This document shows, piece after piece, positions 1 through 48,810 of a DNA stretch of 48,810 nt. Position numbers and translations under genes: made by a program. This DNA comes from a virus. The notes under the pieces are model-generated. The model was not told the DNA's origin. It did no database searches and saw only the letters and a program-made list of their open reading frames with translations. Location: UHGV virus genome UHGV-1373739, one strand, 5' to 3'. How positions within the stretch are numbered: the first letter of the stretch is position 1; each line of letters starts with the position of its first letter.

Positions 1-1
1 A

Positions 2-97
2 AATAGACGTGAGAAAGAGAGGCAGGCAGAGGTTCATGTTATAAGCAAAGAGGACATGAAAGGCTTTGTTGATTTCTTAAAAGAAATTTTTGAATAA
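2..97 (+). CDS. 3' end (C-terminal 31 codons) of an upstream gene truncated by the window edge, ending at TAA 95-97; possibly small terminase subunit given its position directly before terL
   Basis: Frame 2 is open from nt 2 to stop at 95-97 (..NRRERGRQAEVHVISKEDMKGFVDFLKEIFE*); lies immediately upstream of the large terminase. Confidence 0.3.
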   Translation, partial: NRREKERQAEVHVISKEDMKGFVDFLKEIFE

Positions 98-100
98 ACC

Positions 101-130
101 TTGACGAACAATAATTGAATATGGTATAAT
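101..130 (+). promoter_or_regulatory. sigma70/sigmaA-like promoter (TTGACG -35 at 101-106, 18 nt spacer, TGgTATAAT extended -10 at 122-130)
   Basis: Consensus hexamers with TG extension, ~95 nt upstream of terL start. Confidence 0.5.
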
Positions 131-137
131 ATGATAG

Positions 138-198
138 ACAAAACAGATAAGGTTCGGCGTACATCAGATTGTGTACATTTGCCACTTATCTGTTTTGT
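138..198 (+). promoter_or_regulatory. 5' UTR stem-loop: perfect 14-bp inverted repeat ACAAAACAGATAAG (138-151) / CTTATCTGTTTTGT (185-198) enclosing a second small hairpin GTACA..TGTAC (159-176)
   Basis: Inverted repeats read directly from sequence between promoter and terL RBS. Confidence 0.4.
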
Positions 199-225
199 GC
201 ATATTAAAACAAAGGAGCAAAGAAC

Positions 226-1584
226 ATGGATGTAAATATTGAAGTGTCTAACAGATTTGCTTCTTTTCTAACCGACTGGGATTATGAACAATACCTGCTG
301 TTGGGTGGGTATGGTAGCGGAAAGAGTTACCATGTAGCATTGAAGATTATACTAAAACTCCTGGAAGAAAAGAGAACAGCACTTGTTGTTAGACAGGTAA
401 GGGAAACAATCAAAGAATCATGTTTCGCACTGTTCAAAGAAATCCTTGAAAAGATGGGGTTGTTATCAGACGAAGCAGTGAGATTTAACAATAGACCGAA
501 GGGTGGAAAGGTTGTTGCGATTTCTAGTCCTTTGGAAATCCGTTTCCCGAATGGTTCAAGAATAATATTCCGAGGGATGGACAATACGGAGAAAATCAAG
601 TCCATACATGGTGTCAGCATTGTTTGGATGGAAGAGTGTAGCGAAATCCGTTATGAAGCCTATACCGAGTTGCTAGGGCGTATCAGAGAGCCTAGAGTGA
701 CGTTGCATTTTATCTTAACAACAAACCCAGTGGGGAAAGAAAACTGGGTGTACAACACATTTTTTGTGCATACAGATGATAGAGGGAAAGAAAGAATAAT
801 ACAAAGCCCAGATGAGTTTTACAAACGTAGAACATTGGTGAACAAAAAGAATGGTGTTTATTATCACCACAGTTTACCAGATGATAACCCATTCCTTCCT
901 GTTTCGTACATTCGCCGTCTGGATGGATTGAAGAGAACAGACAAACAGTTGTGGGTTGTTGCAAGATGGGGAAGGTTTGGAGCGAATGGAACAAGGGTAC
1001 TTCCGAATTTTGTTGTTGCGAAGGACAGCAGAGAGTTCAAACGGAAGGTGAACAGTATTTCTGCACAATTTCATTTCTTTGGACTTGACTTTGGTTTTGA
1101 AGAAAGTTATAACGCGCTTATAAGTTGTTGTGTGGATGATACAAACAAAATCTTATACATTTATGATGAAATTTATATGAACAAAATAACAGATGATAGA
1201 TTCAGTCAACGGCAGGATGTAAGAGAGGTTGCAGAACGAGCAGGGAGGTGTGAGAAACCAATCTGTGCGGATTCAGCAGAACCTAAAACAATTCAGTTCT
1301 ACAGGCAACAGGGGTACAATATGTACGGTGCAAAAAAATACATTGGAAGTCGGTTACAGAACACAAAGAAGTTGAAACGATTTAACAAGATTGTGTGTTC
1401 TCCTAGATGTAAGAATACAATTAGAGAGTTGAAAGACCTAACATACAAACGAGACTCAAGGGGCAATGCAATCTATGATGAGTTTAACATTGACCCACAT
1501 ACATTCTCTGCATTGTGGTATGCTTTAGATACATACACCGTTGCAGACATAAAGGAAATCAAAACAAACAGCAAAGCAGGATAG
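226..1584 (+). CDS. terL: Terminase large subunit (PBSX XtmB / Terminase_6-like)
   Basis: Walker A GGYGSGKS, Walker B-like VWMEEC, C-terminal nuclease-like region; RBS AAGGAG 8 nt upstream of ATG. Confidence 0.9.
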   Translation: MDVNIEVSNRFASFLTDWDYEQYLLLGGYGSGKSYHVALKIILKLLEEKRTALVVRQVRETIKESCFALFKEILEKMGLLSDEAVRFNNRPKGGKVVAISSPLEIRFPNGSRIIFRGMDNTEKIKSIHGVSIVWMEECSEIRYEAYTELLGRIREPRVTLHFILTTNPVGKENWVYNTFFVHTDDRGKERIIQSPDEFYKRRTLVNKKNGVYYHHSLPDDNPFLPVSYIRRLDGLKRTDKQLWVVARWGRFGANGTRVLPNFVVAKDSREFKRKVNSISAQFHFFGLDFGFEESYNALISCCVDDTNKILYIYDEIYMNKITDDRFSQRQDVREVAERAGRCEKPICADSAEPKTIQFYRQQGYNMYGAKKYIGSRLQNTKKLKRFNKIVCSPRCKNTIRELKDLTYKRDSRGNAIYDEFNIDPHTFSALWYALDTYTVADIKEIKTNSKAG

Positions 1585-1617
1585 TGTTTCATGTGAAACG
1601 AGAGCAGAAAGGAGAAC

Positions 1618-1872
1618 GTGGAGAGAATGAAAACATTGAGAAGTAAAACAAAACAAGTAAAAGACATCAGAGATTTACAGAAACAGAGTTTTGAGAAATC
1701 AACAGATGATTACATGGTAGGTTTATACAATGGGTTGGAAATGGCAACAGCGATTTTGGAAAGTAGAGAACCAGTGTTCTTGGACATTGTAAAAGAACCA
1801 CCAGTGATAGAGAAAAAAGAAGAACAGACAGGAAGAACGATAGCAAGTGGAATAAAAAGGAGGGTCTTGTAA
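1618..1872 (+). CDS. Hypothetical protein (84 aa); alternative ATG start at 1627
   Basis: ORF with RBS AAAGGAGAAC upstream, tightly packed between terL and lysis genes. Confidence 0.45.
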   Translation: MERMKTLRSKTKQVKDIRDLQKQSFEKSTDDYMVGLYNGLEMATAILESREPVFLDIVKEPPVIEKKEEQTGRTIASGIKRRVL

Positions 1873-1873
1873 T

Positions 1874-2191
1874 GTGACAACTGCGGAAATGATTGGAATA
1901 GTTGTTTTGGGTTTAAGTTCGCTCATCGGAATATTTACAGCAGTATATAGACCGCTGAATGAAAACACAAAAGCAATGACTGAACTAACATTAAAAATGG
2001 AACAGCTTGCAGAGAAAATAGACGAGCAAAACAAAAAAATTGAAGGACAAGAAAAAGCATTATTAGAGTATAAAGAACATGTGAGAGATTCACAAAAAAG
2101 ACAATGGGACAAACTAGATGAACATGGCAAAGCATTACAACAAGTAAGTCATGCATTAGAAATGTGTAAACAAGAACATGAAAAGGAGTGA
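1874..2191 (+). CDS. XhlA-like membrane protein (N-terminal TM helix + coiled coil), lysis-associated
   Basis: N-terminal hydrophobic segment IGIVVLGLSSLIGIFTAVY followed by heptad-rich coiled coil; immediately precedes holin and endolysin as in PBSX xhlA-xhlB-xlyA. Confidence 0.5.
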   Translation: MTTAEMIGIVVLGLSSLIGIFTAVYRPLNENTKAMTELTLKMEQLAEKIDEQNKKIEGQEKALLEYKEHVRDSQKRQWDKLDEHGKALQQVSHALEMCKQEHEKE

Positions 2192-2198
2192 CAAACAT

Positions 2199-2429
2199 AT
2201 GTTTAAAAATTGTGTACTTAAACCAGACGTGAATACAATCAAGTGGTGTAAGGCAACAGGAGTAAGAGCTGTTAAAACAATGGCGCAGACATTTGTTGCA
2301 ACGATTGGAACTGCAACAGTAATTGGTGCTGTTGATTGGAAGATGGTACTTTCTGCTTCTGTTTTGGCTGGTATTCTTTCCATAGCAACCAGCGTTGCAG
2401 GAATACCAGAAGTTGAAGCAGAAGAGTAA
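2199..2429 (+). CDS. Holin (two TM segments); ORF-track start 2178, but ATG 2199 has the AAGGAG RBS
   Basis: Two hydrophobic helices (AQTFVATIGTATVIGAV; VLSASVLAGILSIATSVAGI), charged C-terminus EVEAEE, directly upstream of endolysin. Confidence 0.6.
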   Translation: MFKNCVLKPDVNTIKWCKATGVRAVKTMAQTFVATIGTATVIGAVDWKMVLSASVLAGILSIATSVAGIPEVEAEE

Positions 2430-2459
2430 AACAAACAAAACAAGGAGGAAATAAAACGA

Positions 2460-3509
2460 ATGGCATATATGAATGGTATTGATGTTAGTAATTGGCAGAA
2501 AGGTATTAATTTAGCCGCTGTTCCTGCTGATTTCGTGATTATGAAAGCAACACAGGGAACATGGTATGTTTCCCCAGATTGTGATAGACAATATCAGCAG
2601 GCGAAGAAAGCAGGGCGTTGTCTTGGTGTGTATCATTATGCACAGGGCGGCAATGTGCAGGCAGAAGCAGATTATTTTTTGAAGAATGTACAAGGATATA
2701 TCGGAGAAGCAGTGCTTTGTTTGGATTGGGAAGGGCAGGACAACCCAACATTTAACACAGGACGAGACAACGCATGGGTAAAACAGTGGTGCGATTATGT
2801 TTATAGCAAAACAGGCGTGAAACCTATAGTATATATTCAGAAATCTGCATTGAGTAGGGTTTCTGGAATCGGTGACTATGGGTTATGGGTTGCACAGTAT
2901 GCAAACAATAATCCGACAGGGTATCAAGCAAACCCGTGGAATGAAGGTGTGTACAGTTGTGTAATGAGACAGTACAGTTCCACAGGGCGTTTGAGTGGGT
3001 ACAGTGGAAACCTTGACCTTAATAAGTTTTATGGAGACAGAACTGCATGGAATAAATATGCAGGAAAGGGAAACGCAACAAAACCAACTACCCAACCAAG
3101 TACAGGAATGAGCGCACCGTCTGGAACAACATTAGAACTTGTTGTTAAAACAATACAGGGCGCGTTTGGAAATGGTGATGCAAGGAAAACAAACCTTGGT
3201 TCAAGATATGATGAAGTACAGAACATGATTAACCATATTGCGTCTGCGTCTGCATCTGTATTGGCAAATGAAGTGAAAGTAGGTAAGTATGGAAACGGAG
3301 ACATTCGCAAGCAGGTTCTCGGTTCTCGTTACAATGAGGTACAGAACATTGTGAATGGAAGTTCTGCACAGTATTATACAATCAAGAGTGGAGACACCTT
3401 ATCTGGAATTGCGGAAAGGTATGGAACAACATACCAGAAGTTAGCACAGATGAATGGAATCAGCAACCCGAACAAAATCTATGCAGGACAGAAAATCAGA
3501 GTAAAATAA
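2460..3509 (+). CDS. Endolysin: GH25 muramidase + 2x CW_7 (Cpl-7-like) repeats + C-terminal LysM
   Basis: N-terminal [23 protein letters not shown]25 signature; two GNGDxRKxxLGSRYxEVQNxxN repeats; C-terminal [25 protein letters not shown] LysM motif; strong RBS AAGGAGG. Confidence 0.85.
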
Positions 3510-3515
3510 TCACAA

Positions 3516-3546
3516 AGGGCGGTGGAATATCCGTCCTATTTTATTT
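3516..3546 (+). terminator. Rho-independent terminator after endolysin (AGGGCGG-loop-CCGTCCT + T-rich tail)
   Basis: 7-bp stem with one G-U wobble, 8-nt loop, followed by ATTTTATTT. Confidence 0.5.
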
Positions 3547-3573
3547 GACATCTATTTTTTGTTGTGGTATAAT
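3545..3573 (+). promoter_or_regulatory. Promoter (TTGACA 3545-3550, 17 nt spacer, TGgTATAAT 3565-3573) for the portal/head operon
   Basis: Consensus -35, extended -10. Confidence 0.55.
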
Positions 3574-3597
3574 AAAAAAAGAAAGGAGGGAGAACCT

Positions 3598-5184
3598 TTG
3601 GCAAAGAACAAACAATACACAGTAGAGGTAACAAAGGCATTGGCAAGTTTCCCCTATTTTGTTTTGAAGAATGAAATCACAGCAGGTTATAATCTATATA
3701 CAAAGGAACTGCTTGAAATCAAACAAAATTATCTGGATTACAAAAAAGGTGCAGAGTTCTACACAGAGGGTAGCAGTGGGGATTATCAGCCGTCAGACAT
3801 TCGCTTTAAGATTGCGAAAACATTGATTGATAAGGAGGCACGTTTCATGTTCTCACAGACACCAGATGTATTCATACAATCCGTAGATACAGGACAGACA
3901 GCCATGAAACAGGTGGAACAATACCAGATATTGATTGACAAAGTGTTAAAGGACAAAAAGAACAACTTTCCGAAAACATTGTTACAAAGTGCAAAAGATT
4001 GCTTTATTGGAAAGCGTGTTGCGTGTCTGGTGGATTTTTCCGAGGAAGATGGCATACAGATTCATTTCTATAACAGCTTACAGTTTTATTACGAAACAGA
4101 GTATGGTTCTGACAGATTAACAAAGTTTATCAGCTTTGAAAATGTGAACCAAACAAAATCAACACAGCAGAGATTGTACCTTGTAAATCGGTATGAGGAA
4201 TTGAATGGAACAGTTTACATGAGTTCTATCCTTTACAATGGTTTGGGGGTAGTACAGGAAACAGTGATACCAGAACAGGCAATTCAGTTAGATTACATTC
4301 CTGCGGTTGTGATTGTGAATGACGGAACATTGGAGGACAAAAGAGGTGTTTCGGAGATTGAGAGCCTTACAGAATATGAATCAGGTTACAGCAGATTAGG
4401 GAATGGAGATATTGACAGTGAGCGTAAGGGAATGAACCCAATTCGTTATACTGTGGATATGAACTCACAGACAACAAAGAATCTTAGTTCTGGTGCTGGT
4501 GCTTATTGGGATTTGAAGTCAGAACAAAACCAGAACAATGTTTCGCCACAGGTGGGAACATTAGCACCGAGTATGAATCATACAGAACCAGTGAAGGTTA
4601 CGCTTGACCGATTGAAAACAACTATGTATAATGAAATTGATATGCCAAACATTTCAGAAGAAACAATGGTAGGAACAGTCACAAGTGGTAAGGCATTGAA
4701 AGCATTGTACTATCCGTTACAGGTTCGTTGTGATGAAAAGTTGAAAACATGGAAACCTGCAATCGAGTTTATCGCAGAAGCAATCATTGACCTTGCAGTG
4801 TTAAACAAAGCAGATGTTGTTTCCTACTATGTGTTAACAGGATTGGATGAAGTGCAGTACAACATTGAAGTCATGGAGAATTATGCACTTGCAGAAGATG
4901 AAGAAGAAGAGAAGAACTCAGACCTTGCGGAGATTGCGGCAAATGCACGAAGCAGGAAGTCTTACATTAAGAAGTGGAGACGGTCAGAGTTCAAAACAGA
5001 TGCACAGATTGATGAAGAGTTGATGCAGATAGCGATTGAAAACAATATGTTTGATTCTATGAGTATGAACACACAGGTACAGACAGAATTGAGCAGACGT
5101 GGAGTATCTGAAAAGGTTGACGATAATCTGGAAGTGATTGACACACAGAAAACATTGGAAGAAACACAAGCAACTGAAGAATAG
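3598..5184 (+). CDS. Portal protein (SPP1 gp6-like); TTG start with AGGAGG RBS (ORF-track start 3559 lies inside the promoter)
   Basis: Size ~528 aa, position after terminase, acidic C-terminal region; RBS AGGAGG 8 nt upstream of TTG 3598. Confidence 0.75.
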   Translation: MAKNKQYTVEVTKALASFPYFVLKNEITAGYNLYTKELLEIKQNYLDYKKGAEFYTEGSSGDYQPSDIRFKIAKTLIDKEARFMFSQTPDVFIQSVDTGQTAMKQVEQYQILIDKVLKDKKNNFPKTLLQSAKDCFIGKRVACLVDFSEEDGIQIHFYNSLQFYYETEYGSDRLTKFISFENVNQTKSTQQRLYLVNRYEELNGTVYMSSILYNGLGVVQETVIPEQAIQLDYIPAVVIVNDGTLEDKRGVSEIESLTEYESGYSRLGNGDIDSERKGMNPIRYTVDMNSQTTKNLSSGAGAYWDLKSEQNQNNVSPQVGTLAPSMNHTEPVKVTLDRLKTTMYNEIDMPNISEETMVGTVTSGKALKALYYPLQVRCDEKLKTWKPAIEFIAEAIIDLAVLNKADVVSYYVLTGLDEVQYNIEVMENYALAEDEEEEKNSDLAEIAANARSRKSYIKKWRRSEFKTDAQIDEELMQIAIENNMFDSMSMNTQVQTELSRRGVSEKVDDNLEVIDTQKTLEETQATEE

Positions 5185-5187
5185 TTG

Positions 5188-5215
5188 TTGACATTCTTTG
5201 CAAATGTGGTATAAT
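5188..5215 (+). promoter_or_regulatory. Promoter (TTGACA 5188-5193, 16 nt spacer, TGgTATAAT 5207-5215)
   Basis: Consensus hexamers in the 58-nt gap between portal and Mu-F-like gene. Confidence 0.45.
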
Positions 5216-5242
5216 TGAAGTATAAAAACAAGGCGGTGAAGT

Positions 5243-6211
5243 ATGGCAAAACAAAAGTTCAGTTTGAAAAATGCAGAACAGGTCAGACAAACAACCACCA
5301 TGTCACAACAGAAAGAAATCAAAAGGTTATATGAACAGTTATACCAAGATGTGACAAGGAAGGTTGGACAATTAGGAAACAATAATTTACAGAAACAAAA
5401 CTTGATATTGTTACAGCGTGACATCAAGAATAGGATTGCACAGTTGAACAGTGACATACAGAATGGAATCATCCGAGATATGCGGATAGTTTCAAATGAA
5501 GTTGTGGAAGATACAAGGACATTTCTAAAACAATGTGGTTTTCGTGATGAAGATATACACAATGCGTTTAGTTATGTTCCAGACCAGATTATCAGAAACA
5601 TAACAAGCGGAAATGTATATCAAGATGGGTGGACATTAAGCGGAGCAATATGGGGATATAACAAAAGAACACAGGAAGATTTGAACAAGATTATATCTAT
5701 CGGAACAACACAAGGGAAGTCGGCGGTTGAAATCGCAAGGGAGCTAGAACAATATGTTGACCCTAGTGCAAGGAAATCAGCGAAAACAATTCAGTCATGG
5801 AGATATGACAAAGTGGGAAACAAAACAAAAGACAGTGTATATTTTGGAAAGATTGATTACAATGCGTTACGTTTGGCAAGAACATTGATAAGTCATGCGT
5901 ACCAACAAAGTTTTGAGAATGTAAACAGGAATGACCCTTTTGTTGTTGGGTATCGGTGGTTGACTTCCAATTTTCATGGAAGGGTGTGCGAGATATGCAG
6001 AGCAAGGGCAGAGACAGACCAGTTTGGTTTGGGTGTGGGAGTGTTCCCCAAAGACCAACTACCATTAGACCATCCGAATGGGATGTGCACATTTGAAGCG
6101 GTGATACCAGACAGCATGACAGACATAGCCAGAAAAATAGGGCAGTGGTATCAAGCACCGATTGGAACATACCCAGACATAGATAAATATGCGTTGGATT
6201 TTATTACATAA
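5243..6211 (+). CDS. Minor head protein, Phage_Mu_F / SPP1 gp7 family
   Basis: C-terminal conserved motif ..WLTSNFHGRVCEICRA..DHPNGMCTF.. (HPNCRCT-like) typical of Mu F / gp7 head morphogenesis proteins. Confidence 0.75.
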   Translation: MAKQKFSLKNAEQVRQTTTMSQQKEIKRLYEQLYQDVTRKVGQLGNNNLQKQNLILLQRDIKNRIAQLNSDIQNGIIRDMRIVSNEVVEDTRTFLKQCGFRDEDIHNAFSYVPDQIIRNITSGNVYQDGWTLSGAIWGYNKRTQEDLNKIISIGTTQGKSAVEIARELEQYVDPSARKSAKTIQSWRYDKVGNKTKDSVYFGKIDYNALRLARTLISHAYQQSFENVNRNDPFVVGYRWLTSNFHGRVCEICRARAETDQFGLGVGVFPKDQLPLDHPNGMCTFEAVIPDSMTDIARKIGQWYQAPIGTYPDIDKYALDFIT

Positions 6212-6246
6212 CAAAATGAATAAGAACAGAAGGGAGAACAAAACAG

Positions 6247-6660
6247 GTGAAAGTTAAGAGAGTTTGCAGAAAGTGTGGAGAAATCAATGAAGTTGATTCT
6301 AGCAATTTGATTCGTAAAGATGTGTATGACGAACATGGAACATATTACAAAATAATGTATTGTGATTGTAAGCGTTGTGGAGAGCGTGATGTGGTACAGA
6401 TTGACAGTATAGAAACGTTAGAAATGTTCCGAAAGTTGAAAAGTTTGATAATCAAAGTTGCAAGAAAGAACATGAAAGGTGAAATAGTTAGTCCGAAAGA
6501 TGTTCGTAAAAAAGACAAGTGGATGAAGAATTTACGAAAGAAAAGGGAAGATTTAAATGAATTGTGTAGCGGCAAAAAATTATTTGATGAAAATAAAAAA
6601 GTTGTGGTTGAACAGTTGACATTTCCAAAGGTTGGTGATATAATTGAAAGTGACTTGTGA
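6247..6660 (+). CDS. Zinc-ribbon protein (CxxC..CxxC) with coiled-coil tail, paralog A
   Basis: MKVKRVCRKCGE..YCDCKRCGERDVVQ; GTG start with AAGGGAGAA RBS. Confidence 0.5.
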   Translation: MKVKRVCRKCGEINEVDSSNLIRKDVYDEHGTYYKIMYCDCKRCGERDVVQIDSIETLEMFRKLKSLIIKVARKNMKGEIVSPKDVRKKDKWMKNLRKKREDLNELCSGKKLFDENKKVVVEQLTFPKVGDIIESDL

Positions 6661-6970
6661 TAAGTGTCATAAGGAATTTGACAACATATTGAAGGAGAAA
6701 GAAAAACAGATTGATGAACAGTGTATCATTAGAACATATCTGGAATGCCCGCATTGTGGAGAACAGTATGTTGTTTGTTATGATAGTCAATCCACGTTGG
6801 TTTTAAAGAAACAAATTCGCAGGCACACAGCAATGTTGGGAACAATCAGAGATGAACACCAATACAGAAGAAAGTTAAAAGACATCGAGAAGAAACAAAA
6901 ACGGTTAGAAAGAGAAATGAAAATCTTGCAGACAAAGTATTGCAAATATTTTGAAGAAAAGGAGAATTGA
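6644..6970 (+). CDS. Zinc-ribbon protein, paralog B of 6247..6660
   Basis: MKVTCDKCHKE..ECPHCGEQYVVCYDS aligns with upstream neighbour. Confidence 0.5.
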   Translation: MKVTCDKCHKEFDNILKEKEKQIDEQCIIRTYLECPHCGEQYVVCYDSQSTLVLKKQIRRHTAMLGTIRDEHQYRRKLKDIEKKQKRLEREMKILQTKYCKYFEEKEN

Positions 6971-6972
6971 AC

Positions 6973-7656
6973 ATGGCAGAAGAAGTAAAGGGAACAGGAA
7001 CAGAAGGACAGCAGGGAACAGAAGGAACACAGAATCAGCAGACACAGCAGAGTACAAAACAGCAGACAACGGAAACACAGAAGCAGGAAACACAGCAGAA
7101 AGTCGATGTTGAAAAAGTGAAAAGTGAAGCGTTATCTGGATTCCTGAAAGACCTCGGAGTTGAGGATGCAGATGCTTTGAAAGGGATTGTAACAAAACAC
7201 AAGAAAACGGAAGAAGCAAACAAAACAGAGTTACAGAAGAAGGAAGATGCTTTAACAGAAACAACGAAGGAACTTGCAAGAGAACGTGAGGGAAGAATCC
7301 TTGCAGAAGCAAAGTTGTCAGCAGTTCAGTTAGGAGCAAAACCAGAGTTGGTAGACGACCTTGTGGTTGTTGCAAAAGCAAAGGTAACAAAGGAAAAGGA
7401 CATCAATGCTGTAATTGCAGAAATCAAAGACAGCACATCTGGAAAGGTGTATTTTAAGTCCGATGAAGAAGAGGAAGAAGAAGCAGGAAAGAGCAAAACA
7501 AAAGGAAAGACAGTTACCAGAGCAAGGGTAACAAAACCTTCTGAAAAGTCCAAAGAAAAGGTAGAGGAAGAAGGAAAGGGAGAAGAACATAAAGGCTCTA
7601 TGGCTGAACGTCTGTTGGCAGGACGGAAGGAAAAGAAAAGCCATTATTTCAAATAG
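6973..7656 (+). CDS. Scaffold protein (Q/T/E-rich low-complexity N-terminus, coiled coil, acidic/basic C-terminus)
   Basis: Position between portal/Mu-F and capsid; composition GTEGQQGTEGTQNQQTQQ..; RBS AAGGAG 8 nt upstream of ATG 6973. Confidence 0.6.
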   Translation: MAEEVKGTGTEGQQGTEGTQNQQTQQSTKQQTTETQKQETQQKVDVEKVKSEALSGFLKDLGVEDADALKGIVTKHKKTEEANKTELQKKEDALTETTKELAREREGRILAEAKLSAVQLGAKPELVDDLVVVAKAKVTKEKDINAVIAEIKDSTSGKVYFKSDEEEEEEAGKSKTKGKTVTRARVTKPSEKSKEKVEEEGKGEEHKGSMAERLLAGRKEKKSHYFK

Positions 7657-7668
7657 GAGGAAAAACAA

Positions 7669-8055
7669 ATGTTGAATAACACAGGTATTAAGAAAGAGAC
7701 ATATGGCTCTGGAAAACAGATTCTTTTTGCTGTGGAACACCAAGTTTCAATGGGAATCGTTGTTGACCAGAGTGTAGGAGTAGCAGAGGGAACAAAGAAG
7801 ATTGCAAAGGCAGGAACACCGCTTACTGGAAATCTTGATGCAAGAGGAACAGCGTTTACAGCGGCTACAACTTCAACGGATTCAAATGCAGTAGGAATTT
7901 TGTTACATGATGTTGATGTTACTGTGGATGATAACAACGGAGCAATTCTTCTGTTTGGTTTCGTAAATACAAACATGATTGACAGTACAACAAAGGCGAA
8001 AATTACCGCAGAAGTCAAGACGGCACTGCCAATGATTAAGTTTGTGGCTTGCTAA
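7669..8055 (+). CDS. Hypothetical head-associated protein (128 aa)
   Basis: ORF with AGGAGG RBS between scaffold and major capsid genes. Confidence 0.5.
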   Translation: MLNNTGIKKETYGSGKQILFAVEHQVSMGIVVDQSVGVAEGTKKIAKAGTPLTGNLDARGTAFTAATTSTDSNAVGILLHDVDVTVDDNNGAILLFGFVNTNMIDSTTKAKITAEVKTALPMIKFVAC

Positions 8056-8079
8056 AACAAAGAAAGGGGAAACAAAACA

Positions 8080-9114
8080 ATGAGTATTTATGATTTAATT
8101 ATAAGCGAAGAGATTGTTGCGTATTGGGAATTGCTTACACAGGAGAGAGAACCATACATGGGCGAAGAGTTGTTCCCGGATGATAAGAAGTTAGGACTTG
8201 ACCTTAAATGGTTAAAGGGTTCAAATGGACTTCCTGTTGTTCTGAAAGCGTCTGCATTTGATGTTGCGGCTATTCCTCGTCCGAGAATCGGTTTCGAGAA
8301 GTTAAGTGCACAGATGCCGTTTTTCAAGGAATCAAAGTACATTGATGAAGAGTTAAGACAGGAACTTAACAAGGTTATCGAGAGCAACAATCAAGCGTAC
8401 ATTGACGCAGTAGTAAACAGAATCTTTAATGACGAAATGGATTTGTTAGAGGGTGCGGCGGCACAGAGAGAGCGTATGCGTATGATGGCTCTTACAACTG
8501 GAACAATCGTTATGGAAGGAAATGGACAGGTATATGAGTATGATTACCAGATGCCAGAGAGCCACAAAACAACTGTAGCAAAGTCATGGAGTGACCCGAC
8601 AGCAACAATTATGGAGGATATTCGGAAAGGAATACAGCTGATTGTTGATGATACAGGAGTAATACCAGAAAGAGCAACTTGTTCTTCTAAAGTGTTTGGA
8701 TATTTCAGAATTAACAATGAAATTAAAGCTTCTATCATGGTTATTACAGATGGTGCTGGATTTATTTCTGATGCAAAAATTAAACAGTACATTGCAGATG
8801 AGCTTGGTTTACAGATTGTTGTAAATGACAAGCGTTACAAAGATGAAAAAGGAACAGCACAGAGATATGTTGCAGACGATGTGTTTGCTATGTTTCCAGC
8901 AGGAAAGCTTGGAAATACATGGTTTGGTACAACACCAGAAGAATCTGACCTTATGACAGGAAGTGTTGCAAATGTATCAATCACAGACACAGGTGTAGCG
9001 GTAACAACCATTCAGAAAGCAGACCCAGTAACAGTTGAAACAAAAGTAACTATGATTTGTCTGCCAGACTTCCCAACAGCAGACCAAGTTTATATTCTTG
9101 ATGTAATTGCGTAG
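8080..9114 (+). CDS. Major capsid protein (putative)
   Basis: 344 aa ORF following scaffold, strong RBS AAGGGGA, typical size and position. Confidence 0.65.
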   Translation: MSIYDLIISEEIVAYWELLTQEREPYMGEELFPDDKKLGLDLKWLKGSNGLPVVLKASAFDVAAIPRPRIGFEKLSAQMPFFKESKYIDEELRQELNKVIESNNQAYIDAVVNRIFNDEMDLLEGAAAQRERMRMMALTTGTIVMEGNGQVYEYDYQMPESHKTTVAKSWSDPTATIMEDIRKGIQLIVDDTGVIPERATCSSKVFGYFRINNEIKASIMVITDGAGFISDAKIKQYIADELGLQIVVNDKRYKDEKGTAQRYVADDVFAMFPAGKLGNTWFGTTPEESDLMTGSVANVSITDTGVAVTTIQKADPVTVETKVTMICLPDFPTADQVYILDVIA

Positions 9115-9126
9115 GGGGGAAGTAGC

Positions 9127-9453
9127 ATGGCAATGGTAACGGCAAAAAGAGGACAACATGTTGTGAAAGTGAGCAAACATTCTTATGAGACATTGTTCCG
9201 TAACAAAGGTTATAGGATTGTTGGCGAGGAAGAAGCAAGACCAGAAACAGACATGATTGACACAGAAGAGTTTGAAGAAGAGATGGAAAAAACAGAAGAA
9301 GTGCATGAGGTTGAAACTGTTCCGATTTCAGAAATGAACAAAGAACAGTTAGCAGAATATGCGAAAGAACATAACATTGATACTTCTGGTGCAAGAAATG
9401 TCAGAGAAGCAAGACAGATTATCCAGAAAGCAATCAGAGAAGCGAAGATGTAA
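9127..9453 (+). CDS. Hypothetical protein with acidic centre and C-terminal HeH/Rho_N-like motif
   Basis: MNKEQLAEYAKEHNIDTSGARNVREARQIIQKAI resembles SAP/HeH/Rho-N helix-extension-helix. Confidence 0.5.
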   Translation: MAMVTAKRGQHVVKVSKHSYETLFRNKGYRIVGEEEARPETDMIDTEEFEEEMEKTEEVHEVETVPISEMNKEQLAEYAKEHNIDTSGARNVREARQIIQKAIREAKM

Positions 9454-9473
9454 CAGAAAGGGGGGTGAACAGA

Positions 9474-9722
9474 GTGGATAAATTAGAACAGCTAAAATTC
9501 AATTTAAGGGAAAAACAAATTCCTTATTTTGAAGAATCGGAGTTACAGGCATTATTGGATAACAATGGTGGAGATGTGAACAAAGCGAGTTATGAAGGAT
9601 TGATTTTAAAAGCTGAAACAACAGGCTTGAATGTCAGTGGATTGACTACGCAGGATAGTTCTAGTTATTTCAAGATGTTGGCTTCCCGATATGTTTCCAC
9701 GAATAGTGGGGTGCTGACATAA
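9474..9722 (+). CDS. Hypothetical neck/connector protein (GTG start 9474 with AAAGGGGGG RBS; ORF-track start 9465)
   Basis: ORF in head-tail joining region. Confidence 0.45.
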   Translation: MDKLEQLKFNLREKQIPYFEESELQALLDNNGGDVNKASYEGLILKAETTGLNVSGLTTQDSSSYFKMLASRYVSTNSGVLT

Positions 9723-10105
9723 TGAATGAAGCAAGAATGAAAATGGAACTCCACAAGGTTTTAAGAGAGATACAGATGCATGGAACAGAGTATACATTCT
9801 TCCGAAAAAAGGTTGATAAGTATGGAGAGCCAACAAAAGAAGAACCAGAACAAATTGCAAATGTTAAAGGGTTGTTCCATGTATCAAAAGGATATATTAC
9901 ACAGAGCATGCAGGATGGAACAAAGACACACAGCAAAGGACAGCCAATGCTGATGGTTGCACATGAGAACATAGGAGAGATTAAGACGGAAGATTTTTTC
10001 GTCATAAATGGAAACAAATACAAGGTAGTAGAAAAGAACAACATACAAGAGTATAACATAGTAACAGACATTTCATTGGAGTTGGTGCTAGATGGCAGTA
10101 ATTAA
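9722..10105 (+). CDS. Head-tail adaptor/head closure protein (putative)
   Basis: Position and size (127 aa) in neck module; overlapping stop/start. Confidence 0.45.
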   Translation: MNEARMKMELHKVLREIQMHGTEYTFFRKKVDKYGEPTKEEPEQIANVKGLFHVSKGYITQSMQDGTKTHSKGQPMLMVAHENIGEIKTEDFFVINGNKYKVVEKNNIQEYNIVTDISLELVLDGSN

Positions 10106-10448
10106 GGTTAATGTTTCAAAGCTGTTAGAAAATCTGGAAAATGCAGAAACAAAGTCACAGGTTGCAATTCGTATGTTTGCACAAGAGGGTGCAAAGAAGT
10201 TTGAGAACTATGCGAAGAGGAATAGACCTTGGACAGACAGAACAGGTCATGCAAGACAAAGATTGACAGGGTGGGTGGAAGTGTTAGCAAACAAAGTACG
10301 AATCCACATTGGACATGGTGTTGATTATGGCGTATATTTAGAGTTATGCCATGAAAAGCGTTATGCGATTTTACAACAAACAATAAATGCATTATCCGAA
10401 GAAGTGTTGGAAGGGTACGAAGAATTAATGAGGTACATTAAACCATGA
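10092..10448 (+). CDS. HK97 gp10-like tail/neck component
   Basis: Sequence ..NRPWTDRTGHARQRLTGWVEVLANKVRIHIGHGVDYGVYLELCHEKRYA.. matches the HK97 gp10 family pattern. Confidence 0.55.
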   Translation: MAVIKVNVSKLLENLENAETKSQVAIRMFAQEGAKKFENYAKRNRPWTDRTGHARQRLTGWVEVLANKVRIHIGHGVDYGVYLELCHEKRYAILQQTINALSEEVLEGYEELMRYIKP

Positions 10449-10807
10449 GCAGTGTTTTAAAAACAATTCGTGATACACTAGAAAAGGATGGCACAACAGA
10501 TGTATTCTTTCCATCACAACACAAAGGGGAATGTCTGAAAGAATACATTGTTATAAAAGCAGATGGAGCAATAGAAGAAACAACGGTATCGAGTGAAAGA
10601 CCAATTTACACGTTGTTGTGTTATGTTCCACAGGATGAATACAGCAGATTAGAAACCCTTGTTGCAGAAACAAAACAGAAGATGAAGAAGGTGTTTCCCC
10701 TTGTAATGTACATAGGGAATGAAACACCTAGTTTCTATGATGATGATGTGAAAGGTCACATGATAAGTTTCCAGTATCAAGGGTGCAGAAAAATAGAAAA
10801 TTGGTAA
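10445..10807 (+). CDS. Tail completion / neck protein (putative)
   Basis: ATGA overlap with upstream gene, position before major tail protein. Confidence 0.45.
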   Translation: MSSVLKTIRDTLEKDGTTDVFFPSQHKGECLKEYIVIKADGAIEETTVSSERPIYTLLCYVPQDEYSRLETLVAETKQKMKKVFPLVMYIGNETPSFYDDDVKGHMISFQYQGCRKIENW

Positions 10808-10820
10808 GGAGGTAAAACAA

Positions 10821-11522
10821 ATGCCTAGAACAAAAAAGAAAGCGGTCGGGATTCCTACCATTGATGTTTCGCTTGTTGTTGTAAGAACAGGAACAGAAGA
10901 TGATGGGTTAGAAATCGCAGTTGACACAGCGAACAAAATTGGAGTAGAACCGCAGACAGAAACAACGGATGCTGTAAAGTTGGTAAAACTCGGCAGATTG
11001 TTAGCGCAGAAGCCTGCTGAAACAACAATTACAGGGCATCAGATTACATTAACAGATAATGTGTTTATTCCAGAACTTGTAAAGATTTTCCAAGGTGGAA
11101 CAATCGAAGGTGAAGGAGATACACTTGTTTATACACCGCCGGTTGCAGGAAGTTCAGAGAAAGGACAGGTATTTGAACTTGATTGTTATTCTGCGGAGTA
11201 TGATGCAAGTGGACAGATTGTGAAGTATGAGAAGATTACATATCCAAATTGTCAAGGAACGCCAATTACAATTAACACAGAAGATGGTGTGTTCCGACTT
11301 CCAGAGTATGTTATTAACTCAGCACCGAAAACAGGAGAAGCACCATATAGTATTTCTTATGTGAAAGCATTACCGTCTTTTCCTGATTCCTCTTCCGTAA
11401 ATACCGTAAGTGTGATGGCATTGTCAGACAGTGAAGGGGATAGAGCAACTGCTCTTATGAGTGGAGAAGCAGAAACAGGTCTGACGGAGAGTGAGAAAGT
11501 AACAGCAGTAAAAACAAAGTAG
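10821..11522 (+). CDS. Major tail protein
   Basis: 233 aa, strong RBS AAGGAGG, position directly upstream of G/T chaperones and tape measure. Confidence 0.6.
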   Translation: MPRTKKKAVGIPTIDVSLVVVRTGTEDDGLEIAVDTANKIGVEPQTETTDAVKLVKLGRLLAQKPAETTITGHQITLTDNVFIPELVKIFQGGTIEGEGDTLVYTPPVAGSSEKGQVFELDCYSAEYDASGQIVKYEKITYPNCQGTPITINTEDGVFRLPEYVINSAPKTGEAPYSISYVKALPSFPDSSSVNTVSVMALSDSEGDRATALMSGEAETGLTESEKVTAVKTK

Positions 11523-11549
11523 AACAAAGAGTAAAAGGAGAATAAAAAC

Positions 11550-11969
11550 ATGGCAGGAACGAGAACAAAAAAAGAAAAAGCAACAGTAACATCTATTGAT
11601 GAATTGAAGCAGTATTCAAGTGGAGCGGTGGTAGAGTTACCTTGTTTCGCAAAAGGTCAACCTTTTGTTGCGAGACTGAAAAGACCATCACTTCTTGGAA
11701 TGGTAAAACAGGGAAAGATACCAAACACATTGCTTGTTCGTGCAAATGAATTGTTTGTGCAGGATGGAACAGGGTTTGACCCAGATGAACAGGACATGAT
11801 GTCGCAGATGTTTGATGTGTTAGAGTTGTTGGCAAGGGAAACATTTGTTGAGCCAACATATACTGAAATCAAAGAAGCAGGAATTGAGTTGACGGATGAA
11901 CAGATGATGTTTATTTTCAACTATGCACAGCAGGGGGTAAAGGCATTAGAGTCCTTTCGTACAGAGTAG
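11550..11969 (+). CDS. Tail assembly chaperone (gpG-like)
   Basis: Position between major tail protein and tape measure; RBS AAAGGAG. Confidence 0.55.
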   Translation: MAGTRTKKEKATVTSIDELKQYSSGAVVELPCFAKGQPFVARLKRPSLLGMVKQGKIPNTLLVRANELFVQDGTGFDPDEQDMMSQMFDVLELLARETFVEPTYTEIKEAGIELTDEQMMFIFNYAQQGVKALESFRTE

Positions 11970-11991
11970 GAAAATAGAGAGCGTCCTCGCT

Positions 11992-12198
11992 ATGTCAAAG
12001 CAGTATGGCTGTCTGCCTAGTGTGATACTAGGGATAGAGGATAGTTATACTGCTTTTTGTTTTGACGAAGCATGTTGTGAGATTCTAGCGAGGTTGCAGA
12101 ACGATGAAAAACCTTATTATATAGAACAAAGAGAACAAGCGGAAGAACCAAAACATTACAGTAATTTCAAAGATTTTTACAAAGCGTATGGAGGGTAA
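11992..12198 (+). CDS. Tail assembly chaperone T-extension (gpT-like), probably expressed by frameshift from upstream gene
   Basis: No RBS; its frame (+1 relative to G) is open from 11950, overlapping the last 6 codons of G. Confidence 0.4.
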   Translation: MSKQYGCLPSVILGIEDSYTAFCFDEACCEILARLQNDEKPYYIEQREQAEEPKHYSNFKDFYKAYGG

Positions 12199-12200
12199 AT

Positions 12201-15200
12201 ATGGCGGTTAATATGGGAACTGCTATTGCATACCTTGAACTCGATACCTCAAAGTTTTCAAAGGGGTTTACTTCTGCTTATAATGATTTAAAGGTGTTCG
12301 GGGATAGGTCAGCAACAGCAGAACAAAAGCTAACTGGATTGTCGAGTGCCTTTAAAACAACAGGGGGTATGTTATCTAAAAGTGTAACATTACCCCTTGT
12401 TGGCGTTGGTGCGGCGGCAGTAAAAACAGCAACAGATTTTGAAGCAGGAATGTCAGAGGTCAAAGCGATTTCTGGTGCTACTGGTTCAGAGTTTGATGCT
12501 TTAAAAGAAAAAGCAATTGAAATGGGTGCTAAAACAAAGTTCTCTGCAAGCGATTCAGCGGATGCATTTAAGTACATGGCAATGGCTGGATGGGATGCTT
12601 CGGCTATGATGGATGGTATAGCAGGAGTCATGGATTTAGCGGCGGCTTCTGGGGAAGATTTAGCAACCACTTCCGATATTGTTACAGACGCATTAACAGC
12701 GTTTGGATTACAGGCAAGTGACTCAGCGCATTTTGCTGATGTTCTGGCACAGGCAAGCTCCAAGTCAAACACAAATGTTGGTTTGATGGGGGAAACATTT
12801 AAATATGTTGCACCAGTAGCAGGTGCGTTAGGATATAGCGTAGAAGATACGGCAGTTGCAATCGGATTGATGGCAAACAGCGGTATCAAAGGAAGTCAAG
12901 CAGGAACAGCGTTGCGCTCTACAATAACAAGGTTGGCAAAACCTGTTGGAGAAGCAAAGGATGCAGTAGAAGAGTTAGGAATCAGTATAACAAATGCTGA
13001 TGGAACAATGAAACCGTTGAGTCAAACAATGTTGGAATTGAGAGAGAAGTTCGCAGGATTGACGGAAGAACAAAAGGCACAGTATGCGGCTATGTTGGCA
13101 GGACAAGAGGGCATGTCTGGATTGTTGGCAATAGTAAATGCGTCTGATGAGGATTTCCAGAAACTAACAGACGAGATAAACAATGCGAATGGTGCGGCAC
13201 AAGATATGGCTGATATTATGATGAACAACACAGCAGGTGCAATAGAACAATTAAAAGGTGCATTAGAATCAGCAGGAATTATCATAGGAGAAAAACTTAC
13301 TCCATATATCAGACAGTTAGCAGAGTGGATAACAAGACTTGTGGAGAAGTTTAACAGCCTGTCAGAAGAAGAACAAGACCAGATTGTAAAGTTTGGATTG
13401 ATACTTGCCGCAATCGGTCCAGTGTTGTTAATTATGTCAAGAGTAATAAGTGTTGTTTCAATGTTTGCAAAAGCATTTGGTTTGATTAAAAATGTAGTAT
13501 ACCCAGCGTTTCTTGCAATAACACAATTAAAGGCAGGGATGACGGCGGCAGAGTTGGCAATGGAAGGATTTTCCAAAGAGTCTTTAGGAATTGCAAGTGT
13601 TTTATCTGGAATAACCGCACCAATATTGGCAGTTGTTGCAGTTGTGGCAGTACTTGTAGGTGCATTTGTTACGTTGTGGAAAACAAACGAAGATTTCCGT
13701 AACAGAATGACAGAAATCTGGAACAGCATTAAAACATCAATCGACAACTTTTTTGATGGGGTTGTGGAACGTATCAATGCGTTAGGGTTTGATTTTGAAA
13801 ACATAACAGAGGTAATCAAAGCCGCATGGATGGCATTGTGTAATATTCTAGCACCTGTGTTTGAAGGTGCATTTAATACAATCGCTATTGTTCTGGATGG
13901 AATTTTTAACCAAATACTTTCTGTAATGGACGTATTTATTGGTTTGTTTACAGGAAATTGGGAACAGGTTGCACAAGGAATCAAGGGCATTATTGGTGGG
14001 ATTGTTGAAACATTTGCAAGTCTAGGTGAAAACCTACTAAGTGCGATTGGAGATTTAGGTGCAACAATTCTGGAAAAGCTCGGATTAGAACAAGTGGCAG
14101 AAGGGTTTAGAAATTTCTTTGATACATTGGCTGAGTGGTTTGGACAGATACCAGAACTTATCGGAAGTGCGATTGAAGGAATTGTTACATTTTTTACAGA
14201 AACAATCCCAGAAGCGTTTAACAGTGCAGTTGAAACAATTATTGGCTTTGTAGATAGTATTATAGAGTTTTTTACAGTGACGATACCAGAAGCGTTTAGT
14301 ACATTTGTCAATGAAACAATACCAAACACAATACAAAGCATTGTTTCATGGTTTGAACAGTTACCTTACAAGATAGGTTATGCAATCGGAACAATTATAG
14401 GATTCTTCTACAATCTGGGTACAAGTATCTGGGAGTGGATAACAACAGAATTACCGTTGATTATTGAAGGCGTGATACAGTGGTTTGCACAGTTGCCGGG
14501 GCGCATCTGGGAGTGGCTTGTAAATGTTGTTACAAACATTATCTCATGGGGTGTAGAAATGTATAACAATGCAGTAACGGCGGCTTCAAACTTCTTAACG
14601 GCGGTTATAACATGGATTTCACAGTTGCCTAGTAGAATCTGGACATGGTTGACTACAACGGTTTCTAATGTTATCTCATGGGGTGCTAACATGATAGCAC
14701 AAGCAAGACAGACAGCAAGTAACTTCGTTTCAAGTTTTATCAGCTTCATTACAAGCCTGCCTAGCAAAGTCTGGGGAATCATTAGTCAGATACCTAGCAA
14801 GGTGCTGGCGATTGGTGGAAAGTTAAAACAGGCAGGTAAAGACATACTGAACAAACTTTGGGATGGCATCAAGAGTGTTGGAGATAGTGTACTCGGTTGG
14901 GTATCAGATTTTGCAGGAAAGATTGGTAGTTTTGTTTCTGGAATCGTCGATGGATTCAAAAACATTGTTTCTGGTGCTGATGACGCAAAATCAGCGGCTA
15001 AGTCTGTAGATGGTAAACACGCTGGCGGTCTGGATTATGTTCCGTATAATGGATATGTTGCGGAGTTGCATGAAGGCGAAAGGGTATTGACAAAACAACA
15101 GAACAGAGAGTATAATGAGGGTAGAACAGGACAAGGTGGAGACACATTTAATTTTTACAACACAAAACCGACACCTTATGAGTATGCAAGACAAATGAAG

Positions 15201-15233
15201 AAGGCAAAGAAAGAATTGCTTTATGGAATTTAG
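12201..15233 (+). CDS. Tail tape measure protein
   Basis: 1010 aa, hydrophobic segments, repeated RIWEW/RIWTW..ISWG motifs, Ala/Gly-rich N-terminus. Confidence 0.9.
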   Translation: MAVNMGTAIAYLELDTSKFSKGFTSAYNDLKVFGDRSATAEQKLTGLSSAFKTTGGMLSKSVTLPLVGVGAAAVKTATDFEAGMSEVKAISGATGSEFDALKEKAIEMGAKTKFSASDSADAFKYMAMAGWDASAMMDGIAGVMDLAAASGEDLATTSDIVTDALTAFGLQASDSAHFADVLAQASSKSNTNVGLMGETFKYVAPVAGALGYSVEDTAVAIGLMANSGIKGSQAGTALRSTITRLAKPVGEAKDAVEELGISITNADGTMKPLSQTMLELREKFAGLTEEQKAQYAAMLAGQEGMSGLLAIVNASDEDFQKLTDEINNANGAAQDMADIMMNNTAGAIEQLKGALESAGIIIGEKLTPYIRQLAEWITRLVEKFNSLSEEEQDQIVKFGLILAAIGPVLLIMSRVISVVSMFAKAFGLIKNVVYPAFLAITQLKAGMTAAELAMEGFSKESLGIASVLSGITAPILAVVAVVAVLVGAFVTLWKTNEDFRNRMTEIWNSIKTSIDNFFDGVVERINALGFDFENITEVIKAAWMALCNILAPVFEGAFNTIAIVLDGIFNQILSVMDVFIGLFTGNWEQVAQGIKGIIGGIVETFASLGENLLSAIGDLGATILEKLGLEQVAEGFRNFFDTLAEWFGQIPELIGSAIEGIVTFFTETIPEAFNSAVETIIGFVDSIIEFFTVTIPEAFSTFVNETIPNTIQSIVSWFEQLPYKIGYAIGTIIGFFYNLGTSIWEWITTELPLIIEGVIQWFAQLPGRIWEWLVNVVTNIISWGVEMYNNAVTAASNFLTAVITWISQLPSRIWTWLTTTVSNVISWGANMIAQARQTASNFVSSFISFITSLPSKVWGIISQIPSKVLAIGGKLKQAGKDILNKLWDGIKSVGDSVLGWVSDFAGKIGSFVSGIVDGFKNIVSGADDAKSAAKSVDGKHAGGLDYVPYNGYVAELHEGERVLTKQQNREYNEGRTGQGGDTFNFYNTKPTPYEYARQMKKAKKELLYGI

Positions 15234-15250
15234 GAAGGAGGAAACAATCG

Positions 15251-16201
15251 TTGATAAACAAAGTAAACATCTTGAACATTGTTACAAACAATAGTCTGGA
15301 ATTGGACAGAGCAGGGAACACGTTTGTATTGGACGAAATTGATTGGGATTCTCCTTCCGTATCAATGGAAACATACAGAGTTCCTTATCAAGTGGGAGAA
15401 ACATTAGCAGGTGTTATGGTAGGAACAAGAAAACCTACCATAACAGGCTACATTATAGCTGATATGTTGAAACAATCTCCATTGGGTATGACATGGACAG
15501 AATACTATGATTTACAGGAACAAATGATTGAAGAAAGCAAACTTGTGTTGGACAAAGTTATATCCATTTATCAAGATGTACAGATAATAGCAAATGGCTA
15601 TTATCTGGATGCAAGACCAACACAACCGCCAAAGTATTCAAACAAGGAAAAGGAAAACAACAAAGTCCTGTGTTATTTTGAATTAGAGTTTGAGTGTTAC
15701 AATAATCCTCTGTTCTACCAGAGTAGTAAAACAGTCAACCTTGCAACAATAATTGGAAAGTTCCATTTCCCTTTGGTGATACCAAGAACAGAAAAGTTGA
15801 TTTTTGGAGAAATCATGCGTAGACAATCTATGAGTATTGAAAACAATGGAGATGTAAATGCAGGTTGTGTAATCAAGATAAGTGCAAACGGTGGTTCGGT
15901 GAAAGACCCAAAAGTGTACAATGTGAACACGGGGGATTACATAGGATTTGAAAACGTAACATTGCAAGATGGCGATTACATTACAATTACAACAGATATT
16001 GGAGAAGAAAACGCAATCAAACATATAGCAGAAACAGCAGAAAATTTTTCTGTAGTGGGAAGTATTACACAGGGCAGTAAGTTCATACAGATACAACAAG
16101 GCAGTAGTTTTTATGCCTATGATGTGGGAGAGGAATACAGAAACAATATAGAAGTATCTGTTATGTTTACAGAAAAATATTTCAATGTGAGAGGTATGTA
16201 A
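15251..16201 (+). CDS. Distal tail protein (Dit)
   Basis: Immediately follows tape measure, ~316 aa; TTG start after AGGAGG. Confidence 0.55.
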   Translation: MINKVNILNIVTNNSLELDRAGNTFVLDEIDWDSPSVSMETYRVPYQVGETLAGVMVGTRKPTITGYIIADMLKQSPLGMTWTEYYDLQEQMIEESKLVLDKVISIYQDVQIIANGYYLDARPTQPPKYSNKEKENNKVLCYFELEFECYNNPLFYQSSKTVNLATIIGKFHFPLVIPRTEKLIFGEIMRRQSMSIENNGDVNAGCVIKISANGGSVKDPKVYNVNTGDYIGFENVTLQDGDYITITTDIGEENAIKHIAETAENFSVVGSITQGSKFIQIQQGSSFYAYDVGEEYRNNIEVSVMFTEKYFNVRGM

Positions 16202-16202
16202 C

Positions 16203-17915
16203 ATGATAGAGATTTTAGACGAGAATTTAAAGAAAGTTGATATATTGAGGAAATATACCTTTGCACAGTACAATGATAAGTTTCGAGAAGTTGGAACATT
16301 TAAAATCAATGCAAGAATTGTGCAGGAGAACCTGTACCTGTTGGACAAAACAAAAGAGTTCTATGTGTTGTTTGATGGCACAGTGTTTGGGAAGATAGAG
16401 AATGTAAAACGAGAAAGCGACAGTGAACATGAACAGACCATTGTGCTATCTGGAAGGCTTGGTTTGTTATTGTTTACCAAACGTGTAATTGCAGGAACAA
16501 TCAAATTCAAAGGAAACACAGCACAGTTTGTAAAGAATGTAATTTACAATGAGGTTGTGAAAAACCAGAGCAGTAAACGGTATGTGAATATAGATATACA
16601 ATATGATAACGAAACATATCTGACTTCTTTTTGTAGCCTGATTGACAAACAGGTAACAGGTGGGTATGTCTGGGATAGTGTACAATCTGTATTGGAACAG
16701 GACAAACTCGGTTTATATTTTGTGCCGATTGTGGAAACAGAACATATACCGAGTTGGGGAACAGAACCAACAAACATATCAAAGTGGAAGCTGACAATCA
16801 GCGCAGGAAAGGACAGAACGAAAGGAAATGCACAGGGGAATGTTCCCGTTGTATTTTCTCAAAGTTTGAGCAACATTGCAAGAACGGATTATGAACTTGA
16901 TACACAGAAGTATTGCAATGTAGCCTATGTTGCAGGAGAGGGAGAAGAAGAACAAAGAAAATGGTATGAAGTCTATGCAAAGGAAGAAACAATAAGAGGG
17001 GTTGAGGACAAAGCAGGTTGGCAACGAAACGAGTTGTGGATAGATGCGCGAGACATTCAGAGTACAGACGAAGAAGGAAATGAGATAACAGAAGCGGAGT
17101 ACGAAAAGTTAATCAAACAAAGGGCAGACGAGAAGTTTACAGACAATGCAGTGGAAGAATCTTACACAGCAACATTAACAGAAGCAAACAAACAATATAC
17201 CTATGGTGTAGACTATGCAATAGGCGACCTTGTAACAGTAATTGATGATGAATTAGGAATCAGCATTGATGTACAGATAACAGAGGTAACAAAGTCCATA
17301 GAGGGTGTCAGAGAAATTGTTGACATAGAATTTACTTATGGTAAAGTAAATCGTGACCCAGTGGAGCAGGTTGGGAATATTGGAAACAATATTGATAAGA
17401 ATAGCAATGACATAAAGTATCTTGAGAACAAATTTACAGAATTTAAGAATGATTTTTTGAAACAACCTTATATGTTCGCGATTACAGTTGCTAGATCAAA
17501 TTCACCTTACAATACAGAAGTAAATAATAACCCTACGAGAATTTATTTCCCAGCAGTGCTAGGTGACACGTCTATGGGGTTGTTAAAAAGTGATGGAATA
17601 GGTGTAGTGATAGGTAGCGGAGTAAAAATGGTGTCCGTAAGTGGATGCTTTTTTGTACAACATTATAGTAGTGCTGGGGATGATTCGTTCCCATATTTAT
17701 GGTTTAATGTTACAAGAGATAGAAACGGTGTTAAAAGTAATATGGCGACCTGCATACAGAACGTAAAATGGGGCGAATATAGCTCTATTTGTTTTGCCGA
17801 GATGTTAGTGCCTGTGAAAGAAGAAGATAGGTTAGATATATATAGCATTGATAAAACAAGATTTACGATTAGGAATGGTTCGTATAGTTATTTTACGGTA
17901 AAAGTGGTAAGGTAA
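16203..17915 (+). CDS. Tail-associated protein (Tal-like); C-terminal ~170 aa of distinct composition
   Basis: Follows Dit, 570 aa; abrupt codon-usage shift after ~17400. Confidence 0.55.
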   Translation: MIEILDENLKKVDILRKYTFAQYNDKFREVGTFKINARIVQENLYLLDKTKEFYVLFDGTVFGKIENVKRESDSEHEQTIVLSGRLGLLLFTKRVIAGTIKFKGNTAQFVKNVIYNEVVKNQSSKRYVNIDIQYDNETYLTSFCSLIDKQVTGGYVWDSVQSVLEQDKLGLYFVPIVETEHIPSWGTEPTNISKWKLTISAGKDRTKGNAQGNVPVVFSQSLSNIARTDYELDTQKYCNVAYVAGEGEEEQRKWYEVYAKEETIRGVEDKAGWQRNELWIDARDIQSTDEEGNEITEAEYEKLIKQRADEKFTDNAVEESYTATLTEANKQYTYGVDYAIGDLVTVIDDELGISIDVQITEVTKSIEGVREIVDIEFTYGKVNRDPVEQVGNIGNNIDKNSNDIKYLENKFTEFKNDFLKQPYMFAITVARSNSPYNTEVNNNPTRIYFPAVLGDTSMGLLKSDGIGVVIGSGVKMVSVSGCFFVQHYSSAGDDSFPYLWFNVTRDRNGVKSNMATCIQNVKWGEYSSICFAEMLVPVKEEDRLDIYSIDKTRFTIRNGSYSYFTVKVVR

Positions 17916-17917
17916 TA

Positions 17918-17946
17918 TTGACAATTAAGTTTTGTTGTGATATAAT
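17918..17946 (+). promoter_or_regulatory. Internal promoter (TTGACA 17918-17923, 17 nt, TGTGATATAAT) upstream of fibre gene
   Basis: Consensus hexamers with TG extension. Confidence 0.45.
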
Positions 17947-17974
17947 TATTAAAGTAAAGAAGGGAGGAAAAAAA

Positions 17975-18679
17975 GTGGCAGAACAAAGCGGATTTTTTAA
18001 TGCGTTGGAATTTAATGGAATGTATGACAGAACATATGATGCTTCTGATTTTGCAAACTATTTTGCAATGTTCATCGGAACAGGTGTATTTGTGAACCCA
18101 ACAAACAATTTACAGGTTGTTGCAAAATCTGGATTGACCGTAACCGTCAAAAAGGGAAATGCTTTTATAGACGGTTACTGGTATGAACTCACAGAGGACA
18201 AAGACATTACATTCAGTCCAAATGCAACAGGATATGAAACAAAGAATGTTGTTTGTTGTACTTTGAACAAAACAAACAGAACAATCATAGTGAATAAAAA
18301 AGAAGGTGTATCAAGTATCCTTCCTGTAAACAATGGAACAGTGCATGAGTTGGTGTTATCTGATATTGTGCTAGGTGTGGGAGTAAGCACCATAACAAAT
18401 GCAGTGATAACCGATAGACGAGCAGACAAAACATATTGTGGATTCGTAAAAGGAACAGTAGACCAGATAGACACTACAGATTTGTTCTTACAGTTTACAA
18501 CAGCGTTTACAGAATGGTTCGACAGTATCAAGGGGCAACTTGGAGAAGATGTTGCAGGAAACTTACAGAACCAGATAGACACTATAAAACAAGACATGAC
18601 AACAGTAAGGTATGGCGAAGACCCTCCGAATGATTCTGTGGGGAAAGACGGAGATGTTTACATACAGATTGTAGAATAG
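17975..18679 (+). CDS. Tail fibre/baseplate-like protein (GTG start with AGGGAGG RBS)
   Basis: ORF-track start 17918 overlaps the promoter; GTG 17975 has SD at 7 nt. Confidence 0.5.
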   Translation: MAEQSGFFNALEFNGMYDRTYDASDFANYFAMFIGTGVFVNPTNNLQVVAKSGLTVTVKKGNAFIDGYWYELTEDKDITFSPNATGYETKNVVCCTLNKTNRTIIVNKKEGVSSILPVNNGTVHELVLSDIVLGVGVSTITNAVITDRRADKTYCGFVKGTVDQIDTTDLFLQFTTAFTEWFDSIKGQLGEDVAGNLQNQIDTIKQDMTTVRYGEDPPNDSVGKDGDVYIQIVE

Positions 18680-18691
18680 GGGGTGCAGATA

Positions 18692-19687
18692 ATGGCAGCA
18701 CCTTCTGGTACACAATGGGGTAGTGTGTTCGGTTCTGGCTCTGGACAGGGCAGAATTGGATTATACATTACAAGTTCCAGTACACAAACACAAACAACAG
18801 TTACTATGCAAATATGGTTTTGGAGTAAGTACAGCATTTATGATTCAAGCAACACATTCCGTTACAGTTTTACAGGAACAGGAGTTATTAACATAGGAAG
18901 TCGAGACATTAACCATCCTGTATCTACTGGTAGTGGTTGGAGTACAAGTAACCAAACATACATTGGTACATATTTCAAAACATATAACAGAGGAACAAGT
19001 GCAACAAATATAAATTGTGTTGCTGATTTTTCTGGAATTGCAACCATAAACACAATCGGTTGGGTAGATAAAACCTATACGATTCCTGCACGAAACAGAT
19101 ATTCTATCACATACGATGCAAATGGTGGCACAGGCGCACCTGCAACACAGTATTACTATTATGGATACAACACCACATTGTCAACAAAGATACCTACCAG
19201 AACAGGGTACAGATTTCTGGGTTGGAGTTTGTCACGTACAGCAACTACTCCGTCTTATTCAGCAGGGCAAACATGGAGTGGAACAAATGCAAGTAATTAT
19301 GTTTTATATGCAGTTTGGGAAAGAATTGTATTGACAGTAACCTTTGATGCAGGCTATAATGGAGGTACAGTACAGGACGCAAATGAAATAGGTCTGACCT
19401 ACTTCTATGGAGATAGGATAGGAGAGTTACCGATTGCAGAGAAACGGAACTATAAATTTTTAGGTTGGAATACACAGGCAGATGGCAATGGAACAATGGT
19501 TTCCGATGGCACAGTTGTTGATATTTCAGTACGATTGTATGCAATCTTTGAATTACAGGCAAATTGTTATGTCCGAGTAAATGGAACATACAAAACGGGA
19601 ATGATGTACAAAAAAGTAAATGGAACATATAAAACAGGTGTTGTGAGTATTCGTGCAAATGGAACTTACAAAGAAACAAATATGTAA
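18692..19687 (+). CDS. Putative receptor-binding protein with two Listeria-Bacteroides (Flg_new/InlB B-repeat) repeats and a C-terminal 3x NGTYKTG tandem repeat
   Basis: YSITYDANGGTGAP..PTRTGYRFLGWS..VLYAVWE and LTVTFDAGYNGG..YKFLGWNTQADGNGT..LYAIFE match the Flg_new repeat pattern; DNA repeats at 19575-19672. Confidence 0.6.
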   Translation: MAAPSGTQWGSVFGSGSGQGRIGLYITSSSTQTQTTVTMQIWFWSKYSIYDSSNTFRYSFTGTGVINIGSRDINHPVSTGSGWSTSNQTYIGTYFKTYNRGTSATNINCVADFSGIATINTIGWVDKTYTIPARNRYSITYDANGGTGAPATQYYYYGYNTTLSTKIPTRTGYRFLGWSLSRTATTPSYSAGQTWSGTNASNYVLYAVWERIVLTVTFDAGYNGGTVQDANEIGLTYFYGDRIGELPIAEKRNYKFLGWNTQADGNGTMVSDGTVVDISVRLYAIFELQANCYVRVNGTYKTGMMYKKVNGTYKTGVVSIRANGTYKETNM

Positions 19688-19701
19688 AGGGGTGGTTGAA
19701 A

Positions 19702-19986
19702 GTGCCTAATGAATTTGAACGTGTTTTGTTGGACGTTCAGAAAGAATATAGCAAGTCAAACAAATTTAAAGACAAAATCATTATTGTTCTAATTGTGTTG
19801 ATGTTCCTTGAAGCAGTGATTGGTTATAGTGGTTTCCTTTGGTATGAAAGCCAGTTTGATTATGTTACAACAGAACAAACAACAAGTGATGTTGATTTGA
19901 GTACGGAAGGAGACAATGCAAATGCGGAGTACAATGAAGTACAGGGAAATCAATATAATGATAGTGCAATACACAATGAACAGTAA
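19702..19986 (+). CDS. Small membrane protein (1 TM) with acidic tail
   Basis: TM IIIVLIVLMFLEAVIGYSGFLWY; GTG after AAAGGGGTGG (ORF-track start 19696 alternative). Confidence 0.4.
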   Translation: MPNEFERVLLDVQKEYSKSNKFKDKIIIVLIVLMFLEAVIGYSGFLWYESQFDYVTTEQTTSDVDLSTEGDNANAEYNEVQGNQYNDSAIHNEQ

Positions 19987-20000
19987 AGGGGGTGCTTATT

Positions 20001-20144
20001 ATGCATTCTAAAGCAAGAGTGAAAGTTACGAGAGTAAAGACAACGAAAACAGCGAAGGTTGGAAAGTTAAGAAACAAGTCTGGTGGCAATCCAAATAAGT
20101 GTCCAATTTGCGGAAAGTTCATGGGGAATGGTTCACATGGATAA
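20001..20144 (+). CDS. Small basic protein (47 aa) with CPICGKF zinc-ribbon-like motif
   Basis: ATG after AAAGGGGGTG RBS; translationally coupled (ATGGATAA) to next gene. Confidence 0.35.
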   Translation: MHSKARVKVTRVKTTKTAKVGKLRNKSGGNPNKCPICGKFMGNGSHG

Positions 20145-20370
20145 GAACAATGCGAAAACAAGGAAGAAGCTAAAACAGATTAGTTCTGTTAGAGATTTTG
20201 AAAGTCTGATAGAACAAACCATGTTGAGTGAGGAAGAAAAACAAATATTGTGGTTGCATTACAAGGAACAGAAAACAATGGCATTTATTGCAGATGAGTT
20301 GGGAATGTCAGAAATAGCAGTGAAAAAGAAACATAGTAAAATGCTGATGAAGATTGGTAAAATGTTTTAA
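20137..20370 (+). CDS. Sigma-70 region-4-like HTH protein (putative transcription regulator)
   Basis: LSEEEKQILWLHYKEQKTMAFIADELGMSEIAVKKKHSKMLMKI resembles sigma region 4/ECF-type HTH. Confidence 0.45.
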   Translation: MDKNNAKTRKKLKQISSVRDFESLIEQTMLSEEEKQILWLHYKEQKTMAFIADELGMSEIAVKKKHSKMLMKIGKMF

Positions 20371-20376
20371 GAATTT

Positions 20377-20403
20377 GGAGAGCGAAAGCTCTCCTTTTTT
20401 TGT
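20377..20403 (+). terminator. Strong rho-independent terminator GGAGAGC-GAAA-GCTCTCC-TTTTTTTTG
   Basis: Perfect 7-bp GC-rich stem, GAAA tetraloop, 8 T run. Confidence 0.8.
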
Positions 20404-20524
20404 TTGCATTTCTTTATATATACTTAATGTATACTTTCTTTATATTTTAAGAATTTTATCCATTATATAATAGAGTCATAACAAAGGTGAGAAGTAGCAG
20501 AGAAGATAGAAGGAGGGAACACAG

Positions 20525-20989
20525 ATGTATGGAAACTACAACACAGGATATGGTATGAACCCATACCAACAGCAGTTAGCACAGAATCGGTTGAACCAAA
20601 TGGAACAGCAATATAATGTTGGAACATATCAGCCGAACAATTATCAAATGCAGAATACACAGCAGATGGGAACACAGATGCAAGTTCTAAAAGGTAGACC
20701 AGTATCAAGTTATGACGAAGCAAAAGCAAGTATGATTGATTTAGATGGCAGCTTGTTTGTTTTCACTGACATTGCAAATGGATGTATTTACACAAAGCAA
20801 ATACTATTAGACGGTTCAGCAGAACTTAAAACATATACACTAAAACCAACAGAAAACAAAACAAATGTTGAATATGTTTCTAAACAGCAGTTTGAAAATG
20901 TTGTAAATGAATTGAAACAAAGAATAAAAGAACTTAAGGAGGGTACAGCGTATGTTTCAGAAGTTGAGCAAACAAATGATGCAGAATAA
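20525..20989 (+). CDS. Protein with Q/N/Y-rich prion-like N-terminal domain
   Basis: NYNTGYGMNPYQQQLAQNRLNQMEQQYNVGTYQPNNYQMQNTQQMGTQMQ; RBS AGGAGGG. Confidence 0.55.
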   Translation: MYGNYNTGYGMNPYQQQLAQNRLNQMEQQYNVGTYQPNNYQMQNTQQMGTQMQVLKGRPVSSYDEAKASMIDLDGSLFVFTDIANGCIYTKQILLDGSAELKTYTLKPTENKTNVEYVSKQQFENVVNELKQRIKELKEGTAYVSEVEQTNDAE

Positions 20990-21140
20990 TCCGCTTTTTA
21001 AAAGGGCAGAAGAAATGGCGCAAGGTAAATCAGAAGAAGAACTTGAGCAAGTAGCAAGGAACTTATGTAAGCAAAGAGGAATAGATATAGAACAGGCTTA
21101 TAAACAGTTTCAAGCATTTATGGGTGGTATGAACCGCTAA
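20952..21140 (+). CDS. Small hypothetical protein (62 aa), overlaps 3' end of upstream gene
   Basis: ATG preceded by AAGGAGGG at 9 nt. Confidence 0.35.
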   Translation: MFQKLSKQMMQNNPLFKRAEEMAQGKSEEELEQVARNLCKQRGIDIEQAYKQFQAFMGGMNR

Positions 21141-21190
21141 AGTGTACATATAGCGGCTTATATAAATATTATTTAATTGGAGGTAACATT

Positions 21191-21883
21191 ATGGGAATGG
21201 ATGGAAATGGATTGAGTGTAGCTGATGCATTAGCACTCGGAAAAGAAAACAATGGAATGTTTGGTGATGGGAATGGTAGTTGGATTTTCTTCTTATTCTT
21301 CCTTTTAGCATGGGGAGGTAATTTTGGAAACTGGGGTGGAAATGGTATGAACAGTACAGCAAGCGCATATACAGATAGTGCAATCCAGAGAGGATTCGAC
21401 AACCAAGCAGTAATGAATAAATTGAATGGTCTGGAGAATGGAATTTGTGATGGATTCTATTCAGTTAATACTTCACTTTTGAATGGCTTCAATGGAACAC
21501 AGCAGGCAATTAACAATGTAGCTGTAGCGGGAATGCAGAACACAAATGCACTTGCTTCACAGCTTGCGGATTGTTGTTGCACAACACAGAGAAGTATTGA
21601 CTCTGTAAGATATGAGAATGCAAGGAATACTTGTGACATTGTGAACGCTATTAAAGCAGATGGTGATGCGACAAGAGCATTAATGACACAGAATGAGATT
21701 CAGAGCTTACGTGACCAGTTACAGACAGCAAACTTCCAGTTAAGTCAGCAGGCACAGAACGCAACACTGATTTCAACATTAAGACCGACACCAATTCCGG
21801 CATATCAGACTTGTTCGCCATATGAAAGCGCACAGATGTTTTCACATTATGGAACAGCTTGTAATAATGGATGCGGATGCTAA
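21191..21883 (+). CDS. Gly/Asn-rich single-TM protein with C-terminal Cys cluster
   Basis: WIFFLFFLLAWGG hydrophobic helix flanked by GNG repeats; C-terminal CCC..CNNGCGC; RBS GGAGGT. Confidence 0.55.
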   Translation: MGMDGNGLSVADALALGKENNGMFGDGNGSWIFFLFFLLAWGGNFGNWGGNGMNSTASAYTDSAIQRGFDNQAVMNKLNGLENGICDGFYSVNTSLLNGFNGTQQAINNVAVAGMQNTNALASQLADCCCTTQRSIDSVRYENARNTCDIVNAIKADGDATRALMTQNEIQSLRDQLQTANFQLSQQAQNATLISTLRPTPIPAYQTCSPYESAQMFSHYGTACNNGCGC

Positions 21884-21935
21884 AGTGTTTATTTGATGAT
21901 TAAGAGACTTTCCGCTTATGCGTGATATATTTGTA

Positions 21936-21965
21936 AGGGCGGCATAAAAACCGCCCTATTCGTTT
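21936..21965 (+). terminator. Rho-independent terminator AGGGCGG-CATAAAAA-CCGCCCT-ATTCGTTT
   Basis: Perfect 7-bp stem + T-rich tail. Confidence 0.6.
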
Positions 21966-21995
21966 AATTAGAAGTATTAGAAAGGGTGATATAAA

Positions 21996-22385
21996 ATGGC
22001 ATGTAGTTTATACAATAACAATGGATATGGATGCGGAGGTTGCGAACATTTTGTTAGAACAAATAGTGTAACACTTGTGGGTTCTGTTTTGGTTCTGAAT
22101 ATTCCACAGGAAACATATAGTAACAAAGAAAAGGTTTGTATCTGTGTTGCACAGGCTTTACCGGATGTAACATCTGCGCAGACTGTTGCGGTTACGATTG
22201 GAACAGGAACAACACAGTACCCGTTAATAACAAAATGTGGAAATAATGTTCATGCTGACCAGATTCGTAGCAGAAGAGTATATCATACCAATGTTGCAAC
22301 GGACACTGCTTCTTTTGTTGTATCTGCTTGTGAGTTGTGCAAAACGGGATTTAATTTCCCTACAATCCCTGTAGCAACACCGTAG
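21996..22385 (+). CDS. Cys/Gly-rich protein (N-terminal GYGCGGC), beta-rich C-terminal domain
   Basis: ORF with RBS AAAGGGTGA. Confidence 0.5.
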   Translation: MACSLYNNNGYGCGGCEHFVRTNSVTLVGSVLVLNIPQETYSNKEKVCICVAQALPDVTSAQTVAVTIGTGTTQYPLITKCGNNVHADQIRSRRVYHTNVATDTASFVVSACELCKTGFNFPTIPVATP

Positions 22386-22394
22386 GTATTTAGC

Positions 22395-22616
22395 ATGGAT
22401 AAAGACAATGGGTGGTTTAATCAATGGACTTTGGATGCAATGTCCTTTGTCGGGTTTCTTATAGGTGTTGCAAATTATGAAGAAAACATTTCTCAAAGTG
22501 ATGTACAGAACATGATAAAAGAAGCATTGAAAGATGTACATAAACATCTGGATGAACAGGATAATAAGATAGACCATATTATAGAATTGTTGGAAGGAGG
22601 GAAAGAAGATGCTTGA
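22395..22616 (+). CDS. Small protein with N-terminal TM and C-terminal coiled coil
   Basis: AMSFVGFLIGVANY hydrophobic then charged helical region. Confidence 0.4.
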   Translation: MDKDNGWFNQWTLDAMSFVGFLIGVANYEENISQSDVQNMIKEALKDVHKHLDEQDNKIDHIIELLEGGKEDA

Positions 22617-23202
22617 CAAAGAACAGTTGAAAGAGTTATCATGTATTGAGATATATGCAGAGATAGACAAACACATGACAGCGGCTCTAATGTTTCATTC
22701 TGGAATGTCTGATTATTTTAATTTTATCGGCTTGCATGGATTTAAGAGAATACACGAGTTACAGTATTATGAAGAGTCTATAGGAAAAAGGAAGTTGCAC
22801 AAAAAGGTGTTGGACATTCATAACAAATTGATACCGATAAAAGGACATGACAAATTAGAAACAATCCCAAAAGAATGGTATAATCATACCAGAATGGATA
22901 TTGATGATAGTGTGTTGACAAAGTTTGTTCGCTCTGCCATGAAACAATACAAAGAGTGGGAAGAAGAAACAAAGAAGTTTTATGAAGCAGTTTGTTGTGT
23001 GTTCTTTGAAAAGGGTTTGATTGTAGATTACAATTTAATGATGTGTTATTTAGAGGATGTGCAACACGAACTCAAGAAGATATACAGAATATGTGAGGAA
23101 CTAAATGGAACAGGGTATGATTTATTATATATTGTGGAGATACAGAAACAAATCCATGATGAATACAAGAACAAAATGAAAAAGTTGAAAATACAGAAAT
23201 AG
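22609..23202 (+). CDS. Hypothetical protein (197 aa)
   Basis: ATG after GGAGGGAAAGAAG, overlapping upstream stop. Confidence 0.5.
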   Translation: MLDKEQLKELSCIEIYAEIDKHMTAALMFHSGMSDYFNFIGLHGFKRIHELQYYEESIGKRKLHKKVLDIHNKLIPIKGHDKLETIPKEWYNHTRMDIDDSVLTKFVRSAMKQYKEWEEETKKFYEAVCCVFFEKGLIVDYNLMMCYLEDVQHELKKIYRICEELNGTGYDLLYIVEIQKQIHDEYKNKMKKLKIQK

Positions 23203-23213
23203 AACAGAACATT

Positions 23214-23258
23214 AAATAAGCTTATTTGTATTTGTTACAGGTAGGCTTATTTTTTTTG
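23214..23258 (+). terminator. Putative terminator AAATAAGC..(23-nt loop)..GCTTATTT-TTTTT
   Basis: 8-bp perfect stem, long loop, 8 T tail. Confidence 0.4.
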
Positions 23259-23277
23259 AATTTTTACAAGAAATGTA

Positions 23278-23306
23278 TTGACGAACACAGAAAAGTATGT
23301 TATTAT
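23278..23306 (+). promoter_or_regulatory. Early promoter (TTGACG, 17 nt, TGtTATTAT) followed by conserved ATAATCAAGTTAAGGGAAA leader
   Basis: Consensus hexamers; conserved downstream motif. Confidence 0.5.
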
Positions 23307-23368
23307 ATAATCAAGTTAAGGGAAAACAAATAAAACAAGAAAACAAACAAGTGAAGGAGAACAAAATT

Positions 23369-23524
23369 ATGAAGAAATTAAACAGAGAGTTATACAAAGT
23401 AATAGATGAATTTGATTGTGACATTACGACTATTGTAAATGTATTTGAAAATGATGGAAAGCTGTTTGTTATTGATGAATTTGATTTAGATATAACAAAA
23501 AGAGTAAAAGTTATAAGAAAATAG
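23369..23524 (+). CDS. Small protein (51 aa) with internal repeat IDEFDCDIT/IDEFDLDIT
   Basis: ATG with GAAGGAGAA RBS; ORF-track 23297 start lies in promoter. Confidence 0.45.
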   Translation: MKKLNRELYKVIDEFDCDITTIVNVFENDGKLFVIDEFDLDITKRVKVIRK

Positions 23525-23553
23525 TTGACTTAATAAAACACAGATGTTATAAT
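23525..23553 (+). promoter_or_regulatory. Promoter (TTGACT, 17 nt, TGTTATAAT)
   Basis: Consensus hexamers. Confidence 0.5.
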
Positions 23554-23595
23554 AAAGACAGTTAAAGAAAACAAACAAAGAAGGAGGATAAAACA

Positions 23596-23754
23596 ATGGC
23601 AAGACCAAACACAGTAGAAGAGAGAAGAAAGGCATACTTTGATAGAGAGTTCAATAGAACTACAGAACAAACAAGAATCATCATTTTGCAGAAACAGATT
23701 GAAGCTGTTAAAAAGCAGAATGAAGAACTTAAGAAAGAGTTAGCTTCTTTCTAA
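23596..23754 (+). CDS. Small coiled-coil protein (52 aa)
   Basis: ATG 11 nt after AAGGAGGA; not in ORF track (<60 aa). Confidence 0.45.
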   Translation: MARPNTVEERRKAYFDREFNRTTEQTRIIILQKQIEAVKKQNEELKKELASF

Positions 23755-23757
23755 AAA

Positions 23758-23802
23758 ATATATCAAAAGGGTGTTGACAAACAGCACCCTTTGATATATA
23801 AT
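23758..23802 (+). promoter_or_regulatory. Composite hairpin/promoter: inverted repeat ATATCAAAAGGGTG / CACCCTTTGATAT flanking the TTGACA -35 (23774-23779); TATAAT -10 at 23797-23802
   Basis: 13/14-bp inverted repeat read from sequence; 17-nt spacer. Confidence 0.5.
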
Positions 23803-23853
23803 TAAATCAAGTTAAGAGAGAACAAACACAAAACAGAAAAGGAGAAAACAAAG

Positions 23854-24006
23854 ATGAAGAAAGAGTTTATTAAAAATAATAATTTAACAGGGATGGTTAG
23901 AGAACTTGTTGATGGTTTAGGAATGAACAGTGCAGATGCTATCGATTATGTTTATGATATGAAAACAATGAGCAATGAAGAATTTGCTAAAAAATATTTA
24001 AAATAA
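23854..24006 (+). CDS. Small hypothetical protein (50 aa)
   Basis: ATG after AAAAGGAGAAAACAAAG. Confidence 0.4.
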   Translation: MKKEFIKNNNLTGMVRELVDGLGMNSADAIDYVYDMKTMSNEEFAKKYLK

Positions 24007-24009
24007 ATG

Positions 24010-24038
24010 TTGACAACAAATAAAACACATGTTAATAT
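24010..24038 (+). promoter_or_regulatory. Promoter (TTGACA, 17 nt, TGtTAATAT)
   Basis: Consensus hexamers. Confidence 0.45.
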
Positions 24039-24080
24039 AGTTTTAGAAACAAGAGAGAACAAATTGGGAGGAAAACAAAA

Positions 24081-24278
24081 ATGGTAAAATATGCAGAATT
24101 TGAAACAATCGTATTAGCGACATACAGAAGAGGATTAGTTAGTTTTGAGGAAGCAGAAAACAAGTTGTATGGATATCTGAAATGTATGACAGATACAGGA
24201 ACAATAAGAGAACATAGAGCAAGCGAAGAGTTCAAAAAGGCAGTAAAGAAACTGTTAGATATTTCAGAAAGGAGATAA
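24081..24278 (+). CDS. Hypothetical protein (65 aa)
   Basis: RBS GGGAGGAAAAC. Confidence 0.5.
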   Translation: MVKYAEFETIVLATYRRGLVSFEEAENKLYGYLKCMTDTGTIREHRASEEFKKAVKKLLDISERR

Positions 24279-24284
24279 AACAAA

Positions 24285-24476
24285 ATGACACCATACAATT
24301 ACAGAGAGCTACAAAGAAAAATCAGAAGAAAGGTAAGAACATTCAAAAGAGCGTTAAAAACTTTTTGGAAAGAATGGGGAATGACATTAGAAGAATTTGA
24401 AATGTTCCTCGGTGCGTGTGGTGTATTTATGTTTCCATTATTATTAAGAATATTCCTTGCATTTTTTGGAATTTAA
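24285..24476 (+). CDS. Small basic protein with C-terminal TM helix
   Basis: RBS AAAGGAGATAAAAC; C-terminus GACGVFMFPLLLRIFLAFFGI. Confidence 0.5.
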   Translation: MTPYNYRELQRKIRRKVRTFKRALKTFWKEWGMTLEEFEMFLGACGVFMFPLLLRIFLAFFGI

Positions 24477-24480
24477 CGAT

Positions 24481-24509
24481 TGACACTGTGGTATGTCGGT
24501 AGTATAATA
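24481..24509 (+). promoter_or_regulatory. Promoter (TTGACA, 17 nt, TAGTATAAT)
   Basis: Consensus hexamers. Confidence 0.5.
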
Positions 24510-24554
24510 AAAGTATAAAATAAATAAAAACAAAAAGAAAAGGAGAACAAAACA

Positions 24555-25223
24555 ATGAACAAAACATTTGAAGAAATGACAGTGAAGGAGTTAAGAGAAG
24601 AAAGCAGAAAGCGTGGACTCACATTAGAAAGCAAGGGACATAAGTTCACGAAGCCAGAATTGATTGAAAGACTTATCAAGTGGGATATGGAACAGGCAGA
24701 CATTGATGAAGCAGGACAGCCAGACGACAATGAAACGTGGGGCGAAACAGAGTGCGAAAAAGAAGTCGAAACTTGTGCAGATTGTGAAGAAGCACCATGC
24801 GAGAATACACCAGAGGTTAAAACAAGCAGAGACAAAGATGGTTACATTGTGTATGCAAAAACATTAGAAGAAATTGAGCAGAAATATGGAAGCAGAAAGA
24901 AGCAGGAGATTTACGACAACGAGTTAAAGGTTGGAAGTTATGTTGTGTTTGTTCATTATGTAGAAGCAAAAAACGGACAGATTTACAAGAAATTAAGAAC
25001 AGCAAAGGTTGTTGGAATCAACAGAAAAAAAGAACTTGTTAGAGTTGCTACTCTGTTAGGAACGGAAAAAGAATTATGTTTTGATGAATTGCTTTACATC
25101 AAAGGAAGTGCAAAGAACTGTTCTTACCCGAAGGATATTACAATGTATCTGAAAGAACAGAGAACGGAGAAAGGCAAGGTGCTTATCAATGAAAGATTCA
25201 CAGAGAACAATGTTGCAGATTAA
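24555..25223 (+). CDS. Protein with N-terminal HeH/SAP/Rho_N-like motif and acidic Cys-containing linker
   Basis: MTVKELREESRKRGLTLESKGHKFTKPELIERLI; RBS AAAGGAGAAC. Confidence 0.55.
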   Translation: MNKTFEEMTVKELREESRKRGLTLESKGHKFTKPELIERLIKWDMEQADIDEAGQPDDNETWGETECEKEVETCADCEEAPCENTPEVKTSRDKDGYIVYAKTLEEIEQKYGSRKKQEIYDNELKVGSYVVFVHYVEAKNGQIYKKLRTAKVVGINRKKELVRVATLLGTEKELCFDELLYIKGSAKNCSYPKDITMYLKEQRTEKGKVLINERFTENNVAD

Positions 25224-25731
25224 GGACAGCGTAAGAAAGTTGTATGATGCACAGCAGGAAAAGAAACAGTTTGACAAGTATTATGATGAAGTAAGAAAGA
25301 AAGAGCAACTTTCTATTTCAAATTTTATGTTTACAAATTTACCGAAAGACCAGAACAGTTTTGAAATTGAATTGGATGAAGGTGTAGGGTATTATACAAA
25401 CCATATGAAACTAGATGTAACAAGAATCAGAACAAAGAAAGTTACATGGTTGTTAGATAAATTAAAACAGAGGTTGGGAAAAGATATATACAAAGATGTG
25501 GTTGACAAAACATATACAGTCAATGATATGTATGGGTTGATTAAGTATCTAAAAAAATGCGGAGTTGACCCAAGGAAGTTTAAGAAGTTTATTGATGTTG
25601 ATGAAACATTAAACGAAACAAAACTTGACACCTACTATGAAACAGGGGCATTGAAAAAATCAGACATAGAAGGGTGCTACGATGTGAAATTTGGAGAGCC
25701 ATACATCAGATTAACCGAATTGAAAAGGTAA
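25189..25731 (+). CDS. Hypothetical protein (180 aa)
   Basis: ORF overlapping upstream gene end; RBS AAGGTG. Confidence 0.45.
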   Translation: MKDSQRTMLQIKDSVRKLYDAQQEKKQFDKYYDEVRKKEQLSISNFMFTNLPKDQNSFEIELDEGVGYYTNHMKLDVTRIRTKKVTWLLDKLKQRLGKDIYKDVVDKTYTVNDMYGLIKYLKKCGVDPRKFKKFIDVDETLNETKLDTYYETGALKKSDIEGCYDVKFGEPYIRLTELKR

Positions 25732-25737
25732 CACGAT

Positions 25738-26694
25738 ATGGTTCGGTCATATGGTGGGAAAGAGCTTGCAAAAGTGCTTATCTATTATGGTTTAATTGCA
25801 GATGTTGTAAGTTCAGATTTTAACATTATCTGTCCTTTCCATGAAGATATAAACCCATCCATGCGGATATGCTTAATAGATGGCTCTTTCTTCTGCTTTG
25901 GGTGTGAAGCAAAAGGAAATGCCCTAGACTTTGTGAGAAAGGTGCATCCAGAATTAAATGAGTTACAAGCGTGTGTTTTGTTGGAACAAATATTGAACAG
26001 CAAAGAAGTAAAAACATTAAATGTGAAGTACCGAAAGAAAAGAAGGTTACAGAACAAACAAGCCTTGAATGAAGCACATGACTATTATTATGGATTGCGT
26101 AGTATTGACTGGAATGACATACACACAAAAGAAGAACATGAAGTTTTACAGTATATGAAACAAAGGGGATTTGATGAAAGAGCATTGAACATTGCACATT
26201 GCAAAACAAATTATAATATTGCTTATCCGTTTTTATTCCCAATATTAGACAATGGGGAGTTCAAAGGATGGGTTGGAAGAACCATGAACAAGTATGTTGA
26301 GAAGAAAAGGAAGTACCTTTACAATGATGGTTTTAGAAAGCGAGATACATTGTGCGGCAACTATGAACAGAACAAAGTTGTGTTTATATGCGAAGGGTTC
26401 ATGGATTACCTTAGTTTGAGGACAAGAGGACACATTAAGAATGTTGTTGCTATTTTGGGATGGCACATATCAGATGAACAAGTACAGAAGTTGAAAGATA
26501 AAGGAGTGACAACGGTTGTGTCTGCTCTGGATAATGACAAAGCAGGGAATAAGGGTACAGAGTATTTAAAACGGTTTTTCCATGTGATAAGGTTTGATTA
26601 TCCAGAAGGAGTAAAGGACGCAGGGGAAATGTCGGAACAAGAGTTAAAAATGGCAATCAGATGGACAAGGAGGGATTATAAACGTGACAGTTAG
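25738..26694 (+). CDS. DNA primase (DnaG-type: CHC2 zinc finger + Toprim)
   Basis: CPFHEDINPSMRI..FFCFGCEAKGNALDFV zinc-binding; FICEGFMDYLSL..ALDNDKAGNKGT Toprim acidic motifs. Confidence 0.8.
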   Translation: MVRSYGGKELAKVLIYYGLIADVVSSDFNIICPFHEDINPSMRICLIDGSFFCFGCEAKGNALDFVRKVHPELNELQACVLLEQILNSKEVKTLNVKYRKKRRLQNKQALNEAHDYYYGLRSIDWNDIHTKEEHEVLQYMKQRGFDERALNIAHCKTNYNIAYPFLFPILDNGEFKGWVGRTMNKYVEKKRKYLYNDGFRKRDTLCGNYEQNKVVFICEGFMDYLSLRTRGHIKNVVAILGWHISDEQVQKLKDKGVTTVVSALDNDKAGNKGTEYLKRFFHVIRFDYPEGVKDAGEMSEQELKMAIRWTRRDYKRDS

Positions 26695-27067
26695 TTTTAA
26701 GTTGAAGATGGGAATGACGCTGTTCCATGCACAGACCATGAAGGAATTACGGATTGACAAGGTAATAGAACAGAGTTATAATGAAGATAGTCAAGAGTAC
26801 AAAGAGTTGTGCAAGGAATATACACAAGTGATAGGATTTGCAAGAGAACTTGACAAAACAGAGTTTGACAAAGAATTGATGAAGGAACTAGCAAGAGAAG
26901 CGAAGGAAGTACAGAAAGAAATAATTGAACAGATTGAACAGGTTGTAAAGAATTGTTATTACCAAGGAACAACAGCATACATATCTTTTGGTGGGTATAT
27001 GATTAACCCAAAAGAGTTTTGTGCAATTCGTCTGGATGGGTTCGACATTCAATTCAACAAAAAGTAA
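26684..27067 (+). CDS. Hypothetical protein (127 aa)
   Basis: GTG after AAGGAGGG at 9 nt. Confidence 0.45.
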   Translation: MTVSFKLKMGMTLFHAQTMKELRIDKVIEQSYNEDSQEYKELCKEYTQVIGFARELDKTEFDKELMKELAREAKEVQKEIIEQIEQVVKNCYYQGTTAYISFGGYMINPKEFCAIRLDGFDIQFNKK

Positions 27068-27093
27068 AACAAACAAGAAAGGAAGAACAAACA

Positions 27094-27921
27094 ATGGGAA
27101 AAATCAAATTAGCAAACATCAAGAATGAGATTAAGAAAAGCGGAACAAGCAAAGGCAAGTTTTTGTTTTTCAAAGAGGACAGCAAGGTAAGAGTAAGATT
27201 CCTCACCGATATGGAAGATGGACTTGAGGTATCTTTCCATGACAGTTTCCAGCTGGGAATCAATGTTCCATGCCAAGAAGTATTTGGAAGGGATTGCGAG
27301 TATTGCGAGAATGAGGATTTACGGACAAGAAACATGTATGTGTGGAGCGTATATGATTATGAAAGCAAGGAAGTTAAACTGCTCATGGCAGCGGTAAATA
27401 ATTGCTCTCCTGTTCCTGCGCTTGCATCTCTTTATGAAAGTTATGGAACATTGTGCGATAGAGATTATGAGATTAAGAGAATCGGAAAAGGACAGAACAC
27501 AACATACAGCGTGATTCCTCTGGAAAAGAAGAAGCTCCGAAACACAAAAGTGAAACCAATGTCCGAACAGGCAATGCTGAAATGTATTGATAAGGCTTAT
27601 CCTGCTGACAATTCCGAAGATTTTGAGGATGAGGACGAAACACCGAAGAGAAACAAAAAGAAGGGTGCAAAGTCAAACAATAAGCCGCTAAAAGGAAAGA
27701 TGAATGAACCAGAGGATGATGACGATGATTGGGATGATGAAGAGGAAGAACAGGACTACGAGAGCATGACAGCAAAAGAGTTGTTCCAGTTGTGTAAGGA
27801 CAGAGACATTGAGTGCAAGCCAAAGAAAACAAAAGAATATTACATTGACCTTCTGGAAGAAGCAGACGAAGAAGATTCTGATGACTGGGGCGAAGATGAG
27901 GATGATGACTGGGAAGATTAA
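27094..27921 (+). CDS. Single-stranded DNA-binding protein, T4 gp32-like (putative), with HeH motif and highly acidic C-terminal tail ending DDDWED
   Basis: H-x11-C-x7-C-x2-C zinc site spacing like gp32; acidic tail; ORF-track start 27019 is an N-terminal over-extension (ATG 27094 has AAAGGAAGAAC RBS). Confidence 0.5.
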   Translation: MGKIKLANIKNEIKKSGTSKGKFLFFKEDSKVRVRFLTDMEDGLEVSFHDSFQLGINVPCQEVFGRDCEYCENEDLRTRNMYVWSVYDYESKEVKLLMAAVNNCSPVPALASLYESYGTLCDRDYEIKRIGKGQNTTYSVIPLEKKKLRNTKVKPMSEQAMLKCIDKAYPADNSEDFEDEDETPKRNKKKGAKSNNKPLKGKMNEPEDDDDDWDDEEEEQDYESMTAKELFQLCKDRDIECKPKKTKEYYIDLLEEADEEDSDDWGEDEDDDWED

Positions 27922-27939
27922 AACATACAGAACAAAATT

Positions 27940-27974
27940 AAGGGGTTGACAAATGTCAGCCCTTTTGTTATAAT
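27940..27974 (+). promoter_or_regulatory. Composite terminator-like hairpin (GGGGTTGAC-AAAT-GTCAGCCC-TTTT) containing the TTGACA -35 (27946-27951), followed by TGTTATAAT -10 (27966-27974)
   Basis: Stem-loop and promoter hexamers read from sequence; 17-nt spacer. Confidence 0.5.
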
Positions 27975-28003
27975 AGGAGTGTAAGGAAGGAGAACAACAG
28001 AAC

Positions 28004-30730
28004 ATGGGTAATTACTTTGATTTACACAGGCATGATGAAACTTCTTTTTTTGATGGGTTCGGAAAACCAATAGAACTTGCAAAACGAGCAAAAGAATTGG
28101 GATATACAGCACTAGGGTTGAGCAACCACGGAAATATAACAGGATTGGTACAACATTGGTTAGCCTGTAAAGAAGTAGGAATCAAACCAATATTAGGTTG
28201 TGAAGTGTATTTCCAACCAAAGTTTAACAAGAAGAATCCGCAGAGAAAGTCTTATCATTTGTGTTTGTTTGCACAGAACAAAACAGGATATGAAAACCTG
28301 TGTCACATTATGTCAGAAGCAAATATAAAACAGTTCTATTATAAACCGATTGTAGATTTTGGATTGTTGGAGAAGTATGCAGATGGGTTAATCTGTACAA
28401 CAGCGTGTATTGCTTCTGCAACAAGCCAAGCGATTATAAATGGAAACACAGGAACAGCAGGAAGGTTGCTTGATAAGTTCAAGAGAATATTTGGCAAGAA
28501 TCTATATGTTGAGATTCAGCCATATAAGATTGACAAAAAAGGAACACAACAGAAAACAGACTATGCTTTGATGGGGTTAGCAAGGGAACGGAAAATCAAG
28601 TGTATATTAACATCTGACAGCCATTTTGGGAGTAAGGAAGATTTTGATACTTATTGTAAAATGCACGAGATTGGCAAAACAACACTTGACGTTAAAAATA
28701 CATATTCCGAAAGATATATGCCTAGTGAATATGAGATAGAAGAACGATTTACAACAATCTACAAAAACAGGTTCAAAGATGCATTTAGTGTAGCAGAAAT
28801 GTTTGTTGACAATCTCAAAAAGCTACAGGATAGTGTGGAAGAAGATATACTTTCACAATGCGAGTTGGTTCTGCCTAAAATTGAAACAAATGGAGAATCA
28901 AGCGAAACAGTGTTGCGTAAGATGGTGCAACGAGGTTTAAAGAAACGAGGAAAGAATAAACGAGAATACATTGAAAGATGCAAACATGAATTAGATGTAA
29001 TACACTATCATGGTTTTGATGATTATTTCCTCATGGTACAGGACTATGTGAACTGGGCGAGAGAACATAACATAGCGGTTGGACCGGGTAGAGGTTCGGC
29101 GTGTAATTGTTTGGTAGCCTATGCGATTGGAATTACAGATGTGGATAGTATCAAGTATAATCTGGATTTTAGCCGATTTATGCGTAAGGAAAAGAAGAAG
29201 TTGCCAGATATAGACGTTGACTTTGAAACAGACAGACGACAGGACGTAATTGACTATGTTGTGAATAAATACAAAGGACAGGCGGTACAGATTTGTTCTT
29301 ATGGAGAATACAAGATTGACAACCTTGTAAATGACCTTGCAGGTGTATGTGGATTGCCTACAAGTGGTAAAGAATTAGATGAGTATGACAAGGAACAGAA
29401 CAAAAAGGTGGTTGCAGAAATCAAACGATTTATACGAGAGTATGAAGAGGATGGAAGATTAAACATGCAGTTACTTATGGAGGATGAAAGAACAGAAGAG
29501 TATAACAGCCAGTATGACAATATTATGAAACATTTTTCCAAGTTGTTTGGTAAAATTCGATATTTAGGAAAACATGCCGCAGGTGTGGCAGTAGTTGGTT
29601 CTGATATATCGAATTATACAGCGGTGATTCGCAAGGGTGATATGTTCAGTAGTAGTTATGACCTTAATGACCTAGAACATATTAACTGTACAAAGTTTGA
29701 TATGTTAGGACTAAAAACAATGTCAGAGTTAAGAGAGTTGGAAGAACATACAAACCATATCGTAACAGATGAGGATAGAGAAGAACAAGAAATATATGAA
29801 CGATTCCGAGAAGGAAAAACAGATGGAATATTCCAGATGGAAAAATCAGCACCAAAAAAGATTCTGGGCATGATAAAGTGTGATTGTATCGAAGATGTTA
29901 TCGCAGTAAATGCTTTAAACCGTCCTGCGCCGTTACAATTAAAGATGCACGAAACATATGCATATAACAAGTTGTCTGGAAAAGTGGACAAAAGCACACC
30001 ATATTATAAATACACAAAAGAAACATACGGAACAATGTTGTATCAAGAGCAGACCGTTGAGGTTGCACAGAGGTTAGGGCATCTGACACCGCAACAGAGT
30101 TTTGATTTGTTAAAGATTATGAAAAAAGCGGAGAATCAGAACAAACCAGAGTATATACCAATCATCGAACAGATGAAAAAGGATTTTTTCAAAGGGTGCA
30201 GAAGTGAAGGACTTACGAAAGAACAAACAACAGAAATATGGGCGAGTATGCTTATTTATGGGTTTAACAAAGGACATAGTACAGGGTATACAATTATCAG
30301 CGTAGACCAGATGTGGTATAAGATTCATTTCCCTGCCGAGTTCTGGTATGTTAAAATGAAGTATGCTGGGAATGATGCAGATTTATACAAGTATTCACAG
30401 TTTGCAGTAAAAGATAGTGCTGTTGTGATGTTACCTCATGTGAATTACACAGCGGAGACATCTATGCGTATGATGGATGGGGAAAATGTTATACAGCAAG
30501 GGTTGAGCATTATTAAGGGAATCGGAGAAAAAGTGGCAGAAGCAATCGAACATGAAAGAAAAGAACATGGAGTGTTCCGAGACTATGACGATTTCTATGA
30601 CAGGTGCAAAGGAAGAACAGTAACAACAAGAGTAATTGACATTTTAAAGGAACAGGGAGCATTGGAGTTTAACAAGCGACGTTATTTGTCAAGGGTGGTA
30701 AAGTATAACAGCAGTTTGTTGGGGCGTTAA
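28004..30730 (+). CDS. dnaE: DNA polymerase III alpha subunit (DnaE-type, PHP + polymerase core)
   Basis: N-terminal PHP motif FDLHRHDETSFFDG; LCLFAQNKTGYENLCHIMSEA; GSACNCLVAYAIGITDVD; DIDVDFETDRRQDVIDYVVNKYG match DnaE/PolC polymerase motifs. Confidence 0.85.
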   Translation: MGNYFDLHRHDETSFFDGFGKPIELAKRAKELGYTALGLSNHGNITGLVQHWLACKEVGIKPILGCEVYFQPKFNKKNPQRKSYHLCLFAQNKTGYENLCHIMSEANIKQFYYKPIVDFGLLEKYADGLICTTACIASATSQAIINGNTGTAGRLLDKFKRIFGKNLYVEIQPYKIDKKGTQQKTDYALMGLARERKIKCILTSDSHFGSKEDFDTYCKMHEIGKTTLDVKNTYSERYMPSEYEIEERFTTIYKNRFKDAFSVAEMFVDNLKKLQDSVEEDILSQCELVLPKIETNGESSETVLRKMVQRGLKKRGKNKREYIERCKHELDVIHYHGFDDYFLMVQDYVNWAREHNIAVGPGRGSACNCLVAYAIGITDVDSIKYNLDFSRFMRKEKKKLPDIDVDFETDRRQDVIDYVVNKYKGQAVQICSYGEYKIDNLVNDLAGVCGLPTSGKELDEYDKEQNKKVVAEIKRFIREYEEDGRLNMQLLMEDERTEEYNSQYDNIMKHFSKLFGKIRYLGKHAAGVAVVGSDISNYTAVIRKGDMFSSSYDLNDLEHINCTKFDMLGLKTMSELRELEEHTNHIVTDEDREEQEIYERFREGKTDGIFQMEKSAPKKILGMIKCDCIEDVIAVNALNRPAPLQLKMHETYAYNKLSGKVDKSTPYYKYTKETYGTMLYQEQTVEVAQRLGHLTPQQSFDLLKIMKKAENQNKPEYIPIIEQMKKDFFKGCRSEGLTKEQTTEIWASMLIYGFNKGHSTGYTIISVDQMWYKIHFPAEFWYVKMKYAGNDADLYKYSQFAVKDSAVVMLPHVNYTAETSMRMMDGENVIQQGLSIIKGIGEKVAEAIEHERKEHGVFRDYDDFYDRCKGRTVTTRVIDILKEQGALEFNKRRYLSRVVKYNSSLLGR

Positions 30731-30771
30731 AATGTTTCATGTGAAACGTACAAAACAAAGGTGGTGAGAAT

Positions 30772-31107
30772 ATGGAACAGTATATAGAAAAGAATGAATA
30801 TTCGCATAAAGTTGATGAGTTGAGACAGAACAGAGTACAGACATCATTTTATAAATATGGAAGTGCGAAACATAATTTTGGCAGGGGATATGTGAATGCA
30901 CTCAGAAGCAATGAAAAGTGTATCGAAGCATATAATAGAACAGGAAACAAAGAGTATTTGTTAGATGCTATGAATTACCTTATGTTTGAGTTCATGTACC
31001 CACAGAAAGATGGGGCATATTTTAAACCTACAGATAGCAAGGAATCGGCAGGAATTGAAGGAATCAGTATTAGAGAAATGGAGAGGATAAAAGAAAATGG
31101 CTACTAA
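30772..31107 (+). CDS. Hypothetical protein (111 aa)
   Basis: RBS AAAGGTGGTGAG. Confidence 0.5.
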   Translation: MEQYIEKNEYSHKVDELRQNRVQTSFYKYGSAKHNFGRGYVNALRSNEKCIEAYNRTGNKEYLLDAMNYLMFEFMYPQKDGAYFKPTDSKESAGIEGISIREMERIKENGY

Positions 31108-32032
31108 AACAAAAGGAATGAACAAAGAAGCGATTATGAAACTATGCTCAGAGATTTCAAAGAAAGAAGGAGAAGGGATTGTTTACAGTCTGGGAAGTAA
31201 AAATGGAGTGTTAAACATTCCTCGTTGGAGAACAGGACTTCCAGACCTTGATGCAATTATAGGGGGAGGGGTACCAAGGGGAAGAACAATAGAAATATTC
31301 GGGGCAGAATCAGCAGGTAAAACAACGCTTGCTTATCAGTTTTGCGCACAACATGAAATGTGTCTTAATATTCCGATTGAGGGTACGTTTGATGCAGAAC
31401 GTGCAAAGTTATTCGGGAACAGACCAAAACAAATGCTAGTATACAGAGCGAGGTATGGTGAAAAGGCTTTTAACAGGGCAATCAGATTTGCAGAAGAAGG
31501 AATACCGCTGATTATAATTGATAGTGTTCCATCTATGCAACCGAAAGATGACATTGACAAAATAAGAAAAGCAGTGAACACAGATAGCGAACAAGAAATG
31601 CGGATAGGTGGAGTTGCAAGGCTCATGGACAAATACTTGCCTACACTTGAGGATGTGATTGAACAAACAGGAACAACGGTTGTGTTTATAAACCAGATTA
31701 GGGATAAAATGAATGCATTGCCTTTTGGAGATAACATACAAACGCCTGGAGGTCATAAGTTGAAACATAGTGCAAGTCTTAGAATACAAGTCGCACGAAA
31801 AGGTTATATTGACATTCCGAACCACAACCCTTATAATAGTGCAAATAAAGAAACGATTGGCATGATTATGAAGTGCAAGGTTGTTAAGTCAAAGGTATGC
31901 AATCCAAAAGGAGAATGCGAGATACCGTTATTTTATGAAAGAGGTTTTGTAGATTTTGCAGACCTAGATATTGTAAGAAAAGAAATCATGGCAGAACATA
32001 AACAGAAGTATAAGGAAATGTTAGAAGATTGA
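31097..32032 (+). CDS. RecA-family recombinase (Sak4/RadA-like)
   Basis: IPRWRTGLPDLDAIIGGGVPRGRTIEIFGAESAGKTTLAYQ matches RecA L1/Walker A region. Confidence 0.75.
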   Translation: MATKTKGMNKEAIMKLCSEISKKEGEGIVYSLGSKNGVLNIPRWRTGLPDLDAIIGGGVPRGRTIEIFGAESAGKTTLAYQFCAQHEMCLNIPIEGTFDAERAKLFGNRPKQMLVYRARYGEKAFNRAIRFAEEGIPLIIIDSVPSMQPKDDIDKIRKAVNTDSEQEMRIGGVARLMDKYLPTLEDVIEQTGTTVVFINQIRDKMNALPFGDNIQTPGGHKLKHSASLRIQVARKGYIDIPNHNPYNSANKETIGMIMKCKVVKSKVCNPKGECEIPLFYERGFVDFADLDIVRKEIMAEHKQKYKEMLED

Positions 32033-32196
32033 TGCATTTTTATTGTATCAGATTCAATAGAACATACATTGGTAATGGTAGTACAGAACATAGGTTTTTC
32101 GTTTATGCCGAAACAAGATTGGAGGCAGTGAAGAGATTCCGTGCTACAACAGGTTACAAAAGTGATTGCATTATTTCTGTCCATGTGGTATCATAG
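32032..32196 (+). CDS. Unlisted small ORF (54 aa) translationally coupled to recombinase (TGATG)
   Basis: MHFYCIRFNRTYIGNGSTEHRFFVYAETRLEAVKRFRATTGYKSDCIISVHVVS; fills an otherwise 185-nt gap; stop followed by the next gene RBS. Confidence 0.45.
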   Translation: MHFYCIRFNRTYIGNGSTEHRFFVYAETRLEAVKRFRATTGYKSDCIISVHVVS

Positions 32197-32217
32197 AGAA
32201 AAAGGAGAACAAAACAA

Positions 32218-33027
32218 ATGGGATTGATGGATGAAATCAAACGAGAAGCGGAAGGGAATCGAACAAAGATACAGAGCAGTCAAGAAGCGGAATTGGAACA
32301 CAAGTTGAACGCATTGCATTATCTGGATAAGGACATAAAGAAGGAATTGCAGTTTTTAAAATCAGTAATGACAAGAGGACAGGAAACAGCAGAGAGAAAA
32401 GGACTTCATGCAAGTGCTATTATTGTTTCAGATGATAAGTTTTGTTACAGACAGCAAGTGTTGAGTTTGTTTTACAAACAGGCACAGGGAGAACAAGTAC
32501 CAGTTGGATTGAAGCGGATATTTTCAGAGGGTGATGCAATACATGAAAAGTGGCAACGATTGTTTATTCGTGGAGGGTATGCAGAACCGTTAGATTGTGA
32601 TTTCAGCCGATTCAATGAAGAATTTGACCTTTCCTATACGCCAGACATTATTTGTGATATAGACGGTGTAGAAATGGTTGGAGAAATAAAATCAGTAAAT
32701 ACGTTCCAGTTTAAGAAACAGAAATACCATGTTTCTGGAAGGAAGCAGTTACAGTTGTATATGTATTTAACAGACATCCATGATGGTTTTGTTTTGTGCG
32801 AGGATAAGAACACGCAAGAAATAAAAGTATATTTGTATAAGTTCAACTACAAAGAGGTTGAACCATACATAGCAAGGTTGGAGAAAGTGCAGTATTACAA
32901 ACACAGAATTGAAACAAAAGGAAAACTTGTACAGAGACATGAAAAGTGTACAGGGTATCATTGCAAGATGGCAGAACAATGTCCGATGCGTGAAGTATGT
33001 TATGGAAAGAAAAAAGAAAGGATATAA
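32218..33027 (+). CDS. PD-(D/E)XK nuclease, Cas4/RecB-exonuclease-like with C-terminal Cys cluster
   Basis: DIDGVEMVGEIKSV (D..EIK) motif; C-terminal CTGYHCKMAEQCPMREVC. Confidence 0.65.
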   Translation: MGLMDEIKREAEGNRTKIQSSQEAELEHKLNALHYLDKDIKKELQFLKSVMTRGQETAERKGLHASAIIVSDDKFCYRQQVLSLFYKQAQGEQVPVGLKRIFSEGDAIHEKWQRLFIRGGYAEPLDCDFSRFNEEFDLSYTPDIICDIDGVEMVGEIKSVNTFQFKKQKYHVSGRKQLQLYMYLTDIHDGFVLCEDKNTQEIKVYLYKFNYKEVEPYIARLEKVQYYKHRIETKGKLVQRHEKCTGYHCKMAEQCPMREVCYGKKKERI

Positions 33028-33031
33028 AAAA

Positions 33032-33256
33032 ATGGAAATTGATAAAATTACACCAGAAACAGAAGAGAGAAAAATAAAAGTAACAGAAGCAGAAGTAATT
33101 GTAAGAAGATGTAATACAGGTTTTTATTTTGAAATTAAATACAAAAGGGCAGGGGAAGAACATTATAATATTGGTTATGGGTCATGTAATATTCATATTG
33201 TATTTGATTGGTTAGATAGATGTTTTGAATTTGTATCACCACAGAAAGGAAACTAA
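33032..33256 (+). CDS. Hypothetical protein (74 aa)
   Basis: ATG after stop of nuclease; ORF-track 32909 start overlaps upstream gene. Confidence 0.4.
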   Translation: MEIDKITPETEERKIKVTEAEVIVRRCNTGFYFEIKYKRAGEEHYNIGYGSCNIHIVFDWLDRCFEFVSPQKGN

Positions 33257-33257
33257 A

Positions 33258-33335
33258 ATGGACAGGATTATTGGTTTTTGTTTGTGGATTGTGGCAGGCT
33301 TTATTATAGGAGCTGTATTATCAAAATTTCTATAA
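33258..33335 (+). CDS. Possible 25-aa hydrophobic peptide MDRIIGFCLWIVAGFIIGAVLSKFL
   Basis: ATG 9 nt after GAAAGGAAAC; single predicted TM helix. Confidence 0.25.
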   Translation: MDRIIGFCLWIVAGFIIGAVLSKFL

Positions 33336-33395
33336 AAGAACAAATTGAAGCATTGAAACAAACAGCAAGATTTTATAAGAAGAGGATAATAAAAC

Positions 33396-34193
33396 GTGAA
33401 GAAGAAAACAGTTGATAAGGATTACAAAAAGAGATTTGAGAAAGGTTTTAAAATGTTATGTAACAGCAAATCATTATATACCGTGTGGAGTGATTGTATG
33501 GCTTTATTTGCCATTACATTAGCAAACACATGTATTTTACCATTAGCAAATGAAGAACCTTATAAAAGCATATATACAGAACGAGAAAATGAATATTTAC
33601 GCATTATCAACAATTATTCAAAAAAAGAACAGAAACTTTTCCCACAAATGTTTGCATTAATTGTAGAAGAGTTAGAAGAAAGACCGAATCAAGATTTGTT
33701 AGGACAGTTGTATATGAATTTGGAAATATCTAACAAAAATGCAGGACAATTCTTTACGCCATACAGTGTGTGTGAAGCAATGTCAAATCTTACAATCAAT
33801 AGAAAAGAACTTGGAAAAACAGTACATAAAAAAGGTTATGCAAGCATATATGACCCTACATGTGGTGCAGGTGCAACACTTATAAGTGCAAGCGAAACAT
33901 GCAAAGAAATGTTTCATAAATATAACTATCAGAATCATGTTTACTTTGTAGGACAAGACATAGACATAACTTGTGTTCATATGTGTTATATTCAATTAAG
34001 TTTACATGGACTTGCAGGCTATGTGATACATGATAATTCATTAACTAAACCAGAACCAGTATTACCAGATGATTTTGAAAAGATATGGTTTACACCTATG
34101 TACTTTAATAATGTATGGACAATGCGTAGATTGTTTCATGGACAGGACATTTTAGGCAGAGAAAGGAAACGAGAGGGAGATGAAAAAGCATGA
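33396..34193 (+). CDS. N6-adenine DNA methyltransferase-like protein (gamma class fold) lacking motif IV
   Basis: Motif X GQFFTPYSV and motif I IYDPTCGAGATL present; no (D/N)PP(Y/F/W) anywhere in protein (IHDNSL at expected position); AT-rich island. Confidence 0.6.
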   Translation: MKKKTVDKDYKKRFEKGFKMLCNSKSLYTVWSDCMALFAITLANTCILPLANEEPYKSIYTERENEYLRIINNYSKKEQKLFPQMFALIVEELEERPNQDLLGQLYMNLEISNKNAGQFFTPYSVCEAMSNLTINRKELGKTVHKKGYASIYDPTCGAGATLISASETCKEMFHKYNYQNHVYFVGQDIDITCVHMCYIQLSLHGLAGYVIHDNSLTKPEPVLPDDFEKIWFTPMYFNNVWTMRRLFHGQDILGRERKREGDEKA

Positions 34194-34797
34194 TTATGTG
34201 ATAGGAATAGACCAATCCTACACAAGAACAGGAATAACAGTTTTAAAAGACAAAGAAGTAGTTGAAATGTTCAGCCTTAATTATGAGCATTGCAGAAACA
34301 ATTCAGAGAAACGTACAGCGCTGGAGAATACATTACATGAAATGGTATTAGACCATAACATAGTGAACCCATTGGTGATTACAGAACGTATACGTCTGCG
34401 TTCACAGGGTTTCCTCTCAGAAGCCTATATTAAATCAACAGGTGCGTTAATTGCTACTATCATAGATTTCTTCCATTATTACAACGAAATCCCTGTATAT
34501 AGTGTTGATACACGTTCGTGGAAATCTCAAATAATCGGGAACAGTAAACCATTGAACAATCCATATGGAATCAACCCAGAGAAGTACCGTACAATCTTGT
34601 ATTTAAGGGATAGAGGGCTTTTAAAGTATATAGTGGAAGAATATAAGGGCAAAGGTAAAAAAGGCGTTATAAACGTCAAAATAGATGGAAAGAAAGTACC
34701 TTGTACAATCAATGATGATTTAGCTGACTCTTATTGCATTGCCTTGTATGGGTATTTACCTAAAACAAAACAAAAGTTGAAGGAGGAAAAGTTTTGA
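34180..34797 (+). CDS. RuvC-like Holliday junction resolvase (phage-type)
   Basis: N-terminal VIGIDQSYTRTGITVL and C-terminal DDLADSYCIALYG acidic catalytic motifs. Confidence 0.7.
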   Translation: MKKHDYVIGIDQSYTRTGITVLKDKEVVEMFSLNYEHCRNNSEKRTALENTLHEMVLDHNIVNPLVITERIRLRSQGFLSEAYIKSTGALIATIIDFFHYYNEIPVYSVDTRSWKSQIIGNSKPLNNPYGINPEKYRTILYLRDRGLLKYIVEEYKGKGKKGVINVKIDGKKVPCTINDDLADSYCIALYGYLPKTKQKLKEEKF

Positions 34798-35075
34798 TAT
34801 GTAATATTAGAACATTTGAAAAAGGAACAAAACAAGTAAAATGCTTCAAAACAAAATATAAAAACATTGTGATTTGTAAATTGAATAACAGATGTTATAG
34901 CATTACCCATTATAAAACAGGTGTTGCATTGAGCTTTGATAGATACAAAACAAAGAAAGAAGCAATCAATAATATTGAAAGTACAATCAAAGAAGTAAAT
35001 AGAAGATTAAAAGAAAACAAAACTACAATGAAACAATTTTGTAAACAAAAAGAAATTGAACAAATAAATTTTTAG
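34794..35075 (+). CDS. Small basic protein (93 aa), TTG start coupled to upstream gene
   Basis: AGGAGG 8 nt upstream of TTG. Confidence 0.4.
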   Translation: MICNIRTFEKGTKQVKCFKTKYKNIVICKLNNRCYSITHYKTGVALSFDRYKTKKEAINNIESTIKEVNRRLKENKTTMKQFCKQKEIEQINF

Positions 35076-35126
35076 GGTGTGAACAATCATGCCCTAATTT
35101 TATTGCAATAAATCAAAACAAAACGC

Positions 35127-35155
35127 TTTACATTGCTCTGGATGTGTGTTATTAT
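35127..35155 (+). promoter_or_regulatory. Promoter (TTTACA, 17 nt, TGtTATTAT) with upstream AAAACGCTTTACA box
   Basis: Hexamers read from sequence. Confidence 0.4.
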
Positions 35156-35247
35156 ATAACCATAGAGTTAAGCAGAGATGGTTAGCAAACACTCAAGATG
35201 CAACAATAACAGATTGAAACAAAAACAAAGAAATTTAACAAAACGTG

Positions 35248-35276
35248 TTTACATTTGTTTTGTGTTGTGTTATGAT
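35248..35276 (+). promoter_or_regulatory. Promoter (TTTACA, 17 nt, TGtTATGAT) with upstream AAAACGTGTTTACA box
   Basis: Hexamers read from sequence; tandem to 35127 promoter. Confidence 0.4.
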
Positions 35277-35322
35277 ATAGTCACAAAGGAAATGGAGAAC
35301 AAAACGAGAAGGAGTTAAGAAC

Positions 35323-36111
35323 ATGATTAAAAAAGAAATAGAAGGAAGTAAGGTAATAATTTTTAACAGCATTTCAGAAGTTGTACAATTCAATCGAGAA
35401 ACAGAAAGAACAAATTTTTATCAGAGTTATCATATATCAGATGAGGTTGGAAGATATTCATTTACAAAAACAAACAGTTATGAAGAAGCAGAGGACTTAT
35501 TGCTTCATGGTTGGGATGAAATGGCAGAAAAGCTGACAAAGAAGGTAAGCAATGTAAAATGTCAGAATGGATATAAAAATAAAACAGTGTATGGTGTACA
35601 GGGTTATCAAGCTTGTGTTCCAAGATATTTACAGGGTATGCCAGATAGTATGGTATCGAGCAAAAGAATTACAACAAAACAGAAAGTGTTAAACATTGTT
35701 AAAGATTTCGGATATTCTGGAGCAACGTCAGCAGAAACAATCGAAAATGAAAGCATAAAAGTCCTAAAGGCTGTGAACGAATTAGAGTTGACAGGGTATA
35801 GGGTGAATTTGAGCATTACATTTGTAAGCAGATGCAGTGGATGTTACAGAAGTATAGTAGTTAAAATAAAAAATGCTTCACAAAGAATGAACATTAAACA
35901 GATGGCTTTCCCATTGGTGCATCCTAGTATGTTCCGAAGAATTGTGTTTGGATTGATTGAGAGATTACCAGAAACAGAATGTTTTGGCTATGGATATGGA
36001 ACATGCACAGAGTATAACGAAACAAAACATTTATTTAAGGGAGATTATTTTATTCCTCGTATTGTTTCAGAAACAGAGATTACAGACATCGAAAAGTACA
36101 AAATAAATTAA
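35323..36111 (+). CDS. Hypothetical protein (262 aa), upstream partner of AAA_5 ATPase
   Basis: RBS GAAGGAG. Confidence 0.55.
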   Translation: MIKKEIEGSKVIIFNSISEVVQFNRETERTNFYQSYHISDEVGRYSFTKTNSYEEAEDLLLHGWDEMAEKLTKKVSNVKCQNGYKNKTVYGVQGYQACVPRYLQGMPDSMVSSKRITTKQKVLNIVKDFGYSGATSAETIENESIKVLKAVNELELTGYRVNLSITFVSRCSGCYRSIVVKIKNASQRMNIKQMAFPLVHPSMFRRIVFGLIERLPETECFGYGYGTCTEYNETKHLFKGDYFIPRIVSETEITDIEKYKIN

Positions 36112-36130
36112 AAATATTTTAAAATAACTA

Positions 36131-36159
36131 TTGACTTTTATATATTGTTATATTATAAT
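36131..36159 (+). promoter_or_regulatory. Promoter (TTGACT, 17 nt, TATAAT)
   Basis: Consensus hexamers. Confidence 0.45.
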
Positions 36160-36212
36160 ATAGTTACAAGGTAAGAGATAAAACAAAACAATCAGTGAAG
36201 GAGAAGAGGAAA

Positions 36213-37352
36213 ATGAAAACAAGAACATTTGTAGAGGTTATCAAAAAAGACGAGGAACATGTAGTTGCTAGAACAAAAACAGATTTTGGTGTTATTGATA
36301 TTAAAAGGACATTCAGAAAACATACAAAGGAAATCAGAGAGTTAAAGAAACGGGGTATCTACTGCTTTGAAATACAAGGCGTGTTATATTGGTATACATT
36401 CAATGAACTTGGATTCGGAACACAGTATAAAGAACCAGAGAACTTCCGAGCAGAAGATAGAACAACAGATGAACTTCGCAGAGCAGGAAGGAAAGACAAA
36501 GCAGTTGTTGATGGTAGCGTAGAATTAAGAATACCAGAGGTTAAGAAGGAACAGAATGAAGTCAAAAAGGAAGAACCAAAAGAGGATTGGAACAAAGAAG
36601 TGAAACACAGCAAGTTCGATATGATTAAGGCTTGCATAGAAAATGACATTCCTGTTTATCTTACAGGACCAGCAGGAAGTGGAAAAAACTACACACTGGA
36701 ACAGATTAGTTGGGAACTTGGTTTAGAGTTTTACTTTACAAACAGTGTTCAGCAGGAATACAAACTGACAGGTTTCATTGATGCAGGTGGACAGTACCAT
36801 GAAACAGAGTTCTACAAGGCATTTAAAAACGGAGGGATTTTCTTCCTCGATGAAATGGATGCAAGTATTCCAGAAGTTCTGGTTTTACTCAATGCGGCAA
36901 TCGCAAACAGATACTTTGAGTTTCCAAATGGTAAAATCAAAGCACACAAAAACTTCCGTGTTGTTGCGGCAGGAAACACAGTTGGAAGTGGTGCAGATGA
37001 AATGTATACAGGACGTTTGGTATTAGACCAAGCAACTCTGGATAGATTTGCAATCATTGATTTTGGTTATGACCGAAACATTGAAATGCACATTGCAAAA
37101 GGAAACAAAGAACTTGTTGATTTTGTGGAAGCAATCAGAACAGAAGCAAATACAAATGGAATCAGAGCAACATTCTCATATCGTTGTATTGGAATGGTAA
37201 CAAAGTTGGAAAGAACAGGAATTGAATTAAAGGACATCCTTGCGATAGCAGTATTCAAAGGAATGGAGAAAGATACCATTAACAATTTCAGATTGTACAC
37301 ACTGAATAATAAATACAAAACAGCACTGAATGAATTACAGAGGGTAGCCTAA
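36213..37352 (+). CDS. AAA_5 (MoxR/CbbQ-like) ATPase with ~150-aa N-terminal extension
   Basis: Walker A LTGPAGSGKNYT, Walker B IFFLDEMD, sensor region FRVVAAGNTVG..LDQATLDRF; ATG 36213 with GAAGGAGAAGAGG RBS. Confidence 0.7.
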   Translation: MKTRTFVEVIKKDEEHVVARTKTDFGVIDIKRTFRKHTKEIRELKKRGIYCFEIQGVLYWYTFNELGFGTQYKEPENFRAEDRTTDELRRAGRKDKAVVDGSVELRIPEVKKEQNEVKKEEPKEDWNKEVKHSKFDMIKACIENDIPVYLTGPAGSGKNYTLEQISWELGLEFYFTNSVQQEYKLTGFIDAGGQYHETEFYKAFKNGGIFFLDEMDASIPEVLVLLNAAIANRYFEFPNGKIKAHKNFRVVAAGNTVGSGADEMYTGRLVLDQATLDRFAIIDFGYDRNIEMHIAKGNKELVDFVEAIRTEANTNGIRATFSYRCIGMVTKLERTGIELKDILAIAVFKGMEKDTINNFRLYTLNNKYKTALNELQRVA

Positions 37353-37375
37353 CATGGCTACCTGTTCTGTTGTCT
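37342..37375 (+). terminator. Hairpin GGGTAGCC-TAACAT-GGCTACC + U-rich tail overlapping the ATPase stop codon
   Basis: Perfect 7-bp stem read from sequence. Confidence 0.45.
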
Positions 37376-37411
37376 GAAACAAAACAAATTGAAAAAGTTT
37401 TACAAAACGTG

Positions 37412-37445
37412 TTGACTTATTCCTAGCCCTGTGTTACTATATAAT
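37412..37445 (+). promoter_or_regulatory. Promoter (TTGACT, 17 nt, TGtTACTAT/TATAAT) with upstream ACAAAACGTGTTGAC box and downstream CAAGTTAAGGGAAA leader
   Basis: Hexamers and conserved leader. Confidence 0.5.
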
Positions 37446-37493
37446 CAAGTTAAGGGAAACGAAATAAAAACAAACAAAAAGGAGAACAAAACA

Positions 37494-37739
37494 ATGAAGG
37501 AAATAATTAAAACAGCAGGTAAGGAAGTAAGAATAACAAAAACAACATTACAGAAGTTGATGGAAAGTGAATTGTCTATTGGACATTCGGTAGATATTGG
37601 TAAATACAGATATTTCTGTGATTATGATGAAACAACAACAAATACACTTGTTAAAAGAATTGAAACAAAGTATTTAGATACAACAGGATTCTATGATGAA
37701 TGGAATTGGCAAACAGTAGGCGTAATTAAATACAATTAG
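37494..37739 (+). CDS. Hypothetical protein (81 aa)
   Basis: RBS AAAGGAGAAC; ORF-track start 37431 is inside the promoter. Confidence 0.5.
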   Translation: MKEIIKTAGKEVRITKTTLQKLMESELSIGHSVDIGKYRYFCDYDETTTNTLVKRIETKYLDTTGFYDEWNWQTVGVIKYN

Positions 37740-37839
37740 GAGGTAACAAACAATTAAAAGAAATGATATAAAGTCTTTTAAACAATATTGTAAACAACAA
37801 GGATTAAAACAAATAAATTTTTAAAGTGAGGAATAAAAC

Positions 37840-38433
37840 ATGAAATTTACAGGAACAACATTAAAAGAATATGAAGAATATGCAAAACAGGTACAGAAGA
37901 AAAGTAAAATATATAGCACAATAACACCATTGCTGAAAGAATACCATAGAAAACATAATGATATATGCATGATAAATGGTCTAATACATACAGATAGTAG
38001 TGGAAAACCAATATATTATGAATGTACAGTTGGTGATGGATACTTAGATGAAAATGGCAAATTATGGACAATATCAAATTATTATTCAATAAGATTTTTG
38101 AGCGGTTCAAAAGGCGTAACAATATATAAAGCTATAAATAACAGTATACACTATAAATGTTTTGTTTGTGGGGGACATAAAGATATATTTGGAAAAAAAT
38201 ATTGGAGTTATGGTTGTAGAGTTTATGAAGATTTAGAAGTCGAAGAGATTATAACAAAACTTGTAAAAAGAGATTTTAAAACATATAAAAACATAAAACG
38301 AAACTATATAAATGACTTGTTTTTGGACTTAATGCAGGAAAGATTGATAAAAACATTAGTTTATAATAAAATAATATATAAAAGAGAAAATGGAAGTTAC
38401 GAAGATTACAAATATCATGGTTTATTAGAATGA
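37840..38433 (+). CDS. Hypothetical Cys-rich protein (197 aa), AT-rich moron-like gene
   Basis: RBS GTGAGGA; CxxC-type motifs (YECTVGDG, CFVCGG, YGCRVY); markedly AT-rich codon usage. Confidence 0.5.
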   Translation: MKFTGTTLKEYEEYAKQVQKKSKIYSTITPLLKEYHRKHNDICMINGLIHTDSSGKPIYYECTVGDGYLDENGKLWTISNYYSIRFLSGSKGVTIYKAINNSIHYKCFVCGGHKDIFGKKYWSYGCRVYEDLEVEEIITKLVKRDFKTYKNIKRNYINDLFLDLMQERLIKTLVYNKIIYKRENGSYEDYKYHGLLE

Positions 38434-38511
38434 ACTCTTTTGTATATATTTATATATATTTTCTTTCTTGTGTTTCAAAATAAATTATTCTAATTATTTT
38501 ACAGAATAGTA

Positions 38512-38540
38512 TTGACAGATAAATAGTTATGTTATATAAT
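38512..38540 (+). promoter_or_regulatory. Promoter (TTGACA, 17 nt, TATAAT) + AATCAAGTTAAAGGAAG leader
   Basis: Consensus hexamers. Confidence 0.5.
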
Positions 38541-38583
38541 GTAATCAAGTTAAAGGAAGCAACCATTGAAGGAGGAACAGTAA

Positions 38584-38781
38584 ATGTATAAGGTTATGAT
38601 TGTAGCAGAATTAGAAGTAAAAGAAAACACAGAGAATAGAACAATAGAAGAAATAAACAAAGCAATAGAACAGGAAACAGGTATTGCAGATTGGTTTTCA
38701 GATACAGGAGAATTTATAGAAACATGCAGAGAAGGATTTGCTGATTTGGAAGAAGATAGAATTATAATTTATGAAGATTAA
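38584..38781 (+). CDS. Small highly acidic protein (65 aa, net charge about -13)
   Basis: RBS GAAGGAGGAAC; 19 D/E residues. Confidence 0.5.
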   Translation: MYKVMIVAELEVKENTENRTIEEINKAIEQETGIADWFSDTGEFIETCREGFADLEEDRIIIYED

Positions 38782-38794
38782 TCTAAAATAGTTA

Positions 38795-38823
38795 TTGACA
38801 AAAAGAACAAAACAAGGTATAAT
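38795..38823 (+). promoter_or_regulatory. Promoter (TTGACA, 17 nt, TATAAT)
   Basis: Consensus hexamers. Confidence 0.5.
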
Positions 38824-38883
38824 GTAACTATAAAAAGAAAACAACAAAACAAAGAAAAGAAAGCAGAAAGAGAGGAACAGAAT

Positions 38884-39114
38884 ATGTTTGAAATCAATTT
38901 TGAGTTTGAGACAGAGGAACAGGAGGAACAGAAAGTAAATACAATTGAAGATGGAGCAAGAAAGGAACTTGATAGTATGCCTTATGACCATAGATTTTGG
39001 GTCAGTGATGATGTAGAAGAAAGTTGCCATGCAACTGGTTATAAGGTTGCAATTGATGGCGAGTGGTGGAATGAGTACATCGACAGTGAAGGTAATTTCC
39101 ATTATGGAAGGTAG
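38884..39114 (+). CDS. Small highly acidic protein (76 aa, net charge about -15)
   Basis: RBS GAGAGGAACAGAAT; 21 D/E residues. Confidence 0.5.
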   Translation: MFEINFEFETEEQEEQKVNTIEDGARKELDSMPYDHRFWVSDDVEESCHATGYKVAIDGEWWNEYIDSEGNFHYGR

Positions 39115-39129
39115 GAAGAAGGAAAACAA

Positions 39130-39441
39130 ATGTATAAATTTAACATATATTGGACAGATAAGTTAAAGGTGGATTTCCTACAGAGGGTTATACTCATACA
39201 CAGCTATTTGTATTATGAAGCAGGTAAGAGTGTATGGACGGACAAAAAGTATGATGAAGTTGCAAAGCAACTTACCAACATACAGAACAAACATACAAAG
39301 TCATGGATAAAACGAATAACACAATATGGGTATTGTTTCTATGATTTTGATGGTACAACAGGGTTTGACCTATGGGATAGGTTGAAAGAAAAAGATAAAC
39401 AGTTGATAAAGAACATAACAGAAAGGATGTTGAAACAATAA
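39130..39441 (+). CDS. Hypothetical protein (103 aa)
   Basis: RBS GGTAGGAAGAAGGAAAAC. Confidence 0.5.
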   Translation: MYKFNIYWTDKLKVDFLQRVILIHSYLYYEAGKSVWTDKKYDEVAKQLTNIQNKHTKSWIKRITQYGYCFYDFDGTTGFDLWDRLKEKDKQLIKNITERMLKQ

Positions 39442-39466
39442 AAAAAGAAAAGGAAGTGAAAAACAG

Positions 39467-39664
39467 ATGTCAATGAAGGAATGTATTGATAGTTATTCTT
39501 TCAGAGTTAGTGAAAAGGAGACACAGTTCCGAGATTTATTTGGAAAGGAAGAACTTACAGAAGCAAGAAAAAGGTACTATGCAGAACATAGTGGAACTAT
39601 AGATTACCTTACATATCTAAAACAAGAAACAGAAAGGAAGTTAAGAGAACAAGATGGTGATTAA
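39467..39664 (+). CDS. Hypothetical protein (65 aa)
   Basis: RBS AAAGGAAGTGAAAAAC. Confidence 0.45.
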   Translation: MSMKECIDSYSFRVSEKETQFRDLFGKEELTEARKRYYAEHSGTIDYLTYLKQETERKLREQDGD

Positions 39665-40010
39665 CAAAACATATGACATAGGACAGTTAGTAGAAACATT
39701 ACAGACTGAAATTGAGAACTCAAAAAAATATAATAGAGTTGTAAAATTGGACATTTTAACAGCAAATGATATTCTGGATGTTTTGAATGAAACAAATAAA
39801 AGAGGGCAGAGACATCAAACATTGTGTGATGATTGTTTAATGAAGTCCTGTTGCAATGTAGATTGTACACATGAACATATAACAGAACAAATGTTAGGAG
39901 ATTTAGAAGAGTGTTTTGGAAAATCTTATAGTAAAAGACCTACCTTTGTATGTATGAACTGTAAATACAAAGAACAGTGCAAGGAGTTAACAAAACATGC
40001 AGAAGCGTAG
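39654..40010 (+). CDS. Cys-rich (zinc-binding-like) protein (118 aa)
   Basis: CDDCLMKSCCNVDCTHEH ..CMNCKYKEQC. Confidence 0.45.
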   Translation: MVINKTYDIGQLVETLQTEIENSKKYNRVVKLDILTANDILDVLNETNKRGQRHQTLCDDCLMKSCCNVDCTHEHITEQMLGDLEECFGKSYSKRPTFVCMNCKYKEQCKELTKHAEA

Positions 40011-40100
40011 TACAAAGTGGTACAGGAAAAATGAAGCAGCTCGGATTCAAGCCAACCAAGAACACGGAAAGATGGTGATAGATTGAGTGGTAAAAAGGGG

Positions 40101-40775
40101 ATGAAAATAAAGAATAGAAAGCCAATGTCACAGGAGACAAGGAAACGAATAAGCGAAACAATGAAAAGAAAATGGAAAGAAAAAGAGTACAGAGAAAATA
40201 TGTGCGATGCGCATAGACATGATTTAACAGATGAATGGAAGAGAAACATTTCAAAAGGAATGAAGGGAAAGAAGAAGAGCGAAAAGACAAAAAAGAGAAT
40301 GTCGGAATATCAGTCTAACAGGACTAGAGAACATGAAGAGAACTTTAGAAAATCATGGAAAGAACAATGGAATAGTTTGACTAAAGCACAGCAATTAGAA
40401 AGGATTTCAAAATGGATTGAAGCAGGGCATAAGTCGTTTAATTCTTTTTCGTTAAAACCGACAAGTATAGAAATAAAAGTAAAGAAACAGCTTGATAAGT
40501 ATGGAATAAAATATATACAGCAAAAACATATAAATGATGGGGAAAGAAATTATTACCTTGATTTTTATATTCCTAGTTTTAAACTTGTTATAGAATGTAA
40601 TGGTGATTACTGGCACAATAAACAAGATAGAAAAGAAAGAGATAAAAGACTTGAAACATATGTCAAAAGTACAGGAAGAAATATAGTATTTATATGGGAA
40701 CATGAAATAAACGACGAGTGGTTTTGCATATTGGATTATTTACCATATGAAAGTGTGGTGATGCTATATGACTAG
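40101..40775 (+). CDS. Homing endonuclease-like protein: 3x NUMOD3 DNA-binding repeats + C-terminal Vsr/DUF559-like PD-(D/E)XK nuclease domain
   Basis: Repeats SQETRKRISETMKRKWKE / TDEWKRNISKGMKGKKKS / SEKTKKRMSEYQSN; C-terminal YYLDFYIPSFKLVIECNGDYWHNKQDRKERDKRLETYVKSTGRNIVFIWEHEI; AT-rich; ATG 40101 with AAAAGGGG RBS (ORF-track start 40083 TTG). Confidence 0.65.
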   Translation: MKIKNRKPMSQETRKRISETMKRKWKEKEYRENMCDAHRHDLTDEWKRNISKGMKGKKKSEKTKKRMSEYQSNRTREHEENFRKSWKEQWNSLTKAQQLERISKWIEAGHKSFNSFSLKPTSIEIKVKKQLDKYGIKYIQQKHINDGERNYYLDFYIPSFKLVIECNGDYWHNKQDRKERDKRLETYVKSTGRNIVFIWEHEINDEWFCILDYLPYESVVMLYD

Positions 40776-40859
40776 ACGCTCGACTAAATTTTATAGAAAA
40801 AATGAAATAGAAGTGATGGAAAGATTAGGGTTTAAACCAACAAAGAACAGCGGTTCTGG

Positions 40860-41321
40860 TTGGATATAGAGAAAGAGGACGGACAGAATGAACAGTGTAT
40901 TTGTCAGTTGAAATCTACGGATAAGCAGAGCATTAGCATTAAACAGAATGATATTCATATCTTAGAACAAAATGCGGCTGTGGCTCATAAATTGCCTGTA
41001 TTCGCTTTGCAATTTCTCAACACTGGTGAAGTATGGGTGATGATAAAACCAGAGGATTTAAACCTAATACAGAACCTTGTGGCTGGTGTTGATATTTCAG
41101 AACAATTACAATCTGGTTTTGATTTTGGTGTTGACAATGAGGACGATACCTGTTATAATGTTAATGTAAGAAGTAGAAACGCAGGAAAATCTTACATTGC
41201 TAGACAGGCTTACATGAAACAAAGGGAGAAGGAAAGAAAAGAACAAGAACAAGAGTTCAAACAAAGAATGAAGGAGAAAAACAGAGAAAGGAGAAAACAG
41301 GTTGGCAGAGAAGAAATTTAA
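40860..41321 (+). CDS. Hjc-family (archaeal-type) Holliday junction resolvase-like core; the expected N-terminal segment (MERLGFKPTKNSGSGW) lies in another frame (40816-40869), so frameshifted/disrupted or a pseudogene
   Basis: AHKLPVFALQFLNTGEVWVMIKPEDL resembles Hjc [22 protein letters not shown]; upstream peptide resembles the Hjc N-terminal E..GF..SGS motif but is -1 out of frame. Confidence 0.45.
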   Translation: MDIEKEDGQNEQCICQLKSTDKQSISIKQNDIHILEQNAAVAHKLPVFALQFLNTGEVWVMIKPEDLNLIQNLVAGVDISEQLQSGFDFGVDNEDDTCYNVNVRSRNAGKSYIARQAYMKQREKERKEQEQEFKQRMKEKNRERRKQVGREEI

Positions 41322-41688
41322 ACAGAAGGGCATTGCAACCTTTGAAGGGTTAAGCATTGGAAAGAACAGAACAGTACAAGTGAAGTTCAAACTCCGATAT
41401 GACGAAATCCTAACAAGTGTTGAATTGTTACAGGGGCTAAACAATGATATTACGGTTCATGCAAAAACAGCAACAAGCAACCCAATGAGTTTGGGCATCT
41501 TCACCATAGGTTCTGTCAATTTTGACAAAGATGGAAACGCAACAATACCTTTCAAGTCATTAGTGGACAATGTGAATCTTGATAACATTTGTGCTTTGGT
41601 GGATGAGGACTATATCCAGTTACGTTTCCAAGCAATAATTGAACTCCCAGATACTAGCGAAGGGGGTGGGGAAGAATGGGAAGATTAA
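41302..41688 (+). CDS. Hypothetical protein (TTG start; no ATG until late)
   Basis: ORF overlapping end of upstream gene; weak RBS. Confidence 0.35.
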   Translation: MAEKKFKQKGIATFEGLSIGKNRTVQVKFKLRYDEILTSVELLQGLNNDITVHAKTATSNPMSLGIFTIGSVNFDKDGNATIPFKSLVDNVNLDNICALVDEDYIQLRFQAIIELPDTSEGGGEEWED

Positions 41689-41987
41689 CTTACAAGGAAC
41701 TGTCAAAACAGAAATTTAAAGAACAACGCAATGTTGTAATTTCAGAAGCGTTTGACAGAGACAACAATCATCTTGGGTATTCCATTGCGGAACAGTTGGT
41801 AACAGAGGAAGAAGGCAAAGAAATCAAAGTGTTCCTTAAAGGTGGACTTGGCATTGTGGACGCAGAAGGGTTGTTACAGTTGAAAGAAGCAGTTGACGAT
41901 GCGTGTATCAAGTTGGGATTGATTACTGAATGTCATTCTTGCGAGTGTTCATGTGAAGAAAATAAAAAAGTTACAAAAATGTGTTGA
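41676..41987 (+). CDS. Hypothetical protein with C-terminal Cys cluster (CHSCECSCEEN)
   Basis: RBS GGGGGTGGGGAAG. Confidence 0.45.
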   Translation: MGRLTYKELSKQKFKEQRNVVISEAFDRDNNHLGYSIAEQLVTEEEGKEIKVFLKGGLGIVDAEGLLQLKEAVDDACIKLGLITECHSCECSCEENKKVTKMC

Positions 41988-42012
41988 CACACAGAACAAC
42001 AAGTGATATAAT
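41984..42012 (+). promoter_or_regulatory. Promoter (TTGACA, 17 nt, TGaTATAAT) followed by ~130-nt purine-rich leader
   Basis: Consensus hexamers; -35 overlaps upstream stop codon. Confidence 0.5.
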
Positions 42013-42141
42013 AAAGGTATCAAAGGAAAGGGAATAAAACCTTTCTGGTGATAGAAACAAACAAAGAACAGCAAGAGAAGAAGGAAAAAACAAACAAGAG
42101 AAACAAAGAATCAAATTAAAAAAGAAAAGGAGAAAAACAAA

Positions 42142-42822
42142 ATGGCAACAAATTGGAGCGGATATGAAGCCGCAAAAGAAATCATGGGAAGCAACAAGGA
42201 AAATATTGCAGAGATTGGAAGTAGATTTCCACTGTTTACAAGAACAGTTGCATGTGCAAACAGCGAGTATGTTCTTGACATTCTGAAAGCAATCCCGAAG
42301 GTAACTGCAAGAGTTATTGAAACAGGTCTGAAAGACATTGATGATGTGGAAACAGAAGTGGAAGATGCAAAAGAGAAGGACGAAGCACCGAAGAAATCAG
42401 CAAAGAAGGAAACAAAGACAACACAGAAGCCGAATTCAAAGAAATTCGCAGAGGAAGATGACGAAGCAGACGAAGATGATTATGAGAACATGACATCAAA
42501 GGCGTTGTACAAACTTTGCTGTGACAGAGGTATTTCCTCACAGTGCAAGAAGCGTGACAAAGCATCCCTTATCGCAGTTCTGAAAGAGAATGATGGAGCG
42601 GCAAATGAGGAAGAGGACGACTGGGGAGATGAGGACGAGGAAGAAACAGACCCATATGCAGGAAAGACTGCAAAAGAGTTGTTCAAGATGTGTGTTGACA
42701 GAGGTATCAAAACAAAGCCGAAACAGTCAGCAGATGCTTATGTGAAACTTCTGAAAAAGGCTGATGTAGAAGAAGCAGAAACAGAGGACGAAGACGATGA
42801 GGATGACGACTGGGAGATTTAA
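42142..42822 (+). CDS. Acidic protein with two HeH/SAP-like motifs and C-terminal DDDWEI tail (paralogous C-terminal architecture to the SSB-like protein)
   Basis: MTSKALYKLCCDRGISSQCKKRDKASLIAVL and KTAKELFKMCVDRGIKTKPKQSADAYVKLL; acidic tail EDEDDEDDDWEI. Confidence 0.55.
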   Translation: MATNWSGYEAAKEIMGSNKENIAEIGSRFPLFTRTVACANSEYVLDILKAIPKVTARVIETGLKDIDDVETEVEDAKEKDEAPKKSAKKETKTTQKPNSKKFAEEDDEADEDDYENMTSKALYKLCCDRGISSQCKKRDKASLIAVLKENDGAANEEEDDWGDEDEEETDPYAGKTAKELFKMCVDRGIKTKPKQSADAYVKLLKKADVEEAETEDEDDEDDDWEI

Positions 42823-42872
42823 TCAATCGGTATGAACAGTATGCATTAGCAGTATATAAAGTATAAAACAAA

Positions 42873-42913
42873 GGCAGGTAGGTTGGAAACAGAAACTTAC
42901 TTGCCTTTTTGTT
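42873..42913 (+). terminator. Rho-independent terminator GGCAGGTAGG-(13 nt loop)-CTTACTTGCC-TTTTTGTTT
   Basis: 10-bp stem with two G-U pairs and T tail. Confidence 0.5.
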
Positions 42914-42927
42914 TAGGAGAGCAGAAC

Positions 42928-43317
42928 ATGAAAACAGAGGACATTTTAAATTTGGATTGCACCAAAGGGAACAATTTAGAACAGATTAACAAATTTTTGT
43001 GGAAAGTAAAACCTGTTGCAAGGATTCTGGAAAAGAACCATTACACTAAAACAGAACAAGCACCACTAGAATTATTAGAACAGGCATTGCATGGAATCAT
43101 GTTACGATATGGGTACAGAACGCAGGGAATCAATACCTACTATGAAACAGGAGAGGACAAAGAAAGTCGGTTTGTGTTCTACAGTGTTAGTATGTTAAAG
43201 ATAAGGGAAACAAGTGAATGGATTGGCAACGTATATGGCAAAACTATGTGGGAAACAGTTGCAAAAATCATTATCAAAGTATATGCAGATTTGAAGAAGG
43301 AGAAAGCAGGACAATGA
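42928..43317 (+). CDS. Hypothetical protein (129 aa); ORF-track start 42883 lies inside the terminator hairpin
   Basis: ATG 42928 with TAGGAGAGCAGAAC RBS. Confidence 0.5.
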   Translation: MKTEDILNLDCTKGNNLEQINKFLWKVKPVARILEKNHYTKTEQAPLELLEQALHGIMLRYGYRTQGINTYYETGEDKESRFVFYSVSMLKIRETSEWIGNVYGKTMWETVAKIIIKVYADLKKEKAGQ

Positions 43318-43781
43318 AACAGATAACATTCTATACAGATGGTGCTTGTAGTGGAAACCCTGGTGAGGGTGGTTGGGCGTATGTGGAAGTGATACCTTGT
43401 GATAGTGGAATCAAAACAAGCGTAGTATCTGGAAACAAGAAACAGACAACAAATAATGAGATGGAATTGACCGCAGTTTATATGGCGTTAGTAAAAGCCT
43501 TGAAAAACAAAGCAAAACAGGTCACAGTGTATTGCGATAGTGCTTATGTTGTGAACGCTATAACAAAAGGGTGGTTACAGAACTGGCACAACAATGGTTG
43601 GGTAACAAAGGAAGGGAAACCGATTAAGAATAGACACATCTGGGAGAAGATGTACCTGCTTGTGTATGAAAAGAAATTGAACATAACAATGATGAAAGTC
43701 AAAGGACACAAAGGTGACCCCTTGAATGAATTGGCAGACAAAAGAGCAGTAGAAGCAAAACAAAGAATCATGGAGGGGTAG
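43314..43781 (+). CDS. Ribonuclease HI
   Basis: ITFYTDGACSGNPGEGGWAY..NNEMELTAVYMAL..YCDSAYVVNAI..KVKGHKGDPLNELADKRA matches RNase H catalytic DEDD pattern; ATGA-coupled start. Confidence 0.8.
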   Translation: MKQITFYTDGACSGNPGEGGWAYVEVIPCDSGIKTSVVSGNKKQTTNNEMELTAVYMALVKALKNKAKQVTVYCDSAYVVNAITKGWLQNWHNNGWVTKEGKPIKNRHIWEKMYLLVYEKKLNITMMKVKGHKGDPLNELADKRAVEAKQRIMEG

Positions 43782-43785
43782 AACA

Positions 43786-44154
43786 ATGTTGATAGCGGAG
43801 AAAGTATTAGAGAAAGATTTTAAAGGAAGAACAACAAAAGAAGCATATTTGAACTGTTGCAAGTGGTTATCTACTAATGTTATTGCAGTGAACAATTCAA
43901 AACACGTTACATACAAAACAGAGAAGATTGAAACAGATGGCTGGAACAGAACAATAAGATTAACATTGTATGCAACAGCGGACGAAGAAGAAATATGCGA
44001 ACGGAATTGCGACATATGCAAAGAGGTAACAGGTAGCTTCTTTATGAAAGAAAACAAATATATGTGTGAGGTCTGCAAAGTACCACCATACAGAAGGAGA
44101 TTGAAAGACAAATTACATTTAATAAAAGAAGGGTTGAAAGGAAAGATATTGTAA
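43786..44154 (+). CDS. Hypothetical protein with CxxC..CxxC zinc-ribbon
   Basis: CERNCDICKEV..CEVCKVPP; RBS GGAGGGG. Confidence 0.5.
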   Translation: MLIAEKVLEKDFKGRTTKEAYLNCCKWLSTNVIAVNNSKHVTYKTEKIETDGWNRTIRLTLYATADEEEICERNCDICKEVTGSFFMKENKYMCEVCKVPPYRRRLKDKLHLIKEGLKGKIL

Positions 44155-44564
44155 TGAGGAAGAGCAGAACAAAGAATAGAGGAAGAAGAGGGAACAGCAT
44201 ATTGATTGTGTTGTTACAAACATTCGGGGAATTGTTAGCAACCTTTAAATACGGATTGATTGAGGAATTAGACAAGGTTGCTGTGGTGTTACAGATATTG
44301 ATACCGATTGTGATTGCTAGAACGGATTTAAGCACTCCTAAGATGTTGCTAGTATCGTGTGTTCTGGTGGTGTGTGTTAAGTACATACGAGAAGTATGGT
44401 ATAAATTAAACCGTGTAACAGAAAGAGGATTTCCAATACCATTACATAGGTTTACGGACAGAGATGAAAATGGGTTTATTAGTATAAGAGAAGAAGAAAC
44501 ACAAGAAGCAATGCTTTATTTGTGTGATGTAGAGGACTATTTAAAAAGCAAAGGTTGGTTGTAG
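44154..44564 (+). CDS. Membrane protein (basic N-terminus, ~3 TM helices, soluble C-terminal domain)
   Basis: Hydrophobic segments ILIVLLQTF..VVLQILIPIVIA..LLVSCVLVVCV. Confidence 0.5.
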   Translation: MRKSRTKNRGRRGNSILIVLLQTFGELLATFKYGLIEELDKVAVVLQILIPIVIARTDLSTPKMLLVSCVLVVCVKYIREVWYKLNRVTERGFPIPLHRFTDRDENGFISIREEETQEAMLYLCDVEDYLKSKGWL

Positions 44565-44570
44565 TAAGAT

Positions 44571-44732
44571 ATGAAAGTACCATGTAAAAGCTGTGCTAGA
44601 CGGGCAGTCAAATGCCATGCGAACTGCAAGGAGTATCAAGAGTTCCAGAAGGAAAATGAAGAAATCAAAAAGAACAGAAAGAAGGATGCAATCAGTCGTT
44701 CTACCATATTCCGAGCGAATTATCACAATTAA
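44571..44732 (+). CDS. Possible small Cys4 protein (53 aa): MKVPCKSCARRAVKCHANCKEY..
   Basis: ATG-initiated ORF not in track; weak RBS. Confidence 0.3.
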   Translation: MKVPCKSCARRAVKCHANCKEYQEFQKENEEIKKNRKKDAISRSTIFRANYHN

Positions 44733-44735
44733 GTG

Positions 44736-44764
44736 TTGACAATTCAAACATAATGTGATACAAT
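44736..44764 (+). promoter_or_regulatory. Promoter (TTGACA 44736-44741, 17 nt, TGaTACAAT)
   Basis: Consensus hexamers at start of a ~330-nt ORF-free region. Confidence 0.5.
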
Positions 44765-44770
44765 CTGTTA

Positions 44771-45045
44771 TAGAAACGGAGTTGTGTATGGATTGGCACA
44801 AGTAAGTGGTAGCCCGTAAAGGAGAAATGCCTACCCATAAAATAGAAATCGTAATGCCGCATTATTGGTAGCCATTTATGAATCATGGTACAAGACACTT
44901 TATAATTTTATTTGTCCGTTTGGTGTAATCGTGAAACACCGTTGTAACCCGTAAACAAGAAAAATTGAATAATGCATCTATATGCGGCATTGCGGTTTTA
45001 TATAGATAAACAATGACAGACAAGGTTGCCCTTGTCTTATTGTGT
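44771..45045 (+). ncRNA. Candidate structured non-coding RNA (or replication origin): ORF-free transcript bounded by promoter and a GACAAGG-TTGC-CCTTGTC-TTATTGTGTATTT terminator
   Basis: No + strand ORF; long-range complements TAATGCCGCATTA (44852-44864) / ATATGCGGCATTG (44981-44993); repeated GGTAGCC and CCCGTAAA boxes; local hairpin GGTGT-AATCGTGAA-ACACC. Confidence 0.35.
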
Positions 45046-45091
45046 ATTTAGAGAACAAAACATAAAACAAAGCAGGAGGAAAACAAGAAAG

Positions 45092-45598
45092 ATGGGAAGA
45101 AGGAAAGGCAGAGAAGTCAAAGAAGCAAGCGAGAATCTCATACCATTAAGCGAACGCTCTATGGAAGAACGAAAACGAATCTCCAGAATGGGTGTAGAAG
45201 CAAAGCGAAAGAAGAAAGAACAGAACATGGCGTTACAAAACTGTATGCGTCAATTATTGGAGATGAAAACAAACAGTGATAAGAAAAAACAGGTATTACG
45301 TTCTTTTGGATTTACAGATGAGGAACTTACCAATCGTTCGTTACTGATGGTTGCATTGTTTCAAAAAGGTTTAACTGGTGATGTTTCTGCAATCAAAGAA
45401 ATCACAGACATGATGGATAAATTGGATATGTTTGAAAACACAGGAAAGATAACAAGTAACGTAACAATCAATCTGGTTGCTAAAGGGGAAACATATCAGC
45501 CAAATGAAGCAGATGAACAGGAAATCTGGGACGCAGAGAATGGAACAGACTTAATAGAAGATGATGACGAATGGGGAGATGACGTTTATGATGGATAG
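45092..45598 (+). CDS. Hypothetical basic/acidic protein (169 aa)
   Basis: ATG 45092 after GCAGGAGGAAAAC RBS (ORF-track start 45026 is inside the terminator). Confidence 0.5.
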   Translation: MGRRKGREVKEASENLIPLSERSMEERKRISRMGVEAKRKKKEQNMALQNCMRQLLEMKTNSDKKKQVLRSFGFTDEELTNRSLLMVALFQKGLTGDVSAIKEITDMMDKLDMFENTGKITSNVTINLVAKGETYQPNEADEQEIWDAENGTDLIEDDDEWGDDVYDG

Positions 45599-45806
45599 TG
45601 TCAGAGAAGCGTCAGACGTTGATATAGGGAGAGATTATGGAGTTACCCTAAGAAGTCCTCACCTTAATACAGAAAATGGCTTAAAAGGGCAAATAAACGG
45701 CTTACAGAGGTTATCTGCTTTGGAATGGTTAAGGAAACACACAGAACAAAATGAACTGTTTTCCAAGAATATATTGACAAACATATCAGAACATGATATA
45801 ATTTAA
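45561..45806 (+). CDS. Hypothetical protein (alternative starts at 45579/45588)
   Basis: ORF overlapping 3' end of upstream gene; GGGGA at 10 nt before ATG 45588. Confidence 0.4.
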   Translation: MMTNGEMTFMMDSVREASDVDIGRDYGVTLRSPHLNTENGLKGQINGLQRLSALEWLRKHTEQNELFSKNILTNISEHDII

Positions 45807-45826
45807 AATATAAAAGGAGTTAGAAC

Positions 45827-46237
45827 ATGAGCAGAGCAGAGTTTAGAAGGGAACAGAGGGAGAAGAAGAAAGATAACAAAACATATACCTTAACAGCAAG
45901 GGAATTGGAACAGTTAGAACAAAGAATCCGAAAGGAAGAACAACAGAAAGCGAAACAAATCATTCTGGAACAGACAAAAGGTTTAGCAGAACAGATATTA
46001 ACCATGATGTTGGTAATTCCAACAAATGTATTGGTGTCTGATTATTGGCAGAAGTCAGCAAAGAAGCGCATACCAAAGTTTGTAGATGATTGCATGAGCC
46101 TATATGAAGCATTTACAAGTGGTGTAGTAAAAATGTCTGAGATGGTAGAACTCACAGAAGAATATGCAGGAATCAAGTTAGTGCAGGATGAACAGTTTTC
46201 CATGTTTGCAGAAAAGGTGGGAGAACATGAAAAGTAA
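45827..46237 (+). CDS. Hypothetical protein (136 aa), coiled-coil N-terminus
   Basis: RBS AAAAGGAG. Confidence 0.5.
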   Translation: MSRAEFRREQREKKKDNKTYTLTARELEQLEQRIRKEEQQKAKQIILEQTKGLAEQILTMMLVIPTNVLVSDYWQKSAKKRIPKFVDDCMSLYEAFTSGVVKMSEMVELTEEYAGIKLVQDEQFSMFAEKVGEHEK

Positions 46238-46367
46238 ATTACAGAAGGACATAGACAGTTATGTAAGAAAGTATGCAAAGAAGCATAACATAACAAAAGA
46301 ACAAGCACTAACACATAAACGAGTGCAGAATGTGATTGCATGGTTAAGGTTAAGGGAAGGAGAATGA
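46227..46367 (+). CDS. Small basic protein (46 aa)
   Basis: ATG after AAAAGGTGGGAGAAC; not in ORF track. Confidence 0.35.
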   Translation: MKSKLQKDIDSYVRKYAKKHNITKEQALTHKRVQNVIAWLRLREGE

Positions 46368-46456
46368 TAAAACAGAAAGTGGAACAATACAACCTTGATG
46401 TGGTTGATTTGGGAAAGGAATTAGAAGCAGAGTGCAGTGTGGAACTTCTGTTATAA
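46364..46456 (+). CDS. Possible 30-aa peptide coupled (ATGA) to upstream small ORF
   Basis: ATG after GGGAAGGAGA. Confidence 0.25.
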   Translation: MIKQKVEQYNLDVVDLGKELEAECSVELLL

Positions 46457-46514
46457 CAAATCAAATACCTATTAGGAAATGAAAGGGAAGTCAGAGAAAG
46501 GAAACTATATAAAT

Positions 46515-46544
46515 TTGACAGGACAGAACAGAGATTGTTAGAAT
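46515..46544 (+). promoter_or_regulatory. Promoter (TTGACA, 18 nt, TGtTAGAAT) with overlapping TAGAA-TAG-TTCTA inverted repeat and downstream TAGAACA direct repeats
   Basis: Hexamers and repeats read from sequence upstream of parB-like gene. Confidence 0.5.
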
Positions 46545-46659
46545 AGTTCTATGAGTTCATACAAGAATAGTATATAACAAGTATACAAAGAACAATAGAA
46601 CATAACATACCATTTAGAACAAAGACAGAACAAAGAATATAGAAAGGGGCATAGAATAC

Positions 46660-47313
46660 ATGGGAGCAAAAGCAAGTGGTATCAAGGTAACATACAGAAA
46701 CATCAAAGAATTAAAACCATATAAGAAGAATGCAAAGAAGCATCCAAAAGAACAGGTTGAACGAATTGCGAATAGCATTAAACAGTTTGGGTTCTTTGAG
46801 CATAGAGCAGTAGCAATCGACAGTGAGGACAACGTAGTGGAAGGACACGGAAGAATCCTAGCGGCAAAGAAAGCAGGATTGACACAAGTGCCTACAATCT
46901 GTTTAGATGATATGACAGAAGAACAAATCAAAGCATGGCGTTTGATTGAAAACAAAACAGCAGAATCCAGTTATGATGAAACATTGATAAACAAAGAAAT
47001 TGAAGAATTGTTACAATCAGACATAGATATGGAGGCGTTCGGATTCAGCGTTGATATTCTGGAAGATGAAACAATAGAGGTTGAACCAGATGTACCTTTT
47101 ACAGAGATACTTAACGAAGAAAATAATTACATTGTGTTAAAGTTCAATAACAAGATTGATTGGATTAATGCAATGGGGATATTTGGAATTGAGAAAGCAA
47201 AAGCGTACCCTACAAGGAAAGGAGGAAACAAAAAGACGTTTGATATGCAAGGAGTAGGAAGGGTGCTAGATGGACAGAAAGCGTTAGAAAGGGTGACAGG
47301 GAATGAGATATAA
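46660..47313 (+). CDS. ParB N-terminal-domain (ParB/Srx-like) protein
   Basis: ..IDSEDNVVEGHGRILAAKKAGLTQVPTICL..EEQIKAWRLIENK matches the ParB box (GHRR-like motif). Confidence 0.7.
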   Translation: MGAKASGIKVTYRNIKELKPYKKNAKKHPKEQVERIANSIKQFGFFEHRAVAIDSEDNVVEGHGRILAAKKAGLTQVPTICLDDMTEEQIKAWRLIENKTAESSYDETLINKEIEELLQSDIDMEAFGFSVDILEDETIEVEPDVPFTEILNEENNYIVLKFNNKIDWINAMGIFGIEKAKAYPTRKGGNKKTFDMQGVGRVLDGQKALERVTGNEI

Positions 47314-48112
47314 GGGAAAAGAAATCATTGTTGCTTGCCCGTCTTATAAACGTTATAAGGTAGAGACATTAGCATACATTCCGTTTTGTAAAGTCTATGT
47401 TTCACCAGAAGAATATGAAGCATATTTAGAGTTCAATCCAAAACACAAAGACAACATTGTGAAGTGTCCGAAAGGTGTACAAGGGAATCTGTGCAGGGTT
47501 CGTAACTATATCCTTGGCACAGAGTTTGAAAATGGTGCAGATATTGTTTTATTGATTGATGATGATTTACGAGCGATTGAACATTTTGAAATGTCAGAGG
47601 ATGAAACATATGCGTATGAAAAAGTCAAAGTAAAATCAGATGAAATATTAGACTTCTTATATCGTTATTCTTTATTATGCCATGACTGGGGTTTTAAGTT
47701 CTGGGGATTGAATTGCAACAGAGATGCAATGTCATATCGGCAGTATTCACCATTCAGCACCACATCATATATTGGAGGACCTTTCCAGTGTTTCTTAAAG
47801 GGGAACGAACTCAGATATGATGAACGATTACCGCTGAAAGAAGATTATGATATGACTTTACAGAACATGAATCTGTACAGAGGTGCATTGAGATTGAACA
47901 AATACCATTATGTATGTAGACAGTCAGAACAAAAAGGCGGTTGTGCTATGTACCGTAACATGCAGAGGGAGAAAGAACAATTTGAATTGTTGAGGCAGAA
48001 ATGGGGAAGCAACATAGTAAGATTGGACACATCAAACAAAGGACGAAGCAAAAAGAACAGAAAGTATATAGACTACAATCCGATTATAAAGATACCAATA
48101 AAAGGTATATAG
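47303..48112 (+). CDS. GT-A fold glycosyltransferase-like protein (putative)
   Basis: N-terminal EIIVACPSYKRY (GT2-like hhhhP.Y strand) and DXD-type motif ADIVLLIDDDL ~80 aa later; ATGA-coupled to parB-like gene. Confidence 0.4.
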   Translation: MRYKGKEIIVACPSYKRYKVETLAYIPFCKVYVSPEEYEAYLEFNPKHKDNIVKCPKGVQGNLCRVRNYILGTEFENGADIVLLIDDDLRAIEHFEMSEDETYAYEKVKVKSDEILDFLYRYSLLCHDWGFKFWGLNCNRDAMSYRQYSPFSTTSYIGGPFQCFLKGNELRYDERLPLKEDYDMTLQNMNLYRGALRLNKYHYVCRQSEQKGGCAMYRNMQREKEQFELLRQKWGSNIVRLDTSNKGRSKKNRKYIDYNPIIKIPIKGI

Positions 48113-48119
48113 CAGAGAG

Positions 48120-48150
48120 GGGCAGAACATTGTTTCTGTCCTTTTTATTT
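48120..48150 (+). terminator. Rho-independent terminator GGGCAGAA-CATTGT-TTCTGTCC-TTTTTATTTTT
   Basis: 8-bp stem with one wobble, T tail. Confidence 0.5.
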
Positions 48151-48177
48151 TTATTACAAAATATTTACAAATAACTG

Positions 48178-48205
48178 TTGACTTTCTGCTATGTTGTGTT
48201 ATAAT
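48178..48205 (+). promoter_or_regulatory. Promoter (TTGACT, 16 nt, TGtTATAAT) + ATAATTAAAGTTAAGGAACAA leader
   Basis: Consensus hexamers. Confidence 0.5.
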
Positions 48206-48259
48206 ATAATTAAAGTTAAGGAACAACAAACAAATAAAACAAAACAGGAGGAAAACAAA

Positions 48260-48502
48260 ATGAAATATAATATGATATATGACAAAGACACTGGAATGTT
48301 TATTTATAGAGGACATAGCATTTTTCCTTTAGAGAGAACAAATGGAACACCGGCAAGCGTAATAAGAAGTTACTATGCTGATGAAAGGCAGAGAATTGAT
48401 AGGAATATAGAGTTAGAAGAGAAATACAAAAATATAGATTTAGATAGTTTGCACAATGCAGATGAAGATATTGATTTCTTTTTGAATATGGTAAATAATT
48501 AA
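48260..48502 (+). CDS. Hypothetical protein (80 aa)
   Basis: ATG after AACAGGAGGAAAAC; ORF-track start 48191 lies within promoter. Confidence 0.5.
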   Translation: MKYNMIYDKDTGMFIYRGHSIFPLERTNGTPASVIRSYYADERQRIDRNIELEEKYKNIDLDSLHNADEDIDFFLNMVNN

Positions 48503-48553
48503 AAATAGTTATTGACAAAACAAAACATTTATTTAAGAAAGGGTGTAAAACAA

Positions 48554-48810
48554 ATGGAAGAAAAGAATATGAGAACAGAGGAAACAAAACATGAAGTAAC
48601 AAACGAGCAGATTTTGGAACATCTGAAAGAGATTGAAATTGCACAAGGTGGAATTGCAAATGGAATCAATACATTGTTTAGTGTTATAGTTGAAAGAAAG
48701 GAACAGTTAAAGTTAAGTAAGAGCGAAATGGAAATGATTAGACATGGAGAGGTTGCACTCGCTTGTCTCACAGACCATATGGCTGATATTTCTGGAATGA
48801 ATGAGGAATT
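48554..48810 (+). CDS. Hypothetical protein, 3'-truncated by window end
   Basis: ATG after AAAGGGTGTAAAAC; frame open to end of window; preceded by TTGACA promoter-like element at 48513. Confidence 0.45.
   Translation, partial: MEEKNMRTEETKHEVTNEQILEHLKEIEIAQGGIANGINTLFSVIVERKEQLKLSKSEMEMIRHGEVALACLTDHMADISGMNEE

Follow-up and report, generated by a model that had tools for sequence, protein, structure and literature searches.

A conserved two-hairpin RNA module lies between a promoter and a terminator-like hairpin upstream of a probable small-terminase-like gene in gut and Clostridium phages

In gut phage contigs and in Clostridium phages CS266P1-4, together approximately 20 related lineages, a structured RNA is found between a promoter and a terminator-like hairpin and is strictly tied to one downstream gene family. 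The sequence analyzed is UHGV virus genome UHGV-1373739 (48,810 nt; the window is this whole stretch), and the region studied is 44733-45091. As read from sequence conservation, the region is a structured RNA of the plus strand. Its features are beyond chance, as relatives conserve them through compensatory changes, and the strand is indicated because G·U pairs would become C·A mismatches on the minus strand. The order of parts is constant and consists of a promoter, a module of ∼70 nt, an optional lineage-specific domain, one or two terminators, a Shine-Dalgarno site, and a gene for a protein of 168 amino acids. The spacing between module and terminator varies from ∼10-65 nt up to several hundred. 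We infer that transcription, termination, and control of read-through take place here, and we lean slightly toward the RNA being a cis-acting leader, of whatever type, that controls termination ahead of the gene at 45092. The features are:

44571-44732, plus strand: Cys-rich ORF of 53 amino acids, with motif PCxxCxxRxxxCHxxC, ending 3 nt 5' of the promoter
44736-44764, plus strand: sigma-A (sigma-70-type) promoter, TTGACA-17-TGaTACAAT, 11 of 12 matches plus extended TG
44775-44845, plus strand: conserved 5' RNA module (GGAG box, hairpin 1, AAGUG linker, hairpin 2, A-rich tail)
44782-44801, plus strand: hairpin 1, UUGUGU/GCACAA, with loop AUGGAUUG and GGAU box at 44790-44793
44808-44835, plus strand: hairpin 2, universal register GGUA (44808-44811) with UGCC (44828-44831); AGCC at 44811-44814
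44846-44998, plus strand: lineage-specific structured domain, closed by a 17-bp helix (44846-44862 with 44982-44998)
44868-44891, plus strand: inner hairpin GUA(G)CCAU/AUGGUAC, containing the second GGUAGCC
about 44921-44941, plus strand: hairpin GGUGU/ACACC
45010-45050, plus strand: intrinsic-terminator-like hairpin, core 45018-45037, extended stem 45010-45041, U-rich tail UAUUGUGUAUUU
45074-45598, plus strand: Shine-Dalgarno site AGGAGG (45074-45079) and gene of 168 amino acids, ATG at 45092

The region was described as ORF-free in a first-pass annotation, and this is borne out on the plus strand, where 44733-45091 contains no ORF of at least 30 amino acids; a TTG-started ORF from 45026 is a mere upstream extension of the gene, whose start at ATG 45092 is conserved in relatives. 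The same annotation considered the size of the gap to be exceptional, with all neighboring gaps shorter than 100 nt. The gap is among the largest, yet 46368-46659 and 34798-35322 are also uncovered, where uncovered stretches are those without ATG-started ORFs of at least 50 amino acids. Two ORFs on the minus strand (65 and 46 amino acids) were rejected as protein coding, given 1- and 2-nt indels in relatives and a G·U pattern that is of the plus strand. A leader peptide, GGAG-N6-AUG GAU UGG CAC AAG UAA, was likewise rejected; its start is changed to UUG in CS266P and to UAG in L039, and is missing in L041.

The leader is positioned at the junction of replication genes (RNase H) versus modification and packaging genes, with the large terminase at 226-1584. 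The Cys/His motif of the upstream Cys-rich ORF is invariant in nine lineages and its family includes 84 proteins, although the ORF is unannotated in CS266P records. Because ORF and RNA are adjacent, the idea that the 53-amino-acid protein is a dedicated RNA-binding partner, by analogy to Com of phage Mu, is attractive. However, they occur without each other: distant members of the Cys-rich family are followed directly by other genes, with neither gap nor module, and in Dulem virus 36 the module is present and the ORF is missing from the corresponding place. The idea is thus unsupported.

The sigma-A promoter is near consensus, as had been claimed, and is kept at the same place in all lineages; its predicted transcription start is near 44771. 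It is one of 23 near-consensus promoters in the genome, all exclusively on the plus strand, and is not special among them. Some of the 23 fall in the structural-gene region. Members of this phage clade have roughly two dozen promoters of host consensus type and lack a recognizable late activator. Between the terminator and ATG 45092, including its Shine-Dalgarno site, no promoter was found, and the next, at 45774, serves the following gene.

Conservation is universal in only a part of the region. The ∼330 nt had been treated as one unit, which stands for the first ∼70 nt, to which universal conservation is confined, and not for the rest. A covariance model of the module, R1, scores 81.1 bits (E 2e-21) at this locus, relative to 10.8 bits for the runner-up in the whole window, and there is one copy per genome. 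R1 also matches 32 related loci plus L167, L169, L170, L172-L174, and L177 (L numbers denote lineages). In most lineages, the distance from the inferred start of transcription to the module is 12-25 nt, and hairpin 1 is preceded at 1-3 nt by GGAG or GGA, similar to a Shine-Dalgarno site. The module is not always 5'-terminal because L174 has an additional hairpin upstream of it.

Both hairpins covary. In hairpin 1, compensatory changes are present at six of six pairs (versions are UUGUG/CACAA, UUAUA/UAUAA, CGGUG/CACCG, GUACA/UGUAC, AGUCAA/UUGACU, and AUGUUU/AAACAU), 94% of cells are paired, and none of 500 shuffles reached the observed score; in slid controls for module pairing, the paired fraction drops to as low as 27-46%. 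The universal register of hairpin 2 is paired in 100% of cases across 20 lineages; two of its pairs switch from GC to AU, a third is UG, UA, or CG, and in L171 the hairpin is GUUG/CAAC. Pair 38-60 of hairpin 2 is U·G in 11 of the 20. An alternative register, GGUAG/CUACC, extends to 44835 and is broken in the L041 lineage.

The GG of GGAU and the CC of AGCC are complementary in 100% of lineages, with a single A-U swap in L169, raising the possibility of a loop-loop contact that would form a pseudoknot or base triple. In L171, U23, A43, and U62 are jointly changed to C, G, and C, such that the candidate contact is supported by two events, each in a single lineage. Invariant positions are the second G and the A of GGAU, the second A of AAGUG, the G and first C of AGCC, the AA of AAAU, and the terminal CC; AAGUG, AAAU, and the final CC are unpaired blocks that hold invariant nucleotides. 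Pairing of the GGAG box with a CCUC/UCCGU box of the insert is present in some lineages, including L174, and is inconsistent overall. A CsrA site, suggested by the GGA in the loop of hairpin 1, is less favored, as AGAU with a compensating AGCU in L169 is a better fit to RNA-RNA pairing.

Downstream of the module, structure is maintained while sequence is not. The first-pass annotation had noticed 13-nt complementary blocks ∼130 nt apart. These are present and longer, as 17-nt arms that are 88% complementary and 119 nt apart. The long helix occurs in three sequence versions (window, CS266P, and L005 types) with pairing kept in all, and at three positions 19-20 of the 27 sequences have U·G. The expectation that the pairing blocks would be conserved was thus upheld for pairing among these relatives, but the insert that contains the blocks is specific to a lineage. 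Elsewhere, the insert is either missing or unrelated and closed by a long helix, which is 14-20 bp in most lineages with long leaders; L048, L049, L102, and L177 keep the module without the long helix. Within the domain, covariation is seen in the inner hairpin (AU to GC, UA to CG), and the noted GGTGT..ACACC hairpin is present at about 44922-44940. The reported duplicated boxes were also found. GGTAGCC occurs at 44808 and 44867 and has five copies in the whole window compared to 0.93 expected, and CCCGTAAA falls within a direct repeat of 22 nt (44806-44827 and 44941-44962; 82% identical), with three boxes of the CCCGTAAA type in the region. Repeats are dispersed in two to three copies with spacings of 21, 114, and 135 nt, and the repeated boxes are not conserved beyond the lineage of the window.

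The hairpin at the 3' end resembles an intrinsic terminator, in agreement with the earlier description of a hairpin followed by a T tract. Its core is AGACAAGG-TTGC-CCTTGTCT followed by a T-rich tail, so that a GC-rich hairpin directly precedes a U-rich tract. With the extended stem (CAAUG..CAUUG), it has a predicted stability of -11.8 kcal/mol, and the tail is only moderately U-rich (five U in 9 nt). A GC-rich hairpin and U-rich tail of this kind precede the start codon by ∼15-65 nt in every lineage read, partly by score and partly by eye. Two lineages, L048 and L169, have tandem terminator hairpins, therefore suggesting selection for tight stopping. In L049, hairpin 2 in its alternative register, extended by an A tract and a U tract, is the sole terminator. 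Complementarity of terminator arms to the upstream leader is like that of shuffles (z of -0.7 to +1.5) in the window, L001, L040, L065, L171, L172, and L102, and a local antiterminator hairpin was rejected for the window lineage on this ground. For L048, a perfect match is formed between the 3' strand of hairpin 2 and the 5' strand of its second terminator (z -4.9); the same pairing is weak in L177 (z -2.1), and L174 has a different weak site (z -2.0). No further plus-strand terminator was found between that of the leader and 48115, where the operon ends.

Catalogs of known RNAs returned no counterpart. The whole window had no match in Rfam 15 at gathering thresholds, nor did the leaders of ten other lineages, and a permissive scan of 44500-45300 yielded only a chance match to RT-6 (E 6.2) outside the RNA. 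A search for tRNA and tmRNA found nothing. The covariation and Infernal/Rfam checks proposed in the first-pass annotation thus revealed compensatory changes in relatives and absence from Rfam 15. Judged by these comparisons, the module represents a new family of RNA within a known kind of element.

The downstream gene is probably small-terminase-like because a homolog in Streptococcus phage Javan420 is directly upstream of the large terminase; other homologs are in Streptococcus satellite phages. In the window, the gene is ∼4 kb before the large terminase. The protein belongs to PHROG 2412, of unknown function, and weak, sub-threshold matches to DUF5681 are present in all 26 homologs. It has an acidic C-terminus and a basic N-terminus rich in Arg and Lys, the latter consistent with the earlier remark that the gene product is arginine/lysine-rich. 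An AlphaFold model predicts the protein to be helical but is too poor (pLDDT 51) to support a fold search. A sequence search of the PDB with the protein gave no match, searches for defense systems with PADLOC gave chance-level matches only, and Pfam gave only the weak DUF5681. The Shine-Dalgarno site is ∼35 nt 3' of the terminator here and 2 nt in Dulem virus 36.

In the reading that we favor, host sigma-A RNA polymerase would initiate near the predicted start, and the first ∼70 nt would fold into the two-hairpin element, in which the GGAU loop may touch AGCC beside hairpin 2. The lineage-specific domain, closed by the long helix, would follow, and then the intrinsic terminator, 55 nt 5' of the start codon. 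By default, most transcripts would end at the terminator as an RNA of ∼270 nt and the gene would be made only upon read-through, a dependence predicted because there is no promoter between terminator and Shine-Dalgarno site. The 5' element, alone or with a phage or host factor, would render the elongating polymerase resistant to termination in a mode like that of nut or put elements, with no local antiterminator hairpin. Such a polymerase-modifying type is, within the leader reading, a tentative proposal. The lack of excess complementarity to terminator arms makes a local antiterminator hairpin less likely and favors an action independent of distance and sequence. Conversely, the pairings in L048, L177, and L174, and the use of hairpin 2 as terminator in L049, favor a local conformational switch and count against modification of polymerase; a leader that operates by a switch of register or hairpin is nonetheless doubtful. 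As no further terminator precedes 48115, "processive" action has nothing to act on within the window. Moreover, with 23 promoters, including those in the structural region, a single antitermination switch is not needed for late genes, and the reach of the leader may barely exceed one or two genes.

Antitermination systems of other phages offer partial parallels. The action of put of phage HK022 involves the zinc-binding domain of RNA polymerase beta'. In HK022, putL is ∼70 nt with two stem-loops, located just after a sigma-70-type promoter and followed by terminators, and put elements are cis-acting in antitermination without a protein factor and require a precise fold that includes a triplex in stem I (PMC9378689). 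As compared by description, the module is similar in size (∼70 nt), in its two covarying stem-loops, in its proximity to the promoter, and in its possible base triple or loop contact. It differs in that the host is Gram-positive Clostridium as opposed to E. coli, it precedes a packaging-type gene whereas put controls early operons, and hairpin 2 is itself the terminator in some lineages (L049). By this analogy, the ∼70-nt element could be a self-sufficient put-like RNA that, on emerging from the Gram-positive host RNA polymerase, binds it, renders it resistant to terminators, and so gates the small-terminase-like gene, but we consider this specific form unlikely. In phage lambda, pL-nutL-N and pR'-qut-tR' (6S RNA) combine a constitutive strong promoter with a short terminated leader, and downstream genes are expressed after antitermination. 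In the lambda N leader, an RNA recognition site precedes an extended helix that is sensitive to RNase III, after which comes the gene of a small protein whose N-terminus is basic; the 168-amino-acid protein is also rich in Arg and Lys at its N-terminus. Unlike nut, the leader has no boxA-like block and no 5-nt GNRA-like boxB loop, its loops being 8-11 nt as read from the alignment. No homolog of Q or N, or member of an N-like family, was detected among neighboring proteins, and Q works through DNA whereas the leader element covaries as RNA.

In Firmicutes, RNA-based processive antitermination is represented by EAR (eps of B. subtilis), canT (Tn916), and conAn1/conAn2 (pLS20), which are cis-acting leader RNAs that follow the main promoter and cause read-through of intrinsic terminators in Gram-positive hosts (PMC11658703). 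One system of this type combines an RNA with a small protein (PMC11658703; PMC10325885). These share with our element a structured leader RNA after a promoter and a Gram-positive host. They differ in that canT was studied as a 452-nt fragment and the systems head long operons with several internal terminators, whereas here the sole terminator before that at the operon end is the one in the leader. As far as families of this type are in Rfam, there was no match. Type III ToxIN systems are also organized as a promoter, a non-coding RNA, a terminator that sets the ratio of RNA to protein, and a gene for ∼170 amino acids. The order of parts and gene length are similar here, but the leader has dispersed repeats rather than a tandem array of ∼36-nt repeats, and the protein, predicted to be helical and small-terminase-like, has no match of the ToxN, AbiQ, CptN, or TenpN type.

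Other explanations were weighed against a cis-acting leader that changes the polymerase. The two hairpins and their loop contact could form a pocket that decides whether the terminator forms, as in a riboswitch-like or protein-dependent attenuator; if occupied, the pocket would block hairpin 2 from slipping to GGUAG/CU(A/G)CC or keep its 3' arm unavailable. We regard this as doubtful. The arrangement of promoter, conserved element, terminator, Shine-Dalgarno site, and gene is that of riboswitches and attenuators, the conserved module has covarying stems beside invariant unpaired nucleotides of loops and junctions. Such nucleotides and the candidate pseudoknot or base triple would be usual in an aptamer. 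The registers of hairpin 2 are mutually exclusive, the alternative one being itself the terminator of L049, and the competing pairing of L048, with weaker ones in L177 and L174, the G-C to A-U swap in L169, and the joint triple change in L171 are consistent with a switch. But in the window lineage and six others, no pairing competes with the terminator above chance, 170-400 nt that include unrelated inserts separate the module from the terminator, and the pseudoknot reflects two single-lineage events. There is no match to a known class in Rfam, and no ligand suggests itself because the gene is of a phage packaging type and not metabolic or transport related. Alternatively, promoter, conserved structured RNA, and terminator could be one unit that produces a free-standing sRNA of ∼270 nt, acting in trans by pairing to mRNA or by binding or titrating a protein, with read-through being incidental. 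Invariant unpaired nucleotides (AAGUG, AAAU, and the final CC) and the recurrence in the domain of motifs related to hairpin 2, which could be repeated binding sites (the two GGUAGCC and the 22-nt repeat), are in line with such a role. It is unlikely, however, given that the body of the RNA outside the 70-nt module is replaced wholesale among lineages, which would be uncommon if the RNA acted in trans on a conserved target, and that the RNA occurs strictly with a single gene family. Furthermore, the downstream gene lacks its own promoter and its Shine-Dalgarno site is so near to the terminator that a single transcription unit is predicted; a leader fits better than a free sRNA because the gene relies on read-through.

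Processing and stability of the transcript are an improbable purpose for the leader as a whole. The GGAG with hairpin 1 would guard the 5' end, as the Bacillus STAB-SD element and 5' stem-loops protect transcripts from 5' decay, and the long helix that closes the insert in most long leaders would be an RNase III site, like the one that separates the 5' element from mRNA in the lambda N leader. The GGAG or GGA just before hairpin 1 in most lineages is compatible with this function, and the order of parts mirrors pL-nutL-RNase III hairpin-N of lambda. But invariant nucleotides in GGAU, AAGUG, and AGCC and a covarying hairpin 2 are not needed for stability, the module persists in the four lineages without the long helix, and its position in L174 is internal. 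A role as DNA, whether as a replication origin or as a pac or cos site whose repeats are protein-binding sites, is very improbable. Sites of the pac or cos type are often directly upstream of small-terminase genes, and the region is just 5' of a probable one and has direct repeats (three boxes of the CCCGTAAA type and two GGTAGCC), but the boxes are not conserved outside the window lineage and the G·U asymmetry is that expected if one strand is transcribed. That arms separated by 119 nt change in a compensatory way implies a single-stranded nucleic acid and not duplex DNA bound by protein. An origin was rejected, as GC skew is uniformly positive over the whole window with no inflection and the region has no evenly spaced iteron array (spacings are 21 and 114 nt). 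Thus, where the first-pass annotation had proposed an sRNA, a leader, or an origin, the RNA readings are supported, with a leader fitting better than an sRNA, and the origin is not.

To our knowledge, the timing of gene expression in virulent phages of gut Clostridia is essentially unknown. A conserved RNA between a strong promoter and a terminator represents a concrete and testable control point where the packaging and modification region begins. If it is an antitermination RNA, it would extend the small set of antiterminators made of RNA with or without a small protein, namely put, EAR, canT, and conAn, to phages of Firmicutes and provide a compact part of ∼70 nt for engineered read-through, and a self-sufficient put-like element, if true, would be the first in a Firmicutes phage. 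If it is instead a switch that responds to a ligand or protein, it would be a new class of regulatory RNA. Cultured phages CS266P1-4 exist, as does their host strain, Clostridium_AP sp000509125 DA266, and either way the RNA is a new family for catalogs.

The gap between a 53-aa Cys-rich ORF and a 168-aa gene contains no + strand ORF of at least 30 aa (window 44733–45091), as the first-pass annotation had read it. The leader and its neighbors are organized as follows:

44571–44732, + strand: Cys-rich ORF, 53 aa, 5′ neighbor of the leader
44733–45091, + strand: leader gap, between the Cys-rich ORF and the 168-aa gene
44736–44764, + strand: near-consensus promoter, TTGACA-17-TGaTACAAT
44846–44862 and 44982–44998: long-range complementary arms, 17 nt each
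45018–45037, + strand: terminator-like hairpin with T-rich tail
45092, + strand: conserved ATG of the 168-aa gene, 3′ neighbor of the leader

The reported terminator-like hairpin with its T-rich tail, local hairpin GGTGT/ACACC, pair of GGTAGCC boxes (5 in the whole window vs. 0.93 expected), and duplicated box CCCGTAAA, which lies within a 22-nt direct repeat, are all present. The complementary blocks are also present but had been reported at the wrong size, and describing the gap as exceptional was too strong because other gaps exceeding 150 nt are present in the window. A 13-nt repeat, AAACAAGAAA(A/G)AT, occurs in the structured domain (44953–44965) and again at 45081–45093, between the Shine-Dalgarno site and the start codon, where it overlaps the ATG of the downstream gene.

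The leader is a genuine structured RNA, conserved among relatives and missing from Rfam. The first three-way alignment already revealed compensatory substitutions in the inner hairpin and in the helix formed by the long-range arms. Among 20 distinct lineages, the 5′-most ∼70 nt of the RNA (hereafter the module; 44775–44845) fold as two hairpins. Six of six pairs in hairpin 1 show compensatory changes. Hairpin 2 pairs in all lineages, some of its pairs being swapped from GC to AU and others varying as UG/UA/CG. None of 500 shuffles scored as high for covariation as the real alignment, and pairing fell from 97% to 29–46% when the partner was offset by 1–3 columns. The + strand is the functional strand because U·G pairs, which are common (hairpin 2 pair 38-60 and three long-helix positions), would be C·A mismatches on the − strand. 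The folding z-score is lower on the − strand than on the + strand, but this does not outweigh the U·G and covariation evidence. A covariance model of the module has a single match in the window (81 bits; next best 10.8 bits). A scan of Rfam 15 matched no family, either in the window or in the leaders of ten other lineages. No tRNA was found in the window; a related locus, L049, has two tRNA genes ∼2.7 kb downstream of its leader (5217–5365).

Leader organization is constant across lineages: promoter, GGAG box, hairpin 1, AAGUG linker, hairpin 2, invariant CC, A-rich stretch, optional insert, terminator, Shine-Dalgarno site, and ATG. The loop of hairpin 1 contains an invariant GGAU. In hairpin 2, an invariant AGCC follows the 5′ arm, AAAU precedes the 3′ arm, and pairing is possible in two registers. 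The universal register is GGUA/UGCC, or UACC, or GACA/UGUC, AACA/UGUU, or GUUG/CAAC; the second, GGUAG/CU(A/G)CC, is unavailable in lineages L041, L167, and L171. The GG of GGAU can pair with the CC of AGCC in 100% of lineages. L169 shows a single A-U swap here, and in L171 U23/A43/U62 change together to C/G/C, which is compatible with a base triple. Resting on two single-lineage events, this candidate loop contact is only suggestive. A −10-like hexamer, TAAAAT (44838–44843), directly follows hairpin 2 and is kept in several lineages, not all. For the HK022 antitermination RNA putL, a −10-like element has been proposed to help folding by way of a sigma-dependent pause (PMC9378689).

The long-range blocks stressed at first pass belong to an insert (44846–44998), not to the constant part of the leader. 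The structure of this insert is supported by covariation within the window, CS266P, and L005 lineages; elsewhere an unrelated insert, again closed by a long helix, takes its place (L039, L041, L065, L167, L171, L172, and L174) or the insert is absent (L048, L049, L102, and Dulem virus 36). In L169, the insert is duplicated along with its terminator, and the two ∼170-nt copies lie in tandem between module and gene (1145–1480). At about 15–65 nt 5′ of the start codon, every lineage has a GC-rich hairpin followed by a U-rich tail, and L048 and L169 have two terminators.

Relatives were collected by DNA word search, by the downstream protein, and by a degenerate motif search of viral and metagenome collections. 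The leader region is ∼73% identical to that of Clostridium phages CS266P1–4. In the motif search, true matches came only from gut samples, on contigs named mostly for human-gut metagenomes plus one lemur fecal virus (Dulem virus 36), and all have TTGACA 35–50 nt upstream. The remaining matches are chance occurrences within unrelated GC-rich genes. As far as sampled, the RNA is restricted to one clade of gut Clostridia phages. Contig NFZD01003831.1 (L124 and L162; 99,679 nt) has two identical copies of the module and is about twice the size of the ∼49-kb genomes of the group, which probably reflects a concatemer or a duplication during assembly, not a prophage.

The 168-aa protein, basic at its N-terminus and acidic at its C-terminus, belongs to PHROG 2412, a family of unknown function. 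Matches to DUF5681 were below threshold in 26 of 26 homologs tested, and AlphaFold gave a helical model of poor quality. Streptococcal satellite phages encode homologs, and in Streptococcus phage Javan420 (L176) the homolog immediately precedes the genes for the large terminase and portal, which points to a small-terminase-like protein. In the window, a ParB_N-domain protein (also matching the PADLOC "Type II methyltransferase" model) and a TET-associated glycosyltransferase (TAGT) (46660–48112) lie between this gene and the large terminase (226–1584). The pair ends at a strong terminator (48115–48146), is syntenic in relatives, and looks like a DNA hypermodification module. On the 5′ side, the Cys-rich ORF (PCxxCxxRxxxCHxxC) has conserved counterparts on phage contigs that make up at least 84 protein clusters, had no match to a Pfam, PHROG, or NCBIfam family, and is unannotated in CS266P GenBank records. 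It is not supported as a dedicated partner of the RNA, being neither required for it nor limited to loci that have it.

A promoter, structured element, terminator, and gene occurring as a fixed set is the signature of a cis-acting termination-control leader, and supports the first-pass reading of a cis-regulatory leader. The stretch from the leader terminator to ATG 45092 has no promoter, and the first one beyond it (45774) belongs to the following gene; expression of the 168-aa gene therefore requires that the leader terminator be read through. Most likely, the leader provides antitermination or attenuation control before a small-terminase-like gene. A trans-acting sRNA, the sRNA being another first-pass proposal, is possible but fits poorly with the lack of a promoter for the gene and with an RNA most of which is replaced outright from one lineage to the next. 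The RNA may also have a role in stability or RNase III processing alongside regulation, but this leaves the invariant nucleotides unexplained. A replication origin, also proposed at first pass, or a pac site is not supported by the repeat and GC-skew analyses. A type III toxin–antitoxin layout fails on repeat structure and on toxin family.

For the window lineage we favor, with modest confidence and with every functional step inferred, a module that would act as a polymerase-modifying element, like nut or put, and let polymerase pass the leader terminator. We do so because the module stays 5′-proximal while the terminator is tens to several hundred nt away across unrelated inserts, and because some lineages stack two terminators. 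Furthermore, the terminator arms of the window and of six other lineages find no better partner in their leaders than in shuffles. The module also matches the description of HK022 putL in size, two-hairpin form, and promoter-proximal position (PMC9378689), and mobile elements of Firmicutes provide precedents for RNA antiterminators (PMC11658703). A conformational switch that decides termination also fits: hairpin 2 has two registers, the only terminator of L049 is the second register followed by a U tract, and the 3′ arm of hairpin 2 pairs with the 5′ arm of a terminator in L048 and weakly in L177.

The weight given to the leader promoter at first pass was too strong: it is one of 23 near-perfect sigma-A promoters in the window (TTGAC[A]-16..18-TAtAAT; 16 match 12/12). 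All 23 lie on the + strand, the − strand having none. Their number is far above chance and several are inside long ORFs and the structural-gene region. Examples are:

+ strand: 3545, 5188, 6616, 15087, 17918, 19331, 23774, 24480
+ strand: 26754, 27946, 31809, 38512, 38795, 41131, 41984, 45774

A terminator-like hairpin at the end of a 385-aa gene (37342–37363; GGGTAGCC-TAACAT-GGCTACCT) carries the GGUAGCC heptamer of the leader and has 10 nt (GGGUAGCCUA) in common with hairpin 2 of L049; the resemblance may be a coincidence or mark a common recognition motif.

The leader RNA is a new family of an already known kind of element and can be tested directly in the CS266P phages, which are in culture. 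Having 23 promoters on one strand raises the question of how the phage times gene expression. In Javan420, a strong terminator (2460–2500; AAAGAAGCTCATGCTTCTTTTTTTATT) is ∼15 nt 5′ of the Shine-Dalgarno site of the terS-like homolog, leaving no space for a promoter. Terminator read-through as a route to terS expression may therefore be a broader theme in Firmicutes phages.
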